IMG/VR virus record: IMGVR_UViG_2565956716_000001
Direction: 5' to 3' (one strand)
Source of the DNA: a virus
Taxonomy: Duplodnaviria > Heunggongvirae > Uroviricota > Caudoviricetes
DNA: 13,546 nucleotides
Part shown: positions 1-13,546 of the stretch, in pieces
Layout of the letters: each line of letters starts with the position of its first letter
Position numbering within the stretch: the first letter of the stretch is position 1
Made by a program: the position numbers and the translations under genes
The notes under the pieces: model-generated
What the model was told of the DNA's origin: nothing
Databases searched by the model: none
Seen by the model: the letters and a program-made list of their open reading frames with translations, nothing else

Positions 1-1164
1 TTACGCCTTCTTTATATCCTCCATAATTCCACAGTGGGACATATTTGGGACATTATCACCAAAAATGTCGTCTATTTTCCTTGCATGCTCTGTCAAATGA
101 TTAGGCGCAAGGTGAGCATACCTACGAACCATTTCTATGGACTCCCATCCGCCCATTTCCTGAAGCACAGATAATGGGACGCCTGACTGGATCAGCCAGC
201 TTGCCCAGGTGTGTCTGAGGTCATGGAAACGGAAATCTTCAATTCCTGCACGACGACAAGCTGATAGCCATGATGTCTTGCTGTCGATGCGCATCTTCCT
301 GACCGCAGGCGTTGATGTTCCATCTGCTCGCTTAGCCGCCTTGGTATGTACAAACACCCATTTGTGATGCTTGCCTATTTGATCACGCAACACTTTACAG
401 GCGGTATCGTTCAGCGCCACACCAATGGCGCGGTTTGATTTGCTCTCTTCTGGATTCACCCAGGCAACTCGTCGCTGCATGTCGATTTGTTGCCATTCCA
501 GATTTATGATGTTCGACTTTCTCAGACCAGTTGCCAGCGCAAACTTGACGACAGATTTCAGTGGTTCGGGGCACTCATCAATAAGGCGTTTTGCTTCCTC
601 CTTTTCCAGCCATCTGACGCGCTTGTTTCTGACCGCTGGTATCTTGATGACAGGCGCTTTTTCCAGCCACTTCCAGTCGCGTTCTGCAGCACGGAGAATG
701 GCCTTTATCATGGCAAGATGCTTTGCCTTTGTCTGAGTTGATACTGGCTTTGGTTCATAAACAGGCGGTTCTTTACCTTTCCTGATGGCGGCCTGAACTT
801 TCTGTTTCCATATTTCTTTCGTCTTTCTGTTATGCATTCTGCTTACAGCAGAGTAAATCTTTGCCTCCGAGATATCTTTAAGCCTTATACCCTCAAAATG
901 TTCAAGCCAGAACTCAATCCGGCTTTTATCTGAATCGAGAGATTTTTTATCAGCTTTTTCTTCAAGCCATCTTAGGCAGGCCTCTTCAAAAGTGACATCA
1001 GGTAAATCCCCTAGCTTTTCTACTCGCCAGAGTTCTGCTTTTCGCTTGTCGTGCAACTCCTGAGCTTGCCGCTTGTCCTTTGTGCCAAGAGATTCCTTAA
1101 TTCGTTTCCCGCCCGGGAGCGAATACGAGGCATACCATATTTCATTTCTGCGGAAGAGTGACAT
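1..1164 (-). CDS. intD: Phage tyrosine integrase (P22/DLP12 Int family)
   Basis: 387-aa ORF with C-terminal tyrosine-recombinase motifs (HDLRHTWAS ... VRRYAHL). ATG at 1164 is preceded by a GAGGAAAG Shine-Dalgarno. N-terminus MSLFRR..WYASY..GKR is typical of P22-type integrases. The window starts on its stop codon, so the att site lies outside. Confidence 0.95.
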
Positions 1165-1391
1165 TTTCTTTCCTCTGTTATGCCATCACCCGCGCTCACC
1201 TGGACAGTATGCAGCGGAGACTGAAGCGCCGCAATGCAGGCTTGCCGTGTTGTGAGGTAAGGAGATTTTGGCTTGGTTGGATCTTTACGTGTTGCCTGTA
1301 GGCGGCCTGTTCGTATCCAGTTGGTGGCGGTTGGTCTGGATATCTGAAGAAACTGACAGGCCTCATCGAGTGTGAGGCTGTATGGCTCCAT
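1020..1391 (-). CDS. xisD: Excisionase (HTH DNA-binding, P22 Xis-like)
   Basis: ATG at 1391 with GGTGA RBS, overlapping the upstream stop as TAATG. N-terminal [26 protein letters not shown] is an excisionase-type HTH. The 3' end overlaps the int start by about 145 nt, as in many int-xis pairs. The longer 151-aa frame in the ORF track is probably a 5' over-extension. Confidence 0.65.
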
Positions 1392-1696
1392 TATTTCACC
1401 TCTTGCTGTGTCATTGTTGAAAAATGGATAACAGCTCGTTGCTGCCAGACGATCCAACCGAGAGTCATATCCCATGCCATGTATTCGTTATCGCCGTTTT
1501 TTGCTCTCCGACGATCTACTAAGTCACCGAAACGCTTTTCCATGAATAATTCATAGGCTTCGCGTTCATCTGGCTCTACTTCCAGAGATACGAGTGCGAT
1601 TTCATAAGCACGGCGCTCAATATCGTCTCGAACCTCTAGGCTGCTGATTCGTTCTTTGATTTCTTTAATCAGTTCTTTATTGGTAAATGTGGTCAT
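1391..1696 (-). CDS. Hypothetical acidic phage early protein (ea-like)
   Basis: 101-aa ORF whose ATG overlaps the upstream stop (TAATG) and whose stop overlaps the xis ATG, suggesting translational coupling. Codon usage is coherent; no family recognised. Confidence 0.5.
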   Translation of the reverse strand: MTTFTNKELIKEIKERISSLEVRDDIERRAYEIALVSLEVEPDEREAYELFMEKRFGDLVDRRRAKNGDNEYMAWDMTLGWIVWQQRAVIHFSTMTQQEVK

Positions 1697-1980
1697 TATG
1701 CTCCAGCCTCCGGTGCTTTTGGCATTACTGCCCAGTGAGTGATATTGACGTTTTCAAGGTCCCCGACCTGAAATGTCCACTGCCATTCTCCGGTTTCTTT
1801 TTGTCCCCAGGTGTACCAGAGAGAACGCCAGCCAATCAGCCAGCCTTCTCCATTAGCATCAAATAACAGAACACTTTCATTTGCTGGTGGCAGTTCAGCT
1901 GACACTGGTATTATTTTGTTTTCCAGTGCCCGCACATTTAGCTTCAAGCGCGTCGAATTTACGTACCAGGTACTCAGCAT
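1696..1980 (-). CDS. Hypothetical phage protein with DUF551-like C-terminus
   Basis: 94-aa ORF. The C-terminal W-rich segment ending ..ITHWAVMPKAPE resembles the DUF551 signature (..THWMPLPEPP) common in enterobacterial prophage early regions. Chained to the downstream ORF by stop/start overlap. Confidence 0.5.
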   Translation of the reverse strand: MLSTWYVNSTRLKLNVRALENKIIPVSAELPPANESVLLFDANGEGWLIGWRSLWYTWGQKETGEWQWTFQVGDLENVNITHWAVMPKAPEAGA

Positions 1981-2049
1981 TTGTTTCGTTCACTTTCAGA
2001 TCTCGCGGTACACATTTCCCGCGAAGAAACCCTTCCATTTCGAAAACAT

Positions 2050-2256
2050 TCATGCGCATTTGCGTAACTCCGATAAATCGTTAAAACGTTCCATAAACAT
2101 CCCGTAGGCATGACCCGGTGCCAGTGGAATCACGTTGAACATCTCTGTTGCCGGGATGCCTTCCAGTACAGGCCAGAAAGAGCCATCATCAAGCCCGAGA
2201 TCGCGGCGTTCGGTTGCCAGCATGATGAGATCGGCATATTTCACGGGTGTACTCAT
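2050..2256 (-). CDS. Hypothetical small protein (first gene of leftward int-proximal operon)
   Basis: 68-aa ORF from the ATG at 2256 (the ORF track extends to a TTG at 2274). No strong RBS and no recognised domain. Confidence 0.3.
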   Translation of the reverse strand: MSTPVKYADLIMLATERRDLGLDDGSFWPVLEGIPATEMFNVIPLAPGHAYGMFMERFNDLSELRKCA

Positions 2257-2777
2257 AACTGGGGGTAACCGCAATGCGTCGAATGTTTATCAGCTTAACG
2301 TTGCGAAGCTTCAGGCAGCGGCATTTTCTCAACTGTCAGATTCTGACCCGTCAAAATCTGACGCATCAAAATCTGACCCGTCAAAATTTGATGCGTCGAA
2401 ATCTGGCAAAAAAGCGGGTTTTCACCCGTCAGAATCTGGCGGGGATCCGTCAGTAAAATCAAAACATGATCCGTCAGATAAAAAAACTTCTCGTCCGGAC
2501 GCTTCGCAACCGGACACGCAGACGGCTGAACAGGAGTTTTTAACTCGCCATCCTGATGCGGTTGTATTCAGCCCTAAAAAGCGCCAGTGGGGAACGCAGG
2601 ATGATTTGACCTGCGCACAGTGGCTCTGGAAAAAAATCATCGCCCTGTACGAGCAGGCCGCCGAATGTGACGGCGAGGTGGTTCGTCCCAAAGAACCGAA
2701 CTGGACAGCCTGGGCAAACGAAATTCGCCTGATGTGTGTGAAGAGTGGTATCTGTCAGGGAATTACGTGGGGGCTTA
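2222..2777 (+). pseudogene. Lambda O-like replication initiator remnant (5'-truncated), containing the origin iterons
   Basis: The open frame runs through the iteron array, encoding a low-complexity linker (SDSDPSKSDASKSDPSKFDASKSG...), then about 90 protein-like codons (..AQWLWKKIIALYEQAAECDGEVVRPKEPNWTAWANEIRLMCVKSG..). Where an N-terminal DNA-binding domain should be encoded, the sequence is occupied by minus-strand ORFs. Beyond 2777 the frame turns G/R-rich and overlaps a better gene in another frame. Confidence 0.35.
2336..2410. repeat. Tandem 15-bp direct repeats (five copies, consensus TCAAAATCTGACCCG); putative ori iterons
   Basis: Read directly: tcagattctgacccg / tcaaaatctgacgca / tcaaaatctgacccg / tcaaaatttgatgcg / tcgaaatctggcaaa. 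Degenerate copies (gtcagaatctggcg, gtcagtaaaatc, gtcagataaaaaaac) and A-rich tracts follow to about 2485. Confidence 0.65.
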
Positions 2778-3104
2778 ATGACGACGTTAACTCAATGCCA
2801 GCAGCAGGTGCTGGATATGCTGATTTCTTACCAGAAAGAACGTGGCTTCCCGCCAACCAATCAGGAGGTGGCTACCATGCTGGGATACCGTTCAGTGAAT
2901 GCAGCGGTGGAGCATCTTCGCGCACTGGAGAAAAAAGGCGTCATCACGATAAAGCGTGGCGTGGCCCGGGGCATCACGCTTCATACCGCGGTGAAGGACG
3001 ACGACAGCGAGGTGGCCGGGATTATCCGCGCACTGCTTGCTGGTGAGGAAAACGCCAGGCTGCGTGCAGCCCACTGGTTACATGAGAGGGGGCTGAAAGT
3101 ATGA
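2778..3104 (+). CDS. LexA N-terminal DNA-binding-domain-like protein (winged HTH) lacking the S24 peptidase domain
   Basis: 108 aa from the ATG at 2778 (GGGGG upstream). MTTLTQCQQQVLDMLISYQKERGFPPTNQEVATMLGYRSVNAAVEHLRALEKKGVI aligns along its length with the LexA N-terminus ([56 protein letters not shown]). It ends in a short helical-looking tail and its stop overlaps the rusA ATG (ATGA). Confidence 0.7.
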   Translation: MTTLTQCQQQVLDMLISYQKERGFPPTNQEVATMLGYRSVNAAVEHLRALEKKGVITIKRGVARGITLHTAVKDDDSEVAGIIRALLAGEENARLRAAHWLHERGLKV

Positions 3105-3490
3105 AGCTGATTCTGCCTTTTCCACCCAGCGTGAACACCTACTGGCGACACCCCAACAAAGGGGCATTTGCTGGTAAGAGCCTGATAAGCGCGGCGGGGC
3201 GAAAATTCCAGAGTGCGGCGTGCACAGCAATAGTTGAGCAGTTACGTCGTCTGCCGAAACCAACGTCGGCACCTGCTTCAGTGGAGATCGTGTTGTTTCC
3301 TCCGGATAACCGGATCCGCGATCTGGACAACTATAACAAGGCGCTGTTTGACGCCCTGACCCACGCGGGTGTGTGGGAAGACGACAGTCAGGTGAAAAGA
3401 ATGCTGGTGGAGTGGGGACCGGTTATCCCGGAAGGGAAGGTCGAGATCACTATCAGTAAGTACGAGAAAACGGCGGGTGCAGCCGCCTGA
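3101..3490 (+). CDS. rusA: RusA-family Holliday junction resolvase
   Basis: 129 aa with GAGAGGGGG RBS. The motif RDLDNYNKALFDALTHAGVWEDDSQV matches the RusA catalytic-region signature (RDLDN...FDAL...DD.QV). Confidence 0.85.
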   Translation: MKLILPFPPSVNTYWRHPNKGAFAGKSLISAAGRKFQSAACTAIVEQLRRLPKPTSAPASVEIVLFPPDNRIRDLDNYNKALFDALTHAGVWEDDSQVKRMLVEWGPVIPEGKVEITISKYEKTAGAAA

Positions 3491-3509
3491 TCAAGAGGAG
3501 AAACGAAGT

Positions 3510-4307
3510 ATGAATAATCTGATGGTCATTGATGGTATTGAAGTTCGTCGTGATGCTTATGGGCGTTACAGCCTGAACGATCTGCACAGGGCTGCCGGTT
3601 CTCTGGATAAGCATAAGCCTGCATTCTGGCTCCGCAATGAGCAAACTGAACGTTTAATAAGCGAGTTGCAGATTTGCAACTCGGTCAATATAGAGCCAGT
3701 TAACGTTATTCGTGGCGGAAATAACCAGGGGACGTATGTCTGCAAAGAACTGGTGTATGCCTATGCAATGTGGATCAGCCCGTCATTCCATCTGAAGGTG
3801 ATCCGTACTTTCGATATGGTAACCAGCGCATCGGAAAAATTATCCGGGCAGGCTGCTGACAAGATGCAGGCTGGCGTGATTCTGCTGGACTTTATGCGCC
3901 GGGAGTTAAACCTGTCTAACTCTTCAGTGCTTGGTGCCTGTCAGAAACTCCAGGAGGCTGTTGGCTTACCGAATCTGGCACCGCGCTATGCCATTGATGC
4001 TCCTGCTGACGCGCCTGATGGCTCAAGCCGTCCCACGCTGTCACTGAGTGCACTGCTGAAGCAGTATGGTATCCGCCTGACAGCTAATCAGGCATATCAC
4101 CAGATGGTGAAGCTGGGGATCGTCGAGCAGCGCGAACGATACAGCCGTACCGCGATTAACAACATCAAAAAATTCTGGTCGCTGACAGCGAAAGGCTGCA
4201 TGTTCGGCAAGAACATCACCAGTCCCGCAAATCCGCGCGAGACGCAGCCGCATTTCTTCGAATCCCGATTCCCTGAGCTGTTAAAGCTGCTCGATACCGT
4301 TCATTGA
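3510..4307 (+). CDS. KilA-N domain DNA-binding protein (Roi/antirepressor-like)
   Basis: ATG at 3510 with AGAGGAG RBS. The N-terminal MNNLMVIDGIEVRRDAYGRYSLNDLHRAAG...KPAFWLRNEQT is a typical KilA-N domain; the C-terminal half is unassigned. Confidence 0.8.
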   Translation: MNNLMVIDGIEVRRDAYGRYSLNDLHRAAGSLDKHKPAFWLRNEQTERLISELQICNSVNIEPVNVIRGGNNQGTYVCKELVYAYAMWISPSFHLKVIRTFDMVTSASEKLSGQAADKMQAGVILLDFMRRELNLSNSSVLGACQKLQEAVGLPNLAPRYAIDAPADAPDGSSRPTLSLSALLKQYGIRLTANQAYHQMVKLGIVEQRERYSRTAINNIKKFWSLTAKGCMFGKNITSPANPRETQPHFFESRFPELLKLLDTVH

Positions 4308-4308
4308 G

Positions 4309-5304
4309 GTGACCGTGAGAGCACTACTGACCCCTGAAATTGCCCCGCGTATGGGGATCGTATTGTTCAGGCCCGGTTCAGAGCTGATGCCCCTGTTTAT
4401 GCAGGGGCGTGTACTGCTGGAGCCTGAGCCGGAGCATTATTCATCTTTCGCCAGTGGTGCCGTTCCCGCGGCATCACAACCGCTGGCGGATGATCCTGCC
4501 GTTCGGGCCGTGTTCCGTAATGAGGCAGTGATTCGTCGTGCTGGTGGGGTGGAATGTCTTGAAAGCTGGTTACTTCGTGAAAAAGGCTGCCAGTGGCCTC
4601 ATTCCGACTGGCACAGCGAGAACATGACCACAATGCGACACGCGCCGGGCGCAATCCGTCTGTGCTGGCACTGCGATAATCAGTTACGTGATCAGTTCAC
4701 GGAGCGGCTGGAATCAATGGCAACGGATAACTGTGCCCGTTGGGTGTTGTCTGTAGTCCGTCGGGATCTCGATTTTAATGATAACCATGCCGTGACAATG
4801 CCGGAACTGTGCTGGTGGCTGGTTCGTAATGACCTGGCGGATGCCTTACCGGAAAGCGCAGCCCGTAAGGCACTGAGATTACCGAAGTCTGTTTTGCCGT
4901 CTGTCACTCGGGAAAGTGACCTTGTGCCTTCGGTTCCTGCCACCAGCATTATCCAGGATAAAGCGAAAAAGGTGCTGGCGCTGAAAGTGGATCCGGAGTC
5001 GCCGGAGTCTTTTATGTTACGCCCCAAACGTCGTCGCTGGGTTAATGAACAGTACACGCGCTGGGTTAAGACGCAGCCGTGTGCATGTTGTGGAAAGCCA
5101 GCTGATGATCCGCATCATCTGATAGGCCATGGTCAGGGTGGAATGGGTACAAAAGCGCATGACCTTTTTGTGCTGCCTTTGTGCAGAAAACACCACGACG
5201 AACTGCATGCGGATACCGTGGCATTTGAAGAGAAGTATAGCTCCCAGCTGGAGCTGATATTTCGTTTTATCGATCGCGCACTGGCGATTGGTGTGCTGGC
5301 CTGA
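4309..5304 (+). CDS. DUF968-family protein with C-terminal HNH-like motif
   Basis: 331-aa ORF. The C-terminus [31 protein letters not shown] is the cysteine/histidine motif of DUF968 proteins found next to Q in lambdoid prophages. Start is uncertain: GTG at 4309 sits 1 nt after the upstream stop, with internal ATG alternatives. Confidence 0.7.
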
Positions 5305-5321
5305 TTTTGTGGAGAAAGTTA

Positions 5322-5705
5322 ATGCGTGATATTCAGATGGTTCTTGAACGTTGGGGAGCGTGGGCGGCTAATAATCATGAAGATGTGACCTGGTCGTCCA
5401 TTGCCGCCGGTTTTAAGGGATTAATTCCTTCAAAAGTAAAATCTCGCCCGCAATGTTGTGACGATGACGCGATGATCATTTGCGGGTGCATGGCCCGTCT
5501 GAAAAAGAACAACAGCGATTTGCACGATTTATTAGTAGATTATTATGTAGTCGGTATGACATTCATGTCACTGGCAGGTAAGCATTGCTGCTCTGATGGT
5601 TATATCGGGAAAAGGTTACAGAAGGCTGAGGGCATAATTGAAGGGATGTTAATGGCATTAGATATCCGGTTAGAGATGGATATCGTTGTTAATAACTCTA
5701 ATTAA
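5322..5705 (+). CDS. quuD: Late-gene antiterminator Q (DLP12 QuuD-type)
   Basis: 127 aa from the ATG at 5322 (GGAGAAAG RBS); the ORF track begins 5 codons earlier at a [21 protein letters not shown]... with a Cys-rich zinc-binding region ([12 protein letters not shown] ... HCC) fits the small Q antiterminator family. Confidence 0.85.
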
Positions 5706-5728
5706 TATGCCAATTGTTTACTGAAAGT

Positions 5729-5756
5729 TATTAAAAATGGGGCGTTGCAACGCCCC
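5729..5756 (-). terminator. Intrinsic terminator for minus-strand (porin) transcripts
   Basis: Perfect palindrome GGGGCGTTGCAACGCCCC at 5739-5756, followed on the minus strand by ATTTTTAAT. On the plus strand it is followed by CAAAAATAAA, so it works in one direction only. Confidence 0.55.
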
Positions 5757-5844
5757 CAAAAATAAAGGGTAATATATAACAGAAGGTTTATATAGTTAGA
5801 AGCAAGGTTGTGCTCCTAAAGGAAGTGGCTTGAGGGAGCCACTT

Positions 5845-5885
5845 ATATGTTGGGGAGGCAACGCCTCCCGCAACATATCTTTTTC
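5845..5885 (+). terminator. Intrinsic terminator on plus strand downstream of Q (candidate tR'-like)
   Basis: Long hairpin ATATGTTG-GGGAGGC-AAC-GCCTCCC-G-CAACATAT at 5845-5878, followed by CTTTTT at 5879-5884. It lies about 140 nt after the Q stop, matching the lambda arrangement in which a short PR' transcript ends at tR' unless Q-modified. Confidence 0.5.
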
Positions 5886-5894
5886 GTAATCAGA

Positions 5895-6992
5895 TTAGAA
5901 CTGGTAAACCAGACCTACAGCAACGATGTCATCAGTGCTTACACCGAGTGCTTTAGTGAAGTCATTTTTGTCAAGCAGGTTGATTTTGTAATCAACGAAA
6001 GTAGACATATTTTTGTTGAAGTAATAGGTTGCACCTACATCAACATATTTGACTAAGTCCTGATCGCCCCATACTCCAAGATCCTTACCTTTAGATTGCA
6101 GGTAAGCAACGGACGGACGCAGACCGAAATCGAACTGATATTGTGCAACAGCTTCGAAGTTTTGAGCTTTATTAGCAACGAAGTGATCAGCAAATACAGT
6201 CATATTCTGGGTTTCAGAATAGGTAGTGGCCAGGTAAATGTTGTTAGCGTCATATTTCAGACCTGCGGCCCAAACTTCTGCATTTTTACCGGAAGCAAAT
6301 ACTTCAGGAAGAACTTTCCCTGCATTAACTTGAGTGTCGGTACGATCAGATTTCGCATAAGTTGCACCGATACCGAATCCTTCGTATTCATAGGTAGCAG
6401 AGAAACCGAAGCCATCACCGTTACCTTCGGTGTAGTTATCGAAATCGCTACGATCGTTTTTGCCTTGGTACTGAGCAGCAAAGTTCAGACCATCAACCAG
6501 ACCAAAGAAGTCGTTGTTACGATAGGTTGCAACACCAGTGGTGCGACCAGTCATGAACACATCTGTTTGGGTCCAGGTATCGCCACCGAATTCTGGCAGA
6601 ACGTCAGTCCACGCACCGATGTCGTATGCTACACCGTAGTTACGGCCGTAATCGATTGAGCCGTAGTCACCGAATTTCAGGCCTGCAAATGCAAGACGGG
6701 TTTTGTCTTTGGAGGAACCTTGAGATTCAGCGCGGTTGCCTTTGAATTCATATTCCCACTGACCGAAACCAGTCAGCTGATCGTTGATTTGGGTTTCGCC
6801 TTTGAAGCCCAGACGAACATAAGTAGTATCACCATCATCTGCATCGTTAGAGGAAAAGTAGTGCTTGGCATTAACTTTCCCGTACAGATCCAGCTTGTTA
6901 CTGTCTTTATTATAAATTTCAGCTGCCTGAGCAGACATCGCCATCAGTACTGATGCAGCTACAGCAGAAATTGCCACTGTTAATTTTTTCAT
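5895..6992 (-). CDS. nmpC: Outer-membrane general porin NmpC (OmpC/OmpD/Lc family), intact
   Basis: 365 aa with signal peptide [27 protein letters not shown] and a C-terminal ..VAVGLVYQF beta-barrel motif ending in Phe. ATG at 6992. Uninterrupted ORF in this window. Confidence 0.95.
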
Positions 6993-7470
6993 CGTGAGCC
7001 CTTTTTTTTGAACTATTATTAAAAAATGATGTCACTGCGCGATAAATATTCATCTAATCAATGTGATTATTTCAAGATGTAAGTTTTAGTTTCTCATTTA
7101 ATTTGTGAAGTAGATCTCTATTTTTATCTGAACTTTTTCTATCGAAACCTATTTATGGCTCTTATTTGAACAAAAATAAATCTATTAGCTAATTTATATT
7201 AATGGCTGTTATTTATGGTGGTTCTATAATTTGTCTGTTTAATTTAAACCAGCTAAAAATAACGCTGGAAATTATTTATTGGTTATTTGTTGAAGTTTTC
7301 TTATGTATTTGTGGTGGTGTTTTGAACACTCGGTAGCATTCTCATAAATATCATTCAGTGGTTTACGTACGTAAAAAATTGGTTATGCTGTTAAGAGTGG
7401 TTACTTCGTCACACAGCTTAAACCCGCCGTCGAGCTGGTTTTTCCATTTTTTGAGTCTCGATATTAGCTG
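6993..7470. promoter_or_regulatory. AT-rich regulatory region upstream of nmpC (porin promoter, likely nucleoid-protein bound)
   Basis: About 480 bp of strongly AT-rich non-coding sequence between the divergent porin and lysis genes, with no ORF of 60 aa or more. No promoter elements could be assigned with confidence. Confidence 0.3.
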
Positions 7471-7528
7471 ATAACTCAATACCTGAGTTATTCACTGACT
7501 CGGAGTCAGTTACGTTTCTGCTTTTTTG
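7471..7528 (+). terminator. Tandem hairpins plus T-tract upstream of the holin gene (possible terminator or operator)
   Basis: ATAACTCA-ATACC-TGAGTTAT (7471-7491) and ACTGACT-CGG-AGTCAGT (7494-7510), then CTTTTTTG at 7521-7528. The T-run lies about 11 nt from the second stem, so terminator function is uncertain. Confidence 0.3.
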
Positions 7529-7580
7529 CGATACGTTGTATTCCCTCAATTTACACCCGCTTTGTCTGCGAGGTGGGGTT

Positions 7581-7796
7581 ATGAAATTCATGGATAAGTT
7601 AACAACTGGAGTCGCCTATGGCACCTCAGCAGGTAGTGCCGGTTACTGGTTTTTACAGCTGCTCGATAAAGTCACTCCCTCACAGTGGGCAGCAATAGGT
7701 GTGCTGGGTAGCCTGGTATTTGGCCTGCTGACGTACCTGACAAACCTTTATTTCAAGATTAAAGAAGATAAGCGCAAGGCTGCGAGAGGTGAATAA
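7581..7796 (+). CDS. essD: Class II holin (phage 21 S / pinholin type) with dual-start motif
   Basis: 71 aa from the ATG at 7581 (GAGGTGGGG RBS), with a second in-frame ATG at 7590 (M-K-F-M), the dual-start arrangement of S21 holin/antiholin. Two transmembrane segments and a charged C-terminus ([13 protein letters not shown]). Stop overlaps the next ATG as TAATG. Confidence 0.9.
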
Positions 7797-8293
7797 TGCC
7801 TCCATCATTACGAAAAGCCGTTGCTGCTGCTATTGGTGGCGGAGCAATTGCTATAGCATCAGTGTTAATCACTGGCCCAAGTGGTAACGATGGTCTGGAA
7901 GGTGTCAGCTACATACCATACAAAGATATTGTTGGTGTATGGACTGTATGTCACGGACACACCGGAAAAGACATCATGCTCGGTAAAACGTATACCAAAG
8001 CAGAATGCAAAGCACTCTTGAATAAAGACCTTGCCACTGTCGCCAGACAAATTAACCCGTATATCAAAGTCGATATACCGGAAACAACGCGCGGCGCTCT
8101 TTACTCATTCGTTTACAACGTGGGTGCTGGCAATTTTAGAACATCGACGCTTCTTCGCAAAATAAACCAGGGCGATATCAAAGGCGCATGTGATCAGCTG
8201 CGTCGCTGGACATACGCTGGCGGTAAGCAATGGAAAGGCCTGATGACTCGTCGTGAGATTGAGCGTGAAGTCTGTTTGTGGGGGCAACAGTGA
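7796..8293 (+). CDS. rrrD: SAR endolysin (T4-lysozyme-like muramidase, phage 21 R type)
   Basis: 165 aa. The Gly/Ala-rich N-terminal segment [20 protein letters not shown] is a signal-anchor-release domain. Catalytic Glu35-Asp44-Thr50 are in the expected spacing ([18 protein letters not shown]). Confidence 0.92.
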
Positions 8294-8751
8294 GCAGAGT
8301 AACCGCGATTATATCCGCTCTGATTATCTGCATCATCGTCAGCCTGTCATGGGCGGTCAATCATTACCGTGATAACGCAATCGCCTACAAAGCCCAGCGC
8401 GACAAAAATGCCAGAGAACTGAAGCTAGCGAACGCGGCAATTACTGACATGCAGATGCGTCAGCGTGATGTTGCTGCGCTCGATGCAAAATACACGAAGG
8501 AGTTAGCTGATGCGAAAGCTGAAAATGATGCTCTGCGTGATGATGTTGCCGCTGGTCGTCGTCGGTTGCACATCAAAGCAGTCTGTCAGTCAGTGCGTGA
8601 AGCCACCACGGCCTCCGGCGTGGATAATGCAGCCTCCCCCCGACTGGCAGACACCGCTGAACGGGATTATTTCACCCTCAGAGAGAGGCTGATCACTATG
8701 CAAAAACAACTGGAAGGAACCCAGAAGTATATTAATGAGCAGTGCAGATAG
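8290..8751 (+). CDS. rzpD: i-spanin Rz
   Basis: 153 aa from the GTG at 8290, which overlaps the endolysin stop (GTGA); an alternative GTG lies at 8278. N-terminal transmembrane helix followed by a coiled-coil-like periplasmic domain. Confidence 0.85.
8510..8692 (+). CDS. rzoD: o-spanin Rz1 lipoprotein, embedded in the +1 frame of Rz
   Basis: 60 aa with AAGGAG RBS at 8497-8502 and ATG at 8510. Lipobox LVVVGC and a proline-rich mature part ([15 protein letters not shown]), wholly nested inside the Rz gene. Confidence 0.8.
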
Positions 8752-8782
8752 AGCTGACCATATCGATGGGCAACTCATGCAA

Positions 8783-9076
8783 TTATTTTGAGCAATACAC
8801 ACGCGCTTCCAGCGGAGTATAAATGCCTAAAGTAATAAAACCGAGCAATCCATTTACGAATGTTTGCTGGGTTTCTGTTTTAACAACATTTTCTGCGCCG
8901 CCACAAATTTTAGCTGCATCGACAGTTTTCTTCTGCCCAATTCCAGAAACGAAGAAATGATGGGTGATGGTTTCCTTTGGTGCTACTGCTGTCTGTTTGT
9001 TTTGAACAGTAAATGTCTGTTGAGCACATCCTGTAATAAGCAGGGCCAGCGCAGTAGCGAGTAGCATTTTTTTCAT
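8783..9076 (-). CDS. borD: Bor lipoprotein (serum-resistance / outer-membrane lipoprotein)
   Basis: 97 aa with lipoprotein signal MKKMLLATALALLITGC. Matches the lambda Bor family along its whole length as recalled. Confidence 0.9.
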   Translation of the reverse strand: MKKMLLATALALLITGCAQQTFTVQNKQTAVAPKETITHHFFVSGIGQKKTVDAAKICGGAENVVKTETQQTFVNGLLGFITLGIYTPLEARVYCSK

Positions 9077-9366
9077 GGTGTTATTCCCGATGCTTTTTGA
9101 AGTTCGCAGAATCGTATGTGTAGAAAATTAAACAAACCCTAAACAATGAGTTGAAATTTCATATTGTTAATATTTATTAATGTATGCCAGGTGCGATGAA
9201 TCGTCATTGTATTCCCGGATTAACTATGTCCACAGCCCTGACGGGGAACTTCTCTGCGGGAGTGTCCGGGAATAATTAAAAACGATGCACACAGGGTTTA
9301 GCGCGTACATGTATTGTATTATGCCAACGCCCCGGTGCTGACACGGAAGAAACCGGACGTTATGAT

Positions 9367-9777
9367 TTAGCGTGGAAAGATTTGTGTAGTGTTCTGAATG
9401 CTCTCAGTAAATAGTAATGAATTATCAAAGGTATAGTAATATCTTTTATGTTCGTGGATATTTGTAACCCATCGGAAAACTCCTGCTTTAGCAAGATTTT
9501 CCCTGTATTGCTGAAATGTGATTTCTCTTGATTTCAACCTATCATAGGACGTTTCTATAAGATGCGTATTTCTTGAGAATTTAACATTTACAACCTTTTT
9601 AAGTCCTTTTATTAACACGGTGTTATCGTTTTCTAACACAATGTGAATATTATCTGTGGCTAGATAGTAAATATAATGTGAGACATTGTGACGTTTTAGT
9701 TCAGAATAAAACAATTCACAGTTTAAATCTTTTCGCACTTGATCGAATATTTCTTTAAAAATGGCAACCTGAGCCAT
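9367..9777 (-). CDS. ybcV: YbcV-like (DUF1398-type) protein
   Basis: 136 aa from the ATG at 9777 (GGAAGG about 9 nt upstream); the ORF track extends to 9900 (177 aa). AT-rich gene in the position occupied by the DUF1398 'envelope protein' ORF of lambda and DLP12. Family assignment is from position and recalled features. Confidence 0.55.
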
Positions 9778-10062
9778 TGGTAAAACCTTCCATGTGATAC
9801 GAGGGCGCGTAGTTTGCATTATCGTTTTTATCGCTTCAATCTGGTCTGACCTCTTTGTGTTTTGTTGATGATTTATGTCAAATATTAGGAATGTTTTCAA
9901 TTAATAGTATTGGTTGCGTAACAAAGTGCGGTCCTGCTGGCATTCTGGAGGGAAATACAACCGACAGATGTATGTAAGGCCAACGTGCTCAAACCTTCAT
10001 ACAGAAAGATTTGAAGTAATATTTTAACCGCTAGATGAAGAGCAAGCGCATGGAGCGACAAA

Positions 10063-10269
10063 ATGAATAAAGAACAATCTGCTGATGATCCCTCCGTGGA
10101 TCTGATTCGTGTAAAAAATATGCTTAATAGCACCATTTCTATGAGTTACCCTGATGTTGTAATTGCATGTATAGAACATAAGGTGTCTCTGGAAGCATTC
10201 AGGGCAATTGAGGCAGCGTTGGTGAAGCACGATAATAATATGAAGGATTATTCCCTGGTGGTTGACTGA
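10063..10269 (+). CDS. ybcW: YbcW-like small protein
   Basis: 68-aa ORF ([22 protein letters not shown]...) divergent from the ybcV-like gene, in the position of DLP12 ybcW and lambda p79. Confidence 0.6.
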
Positions 10270-10433
10270 TCACCATAACTGCTAATCATTCAAACTACTT
10301 AACCTGTGACAGAGCCAACACGCAGTCTGTCACTGTCAGGAAAGTGGTAAAACTGCAACTCAATTACTGCAATGCCCTCGTAATTAAGTGAATTTACAAT
10401 ATCGTCCTGTTCGGAGGGAAGAACGCGGGATGT

Positions 10434-10628
10434 TCATTCTTCATCACTTTTAATTGATGTATATGCTCTCTTTTCTGACGTTAGCCTCCGACGGCAGGCT
10501 TCAATGACCCAGGCTGAGAAATTCCCGGACCCTTTTTGCTCAAGAGCGATGTTAATTTGTTCAATCATTTGGTTAGGAAAGCGGATGTTGCGGGTTGTTG
10601 TTCTGCGGGTTCTGTTCTTAGTTGACAT
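10434..10628 (-). CDS. ylcI: Small ribbon-helix-helix (Arc/CopG-like, DUF3950) DNA-binding protein
   Basis: 64 aa. Basic N-terminus (RTRRTTTRNIRF) followed by a predicted strand-helix-helix (PNQMIEQINIALEQKG..FSAWVIEACRRRL). GGGG RBS upstream of the ATG at 10628. Confidence 0.6.
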   Translation of the reverse strand: MSTKNRTRRTTTRNIRFPNQMIEQINIALEQKGSGNFSAWVIEACRRRLTSEKRAYTSIKSDEE

Positions 10629-10779
10629 GAGGTTGCCCCGTATTCAGTGTCGCTGATTTGTATTGTCTGAAGTTGTTTTTACGTTAAGTTGATGCAGATC
10701 AATTAATACGATACCTGCGTCATAATTGATTATTTGACGTGGTTTGATGGCGTAGATGCACGTTGTGACATGTAGATGA

Positions 10780-11016
10780 TAATTATTATCATTTTGCGGG
10801 TCCTTTCCGGCGATCCGACAGGTTACGGGGCGGCGACCTCGCGGGTTTTCGCTATTTATGAAAATTTTCCGGTTTAAGGCGTTTCCGTTCTTCTTCGTCA
10901 TAACTTAATGTTTTTATTTAAAATACCCTCTGAAAAGAAAGGAAACGACAGGTGCTGAAAACGGGCTTTTTGGCCACTGTCGTTTCCTTTCTCTGTTTTT
11001 GTCCGTGGAATGAACA
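10780..11016. other. Lambda-type cos site: cosQ, cosN (12-nt cohesive end GGGCGGCGACCT at 10828-10839), cosB
   Basis: The string ..gatccgacaggttacg|gggcggcgacct|cgcgggttttcgctatttatgaaaattttccggtttaaggcgtttccgttcttcttcg.. matches the joined right and left ends of phage lambda as recalled. The Nu1 start lies about 190 nt from cosN, as in lambda. Confidence 0.8.
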
Positions 11017-11562
11017 ATGGAAGTCAACAAAAAGCAGCTGGCTGAAATTTTCGGCGCGAGTATCCGTACCATTCAGAACTGGCAGGAGCAGGGAATGCCC
11101 GTTCTGCGAGGCGGTGGGAAGGGTAATGAGGTGCTTTATGACTCTGCCGCCGTCATAAAATGGTATGCCGAAAGGGATGCTGAAATTGAGAACGAAAAGC
11201 TGCGCCGGGAGGTTGAAGAACTGCGACAGGCCAGCGAGACAGATCTCCAGCCAGGGACTATTGAGTACGAACGCCATCGACTTACGCGTGCGCAGGCCGA
11301 CGCACAGGAGCTGAAAAATGCCAGAGACTCCGCTGAAGTGGTGGAAACCGCATTCTGTACTTTCGTGCTGTCGCGGATCGCAGGTGAAATTGCCAGTATT
11401 CTCGACGGGATCCCCCTGTCGGTGCAGCGGCGTTTTCCGGAACTGGAAAACCGACATGTTGATTTCCTGAAACGGGATATCATCAAAGCCATGAACAAAG
11501 CAGCCGCGCTGGATGAACTGATACCGGGGTTGCTGAGTGAATATATCGAACAGTCAGGTTAA
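11017..11562 (+). CDS. nohD: Terminase small subunit Nu1
   Basis: 181 aa, [36 protein letters not shown]..., collinear with lambda Nu1 over its full length. N-terminal winged HTH and P-loop-like GGGKG. Confidence 0.95.
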
Positions 11563-13546
11563 CAGGCTGCGACATTTTGTCCGCGCCGGGCTTCGCTCAC
11601 TGTTCAGGCCGGAGCCACAGACTGCCGTTGAATGGGCGGATGCTAATTACTATCTCCCGAAAGAATCCGCATACCAGGAAGGGCGCTGGGAAACACTGCC
11701 CTTTCAGCGGGCCATCATGAATGCGATGGGCAGCGACTATATCCGTGAGGTGAATGTAGTGAAGTCTGCCCGTGTCGGTTATTCCAAAATGCTGCTGGGT
11801 GTTTATGCCTACTTTATAGAGCATAAGCAACGCAACACACTTATCTGGTTGCCGACGGATGGTGATGCCGAGAACTTTATGAAAACCCACGTTGAGCCGA
11901 CCATCCGCGATATTCCGTCGCTGCTGGCGCTGGCTCCGTGGTATGGCAAAAAGCACCGGGATAACACGCTCACCATGAAGCGTTTCACCAATGGTCGTGG
12001 CTTCTGGTGCCTGGGCGGTAAAGCGGCAAAAAACTACCGTGAAAAGTCGGTGGATGTGGCGGGTTATGATGAACTTGCTGCCTTTGATGATGATATTGAA
12101 CAGGAAGGCTCTCCGACGTTCCTGGGTGACAAGCGTATTGAAGGCTCGGTCTGGCCAAAGTCCATCCGTGGCTCCACGCCCAAAGTGAGAGGCACCTGTC
12201 AGATTGAGCGTGCAGCCAGTGAATCCCCGCATTTTATGCGTTTTCATGTTGCCTGCCCGCACTGCGGGGAGGAGCAGTACCTTAAATTCGGCGATAAAGA
12301 GACGCCGTTTGGCTTCAAATGGACGCCGGATGATCCCTCCAGCGTGTTTTATCTCTGCGAACATAATGCCTGCGTCATCCGCCAGCAGGAGCTGGACTTC
12401 ACTGATGCCCGTTATATCTGCGAAAAGACCGGGATCTGGACCCGTGATGGCATTCTCTGGTTTTCGTCATCCGGTGAAGAGATTGAGCCACCGGACAGCG
12501 TGACCTTTCACATCTGGACGGCGTACAGCCCGTTCACCACCTGGGTGCAGATTGTCAAAGACTGGATGAAGACGAAAGGGGATACGGGAAAACGTAAAAC
12601 CTTCGTGAACACCACGCTCGGTGAGACATGGGAAGCGAAAATCGGTGAACGTCCGGATGCTGAAGTGATGGCAGAGCGGAAAGAGCATTATTCAGCGCCC
12701 GTTCCTGACCGTGTGGCTTACCTGACTGCCGGTATCGACTCCCAGCTGGACCGCTACGAAATGCGCGTATGGGGATGGGGGCCGGGTGAGGAAAGCTGGC
12801 TGATTGACCGGCAGATTATTATGGGCCGCCACGACGATGAACAGACGCTGCTGCGTGTGGATGAGGCCATCAATAAAACCTATACCCGCCGGAATGGTGC
12901 AGAAATGTCGATATCCCGTATCTGCTGGGATATTGGCGGGATTGACCCGACCATTGTGTATGAACGCTCGAAAAAACATGGGCTGTTCCGGGTGATCCCC
13001 ATTAAAGGGGCATCCGTCTACGGAAAGCCGGTGGCCAGCATGCCACGTAAGCGAAACAAAAACGGGGTTTACCTTACCGAAATCGGCACGGATATTGCAC
13101 CACCAGATATTCCTGCTGGCTTTGTGGCTGTTTTCAACAGTGATGAGGCATCGTGGCATCTCGTTGAAGATCATCGGGGTAAAACGGTTTATGACGTGGC
13201 TTCCGGCGACGCGTTATTTATTTCTGAACTCGGCTCATTACCGGAAAATGTCACCTGGTTATCCCCGGAAGGGGAGTTTCAGAAGTGGAACGGCACAGCT
13301 TGGGTGAAGGATACGGAAGCAGAAAAACTGTTCCGGATCCGTGAGGCGGAAGAAACAAAAAACAGCCTGATGCAGGTAGCCAGTGAGCATATAGCGCCGC
13401 TTCAGGATGCTGTGGATCTGGAGATCGCAACGGAGGAAGAAACCTTGTTGCTGGAAGCCTGGAAAAAGTATCGGGTGTTGCTGAACCGTGTTGATACATC
13501 AACTGCACCTGATATTGAGTGGCCTACGAACCCTGTCAGGGAGTAA
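11537..13546 (+). CDS. Terminase large subunit gpA (N-terminal ~519 aa) fused in frame to the C-terminal ~150 aa of tail-fibre assembly protein Tfa; deletion remnant
   Basis: GTG start at 11537 overlapping the Nu1 3' end. Residues 1-519 follow lambda gpA ([14 protein letters not shown]...[10 protein letters not shown]...). After ..LTEIGTD (codon 519 at 13091-13093) the sequence continues [35 protein letters not shown]...[13 protein letters not shown], which is the Tfa C-terminal region. The window ends on its stop codon. Confidence 0.88.

Follow-up and report, generated by a model that had tools for sequence, protein, structure and literature searches.

A defective DLP12-type prophage carries six 13-bp palindromes that, with a probability of about 80%, form the cis-acting core of a lambdoid replication module's origin, orphaned here and most likely left as an inert fossil. 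The palindromes lie within a fragment of an O-like initiator gene truncated on both sides. This replication module belongs to the SfIV/SfII/CPS-53 type, whose intact initiator gene was found in 1,580 of 5,426 complete Escherichia coli genomes (~29%). SfIV is an isolated, inducible phage, and its orf41 to orf45 were assigned to the replication module by its authors (PMC3851460); our literature search turned up no description of the origin in SfIV-type phages. The analysis documents the origin anatomy of a very common, unstudied E. coli/Shigella prophage module, with six palindromic iterons, conserved GATC repeats, and no recognizable helicase loader.

Array and initiator fragment in the prophage

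The window, i.e., the whole stretch of DNA analysed (13,546 bp), belongs to a defective DLP12-type prophage at tRNA-Arg (argU) with intD and matches E. coli MSHS 472 at 100% identity, with the exception of 687 bp that are missing in the window. Its gene order runs from intD, yfdT, a yfdR remnant, and the initiator fragment through genes for a LexA_DNA_bind protein, RusA, KilA-N, DUF968, and quuD to a porin gene, lysis genes, bor, nohD, and terminase. The features around the repeats are listed below in window coordinates, with a strand where one applies.

2050 to 2268, minus strand: C-terminal remnant of yfdR (5'-deoxynucleotidase), adjoining the left junction, mapped from the PGAP annotation of MSHS 472 (L002, 3550-3768)
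2135 to 3046, plus strand: open reading frame made of antisense yfdR, the initiator fragment, and the LexA-like gene out of frame
2263 to 2270: left deletion junction, the 8-bp GGGTAACC common to yfdR and the O-like gene; 5,170 bp missing
2263 to 2740, plus strand: O-like replication initiator pseudogene fragment, residues 78 to 237 of a 313-amino-acid protein, both ends lost
2335 to 2407: iterons 1 to 5, abutting copies of GTCARAWTYTGAC at 15-bp spacing, with starts at 2335, 2350, 2365, 2380, and 2395
2408 to 2427: spacer AAAAAAGCGGGTTTTCACCC between iterons 5 and 6, with A6 and T4 tracts, kept in four lineages
2428 to 2440: iteron 6, GTCAGAATCTGGC, starting 33 bp after the fifth start, closest to the A-rich region and the best conserved copy
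2444 to 2495: A-rich, strand-asymmetric segment with two GATC-bearing 15-mers, a candidate unwinding region
2738 to 2740: right deletion junction with GTG microhomology; 687 bp missing
2778 to 3104, plus strand: LexA_DNA_bind-only protein, encoded by the first intact module gene after the fragment (Pfam PF01726, 2.9e-19; PHROG 362)

An earlier note on this DNA had described a tandem 15-bp repeat array within an open frame, and the array is real, with five copies at 15-bp spacing and a sixth further on (start-to-start spacings of 15, 15, 15, 15, and 33 nt in the repeat search). Each unit is best read as the 13-bp palindrome GTCARAWTYTGAC plus two spacer bases. Tandem Repeats Finder reported positions 2342 to 2405 with a period of 15 (4.3 copies, 81% matches) and also with a period of 30 (2.1 copies, 88% matches, score of 100). 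When up to two mismatches were allowed, GTCARAWTYTGAC occurred six times in the 13,546-bp window, always within 2335 to 2440, against a chance expectation of 1.24, and none of 200 shuffles reached six sites. Six is also the modal array size among IMG/VR loci (73 of 80), which came from an N-terminal alignment scan, are ~99% identical, and were used for array-size variation only; among close relatives, the number of sites ranges from 5 to 8.

The A-rich tracts noted beside the repeats exist but are modest: the segment at 2444 to 2495 has a GC content of 0.37 (A, 0.40; T, 0.23) versus 0.48 for the whole window, and with 63% A+T it is weaker than that of lambda. Its AT skew is +0.27 to +0.33, and the repeat search placed the two 15-mers, GATCCGTCAGTAAAA and GATCCGTCAGATAAA, at 2444 to 2458 and 2468 to 2482, respectively. 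The repeats are in phase with the open reading frame at 2135 to 3046 and encode the peptide SDSDP/SKSDA/SKSDP/SKFDA/SKSG. The linker of 70 amino acids is of low complexity, as proposed in the earlier note, and rich in Ser, Pro, Asp, and Lys, but it is nearly neutral (13 D+E versus 11 K+R) and not notably acidic. A terminator-like hairpin at 2415 to 2428 on the minus strand was dismissed, as its stem is not conserved in the phages Kp4878-1 or phiP27. The Rfam search gave no match in the repeat region, and the NCBIfam search gave no meaningful match.

The assignment of the surrounding frame to a truncated O-like gene held up in profile and pairwise searches. Positions 2263 to 2740 are 100% identical to SfIV gp41 (L001, 3001-3478) and 99.2% identical to the intact gene of RM10809-3 (L003, 7940-8417), and a near-identical copy in MSHS 472 is called an incomplete pseudogene by PGAP. 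PHROG 391, "replication initiation O-like," matched the full-length protein with an E value of 5.5e-135 and the window fragment with 6.3e-57 (profile positions 78 to 225). Comparisons with lambda O and the phi80 C-terminal domain, as suggested in the note, were positive: BLASTP against lambda O yielded 3e-26 for the full-length relative (31% identity over 216 amino acids) and 5e-11 for the window fragment, and tblastn yielded 6e-18 for the C-terminal domain of phi80 gene 15 and 1e-18 for lambda-type O genes. Homology of the C-terminal domain covers lambda O residues from about 160 to 270.

The intact gene of RM10809-3 (L003, 7710-8651) encodes 313 amino acids, comprising an HTH_36 winged-helix domain, the repeat-encoded linker, and the C-terminal domain. 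In the full-length relative, HTH_36 (Pfam, 4e-11) covers residues 23 to 70 and the linker residues 101 to 151, and the six palindromes form codons 101 to 136 of the 313-codon gene. The full-length relative had no match to PF04492 (Phage_rep_O) at an E value of ≤0.1, a family to which lambda O scores 123 bits. The window copy lacks its own start, the DNA-binding domain, and codons 1 to 77 and 238 to 313. The N-terminal DNA-binding domain is indeed gone, as the note had deduced from the lack of coding space upstream, but the lost domain is HTH_36 and not of the lambda O N-terminal family. In intact relatives, the O-like gene is followed by PerC/YfdN, LexA-like, and RusA genes; none of these relatives has a recognizable helicase loader, and no loader PHROG was matched. 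The absence of a P or loader gene downstream of the fragment, although correctly observed, is for this reason no mark of truncation. YfdN was considered as a hidden P analog and rejected, since it has no similarity to lambda P (E value of 0.21) and its PHROG matches are transcriptional activators.

Both truncations could be mapped at the nucleotide level. On the left, window positions 1 to 2270 correspond to positions 501 to 2769 and window positions 2263 to 2740 to positions 7940 to 8417 of RM10809-3 (L003), so that 5,170 bp between two GGGTAACC octamers are lost relative to this intact locus. The deletion took most of yfdR, yfdQ, yfdP, cI-like and cro-like genes, ymfL, DUF4222, and initiator nt 1 to 230 (codons 1 to 77), including the immunity region and the early rightward promoter region. 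On the right, window positions 1 to 2740 correspond to positions 1501 to 4240 and window positions 2738 to 13546 to positions 4925 to 15733 of MSHS 472 (L002); initiator residues 238 to 313 (76 codons) and nearly all of yfdN (PerC family) were removed. The open reading frame at 2135 to 3046 is a mechanical chimera and no gene. The left yfdR::O' junction was present in 3 of 5,426 complete E. coli genomes and the contiguous right junction in none of them. No sigma-70-like promoter was detected in window positions 1900 to 3200.

Conservation of the array at the DNA level

The same array is found in Klebsiella phage Kp4878-1 (72% protein identity), in Phi06_2987, and in phiP27 (44%, N-terminal half). 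All three share one architecture of packed sites, an A6-7/T4 spacer, a last site, and GATCC repeats. Within the 22 sites of four lineages, positions 2 to 4, 6, and 8 to 11 are kept in 19 to 22 of the 22, while the N-terminal coding DNA of these lineages is only 64 to 76% identical. Conservation extends to four-fold-degenerate third positions of Ser codons, with A at position 4 and T at position 10 each in 21 of 22 sites; outside the linker, TCA and TCT account for 10 and 9, respectively, of the 85 Ser codons in the same genes. TCAGAATCTGG in the sixth iteron and GATCC in the A-rich segment are invariant in all four lineages. The sixth site of phiP27 is read in another codon phase through compensating one-base indels and encodes LQNLDP instead of PSESGG, with TCAGAATCTGG unchanged.

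Furthermore, the N-terminal domain and the array are paired with three types of C-terminal domain, i.e., the lambda-O-like type, Phg_2220_C, and the phiP27 type, the last of which is followed by DnaC-like and DnaB genes. The module boundaries fall at gene nt 412 to 455, just to the right of the A-rich segment. Initiator hybrids of lambda, phi80, and 82 have established that the N terminus sets origin specificity and the C terminus partner specificity. Here, too, N-terminal domain and iterons behave as one module joined to varied C-terminal domains, whereas the case made here is a comparative one only. More distant HTH_36 initiators carry other palindromes at the same position, namely, GGGGCAGGAGCTGCCC in Salmonella SI5 and Stx2a_F451 and CCTAGTGACAAAATGTCACCA in Vibrio D62, and mEp460 has GTGCA-type repeats at the corresponding position.

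As far as sequence comparison goes, these data show selection acting on the DNA and not on the peptide. They bear directly on the view that the repeats merely encode a low-complexity linker of the SKSDP type, were expanded by slippage, and have no cis role. The array does keep the reading frame, each period spanning exactly five codons, and close relatives carry between 5 and 8 copies, the kind of variation seen in any tandem repeat. However, every unit is palindromic, as would suit a dimeric helix-turn-helix protein, synonymous third positions are nearly invariant despite the divergence of the coding DNA, the sixth site of phiP27 is kept out of frame, other palindromes occupy this location in distant relatives, and the repeats track the DNA-binding domain instead of the C-terminal domain. 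The coding-repeat explanation is thereby largely refuted, and we consider it very unlikely.

The array as a probable in-gene origin and its fate in the window

The anatomy resembles that of oriLambda in several respects, as the earlier note had recognized for the placement of iterons inside an initiator gene. Like oriLambda, the array is located centrally in its initiator gene, where the inter-domain linker is encoded, and the relative positions match (codons 117 to 145 of 299 for the lambda iterons and codons 101 to 151 of 313 for the repeats described here). Both are built of several direct repeats that each have internal dyad symmetry; the A/T-rich, strand-asymmetric region that comes after the lambda repeats (PMC4488673, PMC7466680) has a weaker candidate counterpart here. 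The C-terminal domains of the two initiators are homologous, with 31 to 36% identity, and iteron number varies among relatives, as it does among lambda-type origins, those of Stx phages having six iterons. In vitro, lambda was reported to require only the iterons adjoining the A/T-rich region (PMC7466680); this fits the observation that the best conserved part of the array is the site nearest the A-rich segment together with the GATCC repeats. In contrast to lambda, where the N-terminal domain is PF04492 and sites of 18 to 19 bp are spaced at 20 to 24 bp, the family described here has HTH_36 and 13-bp sites at 15-bp spacing. Moreover, its A-rich part is weaker and contains two conserved GATC sites, and no P gene lies downstream. 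The 15-bp spacing places adjacent sites on different faces of the helix, unlike the 20 to 24 bp of lambda, and this, like the weaker A-rich segment and the lack of a recognizable loader, speaks against an origin.

Anatomy, homology, and conservation at the DNA level are what has been demonstrated, and from these we infer initiator binding and origin activity of the array. In an intact phage, the origin would thus reside inside the initiator gene, in the stretch coding for the inter-domain linker. By analogy to lambda O and oriLambda (PMC4488673, PMC7466680), HTH_36 winged-helix dimers would bind the six 13-bp palindromes, and the resulting nucleoprotein complex might then distort the adjoining A-rich, GATC-bearing segment. 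The lambda-O-like C-terminal domain would finally recruit the host replication machinery. Downstream steps may differ from those of lambda because the intact module has no recognizable helicase loader.

The array in the window is complete and shows no decay; its sequence is the same as in the functional phage SfIV. Since neither an initiator nor a promoter is present, this origin is unable to fire in cis; most likely, it is an inert fossil in the defective DLP12-type prophage at argU. Binding of the array would require the cognate initiator to come from a co-resident or infecting phage. The object in the window is thus probably a lambdoid in-gene origin of the HTH_36 initiator family kept as a pseudogene relic, of a kind already annotated in E. 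coli K-12, where yfdO/oweS of CPS-53 (KpLE1) is listed as a "replication protein O family" pseudogene (PMC6761216). From nt 234 of the intact gene onward, the K-12 copy shares 97% identity with it and has a six-site array (L092, 7413-7518) just upstream of the annotated coding sequence, again with 0 of 200 shuffles reaching six. Its truncation lies within 3 nt of the position found in the window. Unlike the window, the K-12 element resides at argW and not argU, its left deletion partner is upstream of yfdP with a 2-bp microhomology, and the C-terminal end and yfdN are kept. Relics of the yfdO/oweS type, including that of K-12, therefore still hold a complete iteron array, and the orphaned array in the window is itself an ordinary fossil origin in a doubly truncated initiator pseudogene.

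Two further explanations would assign the palindromes a different role. According to one, the orphan array has been co-opted, either as a decoy that titrates the initiator of SfIV-type phages or as an origin fired in trans that over-replicates the region upon infection. Initiator-binding repeats lacking an initiator could compete in trans, and both the undecayed state of the array, identical to that of a functional phage, and the abundance of intact cognate initiator genes in E. coli genomes would suit such a role. Lactococcal Per and plasmid iteron incompatibility are further cases of interference by ectopic origins. Ectopic lambda origins block lambda growth, the "inhibition phenotype" (PMC4488673, PMC3349717); however, the lambda decoys were on plasmids at 20 to 40 copies per cell (PMC4488673), and one lambda study also required oop transcription (PMC3349717). 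The window has a single chromosomal copy, and titration or trans-firing is unlikely for this reason. In addition, there is no promoter-like site at 1900 to 3200 for transcriptional origin activation, MSHS 472 lacks another copy of the gene, and the rarity of the left junction and the absence of the right one from complete genomes give no sign of spread or selective retention. Taken together, co-option appears improbable. It is even less probable that the palindromes are mainly operators through which the winged-helix protein regulates transcription, by autoregulation or read-through control, with no origin involved. HTH_36, GntR, and MarR-like folds are typical of repressors and palindromic sites suit dimeric regulators, but the sites are in the middle of the gene and away from a promoter, the protein carries a lambda-O-like C-terminal domain, DnaC and DnaB genes come next in its relatives, and the matching PHROG families are replication initiators.

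Recurrent breakpoints in the initiator gene

The position of the left truncation is not unique to the window. Here, the 5' breakpoint is at gene nt 231, at GGGTAACC in codons 78 to 80, about 70 bp to the left of the iterons, and the K-12 CPS-53 fragment starts at gene nt 234. N-terminal fragments from other elements end at nearly the same place.

K-12 e14 (ymfN): ends at gene nt 234, joined to terminase
EC581: ends at gene nt 235, joined to a tail fibre assembly gene
E2: ends at gene nt 237 to 240, joined to a tail fibre gene
P276M: ends at gene nt 229, joined to a KilA-N gene

A whole-gene search returned one outlier breakpoint, at nt 183. When residues 1 to 105 were used in a protein search, of which the best 120 of 229 matches were considered and in which breaks before residue 78 are under-sampled, at least about 70 clusters had the initiator ending at residues 78 to 80, with at least 55 distinct combinations of junction and partner. 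About a dozen clusters among the matches listed broke at residues 81 to 105. Fusion partners included RusA, DUF968, lysozyme, terminase, capsid, sheath, tail fibre, methyltransferase, and PerC genes as well as the LexA-like gene, the initiator's own C terminus, and many non-coding frames. DNA junctions were verified on seven contigs. A query with the linker and C-terminal domain for leftward deletions returned mostly partial matches at contig ends.

With PhiR29_1 (DLP12 type) and vB_EcoM-689R6 (e14 type) as intact references, 28 partner sites were placed in reading-frame register. Partners matching the initiator gene at each position are given below; chance is about 7 of 28, and the other 46 positions gave 2 to 14.

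Gene nt 231, G: 15 of 28
Gene nt 232, G: 20 of 28
Gene nt 233, G: 8 of 28
Gene nt 234, T: 24 of 28
Gene nt 235, A: 26 of 28
Gene nt 236, A: 9 of 28
Gene nt 237, C: 17 of 28
Gene nt 238, C: 15 of 28

Among the partners, the consensus is palindromic, GGNTANCC; the crossover falls on its central TA, and its two N positions match at chance level. All but one of the partners (27 of 28) are located downstream on the same strand, at +497 to +32,246 nt; therefore, the events are simple deletions. PhiR29_1 contains 20 occurrences of GGNTANCC versus 7.3 ± 2.3 expected, a figure in which codon effects are uncontrolled. The window's second deletion, with its GTG junction, departs from the GGNTANCC rule.

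Control sites elsewhere in the prophages were compared with the hot spot for their integrity in database records.

GGGTAACC in gene J: intact in 4,117 of 4,118 records
GGGTAACC in yfdR: intact in 2,959 of 2,969 records
GGATAACC in rusA: intact in 2,266 of 2,306 records
Hot spot in the initiator gene: intact in 1,585 of 2,002 records, with many of the partial copies being K-12 laboratory derivatives

The octamer GGGTAACC alone was rejected as a fragile site on account of the gene J copy. In favor of restriction cutting at GGTNACC (BstEII type), the deletion in the window fuses two GGTAACC sites precisely, and GGTNACC is present just four times in 19,958 bp. This model was discarded because the GGTAACC in KilA-N is intact in 2,092 of 2,095 records and the partner consensus is GGNTANCC, not GGTNACC. 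Neither a hairpin at the hot spot (DNA fold z = -0.30) nor Dcm/Vsr at an overlapping CCAGG (the locus has 40 CCWGG sites, of which the gene contains three) was retained as a candidate.

It is possible, though we hold this only tentatively, that sequence-directed recombination or cleavage repeatedly splits the initiator gene at GGGTAACC, in place of random decay, and that the left truncation in the window is one such case. Since the consensus is symmetric with free N positions, the GGNTANCC pattern argues for two-fold-symmetric protein recognition, which may fit better than annealing at contiguous microhomology. Origin-proximal context would also be required because the same octamer is not hot elsewhere. 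If true, such splitting of the initiator from its origin would explain the repeated disarming of this prophage family, and GGNTANCC would be a new, directly testable recombination or cleavage specificity. Candidate agents are speculative: a site-specific recombinase or nuclease could be using quasi-sites, or a junction resolvase, e.g., the RusA of the module, could be at work. RusA cuts 5' of CC at a crossover (PMC1636454), and GGNTAN^CC presents CC at the same position on both strands.

A recurrent breakpoint in the initiator gene

The left deletion junction of the window lies within the gene for the O-like replication initiator, at a site where at least 55 distinct junction-and-partner combinations terminate:

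Window 2263-2270; 7938-7950 in the intact relative from strain RM10809-3 (L003): breakpoint hot spot GGGTAACC, codons 78-80 of the initiator gene

The partner sites have the palindromic consensus GGNTANCC in common, with the crossover at its TA; this consensus was drawn from the 28 cases in which an intact partner site could be located. An octamer in gene J that is identical to the hot spot is not hot. In the intact phage PhiR29_1, GGNTANCC occurs 20 times over the whole 46,273-bp locus, against the 7.3 ± 2.3 that dinucleotide shuffling predicts; none of 100 shuffled sequences contained as many as 20. Codon usage may be the source of this excess.

Escherichia coli K-12 carries complementary halves of the initiator gene, one in each of two prophages (e14, L093 2406-2564; CPS-53, L092 7413-7518). 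In e14, ymfN retains initiator codons 1 to 78 fused to a terminase, and yfdO of CPS-53 retains the gene from codon 79 onward, including the complete set of six iterons. The breakpoints of the halves coincide to within a nucleotide. Judged from their flanks, the halves are not reciprocal products.

The iteron array and the intact replication module

Among initiator genes that are 99% identical, the number of iterons per array ranges from 5 to 8, with six in 73 of the 80 IMG/VR loci:

About nt 2800-2900 in each of the 80 loci (L008-L087): variable iteron array
Window 2415-2428, minus strand: terminator-like hairpin (CGGGTGAAAACCCG with a T run after it) in the spacer separating the fifth and sixth iterons

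The hairpin is probably incidental, since its stem is not kept in the related phages Kp4878-1 and phiP27, which carry the same array. Many of the database open reading frames are frameshift variants in which the array is read in an alternative frame (LNCQILTRQNLTHQNL...).

The initiator of the intact module bears a lambda-O-like C-terminal domain; in lambda O, this domain is the part that binds P.

L003 7710-9854; phage SfIV (L001) 2771-4529: intact replication module

Over these two intervals, the module contains no gene for P, DnaC, or a DnaB-like protein, and no similarity to a helicase loader was found in YfdN (PerC family), the DUF4222 protein, or the LexA-like protein. In proteins P0148, P0156, and P0157, a different linker (..TENTTEITTENK..) precedes the same C-terminal domain. 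This suggests another N-terminal/iteron module, whose putative boundary is SRPDASQPD, immediately to the right of the putative origin.

Decay of the window prophage

A second deletion removed the C-terminal end of the initiator together with yfdN, and the prophage has decayed at its right end as well:

Window 2738-2740: right deletion junction with GTG microhomology, 687 bp lost
Window 13094-13546; E. coli MSHS 472 (L002) 13904-16818: decayed right end
Window 13305-13503, plus strand: Rfam match to IS009 (RF02111), 221.6 bits, within the terminase region

The window differs from MSHS 472 only by the 687-bp deletion and a single base (99.99% identity in the right-hand segment), and among 5,426 complete E. 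coli genomes, no contiguous copy of the deletion junction was found. The match to the intact relative ends at 13094. In MSHS 472, a split terminase gene is followed by tail-fibre-assembly remnants; the head and tail genes have therefore been deleted. IS009 is the sole Rfam match in the window.

Follow-up and report, generated by a model that had tools for sequence, protein, structure and literature searches.

Absence of the immunity region from a DLP12-family prophage next to argU: the very probable scar of one microhomology-mediated deletion

Why should the leftward early genes of a lambdoid prophage lie directly against a remnant of its replication genes, with no immunity region between them? 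This arrangement was noted at positions 2257–2335 in the first-pass annotation of a stretch of DNA 13,546 nucleotides long (hereafter referred to as the window; IMG/VR record IMGVR_UViG_2565956716_000001). We consider it very probable that this interval bears the scar left by a single microhomology-mediated deletion in a lambdoid prophage of the DLP12 family, located next to argU. The features of the left part of the window are as follows.

1–1164, minus strand: intD integrase (RefSeq, Pfam)
1020–1475, minus strand: xis-like HTH_17 ORF (RefSeq, Pfam)
1391–1696, minus strand: yfdT (RefSeq, Pfam)
1696–2059, minus strand: DUF551/EaE-like gene, frameshifted (RefSeq, Pfam)
2050–2270, minus strand: 3' remnant of yfdR (HD-family 5'-deoxynucleotidase), approximately 72 C-terminal codons of 178, flagged as a pseudogene in RefSeq
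2263–2270, no strand: junction 1, the single kept copy of an 8-bp direct repeat, GGGTAACC (blastn overlap and junction alignment)
2263–2740, plus strand: remnant of an O-like replication initiator, codons 78–236 of 313, matching phrog_391 (replication initiation O-like) and flagged as a pseudogene in RefSeq
2335–2480, no strand: origin iterons inside the O remnant, with a 15-bp period and the consensus TCTGACCCGTCAAAA

A megablast search of 5,426 complete E. coli genomes identified three chromosomes, those of MSHS 472, OHT76-1 and 18AR0366, that match the entire window at 100% identity (a second junction, considered below, is the exception). In MSHS 472, the matching stretch begins 15 bp from the tRNA-Arg (argU) gene, beside fimZ/sfmF. 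The RefSeq gene order in this strain starts with intD, yfdT, a frameshifted phage gene, the yfdR pseudogene, an HTH (O-like) pseudogene and PerC, continues with a LexA-family protein, RusA, KilA-N, DUF968, quuD and a porin, and ends with essD, rrrD, rzpD, bor, ybcV, ybcW, ylcI, nohD and terminase fragments. The window therefore displays the characters of the DLP12 family: the argU site beside fimZ, the left end being occupied by an intD-type integrase; QuuD, the nmpC-type porin and the full set of genes from essD to nohD; and defectiveness, the immunity region, functional replication genes and virion structural genes all being absent. The window is a DLP12-family cryptic lambdoid prophage adjoining tRNA-Arg (argU) in E. 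coli.

A 22-kb prophage locus of strain RM10809-3 (NZ_CP023165; hereafter referred to as L002) was used as the intact reference. By blastn, window positions 1–2270 corresponded to L002 1501–3769, positions 2263–2740 to L002 8940–9417, and positions 2738–13094 to L002 10102–20458. Approximately 5.17 kb (L002 3770–8939) is thus absent from the window, with a break at 2263–2270, inside the interval originally flagged, at which the two alignments overlap by the 8 bp GGGTAACC. Phage PhiR29_1 yielded the same endpoints (blastn matches to 41–2309 and then to 7346–7832), and both flanks of the break were collinear with L002 and PhiR29_1, with 98–99.6% identity. No copy of the lost DNA was found elsewhere in the window by blastn or tblastx.

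The endpoints in the intact locus read CTGGGGGTAACCCGT within yfdR and GCCAGGGTAACCGCA within O, and the window retains one copy of GGGTAACC. This 8-mer occurs only twice in the entire intact 22-kb locus (L002 3762 and 8940), in both cases at an endpoint, and once in the window. Under a random-endpoint model, the probability of at least 8 bp of junction homology arising by chance is approximately 1e-4. No IS or att-like sequence was found at junction 1, which therefore has all the hallmarks of a microhomology-mediated deletion: a repeat at both ends, one copy kept, and no IS or att. The simplest reading of this repeat pattern is a RecA-independent, microhomology-mediated deletion, probably by slippage or illegitimate recombination. 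The two direct copies of GGGTAACC, one inside yfdR and the other at O codon ~77, would have recombined, or slipped during replication, with the removal of one copy and the intervening ~5.17 kb.

The ~80 bp said to separate the first leftward ORF from the iteron-bearing frame is not an intergenic spacer: two truncated genes are fused end to end there, with O-derived codons starting at the junction itself (2263/2271). Likewise, the ATG at 2256, previously taken as a gene start, is an internal Met of yfdR, and RefSeq treats this gene as a yfdR remnant lacking its N-terminus. The HD/YfbR Pfam matches of intact YfdR lie at residues 41–104, and the remnant has no Pfam match. The iterons of the first-pass annotation are real, with five to six good copies at 2335–2445 and degenerate copies up to ~2480. 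A small repressor or cro-like gene overlooked at 1980–2340 would have undermined the claim of a missing immunity region, but none of the 15 ORFs of at least 20 aa in this interval had an HTH or repressor match; all are alternative frames of yfdR or O sequence, every base being collinear with one or other of these two genes.

The yfdR frame is also split in other prophages (L005–L008), giving ORFs of 102 + 68 aa in L006 and of 110 + 68 aa in the other three loci, the gene pairs lying at 3670/3672–3978/4004 and 4001–4207; the Met equivalent to window 2256 is called as a start there. This recurrent break is independent of the junction 1 deletion. In draft assemblies, no TTG-start version of the yfdR remnant is on record, and the records of the 68-aa version starting at Met-2256 come exclusively from contigs ending at this point or from a yfdR split into 110 + 68 aa; this version is therefore uninformative about junction 1.

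In the annotation of L002, the interval from yfdR to the O-like gene is occupied by yfdQ, yfdP, a pair of hypothetical genes, a minus-strand XRE-family regulator, a plus-strand HTH gene, ymfL and a DUF4222 gene. Pfam and PHROGs searches showed the lost segment to include the part of yfdR matching the HD/YfbR models, DUF2303 (yfdQ) and yfdP, a cI-like repressor of 230 aa (HTH_3 + Peptidase_S24), a divergent cro-like gene encoding an 86-aa HTH_3 protein, and ymfL (Phage_CP76/"CII-like transcriptional activator"), together with the DUF4222 gene. The first 77 of the 313 codons of O, including the HTH_36 winged helix at residues 23–70, were also lost. The O remnant consequently lacks this N-terminal domain, and it also lacks the C-terminal 77 residues. 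The DNA to the left of cI and the cI–cro intergenic region (L002 7464–7560) are deleted from the window; in L002, this intergenic region contains repeated TTGCG...CGCAA-type motifs, which are likely operators. Intact relatives thus hold cI-, cro- and cII-like genes and a full O exactly between the two genes truncated here, bearing out the initial view that the immunity region is missing through deletion and that this is not a native layout. The divergent cI-like (HTH + Peptidase_S24)/cro-like pair and the cII-like gene, present in L002, PhiR29_1 and SfII, were not found in the window by annotation, Pfam, blastn or tblastx; nor was a full-length 313-aa O with its N-terminal winged helix, although the iterons have been retained.

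To the right of the O remnant, the window carries a tightly packed operon.

2778–5705, plus strand: rightward operon, tightly packed (Pfam, RefSeq)
2778–3104, plus strand: LexA-DBD protein (Pfam E = 2.9e-19; phrog_362, "transcriptional repressor")
3101–3490, plus strand: RusA (Pfam, RefSeq)
3510–4307, plus strand: KilA-N protein (Pfam, RefSeq)
4315–5304, plus strand: DUF968/HNH protein (Pfam, RefSeq)
5322–5705, plus strand: antiterminator QuuD (Pfam Phage_antitermQ E = 8.5e-54)

The window had been said to contain no repressor, Cro or N-like ORF at all. One repressor-like ORF is in fact present, the LexA-DBD gene, but it does not encode the immunity repressor, and to this extent the statement stands. 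The protein has 108 aa, with no cleavage or protease domain, and shares 51% identity with the LexA N-terminal domain of E. coli. Its gene has a fixed place between PerC/dam and RusA in SfII/PhiR29-type phages, and the identical protein was found in 12,839 blocks of the assembly collection. In 10/10 distinct genomic contexts of this identical protein, and in phages, the operon gene order lies downstream of cI–cro–cII–O. A role as a substitute immunity repressor was considered and rejected, because intact phages with a cI have this gene too, at the same point in the nin region; in addition, there is no canonical SOS box (CTGT-N8-ACAG) in the window.

Could the compact layout be native to a complete element, for example a PICI-like island, a satellite or a family of minimal phages without a lambda-type immunity region? 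The integrase is intact, an xis-like ORF, iterons and a Q–lysis module have been kept, and DLP12-type elements without an immunity region are very common in E. coli (PMC6379469). Nevertheless, both junction genes are fragments of genes found whole in sequenced phages and in thousands of genomes, the O fragment has no DNA-binding domain, and all ten sampled contexts of the downstream operon have a repressor, cro, cII and O upstream. The junction was contiguous in only 3/5,426 complete genomes, approximately 2,500 of which carry one flank or the other. We therefore regard a native layout as extremely unlikely. It is just as hard to believe that junction 1 is an artefact of assembly or sequencing, through a collapsed or mis-joined contig. 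Copies of yfdR and O sequence recur among the prophages of a single genome, and several draft contigs (L010–L012) end within a few bases of the junction, but a repeat of 8 bp is not long enough to make an assembly collapse, and the same junction is contiguous in MSHS 472, OHT76-1 and 18AR0366, with 100% identity across the surrounding 14 kb. Junction 1 is a rare but real event, because three independent complete assemblies contain it.

The exchange of modules between two phages, by homologous or site-specific recombination, or an IS-mediated event, would be in keeping with the highly mosaic nature of lambdoid phages, and in the window an early region of the SfII/CPS-53 type does accompany an int and late region of the DLP12 type. 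However, both flanks match a single intact relative, at the identity given above and with no change of order or orientation, and the only sequence shared by the endpoints is the 8-mer GGGTAACC, with no IS or att-like sequence. This makes mosaic exchange highly improbable as an explanation for the junction, and leaves the simple internal deletion as the preferred reading.

A second junction lies at the other end of the O remnant.

2738–2740, no strand: junction 2, a 684-bp deletion (missing L001 4241–4924/L002 9418–10101)
2741–2778, plus strand: tail of the PerC-family gene (yfdN), last ~12 codons (alignment to L002 10102–10142; Pfam PerC match for the intact protein)

Junction 2 displays GTG microhomology, with imperfect flanking similarity. 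O codons 237–313 are lost with it, as is PerC/yfdN except for ~12 codons, and the O frame runs into the PerC tail in a different reading frame. This deletion is missing from the three complete genomes that otherwise match at 100% identity, and the junction was not contiguous in any of the 5,426 complete E. coli genomes searched with megablast. Its exact 35-mer was absent from GTDB representative genomes and metagenome contigs, and the O/PerC fusion ORF, taken from three alternative starts, had no exact match in the gene catalogue. Either this deletion is peculiar to the source strain or the source was misassembled at this point, and the window is the only sequence showing the O/PerC remnant in this exact state.

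What would the larger deletion mean for expression? The rightward operon ending in quuD has lost the cI–cro intergenic region, in which pR and its operators would be expected to lie, and only the O fragment and antisense yfdR/int sequence are now found upstream of the genes at 2778–5705. Similarly, the leftward yfdR'–DUF551'–yfdT–xis–int arm has been cut from the region upstream of yfdR, in which the leftward early promoter would lie. The repressor and the divergent early promoters would have disappeared in one step, such that the prophage would not have been derepressed; the loss may have been tolerated because the control proteins and early promoters went together. With no repressor for SOS signalling to inactivate, the element should not be inducible. 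Its own origin should also be unable to fire, given that iterons and an O fragment without a DNA-binding domain are all that remain. Both operons, from yfdR' to int on the left and from LexA-DBD to QuuD on the right, would be left without their native promoters, and the leftward arm would also lack the cII-like activator. The expression of QuuD and the lysis cassette would then require weak, fortuitous or local promoters, or Q supplied in trans. Judging from the sequence, the Q operon is probably silent and the prophage non-inducible.

The first-pass annotation had gone further, describing Q and the late genes as cut off from an upstream antitermination cascade. The separation from upstream control holds, in that the pR/operator region has been lost, but an N-dependent cascade is not supported, no N being recognisable in intact relatives. 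No N-like gene is annotated in PhiR29_1 or SfII, and none was detected in L002 with Pfam or PHROGs; the leftward ORFs of L002 between yfdP and cI matched only PHROGs of unknown function and no Pfam family, and no Rfam family, for nut/put-type or other RNAs, scored in the intact immunity region. The demonstrable loss is that of the pR/operator region, not of N. The SfII/PhiR29-type family may possess a very divergent N or an RNA-based system.

The suggestion that the late genes would depend on local promoters fits published work on K-12 DLP12, in which the lysis cassette is controlled by a Q-like antiterminator, RpoE and Hha (PMC7918800) and the nin-region rusA is silent unless IS2 or IS10 inserts upstream (PMC1636454). 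A sigma-70 consensus scan for promoters feeding quuD yielded five matches, versus 10.2 expected from shuffled controls, and was also blank in the cI–cro intergenic region of L002. Being blind to this region of the intact relative, the scan was too insensitive and was set aside as evidence either way. The interval from quuD to the porin gene contains two strong palindromic hairpins, GGGGCGTTGCAACGCCCC at 5739–5756 and ATATGTTGGGGAGGCAACGCCTCCCGCAACATAT followed by CTTTTT at ~5845–5878, which could terminate the converging transcripts and the late leader (tR'-like). The nmpC-type porin gene itself (5895–6992, minus strand) is uninterrupted, with an ORF of 365 aa; as in PhiR29_1, it is placed antisense, with quuD on one side and the lysis genes on the other.

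We also considered whether the remnant might have been kept for a function, with the uncleavable LexA-DBD protein as an SOS-insensitive regulator of the residual operon, or the orphan iterons acting in trans. The iterons could conceivably titrate the O protein of a superinfecting related phage (interference) or be fired by it, in which case the neighbouring Q–porin–lysis genes would be amplified in situ. Taken together, these functional readings are very unlikely. The rarity of junction 1 (3/5,426) and ongoing decay argue for neutral erosion. The DUF551/EaE-like gene, an intact 120-aa ORF in L002 and PhiR29_1, is broken in the window by a 1-bp insertion, an extra C (CC to CCC) at 1929–1931, and the terminase large-subunit frame switches to tfaD-like sequence at ~13094–13108, generating a 669-aa fusion ORF ending at 13546. 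The frameshift, this terminase/tail-fibre-assembly fusion and the 684-bp deletion constitute further decay, and the locus is therefore best described as a grounded, eroding prophage rather than a working unit. In L001, an otherwise 100%-identical locus, host genes follow within ~1.3 kb.

Comparison with K-12 DLP12 revealed the same argU site, 99.3% identity over intD and part of xis (window 1–1259), ~98% identity from quuD through nohD (window 5287–11844), and a tfaD-like right end (blastn). Neither element has an immunity region, a functioning replication module or structural genes. They differ in their early/nin modules, which are unrelated, K-12 having exoD'–peaD'–renD'::IS3–emrE–ybcK–ybcL–ybcM–ybcN–ninE–ybcO–rusA–ylcG; the loss of immunity in K-12 DLP12 was therefore an independent event. 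The porin gene is disrupted by IS5 in K-12 and intact in the window, and the terminase is cut at a different point: in K-12, it is joined ~1.26 kb earlier (equivalent to window 11844), at almost the same tfaD point, the two right endpoints lying roughly 10–15 bp apart in the tfaD sequence. These could be independent deletions with near-coincident ends, or successive events. Within the tfaD-like sequence of the window, there is a full-length match to Rfam IS009 (RF02111) at 13305–13503 on the plus strand (221.6 bits versus a gathering score of 117).

The left arm had been likened to that of P22; the closest left arms are instead of the SfII/SfIV/PhiR29 type and the CPS-53 type (yfd genes). PhiR29_1 and PhiR49_1 (hosts listed: ECOR13 and E. 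coli C) and the Shigella serotype-converting phages SfII and SfIV share the gene order of the window, with 97–99.6% DNA identity, and the early region is 97–98% identical in sequenced phage genomes. The maps of PhiR29_1 (46.3 kb) and SfII run int, xis, yfdT, DUF551, yfdR, a variable stretch, cI, cro, cII, a hypothetical gene, O, PerC, dam, LexA-DBD, RusA, KilA-N, DUF968 and Q; in PhiR29_1, the variable stretch consists of yfdQ and yfdP, and porin, S, R, Rz and Bor follow Q. Unlike the window, PhiR29_1/SfII-type phages keep the ~5-kb yfdQ–yfdP–cI–cro–cII–O(5') segment, a full O, a full PerC and the structural genes. These intact relatives resemble lambda in having a divergent repressor/cro pair, a cII-like gene, an O-like gene with internal iterons, a nin-like region and Q. 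They differ from it in that homologues of N and P are undetectable, and the repressor, cro and cII belong to other sequence families.

The CPS-53 (KpLE1) prophage of K-12 (yfdK–yfdT, with yfdO an O-like pseudogene) has the same yfdT, yfdR, yfdQ, yfdP, yfdN (PerC) and O-like families, and differs from the window in its integration site and deletions. K-12 strains gave a 100% match to the O-derived half of the junction 1 probe at a locus outside DLP12, which we take to be CPS-53, presumably a decayed prophage of the same early-region type as the window.

Junction 1 is an ordinary deletion scar in a well-known cryptic prophage family, and not a new kind of system. The truncated yfdR and O genes were already flagged as pseudogenes in RefSeq, and it is already well documented both that cryptic prophages lose immunity and replication genes and that the Q and lysis genes of DLP12 retain a residual, host-controlled expression. 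The exact endpoints and likely mechanism have been fixed for one more prophage-grounding deletion, which matters little beyond annotation. The map of lambda, with its N–cI–cro–cII order, should not be transferred to the SfII/PhiR29-type family, which has no recognisable N, and a DLP12-type prophage with an SfII/PhiR29-type early region has lost its immunity independently of K-12 DLP12.

Follow-up and report, generated by a model that had tools for sequence, protein, structure and literature searches.

The window, by which we mean the whole 13,546-nt stretch of DNA analysed here, is a cryptic lambdoid prophage at the tRNA-Arg (argU)/DLP12 site. It opens with intD, an excisionase remnant, yfdT, yfdR' and a truncated O-like replication gene, continues with a gene for a LexA-like protein, rusA, a KilA-N gene, a DUF968/HNH gene and quuD, and ends with a porin gene, essD-rrrD-rzpD, bor, nohD and a terminase fragment. 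The LexA-like gene occupies positions 2778 to 3104 on the plus strand and encodes 108 amino acids, identical to RefSeq WP_000210176.1 and matching phrog_362 over its full length. It is followed on the same strand by rusA (3101 to 3490), encoding a 129-aa Holliday-junction resolvase (Pfam RusA, E 7e-15; phrog_34; RefSeq), and by the genes for a KilA-N protein (3510 to 4307), a DUF968/HNH nuclease (4315 to 5304) and the antiterminator Q/QuuD (5322 to 5705), all three assigned by Pfam and by the RefSeq annotation of an identical locus and recurring in this order in diverged relatives. An intact 365-aa OmpC/NmpC-type porin gene lies on the minus strand (5895 to 6992), between Q and the lysis cassette.

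The prophage in the window has no immunity region, cI, cro and the early promoter (pR) all being absent from it, and all of its virion structural genes are gone. At its far end (11537 to 13546) a 669-codon ORF joins an N-terminal portion of the large terminase subunit to the C-terminus of a tail-fibre assembly protein, a fusion that marks the structural-gene deletion, as in K-12 DLP12. The O-like replication initiator remnant (2261 to 2740, plus strand) is truncated at both ends, as seen by alignment, and is listed as a RefSeq pseudogene in an otherwise identical locus. Within it, 4.3 copies of a 15-nt tandem unit, TCTGACCCGTCAAAA, form iterons at 2342 to 2405. These look like a lambda-type origin embedded in the initiator gene.

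Apart from 687 bp that it lacks, the window matched E. coli MSHS 472, OHT76-1 and 18AR0366 with 100% identity. The missing segment contains the O-like gene's 3′ end together with almost the whole of yfdN, a member of the PerC family (compare L003 4200-4965). Alignment to the intact locus placed the deletion junction at 2738 to 2740, in a GTG microhomology. The best genome matches of the window were all in two pieces, broken at this point, and no contiguous copy of the junction turned up among 5426 complete E. coli genomes or 80 IMG/VR loci. The deletion may be private to this strain, or it may be an artefact of assembly or editing. It creates a chimeric 303-aa ORF (2135 to 3046) that runs out of frame across the LexA-like gene and is spurious. 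The end of the deletion lies 38 nt upstream of the LexA-like ATG, and the start codon and the Shine-Dalgarno-like run preceding it are untouched. No sigma-70-like promoter above chance level was found upstream of the gene in the window. Since the immunity region and the early promoter are lost and the private deletion lies just upstream, the gene is likely to be weakly expressed here, if at all.

The LexA-like ORF runs from the ATG at 2778 to the TGA at 3102 to 3104 (108 codons, from the ORF list and the sequence), and its translation is identical to the annotated CDS of E. coli MSHS 472 and C10. A Shine-Dalgarno-like GTGGGGG (2767 to 2773, plus strand) lies 4 nt 5′ of the ATG. In the alignment to the intact locus, the yfdN/PerC stop codon TAA (2776 to 2778) shares bases with this ATG in a TAATG overlap. 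Homologues and LexA itself align from residue 1 or 2 and RefSeq uses the same ATG. Together with the position of GTGGGGG, these alignments indicate that 2778 is the correct start, so that the 108-aa product of the initial annotation is not the result of a misplaced start. A longer ORF beginning at GTG-2745 would add 11 residues without homology and was rejected. The overlap of stop and start codons with a Holliday-junction resolvase gene, also reported there, was confirmed as an ATGA at 3101 to 3104 on the plus strand.

A LexA-type winged helix without a peptidase domain

Residues 1-70 of the protein (2778 to 2987, plus strand) form a LexA-type winged helix-turn-helix according to Pfam, phmmer against the PDB, AlphaFold and Foldseek. 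The Pfam model PF01726 (LexA_DNA_bind) matched residues 1-65 across all 65 profile positions (E 2.9e-19; 69 bits, cut-off 23.7). In phmmer searches of the PDB, the top match was the N-terminal domain of E. coli LexA, 1lea (E 8e-16, residues 2-69), to which the protein is 50% identical. The alignment through the recognition-helix stretch RSVNAAVEHLRALEKKG that had originally been proposed from the letters was reproduced exactly by this search. The TIGR00498 lexA model aligned collinearly, its positions 1-91 against residues 1-91, and the equivalog score (67.4 bits) was below the curated cut-off of 110.95. The phrog_362 profile matched residues 1-108 at its positions 1-106 (E 7e-58).

An AlphaFold model computed from a 20-sequence family alignment (pLDDT 83.5) superseded a single-sequence run that was too poor for use (pLDDT 52). 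Its DNA-binding domain has helices at residues 6-22, 28-35 and 40-52, the last being the recognition helix, and wing strands at 56-58 and 66-68, followed by a low-confidence linker (71-74). The top Foldseek match in the PDB was 3jso, LexA on operator DNA, with an rmsd of 0.8 A over 68 residues. The LexA-like winged-helix fold expected from the sequence is therefore present in the predicted structure. The expected lack of an autoproteolytic domain was borne out as well: the Pfam search found no Peptidase_S24 (PF00717) in the protein, and only about 39 residues follow the wing.

These results lead us to read the gene as encoding a small phage DNA-binding protein derived from the N-terminal winged helix of a gammaproteobacterial LexA.

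In LexA, R28 is a DNA-contact residue. Contacts from helix III are made by S39, N41, A42, E44 and E45 (PMC3091678). We compared these positions between 12 family members and five canonical LexA sequences. S39, N41, A42, A43, E45 and H46 were kept across the 12 members, as were R64 and G65 in the wing, so that four of the five cited helix-III contacts (S39, N41, A42 and E45) are retained family-wide. Positions 28 and 44 were variable in the family, with non-charged replacements. At position 28, four of the five canonical sequences have R and none of the 12 members does (N in the window protein); at position 44, four of the five have E, and the family has A, V, F, T, L or Y (V in the window protein). 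Because most contacts are retained and R28 and E44 are replaced, DNA binding is very likely kept, whereas the same specificity is not assured. We regard sequence-specific DNA binding as highly likely, and the replacement of R28 and E44 argues for a specificity that is altered or relaxed relative to LexA. Among alleles from E. coli and Shigella phages, residues 1-70 showed one conservative change, and all other amino-acid changes fell in the tail.

The tail itself is specific to the family. Residues 75-104 (3000 to 3089, plus strand) were predicted by AlphaFold to form a helical hairpin (helices 75-88 and 93-103), and a motif in this region, E..IIRALLAGE..AR.RA..WL..RG, was retained by relatives with as little as about 40% identity; its A97 and L101 never vary. 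Its hydrophobic positions are spaced i, i+1, i+4, i+5, as along one face of a helix. From the conserved motif and this single hydrophobic face we infer that the hairpin serves as a dimeriser in place of the missing C-terminal domain of LexA, and dimerisation through the tail seems to us somewhat more probable than its absence. In the alignment, A88-G89-E90 of the protein stands opposite A84-G85-E86 of LexA; these residues are predicted to be helical, and the catalytic domain is absent. The resemblance of this 'AGE' to the LexA cleavage site was dismissed as a look-alike that varies across the family (LLTRKE, MVERES, MIDDQP and others).

Distribution and gene neighbourhood

The 1.1-kb region was matched in 2709 of 5426 complete E. 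coli genomes. The LexA-like gene was present in 61 phage records, including SfII, SfIV, SfV, cdtI, mEp460 and Stx2a, Stx2c and Stx2k phages. It already carries the names 'LexA DNA binding domain protein' and 'LexA family transcriptional regulator' (WP_000210176.1) in GenBank and RefSeq, and as an object it is not new. The names 'repressor' and 'SOS-response repressor and protease LexA' in some records are automatic; 'protease' is wrong and 'repressor' putative. We found no published study of this enterobacterial LexA-like family in the literature. It thus appears to be an uncharacterised and very common LexA paralogue of E. coli with a strongly conserved DNA-binding domain.

An exhaustive HMMER search over 1.84 billion representatives recovered tail-bearing relatives down to about 40% identity. 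Many phage proteins of 65-150 aa consisting of a LexA DNA-binding domain only were present in BFVD. Many other database proteins, of 140-350 aa, had two tandem LexA DNA-binding domains (P0129, P0130, P0146, P0150-P0153, P0157-P0160).

In intact phages the gene belongs to the early-right operon on the cro strand, with the replication genes before it and Q after it. The order to its left is cI / cro-cII-(genes)-O-like initiator-PerC-[Dam]-LexA-like, and to its right LexA-like-RusA-[KilA-N or ANT]-DUF968-Q, mostly with overlaps of 1-4 nt. Directly after the LexA-like gene, rusA was found in all 80 IMG/VR loci, which are near-identical E. coli loci and add no diversity; PerC-Dam lay upstream in 50 of these and PerC in 29. 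The ATGA overlap with rusA also occurred in four of six relatives at 42-50% identity (L006, L007, L011, L014). Of the remaining two, one had a 67-codon gene in between and the other an opposite-strand insert. Among the six, L010 stands apart in its replication module, which is of the DUF1376 plus lambda-P type; its LexA-like gene still lies upstream of rusA. In four of five diverged loci RusA was 65-77% identical, compared with 42-50% for the LexA-like protein there; the RusA of L010 gave only a 38-residue local match.

The Salmonella phage ST64B carries PerC-Dam-RusA without the LexA-like gene, and there dam overlaps rusA in the same manner. DLP12 of K-12 and phage 82 likewise carry rusA and are not known to have the gene. 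Since rusA occurs without it in these cases, the LexA-like gene counts as an optional accessory, one that moves together with the rusA-DUF968-Q block. This bears on the suggestion of the initial annotation that the overlap with rusA indicates co-expression. Judged from the gene arrangement, the two genes are co-transcribed and probably translationally coupled; a joint function, by contrast, does not follow, given the dam-rusA overlap of ST64B and the general packing of the operon.

The CPS-53 prophage of K-12 (L096 6113-6388) retains yfdO (an O remnant), yfdN (PerC) and a truncated dam (yfdM). It breaks inside yfdM into tail-fibre pseudogenes, and the position of the LexA-like gene is deleted. 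According to the GenBank record of SfV (L004 29523-29549), a dam promoter with -35 and -10 elements lies within the PerC-like gene. Provided that it is real, this promoter could make the expression of dam, the LexA-like gene and rusA independent of pR in lysogens. The equivalent region is deleted in the window.

Search for SOS boxes and other operators

A scan of the prophage for CTGT-N8-ACAG boxes, as originally proposed, gave nothing in favour of LexA-type operators there: no perfect box was found in the 13,546-nt window, and the six matches with one mismatch were at chance level. Using a PWM built from 14 E. coli SOS boxes, the best score in the window was 14.2, within the DUF968 gene. Among the phages carrying the gene, CTGT-N8-ACAG was the sole enriched spacing (9 observed versus 1.7 expected, representing about six independent sites), and several SOS boxes of related phages had PWM scores on a par with the best chromosomal boxes. 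No other palindrome or spacing built on CTGT/ACAG half-sites was enriched or positionally conserved in the phages examined. An excess of ACAG-N13/N14-CTGT had no shared sequence or position and was dropped.

One near-consensus box, TACTGTTTTTATATACAGTA, was located within the coding sequence of cI in SfII, the C10 prophage, mEp460 and ST64B, its flanks having diverged in the last (L001 4159-4178; L002 1446-1465; L013 3971-3990; L015 7063-7082). It falls in the linker region, about 210 nt from the cI start, and overlaps a possible TTTACC-17-TACTGT promoter on the cI strand. Its position suggests that LexA may control an internal or antisense transcript within cI. All 13 E. coli and Shigella phage records with this type of cI carry the LexA-like gene. 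A link between box and gene was nevertheless rejected, as the box is also present in ST64B (score 22.9), where the gene is absent. Because the cI-internal box is conserved there without the gene, the boxes of related phages may just serve host LexA. SfV and mEp460 share a second good box, TACTGTAAAAATAAACAGTG (L004 34170-34189; L013 13022-13041). It begins 10 nt past the start codon of a late-region gene for a DNA methylase, situated between Q and the lysis genes.

The relative L010 has two SOS boxes, one in the 3530-3580 region and one at 8164-8183. The former directly follows a promoter-like TTGCAA-16-TAATAA and lies upstream of the operon that holds the LexA-like gene. The order of this operon is 82-aa ORF / LexA-like / 67-aa ORF / RusA / DUF968 / Q. 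The latter box is strong and lies 3′ of a lysozyme gene. It is possible that the copy of the module in L010 is controlled by LexA or autoregulated; the arrangement looks like lexA autoregulation and is the best hint for a reading in which the protein acts at SOS boxes.

Proposed role and alternatives

The initial annotation suggested that the protein could act as an SOS-insensitive repressor or a competitor of host LexA. Insensitivity to RecA follows from the architecture: self-cleavage by the LexA mechanism under RecA stimulation is impossible because the S24 domain is absent, and we are confident that the protein is RecA-insensitive. Mimicry of the LexA operator did not fare as well, as the window lacks an SOS box above chance level and R28 and E44 are replaced. 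We propose, with slightly less than even confidence in the reading as a whole, that the protein would be made from the early-right operon of the phage and would dimerise through its C-terminal hairpin, and that the dimer would recognise a palindrome with half-sites similar to the CTGT of SOS boxes. Uncleavable through RecA, it could then act as an accessory regulator in lytic growth, once host LexA has been destroyed. Its most likely action would be repression at SOS-box-like sites of the phage, the host or both. That its targets are canonical SOS boxes appears to us less likely than not. Improbable on present evidence is a stronger form of this idea, in which the protein is a RecA-proof mimic that re-occupies SOS boxes after the loss of LexA, reshaping or shutting down the SOS regulon and silencing the LexA-controlled antirepressors of rival prophages.

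The protein might instead be a phage-specific regulator with an operator of its own, unrelated to SOS boxes, which tunes early or late phage transcription and does not rival LexA. Such a regulator may be an activator, by analogy with GIL01 gp6 at P3. The loss in the family of R28 and E44, which four of the five canonical LexA sequences keep, is consistent with such an operator, and the tail, as a different dimeriser, would probably set another half-site spacing than that of LexA. The phages examined, however, yielded no alternative CTGT/ACAG palindrome or spacing that was enriched or conserved in position, most recognition-helix residues are still those of LexA, and lambdoid late transcription is already under the control of Q, encoded in the same module. 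As a precedent, the truncated LexA homologue GIL01 gp6 binds a distinct palindrome, GaCACAnnTGTGaC, and activates transcription (PMC6182141). On balance we consider an operator unrelated to SOS boxes unlikely, while giving it more weight than the other alternatives. It is harder still to see the protein as an architectural or targeting accessory of the adjacent recombination genes, RusA and the DUF968 HNH nuclease, a role of the kind proposed for lambda NinH and one that we regard as very unlikely here. NinH is a precedent for a phage borrowing the DNA-binding domain of its host within the nin region (PMC7166090). The gene is also immediately 5′ of rusA in all 80 of the near-identical IMG/VR loci, directly upstream of it in four of six relatives and one gene off in the other two, and the rusA neighbourhood is kept even where the replication module differs. 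Overlapping stop and start codons are, however, general throughout this operon, and the divergence of RusA (65-77% identity) and of the LexA-like protein (42-50%) in four of the five loci shows no evident co-variation. Moreover, RusA occurs without the LexA-like gene in ST64B, and K-12 DLP12 and phage 82, which also have RusA, are not known to carry it.

A different kind of explanation concerns the window only, where the gene could be a silent passenger, left intact but unexpressed in a decayed prophage and currently of no use to the host. The decay is plain: cI, cro and pR are lost, O is truncated at both ends, the terminase is fused and the structural genes are gone, and the private 687-bp deletion ends 38 nt upstream, with an out-of-frame ORF crossing the gene and no above-chance promoter preceding it. 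We also count in its favour that rusA at the equivalent DLP12 locus of K-12 is silent unless activated by IS insertions. The ORF, however, is intact and 100% identical to the commonest allele, about half of the complete E. coli genomes have a match to the region, and the deletion spared both the start codon and the Shine-Dalgarno-like run. A silent passenger of this kind strikes us as rather improbable. A role in anti-phage defence was discarded, as PADLOC gave no match to RusA or DUF968 and, for the LexA-like protein, none whose whole-protein E was below about 1e-4.

Should the phage-encoded LexA derivative that we favour bind SOS boxes, a large part of natural E. coli and Shigella strains, and Stx phages, would carry a second, uncleavable LexA-like repressor, which work on laboratory K-12 may have missed. 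Were it a RecA-proof mimic in the full sense, it would be made from the early operon of the induced phage. About half of E. coli strains might also produce small amounts of it from their cryptic prophages, and SOS behaviour would differ systematically between carriers of the gene and K-12. SOS-driven mutagenesis, antibiotic tolerance, the induction of Stx phages and competition between prophages are the topics touched. With an operator of its own, the protein would be another accessory regulator of lambdoid phages.

Comparison with known systems

The closest relatives are the members of phrog_362/WP_000210176.1 (SfV orf42, SfII_44, mEp460_046), which are 94-97% or fully identical over the full length, tail included. 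E. coli LexA (1lea/3jso) shares the winged-helix fold, with 50% identity and an rmsd of 0.8 A over 68 residues. Where LexA has an S24 peptidase and dimerisation domain, the LexA-like protein has a C-terminal helical hairpin, and whereas lexA is an autoregulated chromosomal gene, the LexA-like gene is phage-encoded in an early-right operon.

NinH of phage lambda mimics Fis, and its gene shares the nin region with that of the resolvase Rap (PMC7166090). Both NinH and the LexA-like protein are small phage copies of the DNA-binding parts of host global regulators, and both are encoded by nin-type genes between replication and Q, in a region with a Holliday-junction resolvase. However, NinH has a Fis-type HTH and the LexA-like protein a LexA winged helix. 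The folds are unrelated and the likeness is one of analogy only.

A further truncated LexA homologue is gp6 of GIL01, a tectivirus of Bacillus thuringiensis, which activates the late promoter P3 and binds its distinct palindrome (PMC6182141). Like the LexA-like protein, it matches the LexA domain, is encoded with the early genes and is uncleavable through RecA. The two differ in their C-terminal parts, gp6 having a 14-residue extension that completes the wing and the LexA-like protein an additional helical hairpin of about 35 residues. They also differ in their carriers, a tectivirus in one case and enterobacterial lambdoid or Mu-tailed temperate phages in the other, with hosts from different clades. 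The operator and activator role of gp6 are experimental, whereas the LexA-like protein is known here from its sequence and a structural model. GIL01 gp6 is thus the closest characterised precedent, and it establishes that a phage protein consisting of a LexA DNA-binding domain only can be a functional site-specific regulator (PMC6182141).

Follow-up and report, generated by a model that had tools for sequence, protein, structure and literature searches.

Porin genes carried by lambdoid elements have been described as nmpC of Escherichia coli K-12 and lc of phage PA-2. In the DLP12 (qsr') prophage of K-12, integrated at argU, the genes are arranged in the order quuD - nmpC (minus strand) - essD - rrrD - rzpD - borD, and the nmpC gene of MG1655 is split by IS5 after codon 346. 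The K-12 gene has a sigma-70 promoter located within 199 bp upstream of its start codon, and the transcription start identified by 5' RACE was a G (PMC11677980). The same report, without a test of its own, lists CRP, acting at two sites, as the activator of PnmpC and OmpR, IHF and MprA as its repressors, with further control by the sRNA RyhB (PMC11677980). In NCM3722, a K-12 strain whose nmpC is intact, NmpC accounts for about 2% of the proteome and is the major porin when carbon is limiting, and the levels of OmpC are more than 10-fold lower than in MG1655; the reported regulation of this NmpC-type porin, which goes up under carbon limitation, is opposite to that of OmpC (PMC8144880). The porin transcript of DLP12 and PA-2 also includes an RNA, IpeX, that represses the host OmpC and OmpF porins (PMC12197685, PMC5069750, PMC3333887), and the porin levels of NCM3722 fit both an activation by CRP and the action of IpeX. 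The intact nmpC of E. coli B is described as quiescent (Prilipov 1998, as cited in later work); therefore, expression of the porin in the host of the DNA analyzed here is not guaranteed. The lc region of PA-2 was sequenced in the 1980s (GenBank J02580). The nmpC/lc gene, its position between Q and S, its inactivation by IS5 in K-12, its promoter and its IpeX 3' UTR were all already published.

Other cargo genes of lambdoid phages provide a second term of comparison. Shiga-toxin (Stx) phages such as 933W and Sp5 harbor stx in the Q-to-S interval, downstream of the late promoter pR' and on the same strand, so that the toxin is a Q-dependent late product. In the Sp5 and Stx1 phages of the Sakai strain, the pR' start detected by dRNA-seq lies 258 nt upstream of a 3' end detected by Term-seq, and most pR' transcripts end at that distance and not at the first hairpin (PMC7547250). 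In lambda, bor and lom encode outer-membrane proteins that are produced from the prophage by means of their own signals and from the strand opposite to the late genes; bor, located after Rz, lies inside the late-transcribed region and is crossed antisense by late transcription.

The DNA analyzed here (13,546 nucleotides, hereafter the window) is a DLP12-type cryptic lambdoid prophage extending from intD (1-1164, minus strand) to a terminase gene. Its gene content includes RusA, a KilA-N protein, a DUF968 protein, QuuD, a phage-21-type holin, a lysozyme, Rz/Rz1, Bor, YbcV and Nu1. E. coli MSHS 472 gave the best match among genomes; in it, the element adjoins tRNA-Arg (argU), upstream of ompT, which is the position of DLP12 in K-12. 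The window shares with DLP12 its integration at argU, the gene order given above and nearly identical spacers flanking nmpC, whereas the interior of the K-12 prophage, between xis and rusA, contains other genes. In the last ORF of the window (11537-13546), the ATPase domain of a terminase and a truncated nuclease domain are fused to one for tail-fibre assembly, and no head or tail genes follow this ORF in the matching genome; the element is therefore defective, a remnant in contrast to the viable phage PA-2. Our main reading, to which we assign a probability of about 85%, is that this prophage at argU carries an intact nmpC/lc porin moron organized as a self-contained leftward unit, divergent from the late promoter pR' (Table 1).

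Table 1. Features of the Q-porin-holin region and adjacent lysis genes (positions are those of the window).
Feature	Position	Strand	Basis
quuD, Q antiterminator gene	5322-5705	+	Pfam Phage_antitermQ, E=9.8e-54; PHROG 79
Porin 3' UTR, 167 nt, corresponding to the published IpeX RNA (predicted coordinates)	5728-5894	-	Fold, terminator
Predicted leftward intrinsic terminator, hairpin and T run	5739-5756	-	Terminator scan
Candidate intrinsic terminator: rightward hairpin and CUUUUU, directly next to the porin stop codon	5845-5884	+	Fold
nmpC/lc porin CDS, 365 aa	5895-6992	-	ATG start; Pfam, NCBIfam, PHROG, structure alignment
Porin signal peptide	6924-6992	-	Residues 1-23
Porin promoter region	7038-7121	-	K-12 mapping, conservation; exact hexamers read from the sequence
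Porin transcription start, a G (predicted coordinate)	near 7038-7040	-	5' RACE G in K-12
Porin -10, GAATAT	7046-7051	-	Sequence reading
Porin -35, TTGAAA	7070-7075	-	Sequence reading
CRP-like site, about -71 from the predicted porin start	7101-7121	-	Annotated in PA-2 record J02580
Variable AT-rich spacer between the porin-promoter and late-promoter blocks	7136-7359		Most variable part of the 10-copy alignment
pR' homologue, facing essD	7362-7389	+	Homologous to putative pR' in OP797663, KR781488; invariant in 10/10 copies
pR' -35, TTTACG; 16-nt spacer; -10, TATGCT	7362-7367; 7384-7389	+	Alignment with Stx phages
pR' predicted start	near 7396	+	Predicted coordinate
First hairpin and T run; candidate early terminator or Q-loading region	7422-7453	+	Homologous to 'possible rho-independent terminator' of 933W-type records
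Further hairpins	7471-7510	+	Fold
essD, holin, dual start (Met 7581 and 7590)	7581-7796	+	Pfam Phage_holin_2_1; RefSeq and 434B annotation
rrrD	7796-8293	+	Pfam Phage_lysozyme; late lysis operon
rzpD	8290-8751	+	Pfam Phage_lysis; late lysis operon
rzoD	8510-8692	+	Late lysis operon
bor homologue	8783-9076	-	Domain/profile match in the window

A preliminary description of this DNA had recognized a complete 365-aa OmpC-family porin with a signal peptide, encoded on the minus strand between the antiterminator and the lysis genes, and our analysis bore this out as to the ATG start, the family and the flanking genes. The protein matched the Pfam model Porin_1 over its entire length (1-337 of 337, E=1.8e-156, 521 bits vs. 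a cut-off of 23.7) and PHROG 410 from end to end; it surpassed the cut-off of the NCBIfam subfamily 'porin OmpC' (527.8 bits vs. 484), and fell below the equivalog cut-offs of both PhoE and OmpF. Residues 24-365 aligned end to end with residues 1-343 of the mature, crystallized OmpC (2xe2_A; E=5.4e-136, 69% identity). As this alignment begins at residue 24 (AEIYNKD...), the first 23 residues, which are hydrophobic and end in AQA, constitute the signal peptide. The PEFGG motif of the loop-3 constriction and the C-terminal VYQF, with its terminal aromatic Phe, are both conserved with respect to OmpC. Taken with the 69% identity to a solved structure over the whole mature chain, the anticipated beta-barrel fold is well grounded, and the protein is predicted to form a 16-stranded trimeric barrel; its likeness to OmpC suggests that it would act as a general-diffusion porin. 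The product is thus of the same family and fold class as the chromosomal OmpC, OmpK36 and PhoE porins. Unlike the chromosomal OmpC, however, it is phage-borne, and its gene is followed by a 3' UTR of the type that represses ompC.

The gene had been named nmpC and considered intact, and both statements hold. When IS5 and its 4-bp duplication were removed in silico from the K-12 gene, 362 of the 365 residues were identical between the two proteins, the K-12-to-window substitutions being A59V, Q149G and A151T. The IS5 target of K-12, TTAG, corresponds to positions 5953-5956 and is unoccupied in the window, where neither an insertion sequence nor a frameshift interrupts the frame. Lc (protein 2) of PA-2 is also identical at 362/365 residues, and over the Q-side spacer, lc and the sequence up to R the PA-2 DNA is 97.8% identical to the window, in the same orientation. 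PA-2 further shares with the window an IpeX-type 3' UTR and a T at position 7436, a polymorphic site considered below.

An own, regulated promoter had also been attributed to the porin, within an AT-rich upstream region spanning 6993-7470. The promoter mapped by 5' RACE in K-12 (PMC11677980) lies in a stretch that was invariant in the 10 copies that we aligned (the window, K-12, PA-2 and seven phages), so this claim stands. The region is indeed AT-rich (GC content of 0.27-0.33 over 6801-7400), but only its left part can be ascribed to the porin, as 7362-7470 belongs to the late-promoter block. In the alignment of 10 copies, two blocks were invariant but for one site: 6980-7135, on the side of the porin promoter, and 7360-7475, containing pR'. 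This pattern supports the existence of two separate control regions, one for the porin and one for pR', whose predicted starts would be about 355 bp apart and divergent. A second CRP site annotated in the 1986 PA-2 record (about 7397-7417) was considered as a regulator of the porin and discarded, since it matches the CRP consensus poorly and is located inside the conserved initial transcribed region of pR'.

At its other end, the porin gene is followed by a segment with a strong tendency to fold (-62.4 kcal/mol, z=-8.0 for the 167 nt of the 3' UTR), which was 92.5-100% identical in 36 phage records. Among the 10 copies, the substitutions fell mostly in loops, and no compensatory pairs were found, the sequences being too similar. 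The correspondence of this segment to IpeX was absent from the preliminary description. When 5300-7900 was compared with Rfam (E<=1), the only match was a chance one to a snoRNA; apparently, neither IpeX nor the pR' leader RNA is an Rfam family. The Q and porin genes are convergent, with 189 bp separating their stop codons, and on the plus strand the hairpin at 5845-5884 was also unusually stable (-21.3 kcal/mol, z=-4.55; none of 200 shuffled sequences was as stable). If it acts as a terminator, this element would stop the transcripts leaving Q before they enter the porin gene in the antisense direction.

The location of the late promoter is the point on which the interpretation of the locus turns. 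The Q-proximal spacer (5690-5900) and the porin-to-holin spacer (6993-7545) were searched separately against phage records. The former matched 36 records only, and the porin was present in all of them (36/36). The latter, the 553-bp nmpC-essD spacer, matched 355 phage records, most of them only over positions 369-451 of the query (7361-7443 of the window) and mostly from Shiga-toxin phages. In these phages the counterpart of 7361-7443 is situated at the end of Q, and is annotated as a putative late promoter pR' followed by a possible rho-independent terminator. The alignment with the Stx phages extends beyond the -10 element of pR' into the invariant sequence TAAGAGTGGTTAC. The core motif of pR' occurred once in the window, and no copy was found in the Q-proximal spacer. 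The 258 nt reported for the Sakai phages equal the distance between the predicted start of the annotated pR' and the second annotated terminator in a 933W-type record of identical sequence. The pR' hexamers of the window are weak (8/12 consensus matches). With default settings, a promoter and terminator scan of 5500-7700 returned only two promoter-like sites, both inside Q, and missed pR' as well as PnmpC; a relaxed scan recovered pR' at 7362-7389, together with much AT-rich noise. In the first hairpin, position 7436 is polymorphic (G/T), and the variant present in the window makes the stem weaker (-8.4 kcal/mol) than that of K-12 (-16.1 kcal/mol).

The antiterminator gives a further argument. 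The name quuD is that given by RefSeq to an identical sequence, and the relationship of QuuD to the solved Q21 structures (6p18/6jnx) is distant; its identity to the Q protein of a 933W-type phage is 79%, so the same binding site is expected. On the basis of these alignments, late transcription most likely starts near 7396 and proceeds to the right, reaching essD at 7581; this gene opens the late lysis operon and is followed by rrrD, rzpD and rzoD. Such transcription would be divergent from the porin unit, and QuuD would act at 7362-7453 in this prophage.

The same comparison delimits the insert. Homology to the Stx-phage Q gene breaks off within quuD at about 5685 (codon ~121), and homology is found again from about 7360 onward; the Stx phages whose Q is 79% identical have no porin unit at this point, and their pR' overlaps the end of Q. 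The intervening ~1.67 kb (about 5686-7359) supply Q with an alternative C-terminus and contain, in addition, the porin gene together with its regulatory region, 3' UTR and terminators. That the flanks are adjacent in Stx phages, where the porin is absent, that the gene has its own promoter (mapped in the near-identical K-12 copy) and that it has its own predicted terminator agree with its earlier classification as a moron. The porin unit would thus have been inserted between the Q gene and the site of action of Q.

The preliminary description had proposed a different architecture, in which Q-dependent late transcription from a promoter near Q runs antisense through the porin gene, making porin and late-gene expression mutually antagonistic. 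As the pR' homologue is located to the right of the porin gene and is divergent from it, and the Q-proximal spacer shows no homology to pR', antisense antagonism dependent on Q is not supported. A late promoter within 5706-5894, from which Q-modified polymerase would travel antisense through the porin to essD and antagonize it by convergent transcription, is hardly credible to us. It is true that pR' abuts Q in lambda and in Stx phages, and that a weak plus-strand promoter-like match (5769-5796, 8/12) precedes the hairpin and T run of 5845-5884 in an arrangement superficially similar to pR'-tR'. However, the homologue of the pR' that is cognate to the 79%-identical Stx-phage Q is found at 7362-7453, away from Q, while the Q-proximal spacer, besides lacking the core motif, is found only in the company of the porin and corresponds to its 3' UTR (IpeX) and terminator. 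Moreover, a K-12 fragment without this spacer was used as the lysis-operon promoter in a lux reporter, with a pH-dependent output (PMC7918800); by its primers, one of which matched only when typos were allowed, this fragment maps to about 6920-7690 of the window. Antisense transcription might instead originate in the early rightward operon, if N-modified or unterminated Q transcripts cross 5845-5884 in induced intact relatives; in the defective prophage, the hairpin and T run at this position would normally stop them. The convergence of Q and the porin, with their stop codons so close, and the strong plus-strand hairpin with CUUUUU exactly at the junction are compatible with this idea, and in lambda N-modified RNA polymerase ignores intrinsic terminators. 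Against it, no N, nut or immunity region was noticed among the annotated genes, a statement that concerns the annotation only, and an rrnB terminator placed in the nmpC/quuD spacer of K-12 was without measurable effect on IS5 transposition, the only phenotype tested (PMC11677980). We regard this source of antisense transcription as possible, although we lean against it.

The published sigma-E-type promoter 'essDp' would change the picture in another manner if it were the operative lysis promoter. It would be placed at about 7010-7042 on the plus strand; this position falls inside the 5' UTR of the porin, so that essDp and the porin promoter, whose start lies near 7038-7040 on the other strand, would stand back to back. 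In PMC7918800, an amplicon designated '-121 to +650' puts +1 at about 7042 of the window, as judged from primer mapping, and a spacing of 16 nt separates GAACTA (7010-7015) from TCACT (7032-7036), two motifs reminiscent of a sigma-E promoter. This placement is nevertheless a reconstruction from the primers of a paper that cites the original description (Rueggeberg 2015); genomic SELEX located no sigma-E site here, and only a peak of the sigma-S holoenzyme in the insH-essD spacer (PMC5493296). In addition, a transcript starting at 7042 must still pass the conserved block of pR' and hairpins. We consider essDp unlikely as the operative promoter; were it correct, a polymerase at one promoter would exclude the other, and the resulting antagonism would be real but not antisense. 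More generally, an antagonism between porin and lysis genes arising from promoter architecture, be it exclusion between a sigma-E start at ~7042 and the porin start at ~7040, or a coupling of PnmpC and pR' by supercoiling or nucleoid proteins through their shared 320-bp AT-rich spacer, seems to us very unlikely; under the same proposal, the common G/T variant at 7436 could also set the basal leak of the lysis cassette. Leakage of this cassette in K-12 has been linked to biofilm and vesicle phenotypes.

The arrangement of Q, porin and holin is a long-known and widespread module. Of 5426 complete E. coli genomes, 2404 (roughly 44%) contained in contiguous form the 2.2 kb that extend from the end of Q across the porin gene to essD, and the module was present in at least 36 phage records, mostly complete genomes, PA-2 and 434B among them. 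The hybrid 434B took up the K-12 copy of the porin together with its IS5.

Under our preferred reading of a self-contained leftward unit, the sigma-70 promoter near 7040-7075 would drive expression of the 365-aa porin and then of the structured 167-nt 3' UTR (IpeX), up to the terminator at 5739-5756. A lysogen would thereby gain one more major porin, strongly produced when carbon is limiting, and the 3' UTR would lower the host OmpC and OmpF, so that the phage porin would replace those of the host. In the case of PA-2, whose receptor is OmpC, this replacement could represent a superinfection-exclusion trait. Q-modified late transcription, in turn, should never cross the porin gene. The window thus resembles the stx-carrying phages 933W and Sp5 in its Q family (79% identity), its homologous pR' block and the presence of cargo in the Q-to-S interval, but the porin unit lies upstream of pR' and on the opposite strand, and would be Q-independent and expressed in the lysogen. 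With lambda bor and lom it shares the production of an outer-membrane protein from the prophage, with its own signals and from the strand opposite to the late genes; unlike bor, it would be outside the late transcript.

In summary, when the locus is compared with that of Stx phages, the insert comes to lie upstream of pR', so that the porin would be expressed in the lysogen and uncoupled from lysis, in contrast to stx. This represents a correction for annotation, as cargo located in the Q-to-S interval of lambdoid phages is not automatically inside the Q-dependent transcript. Furthermore, the intact allele predicts more NmpC and less OmpC than in K-12 MG1655, and such an altered porin make-up would bear on antibiotic permeability and on the availability of phage receptors in E. 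coli strains carrying the module.

The first hairpin downstream of the predicted late promoter homologue pR' carries a G/T polymorphism in its stem at window position 7436 (GCGGG vs GCTGG). In the 10-copy alignment, T was present in the window, PA-2, ev099 and ev207, while K-12 and five other phages had G. The calculated fold energy of the T form (-8.4 kcal/mol) indicated a much weaker hairpin than that of the G form (-16.1 kcal/mol), and this weaker structure might lead to a higher basal read-through into the lysis genes. The same alignment revealed, upstream of the holin gene essD, a 17-bp segment (window 7523-7539) resembling CTGCTTTTTTGCGATA and including a T run; it was present in the window and in most phages, and missing in the K-12 prophage DLP12 and in phage mEp332.

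On the strand opposite to the porin 5' UTR we identified a sigma-E-like motif (see the table below). When the primers of an amplicon described in the literature as "-121 to +650" were mapped, its +1 fell in this motif region, in a back-to-back arrangement with the start site of porin transcription. At the other end of the gene, the short antisense ORF is labelled "ORF1" in the PA-2 record and annotated as a hypothetical protein in the hybrid phage 434B; a PHROG search with it returned no match, and it is probably not a gene. The window also encodes a second outer-membrane moron, of the Bor family, which differs from the porin in its setting, as bor lies antisense within the late-transcribed region, whereas the porin gene is not inside it.

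Features located in the window and in the Shigella phage SfIV locus
Feature	Sequence	Coordinates	Strand	Remarks
69-aa ORF	window	5847-6056	+	antisense to porin 3' end
Sigma-E-like motif	window	7010-7042	+	GAACTA, 16 nt, TCACT; within porin 5' UTR, opposite strand
Bor-family lipoprotein gene	window	8783-9076	-	directly after Rz
669-aa fusion ORF	window	11537-13546	+	terminase large subunit joined in frame to tail-fibre assembly domain
Hypothetical ORF	SfIV (L007)	1-1044	-	cut off at locus edge

At ~2738-2741 the window lacks 684 bp found in its closest genomes, such as that of E. coli MSHS 472, which aligned with the window in two pieces (100% and 99.99% identical) apart from this gap; in MSHS 472 the 684 bp take in the final part of an HTH-protein pseudogene and the bulk of yfdN, a PerC-family gene. 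The fusion ORF is the scar left by deletion of all head and tail genes; its terminase part retains the ATPase domain and a nuclease domain that is truncated, stopping at position 235 of the 294-position profile.

In ev243 and PhiR68_2 the porin is annotated as two CDSs of 1035 bp and 135 bp, which suggests a frameshift or an early stop near the 5' end; some phage copies of the porin thus appear not to be intact. In SfIV, positions 1201-1361 are homologous to window 7389-7545 and are followed by the SfIV holin. Because the minus-strand ORF of this phage sits immediately upstream of the homologous segment, the slot directly 5' of such late-promoter blocks may be open to other leftward cargo.

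Follow-up and report, generated by a model that had tools for sequence, protein, structure and literature searches.

An intact lambda-type cos site in a DLP12-family prophage remnant of Escherichia coli

What can the packaging site of a phage still do once the genes for the particle are gone? The question is raised by a stretch of 13,546 nucleotides (the whole of the DNA analysed here, referred to below as the window; IMG/VR record IMGVR_UViG_2565956716_000001), which carries a cos region at 10,780–11,016. A sequence-only reading of the window had suggested that the element to which it belongs, with its int and xis, a functional cos and Nu1, could in principle be cut and packaged by the terminase of a helper lambdoid phage.

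Completeness of the cos region

The sub-sites of lambda cos have been defined in the papers of Feiss and Murialdo. cosN comprises 12 bp together with the 2 bp that flank them at either end, and cosQ is a conserved 7-mer upstream of it; I2 extends over bp 18–50, of which bp 30–35 are critical; R3 covers bp 50–65; and R1 and R2 carry one identical 16-mer, R1 being accessory (Feiss and Murialdo papers). It has also been published that normal termination of packaging requires cosQ and cosN, and that a 3-bp deletion between cosN and R3 is severely defective. A 238-bp lambda fragment (48446–182) is enough for helper packaging of cosmid multimers according to published work, and plasmids with cloned cos become transferable by lambda and phi80.

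When the right and left ends of the lambda genome (NC_001416) were joined and then aligned with the window, a complete lambda-type cos was found at 10,780–11,016. All six defined sub-sites (cosQ, cosN, I2, R3, R2 and R1) are identical to lambda base for base and follow one another in the lambda order and orientation, which bears out the earlier impression that cosQ, cosN and cosB are intact. The packaging-termination signal cosQ (GGGTCCT, plus strand) lies at 10,798–10,804 and is invariant in all eight of the sequences aligned below. We take it to be lambda 48473–48479, but the conclusion does not depend on the exact coordinates because the whole of 48473–48485 is invariant in the compared sequences. 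cosN (10,826–10,841, unstranded; CGGGGCGGCGACCTCG) is 16 bp long and the same as in lambda, has no second copy in the window, and consists of the 12-nt cohesive-end sequence GGGCGGCGACCT with a conserved CG dinucleotide on each side. The 12-mer occurs a single time in the window, at 10,828–10,839, precisely where the ends had been predicted, and by the lambda definition of cosN nicks would be expected at 10,827/10,828 on the top strand and at 10,839/10,840 on the bottom strand.

The remaining sub-sites are equally well preserved. I2 (lambda bp 18–50, the critical bp 30–35 included) occupies 10,845–10,877 on the plus strand and is followed on the same strand by R3 (10,877–10,892; lambda bp 50–65; AGGCGTTTCCGTTCTT), the critical cosB binding site for TerS (Nu1); the spacing between cosN and R3 is that of lambda, with no indel in between. 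The interval between R3 and R2 (10,893–10,935, plus strand) is identical to lambda throughout and contains the predicted IHF site I1, placed here by the R3-I1-R2 architecture. R2 (10,936–10,951, minus strand) is inverted relative to R3 and R1, and its reverse complement CTGTCGTTTCCTTTCT is the same as R1, the accessory TerS site (10,977–10,992, plus strand). From R1 to the Nu1 start codon the window is again identical to lambda, and the counterpart of the 238-bp lambda fragment maps by alignment to 10,771–11,008 on the plus strand. Judged by cosN, cosQ, the order of cosB, the cosN–cosB spacing and I2, the region is a lambda-type (complex) cos site.

An origin of this cos by chance or artefact was ruled out by the unique cosN together with homology at an E value of about 1e-120. 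An RNA element in the cos region was likewise discarded, Rfam giving only IS009, far off at 13,305–13,503. A scan of 10,300–11,200 for promoters and terminators returned counts at chance level.

Significance of the differences from lambda

In the region compared, the window departs from lambda by ten substitutions, in spacers or flanks, and by the loss of 1 bp between R2 and R1. There is neither indel nor substitution within 10,828–10,960, and between lambda 48472 and bp 133 the sole difference is a T>C change at 48486 (window 10,811). The only cosB differences fall in the R2–R1 spacer (10,952–10,976, plus strand), where three changes were found: G>A at lambda bp 134 (10,961 A), the 1-bp deletion at 137/138 and T>A at bp 150 (10,976 A). 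All the differences lie in spacers, and all but one are also found in plaque-forming phages.

This last point comes from an alignment of eight sequences: the window, lambda, K-12 DLP12 and the wild phages PhiR11_1, Turner, 2H10, PhiR34_1 and PhiR29_2. All five wild phages are on record as complete genomes, with a plating host or an isolation from the environment, the viability of the PhiR phages being taken from GenBank record fields (complete genomes, named plating hosts). Positions 10,740–10,960 of the window are identical to PhiR11_1 and Turner. The 1-bp R2–R1 'deletion' is present in the seven non-lambda sequences (five wild phages, K-12 DLP12 and the window), which makes lambda the odd one out, and it was rejected as a defect since all five viable wild phages and K-12 DLP12 have it. 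The A at 10,961 is also found in 2H10 and PhiR34_1, and the only private change is the A at 10,976 (T at lambda bp 150), 1 bp outside the 16-bp R1 core. Variation across the eight sequences is almost entirely confined to spacers, with none in cosQ, cosN, I2 or R2. R3 has one variable position (bp 53), at which the window carries the lambda base, and R1 has one (bp 151), which varies in 2H10 only. Point differences that would disable cosN or the R sites of cosB, which the sequence-only reading had named as grounds for giving up its proposal, were thus looked for and none was found in the comparison with lambda.

An intact appearance might nevertheless be deceptive. The cos could be an inert relic that goes unused owing to the change next to R1, to its chromosomal context or to the rarity of phages of lambda specificity, its DNA simply having yet to decay. 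That one private base change adjoins R1 is what such a relic might show, although R1 is accessory, the change falls outside its 16-bp core and the essential sub-sites are all identical to those of viable phages. We regard this explanation as unlikely, for these reasons and for others that appear below.

The terminase genes next to cos

The gene that follows cos, nohD (11,017–11,562, plus strand), encodes a full-length terminase small subunit, Nu1, of 181 aa (178/181 identical to lambda Nu1; Pfam Phage_Nu1, 335 bits), as had been claimed. Two of the three differences from lambda are common to viable phages and K-12 NohD, D10E alone being private, and both the recognition helix (residues 17–24) and the wing (31–39) are unchanged.

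The truncation of gpA was also read correctly, although it takes the form of an in-frame fusion. The match to gpA ends at residue 519, and 1,557 bp of gene A are retained, fused in frame to tfa with the junction at 13,093|13,094. The resulting gpA'-'Tfa ORF (11,537–13,546, plus strand; 669 aa) consists of gpA residues 1–519 followed by a tail-fibre-assembly part (Caudo_TAP, residues 520–669), and its Pfam matches are GpA_ATPase, GpA_nuclease (profile positions 2–235 of 294) and Caudo_TAP. Gone are the 122 C-terminal gpA residues, which presumably take in the dimerisation helix, the portal-binding tail and some of the nuclease region. The gpA'-'Tfa protein should be incapable of cutting or packaging, and because the resident gpA is without these residues the cos acts in cis but does nothing by itself. 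The truncated gpA also has two private substitutions, L260F and T466I, which, together with D10E in Nu1, hint at relaxed constraint and to that extent speak for an inert relic.

A defective prophage at the DLP12 locus

Matches to the window at 100% identity were found in three complete E. coli chromosomes. In one of these, E. coli MSHS 472, the window sits between tRNA-Arg (argU) and ompT, which is the DLP12 locus of K-12, and its genes quuD, porin, essD, rrrD, rzpD, bor, ybcV, ybcW and ylcI, then cos and nohD, are ordered as in K-12 DLP12. A 50-nt direct repeat corresponding to the 3' end of the tRNA is found at the 3' end of argU and again 18,608 bp downstream, beyond ompT (MSHS 472). With its site at tRNA-Arg (argU) and the att repeats, its intD and late gene order, and the loss of head and tail genes described below, the element belongs to the DLP12 family of defective prophages.

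The window is not the whole of this element. It starts 15 nt past the tRNA and contains neither att, and its edges are the stop codons of intD and of the A'-'tfa ORF rather than element ends; moreover, 684 bp present in the three matching genomes are absent from it at 2738–2740. The size of 13.5 kb assumed earlier therefore has to be corrected to approximately 17.9 kb in the window's own variant, the att repeats being 18.6 kb apart in the closest genome. The accompanying statement that the structural genes are gone holds, since they are absent both from the window and from its flanks in the matching genome.

The integrase gene intD (1–1164, minus strand; 387 aa) is intact by annotation and Pfam. 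Next to it, a xis-like ORF (1020–1391, minus strand; 123 aa) with an excisionase-type helix–turn–helix (HTH_17) is open and full length, and its frame is 98–99% identical, over 100% of its length, to one found in viable phages. PGAP annotates only a 66-bp fragment at this ORF. A loss of xis as in K-12, where the 5' part is gone, was ruled out here by the open frame, and int and xis can indeed both be counted as present, as had been supposed. Iteron-like 15-bp repeats (2321–2443, plus strand) lie in the part of the truncated O gene that survived deletion and are a possible ori remnant. Frameshifted and truncated genes are found among the genes of the element in the annotation of the matching genome.

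Origin by deletion from a viable phage

A phage of the parent type is available as a complete genome. PhiR29_2 (PV340557.1; 46,180 bp) covers window positions 1–13,094, with 98.7% identity over 96% of the window. Its map runs from int, cI, cro, O, Q, porin, S, R, Rz, bor, ybcV, ybcW and ylcI to cos, Nu1 and A, and then through all head and tail genes, stf, tfa, ybcY and a hydrolase gene to ompT. Deletion breakpoints were mapped by pattern searches against this phage. At 2255|2271 of the window (PhiR29_2 2269|7327) about 5.05 kb has been lost, from the 5' end of yfdR to the 5' end of O; cI and cro are gone with it, as are the promoter region and 237 nt at the start of O. At 13,093|13,094 (PhiR29_2 19,499|39,888) the loss amounts to 20,388 bp, from A codon 520 to tfa codon 45; it is in frame and removes all head and tail genes. 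Also lost from the window relative to PhiR29_2 are a methyltransferase gene and 684 bp of O (3' end) and yfdN. The element has thus arisen by deletion from a viable phage of the PhiR29_2 type.

The exact A–tfa junction was found in three of 5,426 complete E. coli genomes. That the deletion variant is rare and recent is again a point in favour of an inert relic. The intact cos of this element is best explained by its recent origin, and nothing points to selection, which its retention does not require given the rarity of the junction and the independent deletions found in other strains.

Other members of the lineage have decayed differently. In strain AMSCJX02, where cos and NohD are identical, genes A and W are complete, the portal gene is truncated and int is interrupted by a stop codon; gene A is thus kept in three remnant types to the extent of 309 bp (K-12), 1,557 bp (window) or its full length (AMSCJX02). 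Because the deletions in K-12, the window and AMSCJX02 differ, several independent decays of one prophage lineage have to be assumed. All these independently deleted remnants retain cos and nohD, which could suggest that the pair has been domesticated for interference, NohD and gpA'-'Tfa, with cos as a sink, sequestering or poisoning the terminase of incoming lambda-type phages in defence of the cell. In its favour, NohD is intact and the fusion retains the N-terminal and ATPase parts of gpA. However, the very unequal retention of A (309 bp, 1,557 bp, full length) argues against selection on one truncated product, lambda grows on K-12 despite DLP12, and recombinants with DLP12 nu1 are viable; we find interference hard to credit at all.

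Prospects of satellite-like transfer

A rival role for this cos develops the one originally proposed. A helper of the same family, sharing its Int/Xis specificity, would excise the element, replicate it in trans at the iterons and package it from cos to cos as multimers, moving the element as a whole in the manner of a satellite or a cosmid. Every cis-acting site that this would demand is present (attL, attR, the iteron-like repeats and cos), int is intact, nothing is missing from the xis-like ORF, the same int/xis and cos occur in viable phages such as PhiR29_2, Turner and Kati, and PICIs and cosmids show that multimers bearing cos fit full-size heads.

Several findings stand against it. The element cannot make concatemers alone because cI and cro are deleted and O is cut short at both ends: one deletion took these two genes, the promoter region and 237 nt from the 5' end of O, another a further 684 bp of O and yfdN. 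Lambda heads accept roughly 78–105% of the lambda length. A dimer of the element would have 74–77% of that length and a trimer 111–115%, both outside this range. There is no sign of satellite-specific genes in an element that is 98.7% identical to an ordinary phage and carries frameshifted and truncated genes, and its K-12 homologue is not excised during lambda infection. Finally, 13 kb of near-identity to the helper would favour recombination over independent transfer. When set against PICIs, the element has a doubly truncated O with iteron-like repeats and no primase or replicase gene where a replication initiator and origin of its own would be expected, and in place of dedicated hijacking functions it has the phage's own cosB and genes that are ordinary lambdoid ones by annotation. 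The original proposal was partly right: the cos is intact and, in principle, usable by a helper, but size and context had been misjudged, and mobilisation of the element as a unit is in our view very unlikely. The warning that came with it, that mobilisation would be inefficient, was justified.

A related scenario would have this rare deletion variant be an incipient satellite. Either a PhiR29_2-type phage would excise, trans-replicate and package it, or a tandem integration of such a phage at argU would create an interval of about 40 kb between helper cos and remnant cos that could be packaged. We think it very improbable that this takes place. If it did, the element would be a natural snapshot of a defective prophage turning into helper-dependent mobile DNA that carries the porin and ompT genes, and it is only if helper-dependent transfer is real that the locus opens a new question.

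A likely role as terminase cut site and recombination spot

The cos of the window is intact in sequence and matches that of viable phages, and the element around it derives from such a phage by deletion. The explanation that we find best, and consider probable, is that it is the passively inherited cos of a DLP12-family remnant, cut by terminases of lambda specificity with recombination and abortive rightward packaging as the consequences. A phage of lambda packaging specificity growing in the cell would make terminase; Nu1 would bind R3-I1-R2 together with IHF, gpA would nick cosN, and the chromosomal cos would be cut. The double-strand break would make the locus a hot spot for recombination between the phage and the remnant, from which hybrid phages would arise. 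Terminase is reportedly lethal to the cell by way of chromosomal cos.

Part of this has a precedent in K-12. Lambda and K-12 DLP12 share a 3,353-bp, 98%-identical stretch over R, Rz, cos, nu1 and A, recombinants of lambda with DLP12 are 100-fold more frequent than those with Rac or Qin, and 10 of 19 lambda–DLP12 junctions immediately adjoin cos (De Paepe et al., 2014). From this clustering of junctions the authors proposed, rather than showed directly, that both partners suffer a double-strand break at cos (De Paepe et al., 2014). In lambda, nu1, R and Rz from DLP12 are functional, recombinants with DLP12 nu1 being viable, and no excision of DLP12 was seen during lambda infection (De Paepe et al., 2014). 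The clustering of junctions at cos, the working nu1 and the lack of excision have been shown for the K-12 homologue only; for the copy in the window, cleavage and abortive packaging in place are what we would expect. That the K-12 DLP12 cos, which is the more divergent of the two, is a recombination hot spot speaks against the cos described here being an inert relic.

Packaging, if it began at the chromosomal cos, would do so in place and proceed rightward, through nohD, A', ybcY, ompT, nfrAB, cus and ent. The direction of packaging in the integrated state is from cosN to cosB, nohD and ompT, so that int, xis and the greater part of the element are left behind. A search for a second cosN in this direction (up to three mismatches allowed in 17 bases) found none within about 60 kb. 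Because there is no second cos within a headful, proper termination would be impossible, and the outcome of packaging in place would at most be defective particles with one cohesive end. Such 'doc' particles are reportedly defective and of low infectivity. This outcome fits the published statement that lateral transduction is not performed by cos phages. It has also been published that unexcised chromosomal intervals between the cos sites of prophages are packaged by helper terminase, with yields of 0.7–2 phage per cell, and a helper terminase acting on the cos of the window would agree with these cos-to-cos studies as well as with K-12 DLP12. Two reservations apply to the preferred role as cut site: chromosomal topology or nucleoid proteins could restrict access to cos, and the private A at 10,976, 1 bp outside R1, may have an effect.

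Lambda-type cos is ubiquitous in E. coli. The 237-bp cos region was found, at a coverage of at least 80%, in 3,984 of 5,426 E. coli genomes (~73%), at ~95–100% identity, with E values down to 5e-120 and a median of two places per genome, and it is also present in 95 phage records at 96–98.5% identity. Neither the phages with a cos of this type nor the host genomes that carry one are therefore rare, which is a further argument against an inert relic. The more general implication is that the cos sites of decayed prophages can remain fully competent in sequence. Such remnants provide a lambda-type phage that infects the cell with a place to cut and with a partner for recombination that is nearly identical over 13 kb. 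Phages are documented to become mosaic, and to pick up cargo such as the porin gene, by this route among others.

Comparison with known systems

The cos of DLP12-family remnants is real, common and already known. The 'DLP12 cos junction' has also been used in earlier work (Poteete et al., 2004), and a 2026 prophage review contains no mention of 'cos' as a whole word. K-12 DLP12 is the closest relative described: integration site, integrase and the order from quuD to nohD are the same, the cos regions align throughout, cosQ, cosN, I2, R2 and R1 are identical, and so is 99% of NohD. The two elements differ in that K-12 keeps 309 bp of A whereas 1,557 bp fused to tfa are kept here, in their early regions (this element has no IS3, IS5 or emrE), in xis, which is open here and a pseudogene in K-12, and in R3, which is identical to lambda here while K-12 has a T at bp 53. 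Unlike that of phage lambda itself, this cos sits in a remnant without a functional large terminase subunit and without capsid genes.

Cos-type PICIs such as EcCICFT073, and cosmids, resemble the element in having a lambda-like cosQ and cosN, a combination that helper terminase packages as multimers in full-size heads. PICIs, however, replicate themselves, and they encode Rpp, by which TerS is redirected, and differ in their cosB; the element retains the cosB of the phage, lacks a replication initiator and is plainly a decayed phage. Packaging from this cos would resemble the lateral transduction of pac-type prophages in starting from a packaging site within a prophage that has not been excised and in running on into the chromosome, except that pac headful phages can end anywhere and cos phages need a second cos.

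The nearest phage counterparts of the element are PhiR29_2 and its relatives PhiR29_1, PhiR49_1, Kati and Turner, in which the cos is of the same type and the gene order agrees with that of the element as far as A codon 519 and once more after the start of tfa. The practical value of the element is limited, and its main use is as a well-mapped example of a remnant for which a complete phage of the parent type is at hand.

Deletions in the prophage lineage at argU

Within one prophage lineage at argU, at least three independent deletions have taken place, all of which terminate in or near tfa (12001-15870 in the AMSCJX02 remnant, L011; 17335-18598 in the K-12 DLP12 locus, L008; and the window). 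Their starting points differ: about codon 100 of A in K-12, codon 520 of A in the window, and an early position within the portal gene in AMSCJX02. In AMSCJX02, both terminase subunits are intact beside a cos identical to that of the window.

In the window, a 20.4-kb deletion has placed codon 45 of tfa directly behind codon 519 of gpA with the reading frame exactly preserved (junction 13093|13094), which yields a chimeric gpA'-'Tfa ORF of 669 aa at 11537-13546. RefSeq treats this ORF as two features, one a pseudogene and the other a CDS named 'terminase gpA endonuclease subunit'. This junction is found in just three of the 5,426 complete E. coli genomes searched. The tfa-derived 3' portion of the fusion ORF contains a plus-strand match to Rfam IS009 (13305-13503; 221.6 bits against a gathering score of 117). 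Three substitutions are private when compared with lambda and viable relatives, Nu1 D10E (11044-11046), gpA' L260F and gpA' T466I, which is consistent with mildly relaxed constraint in this remnant, their number being too small for testing.

A further 684 bp, present in three otherwise 100%-identical genomes, are missing from the window at 2738-2740, with a 3-bp overlap at the breakpoint, which indicates that the source of the window is a close relative outside the 5,426 complete genomes. Lost with this segment are most of yfdN and the end of the O remnant on its 3' side. Within the retained middle part of the truncated O replication gene sit five to six tandem copies of a 15-bp iteron-like repeat, TCAAAATCTGACCCG and variants thereof (2321-2443, equivalent to 11321-11443 in L001, the closest matching chromosomal locus). 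These repeats look like an origin remnant, which might still be recognizable by the O protein of a related phage.

Genes and frames of uneven annotation

On the minus strand, a xis-like frame of 123 codons (1020-1391) is open, with a good ribosome-binding site and an excisionase-type HTH. Viable phages have the corresponding frame at 98-99% identity along its whole length, and several phage records leave it without annotation or label it hypothetical. At 1020-1391, PGAP marks no more than a 66-bp pseudogene fragment. Several phage records also list hypothetical proteins for short minus-strand ORFs overlapping cos (10644-10901 and 10914-11072); since these ORFs extend across the terminase-binding sites, they are probably artefacts of gene calling. 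Just upstream of quuD, a DUF968 protein of the YdfU family (4309-5304) weakly matches an HNH-nuclease signature (HNHc_6, E 2.4e-6). An HNH protein is required for cos cleavage in some other cos phages, but not by lambda-type terminase.

A viable counterpart of DLP12

The right end of the viable phage PhiR29_2 (PV340557.1; 41608-44232) carries ompT, encoding an omptin, and an alpha/beta hydrolase gene, and in the same phage a porin gene adjoins Q. In the chromosome (L001 24502-27595) the att repeat is situated past ompT. It follows that ompT at the argU locus is phage cargo and that PhiR29_2 is a complete, living counterpart of DLP12.

Follow-up and report, generated by a model that had tools for sequence, protein, structure and literature searches.

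The open reading frame at positions 11537-13546 (plus strand; 669 codons plus stop) of the 13,546-nucleotide stretch of DNA analyzed here, hereafter the window, encodes a chimera in which residues 1-519 of a lambda-type terminase large subunit (gpA) are followed by residues 45-194 of a tail fibre assembly protein (Tfa). We consider it very probable that this ORF is a deletion scar in a DLP12-type prophage, which would have arisen in steps and most likely persists as an inert and recent remnant. The allele is a further case of the known gpA::Tfa decay scar (compare aaaD/tfaD of Escherichia coli K-12) and not a new system. An initial annotation of the window had proposed both the identity of the chimera and a history in which the fusion junction marks the removal of the whole head and tail gene block at one stroke; the former stands but the latter is not supported.

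The composition of the ORF was established from a program-made ORF list, its translation, Pfam searches and alignment to lambda, and comprises 519 residues of gpA followed by 150 of Tfa. The gpA-derived part (11537-13094, plus strand) shows 97.9% nucleotide identity to lambda 711-2268, and 517 of its 519 residues are those of lambda gpA. Of the differences from lambda, 32 are synonymous and 2 non-synonymous, a ratio which reflects inheritance from a formerly working gene. This part contains the complete packaging ATPase domain (GpA_ATPase, residues 47-285, 4e-50), with the Walker A segment KSARVGYS at residues 76-83, and approximately four-fifths of the nuclease/maturation domain: the GpA_nuclease match (residues 322-544, 3e-53) covers only model positions 2-235 of 294. 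Homology to A stops at lambda nt 2268 of 2636, and the C-terminal 122 residues of gpA, including the prohead (portal) binding tail, have been replaced by Tfa. Both the retention of KSARVGYS and the loss of the gpA C-terminus had been recognized in the initial annotation. In other respects the ORF begins as lambda gpA does, with a GTG start, an overlap with the small-subunit gene and a cos site directly upstream.

The Tfa-derived part (13095-13546, plus strand; residues 45-194 and the stop codon) is 93% identical to lambda 22106-22557 and carries the Caudo_TAP domain [PF02413] in its entirety (fusion residues 547-666, model positions 1-130 of 131, 5e-44), which identifies the C-terminal 150 residues as Tfa. 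Unlike lambda Tfa, it possesses no start codon of its own and lacks the first 44 residues. One would expect tfa to be a separate gene following that of its cognate tail fibre, and no stf gene is present in the window or downstream of it. The translation was inspected for a hidden stop codon or frameshift, and there are none within 11537-13546. A damaged start codon was also considered and rejected, since GTG is the native start of gpA and occurs in all 116 A copies compared, lambda among them.

The same 2,010 bp are found unchanged in three finished E. coli chromosomes (MSHS 472, OHT76-1 and 18AR0366), in which the element is flanked by tRNA-Arg (argU) and intD on one side and by ybcY-tfaX-ompT on the other. 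Because of these flanks, with intD beside the tRNA gene and ompT downstream, and of a gene order matching that of K-12 DLP12, the window can be assigned by sequence to an E. coli cryptic lambdoid prophage of the DLP12 type, located at the tRNA gene argU, which the initial annotation had not recognized. Its first 1259 positions are 99.3% identical to the K-12 intD region, and positions 5953-11844 show 98.1% identity to K-12. The window comprises intD, an early-late region with RusA, KilA-N, DUF968 and QuuD, an intact porin gene, essD-rrrD-rzpD, bor, ybcV, ybcW, ylcI, cos, nohD and the fusion; the late part reproduces the DLP12 series quuD, porin, essD, rrrD, rzpD, bor, ybcV, ybcW, ylcI, nohD, A', 'tfa.

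From Rz across cos into A (window 8291-13094) the sequence is about 98% identical to lambda. The cosN site lies at 10816-10839 (plus strand), with the lambda right end meeting the left end at 10827/10828; of the 25 nt preceding this point all but one agree with lambda, as do all 40 nt following it. The gene nohD (11017-11562, plus strand), which specifies a homolog of the small terminase subunit gpNu1, overlaps the start of the fusion as its counterpart does in lambda. K-12 DLP12 is known to share 98% identity over 3,353 bp with lambda; recombinants are viable, and nohD is functional in lambda (PMC3945230).

K-12 DLP12, with aaaD (a pseudogene) and tfaD, occupies the same site from argU to ompT, with the same quuD-nohD order and the same downstream ybcY and tfaX, and it likewise harbors an A'::'tfa fusion, which runs in frame from the gpA GTG to the tfa stop codon (247 aa). 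The two fusions are independent. In K-12 the join, with its 3-bp overlap, is between lambda nt 1018 and tfa codon 50, whereas in the window nt 2268 is joined to tfa codon 45; the K-12 product, gpA(1-102)::Tfa, keeps some 102 gpA codons against 519, and its tfa allele differs from that of the window by 6%. The window differs further in its intact porin gene (no IS5) and in its early region. Among complete genomes, 366 contain the K-12 junction, and those listed are mostly laboratory derivatives of K-12.

Alignment to the lambda genome places the breakpoint in the window. Positions 10828-13094 correspond to lambda 1-2268 (cos, nu1 and A codons 1-519) at 97.9% identity, and positions 13088-13546 to lambda 22099-22557 (tfa from codon 43) at 93%, so that A ends at lambda 2268, the tfa match runs from lambda 22099, and the two matches overlap by 7 nt. 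At base level, judged against the nearest unfused relative, identity with the A parent extends through 13094 and identity with the tfa parent begins at 13091; the crossover therefore lies in the tetranucleotide GATA (13091-13094, plus strand), within ACGGATA of A and ACCGATA of tfa, which agree at 6 of 7 bases. It falls inside the acg gat codons at 13088-13093, which are T518-D519 of gpA and have T43-D44 of Tfa (ACC GAT) as their counterpart; the Thr-Asp dipeptide is thus common to both parents, as had been supposed. The deletion ends read ...GGCACGGATA/CCGCG in A and ...AGTACCGATA/TTGCA in tfa, and the product ...GGCACGGATA/TTGCA.

Known and collinear parents with a few identical bases at the join (GATA, or 6 of 7 over ACNGATA) are the marks of a microhomology scar, and the other scars which we mapped base by base display 0-8 bp of microhomology. 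The microhomology-mediated deletion put forward in the initial annotation is in agreement with this; as to the recombination mechanism itself, we infer short-homology illegitimate recombination, replication slippage or end joining.

A relative which has retained the missing genes is present in E. coli O43 strain RM10042. This strain carries an apparently complete prophage of approximately 40 kb at the same argU site, with the same gene order and many identical proteins. Its gene set includes A, W, portal, protease, decoration protein, capsid, FI, FII, Z, U, V, G, T, H, M, L, K, I, J and lom, together with a 1,023-aa stf and a 194-aa tfa product, after which come the same ybcY and tfaX. The RM10042 prophage is 99.4% identical to the window over the 10.4 kb that they share (window 2738-13094), and the window is collinear with it save for three gaps, of 5.17 kb, 684 bp and 20.67 kb.

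The 5.17-kb gap is an older scar at 2263-2270 with the microhomology GGGTAACC (L011 10826-15995 in RM10042); it represents the 5.2-kb immunity/replication block which RM10042 keeps, and its loss adds to the defectiveness of the element. The 684-bp deletion, with its scar at 2738-2740 and the microhomology GTG, removed the 3' part of an O fragment and most of the PerC-family gene yfdN, and is confined to the sub-lineage of the window. The 20.67-kb gap extends from A codon 520 to tfa codon 44 and comprises the head and tail genes, that is, the 20.7-kb A-to-tfa block of RM10042. As a result of the three gaps the element is without all head and tail genes, the repressor and the replication functions. 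Since no head or tail gene is left it is predicted to be incapable of forming virions, in accordance with the initial annotation.

The junction at 13091-13094 does not, however, appear to be the scar of the event which removed this block. Twelve complete genomes are approximately 99.9% identical to the window on both flanks and carry 1,103 bp of extra sequence between them; strain 13TMH22 was taken as their representative for detailed comparison. Annotated in this intermediate structure are nohD, A at its full length of 641 aa, W, fragments of a portal and of a tail protein, and tfa with 177 aa. It keeps 103 portal codons, a 157-bp island of stf and tfa from codon 18 onward, the first 17 codons being gone. 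Mapped to RM10042, its first scar joins the portal gene (L011 28389) to stf (46524) with an overlap of 0-4 bp, depending on the parental allele, and its second, with the overlap CTG(G)CCG, joins stf (46679) to tfa codon 18 (48102). Exactly 12 of 5,426 complete E. coli genomes possess the B'::'stf scar.

The window is closely allied to this structure. Its A part differs from that of 13TMH22 at 2 of 1,558 nt, as against 34-39 nt for the other A alleles compared over all 1,558 nt, and its tfa part at 0 of 430 nt, as against 23-26 nt for RM10042 and K-12. The sole structural difference between the window and 13TMH22 at the fusion locus is one deletion of exactly 1,103 bp. Since the closest relatives already lack the head and tail block and differ by this amount only, at least three deletions, of about 18.1, 1.4 and 1.1 kb, would together make up the 20.7-kb gap. 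On grounds of parsimony the direction was presumably from the intermediate to the window, for a scar-bearing structure cannot be regained from a scar-free one.

The following course of events is very probable, the first two losses being shown by the comparisons and the third by the junction sequence. The ancestor would have been a complete lambda-like prophage, such as is still present in RM10042. A first loss of 18.1 kb, from portal codon 104 to a point inside stf, and a second of 1.4 kb, from stf to tfa codon 17, would have left nohD, A, W, a portal stub, the 157-bp stf island and a truncated tfa. A third loss, of 1,103 bp between ACGGATA in A and ACCGATA in tfa, would then have taken W and both older scars, along with the final 122 codons of A on one side and tfa codons 18-44 on the other, with A and tfa presumably being joined in frame by chance. 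A single microhomology deletion of some 20 kb in an intact lambda-like prophage, bringing A codon 519 directly to tfa codon 45, would produce the same junction microhomology and is mechanistically possible, because ACGGATA and ACCGATA are both present in the complete RM10042 prophage. We regard it as unlikely, since by far the closest relatives had already lost the block through different scars and are here only 1,103 bp removed from the window, whereas the complete prophage that was found differs by 5% in its tfa allele and by 2.5% in its A allele.

When related genomes were examined for the same scar, the exact junction was present in 3 of the 5,426 complete E. coli genomes. As many as 25 public contigs specify the exact 669-aa protein, and each of the nine places examined proved to be the DLP12/argU locus. 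The three carriers of the junction are 3-5 SNPs apart over 28-30 kb and consequently represent one clone. Two changes have arisen in the A part after it parted from the intermediate, one of which is synonymous and the other, L260F, non-synonymous. On these comparisons the fusion allele appears to be recent and clonal. Decay is continuing, in that sub-lineages with extra deletions exist. GCA_016984255.1 and GCA_000488035.1 are 100% identical to window 1537-13546, the 684-bp deletion included, while another carrier, unlike the rest, diverges from the window near 3559-3566.

What the chimera might do can be considered in the light of lambda terminase, in which the C-terminal tail of gpA binds the prohead. 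Lambda TerL has its packaging ATPase domain at the N-terminus and its maturation (endonuclease) domain at the C-terminus, and functions in an oligomer of TerL1-TerS2 protomers (PMC7229814). From this established knowledge, the fusion product could still bind NohD and ATP; deprived of the end of the nuclease/maturation domain and of the prohead-binding tail at the C-terminus, it should be able neither to mature cos nor to dock on proheads. The Tfa part would have no tail fibre to chaperone. The fusion takes the position that gpA has in the late operon of lambda, so that late transcription, whenever it extends this far, probably leads to its translation; the ORF has most likely been kept open only for want of time since the deletion.

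A domesticated function, with the in-frame chimera retained because it is useful, strikes us as very unlikely. The product might, for example, act as a poison subunit which binds NohD or gpNu1 and disables the terminase ring when lambdoid phages infect or, alternatively, serve as a means of expressing the Tfa chaperone. Such a role would be compatible with the intact ORF, its native GTG start and overlap with nohD, and with a complete ATPase domain and N-terminus; it would also be compatible with the ability of DLP12 nohD to work in lambda (PMC3945230) and with a terminase acting as an oligomer of protomers (PMC7229814). K-12, moreover, possesses its independent in-frame gpA::Tfa fusion, and a pattern of intact, in-frame fusions would also fit selection. 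The allele is, on the other hand, rare and clonal (3 of 5,426 genomes) and too recent for constraint to be visible in it, with a non-synonymous change among its two, and neighbouring alleles truncate A at many different positions, often without preserving the frame. Selection for in-frame joins was considered for the junctions as a group and rejected: 8 of 16 comparable junctions lie in the frame of the partner where one third would be expected, an enrichment which is not significant.

NCBI PGAP divides the ORF between a pseudogene and a protein of 400 aa and names part of it "terminase gpA endonuclease subunit"; in other NCBI records the full 669-aa protein [AYM20580.1 and others] is called "phage terminase large subunit family protein." The division could hint at a defect, but the translation is uninterrupted and the same junction is present in the three finished chromosomes and on the 25 contigs of independent assemblies, and there is next to no likelihood that it stems from a chimeric contig or a hidden frameshift; the junction is real. 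For annotation purposes the label should read gpA'::'Tfa remnant.

As a deletion scar, the fusion is an ordinary find, adding one more allele to those that document the decay of a textbook cryptic prophage. It does furnish a clean and datable series at a single locus, which leads from the complete prophage by way of A-W-B'::'stf::'tfa to the A::tfa fusion and on to further deletions in the early region. The sole point of wider interest is that breakpoints are re-used exactly among independent alleles, which, if mechanistic, would bear on prophage domestication. We regard this as a lead and not as a result.

At least seven different right partners, that of the window included, share the left end at lambda A nt 2268 (...ACGGATA/), and the joins lie at three chromosomal prophage sites (argU/DLP12, Qin and att-lambda). 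The partners, which were collected by pattern scans and from further finished genomes, are tfa 48184 in the window; stf L011 47169 in E24377A, in a prophage beside bioA/ybhB, with the 7-bp overlap ACGGATA; stf 47146 in WP2-S18 at the Qin locus; stf 47498 in TOK-001 at the Qin locus and in FT130 at the DLP12 locus; stf ~47925 in L015; J 43077 in L014 and strain HH107; and stf 46471 in L280. For six of the seven right partners the overlap computed against RM10042 ends in TA. In the case of L015 the scripted overlap is none, owing to a nearby SNP, and the parent, read directly, is ...CGGTA/TTGG, with TA at the join here as well. A near-identical join two bases away connects lambda 2266 to K 40048 (L162). 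By its SNPs, the deletion event in the window is independent of the other joins at lambda 2268; descent of its junction from an allele of the E24377A or L015 type is ruled out, these being 35-39 SNPs distant as against 2 for 13TMH22.

Control scans at four other positions in A yielded 0, 0, 0 and 2 real junctions, and the two share lambda 1643 with different partners. The best 80 related loci all cover the full 1-519 and so constitute a biased sample for truncations. A less biased sample of 120 IMG/VR loci contained ten real junctions with a left end in A; two of these lie at lambda 880, with different partners, and one at lambda 1018, the site used in K-12, again with a different partner. Right-hand sites are re-used as well (stf 46524-46533, stf 47163-47169, stf 47494-47499 and Z 33302-33309), and the breakpoints which recur with different partners are lambda 880, 1018 and 1643, stf 46527, 47169 and 47498, and Z 33307.

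With roughly ten junctions spread over 1,926 positions, a rough estimate puts the probability of one coincident pair at about 2% and that of the pattern as a whole far lower; chance coincidence of the breakpoints is therefore unlikely. Since the left breakpoint of the window is common to at least six other alleles with different right partners, its choice is not random, and a simple model in which any microhomology suffices is incomplete. We would raise, as a tentative and rather doubtful proposition, that lambda 2268 is a site-determined hot spot and that the decay of lambdoid prophages is channelled by a specific activity through a few defined sites of breakage or strand switching. The activity may be a topoisomerase- or gyrase-type exchange between preferred sites, a transposase-like enzyme specific for TA, or a fixed 3' end which primes on short matches.

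Three other explanations for the site were tried and rejected. A hairpin or palindrome at lambda 2268 is not indicated by folding of 80 nt, which gave z values of -1.2 for the T allele and +0.3 for the C allele of the window, no better than the controls. Comparison by eye with a DNA-invertase (Gin/Pin/Hin) pseudo-site, using the 12-2-12 crossover consensus, revealed no convincing match, and the join is wrongly placed for such a site. A Chi-like sequence matching at 7 of 8 positions, CCACCAGA, lies just to the right of the tfa breakpoint (window 13100-13107), and the remaining re-used sites have nothing comparable.

Reciprocal use of site 2268, with the right side kept, was not found in the IMG/VR scan. 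When collections of metagenomes and of species-representative genomes were scanned with the breakpoint pattern, almost all matches were chance ones in unrelated organisms, and one real additional allele, L280, came to light. Small islands preserved between two scars, like that in stf of the intermediate, are common, and were seen at lengths of 157, 258 and 310 bp and 1.36 kb.

The left breakpoint of the fusion, lambda A nt 2268 (...ACGGATA|), is not peculiar to the window. In a comparison of junctions it was found with at least seven different right-hand partners across other E. coli prophages, which occupy the sites of DLP12, Qin and att-lambda. It occurs at 13088–13094 in the window, at 5552–5558 in locus L008 and at 4373–4379 in L014, and also in L015, L280 and L308 to L311. 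The dinucleotide TA is common to both parents at these joins, as computed for six partners and read directly for the seventh. Lambda positions 880, 1018 and 1643 are likewise re-used as breakpoints with differing partners, as are right-hand sites within stf and Z.

Coordinates marked L011 refer to E. coli O43 strain RM10042, whose argU site is occupied by a lambdoid prophage of the DLP12 type, approximately 40 kb long and apparently complete (L011 8557–48635; NZ_CP028122.1 574556–614634). It possesses all the head, tail, stf and tfa genes together with an immunity region, and may represent the "cryptic" DLP12 in its living form.

One scar, which links A nt 2268 to stf (L011 47494–47498), is present in identical form at the Qin locus of strain TOK-001 (L308 2552–2600) and at the DLP12 locus of strain FT130 (L309 2552–2600). 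Because these two loci in two strains hold the same scar, we suggest that recombination in the flanking homology can transfer copies of a deletion scar from one lambdoid prophage to another resident in the same cell.

Several prophages retain a short late-gene island stranded between two deletion junctions: L002 (8430–8586, 157 bp), L009 (6105–6362, 258 bp), L014 (4378–4689, 310 bp) and L097 (1038–2399, 1.36 kb). Such islands are commoner than expected from two random deletions, and could be the product of multi-step template switching within one event. In the Qin locus of strain KL53 (L310) A breaks off at L011 27864 and continues into J at 43065, whereas in L014 and strain HH107 A breaks off at 27514 and continues into J at 43077; the J island and the join to stf that follow are the same. 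This difference looks like the result of a secondary, roughly 366-bp deletion which removed an older junction, a parallel of the step that produced the window's fusion.

A comparable chimera exists in K-12 MG1655, where the aaaD pseudogene and tfaD form a single uninterrupted frame of 247 codons (L003 17355–18098; MG1655 581354–582097) specifying gpA(1–102)::Tfa(about 50–194). Since the annotated start of TfaD is an in-frame ATG inside gpA, the annotated K-12 TfaD protein is itself a terminase-Tfa chimera. PGAP breaks the uninterrupted 669-codon ORF of the window's type in two, calling one portion an "incomplete" terminase pseudogene and the other a 400-residue "terminase gpA endonuclease subunit" (WP_315442195.1), as at L001 14181–16010 (NZ_CP041302.1) and also in L005 and L006. 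Despite the terminase label, the C-terminal 150 residues of WP_315442195.1 are Tfa.

The early region of the window bears two further microhomology deletion scars. That at 2263–2270 (microhomology GGGTAACC) marks a 5.17-kb deletion that took out the repressor, cro-like, ymfL and O 5' genes. That at 2738–2740 (GTG), found only in the window's sub-lineage, marks a 684-bp deletion in which the O fragment lost its 3' part and yfdN most of its length; a 303-codon ORF (2135–3046) running across it is probably a chance frame.

The cosN site (10816–10839) is essentially identical to that of lambda, differing at a single position among the 25 nt left of the nick site and at no position in the 40 nt on its right, and the cosB region (10960–11016) shows a 1-nt indel near lambda 134–150. 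Given this intact cos and the functional-looking nohD gene alongside, the terminase of a helper phage could cleave the chromosome there. The NmpC-type porin gene (5895–6992, minus strand, 365 residues) is intact in the window, whereas its counterpart in K-12 DLP12 is disrupted by an IS5 insertion.
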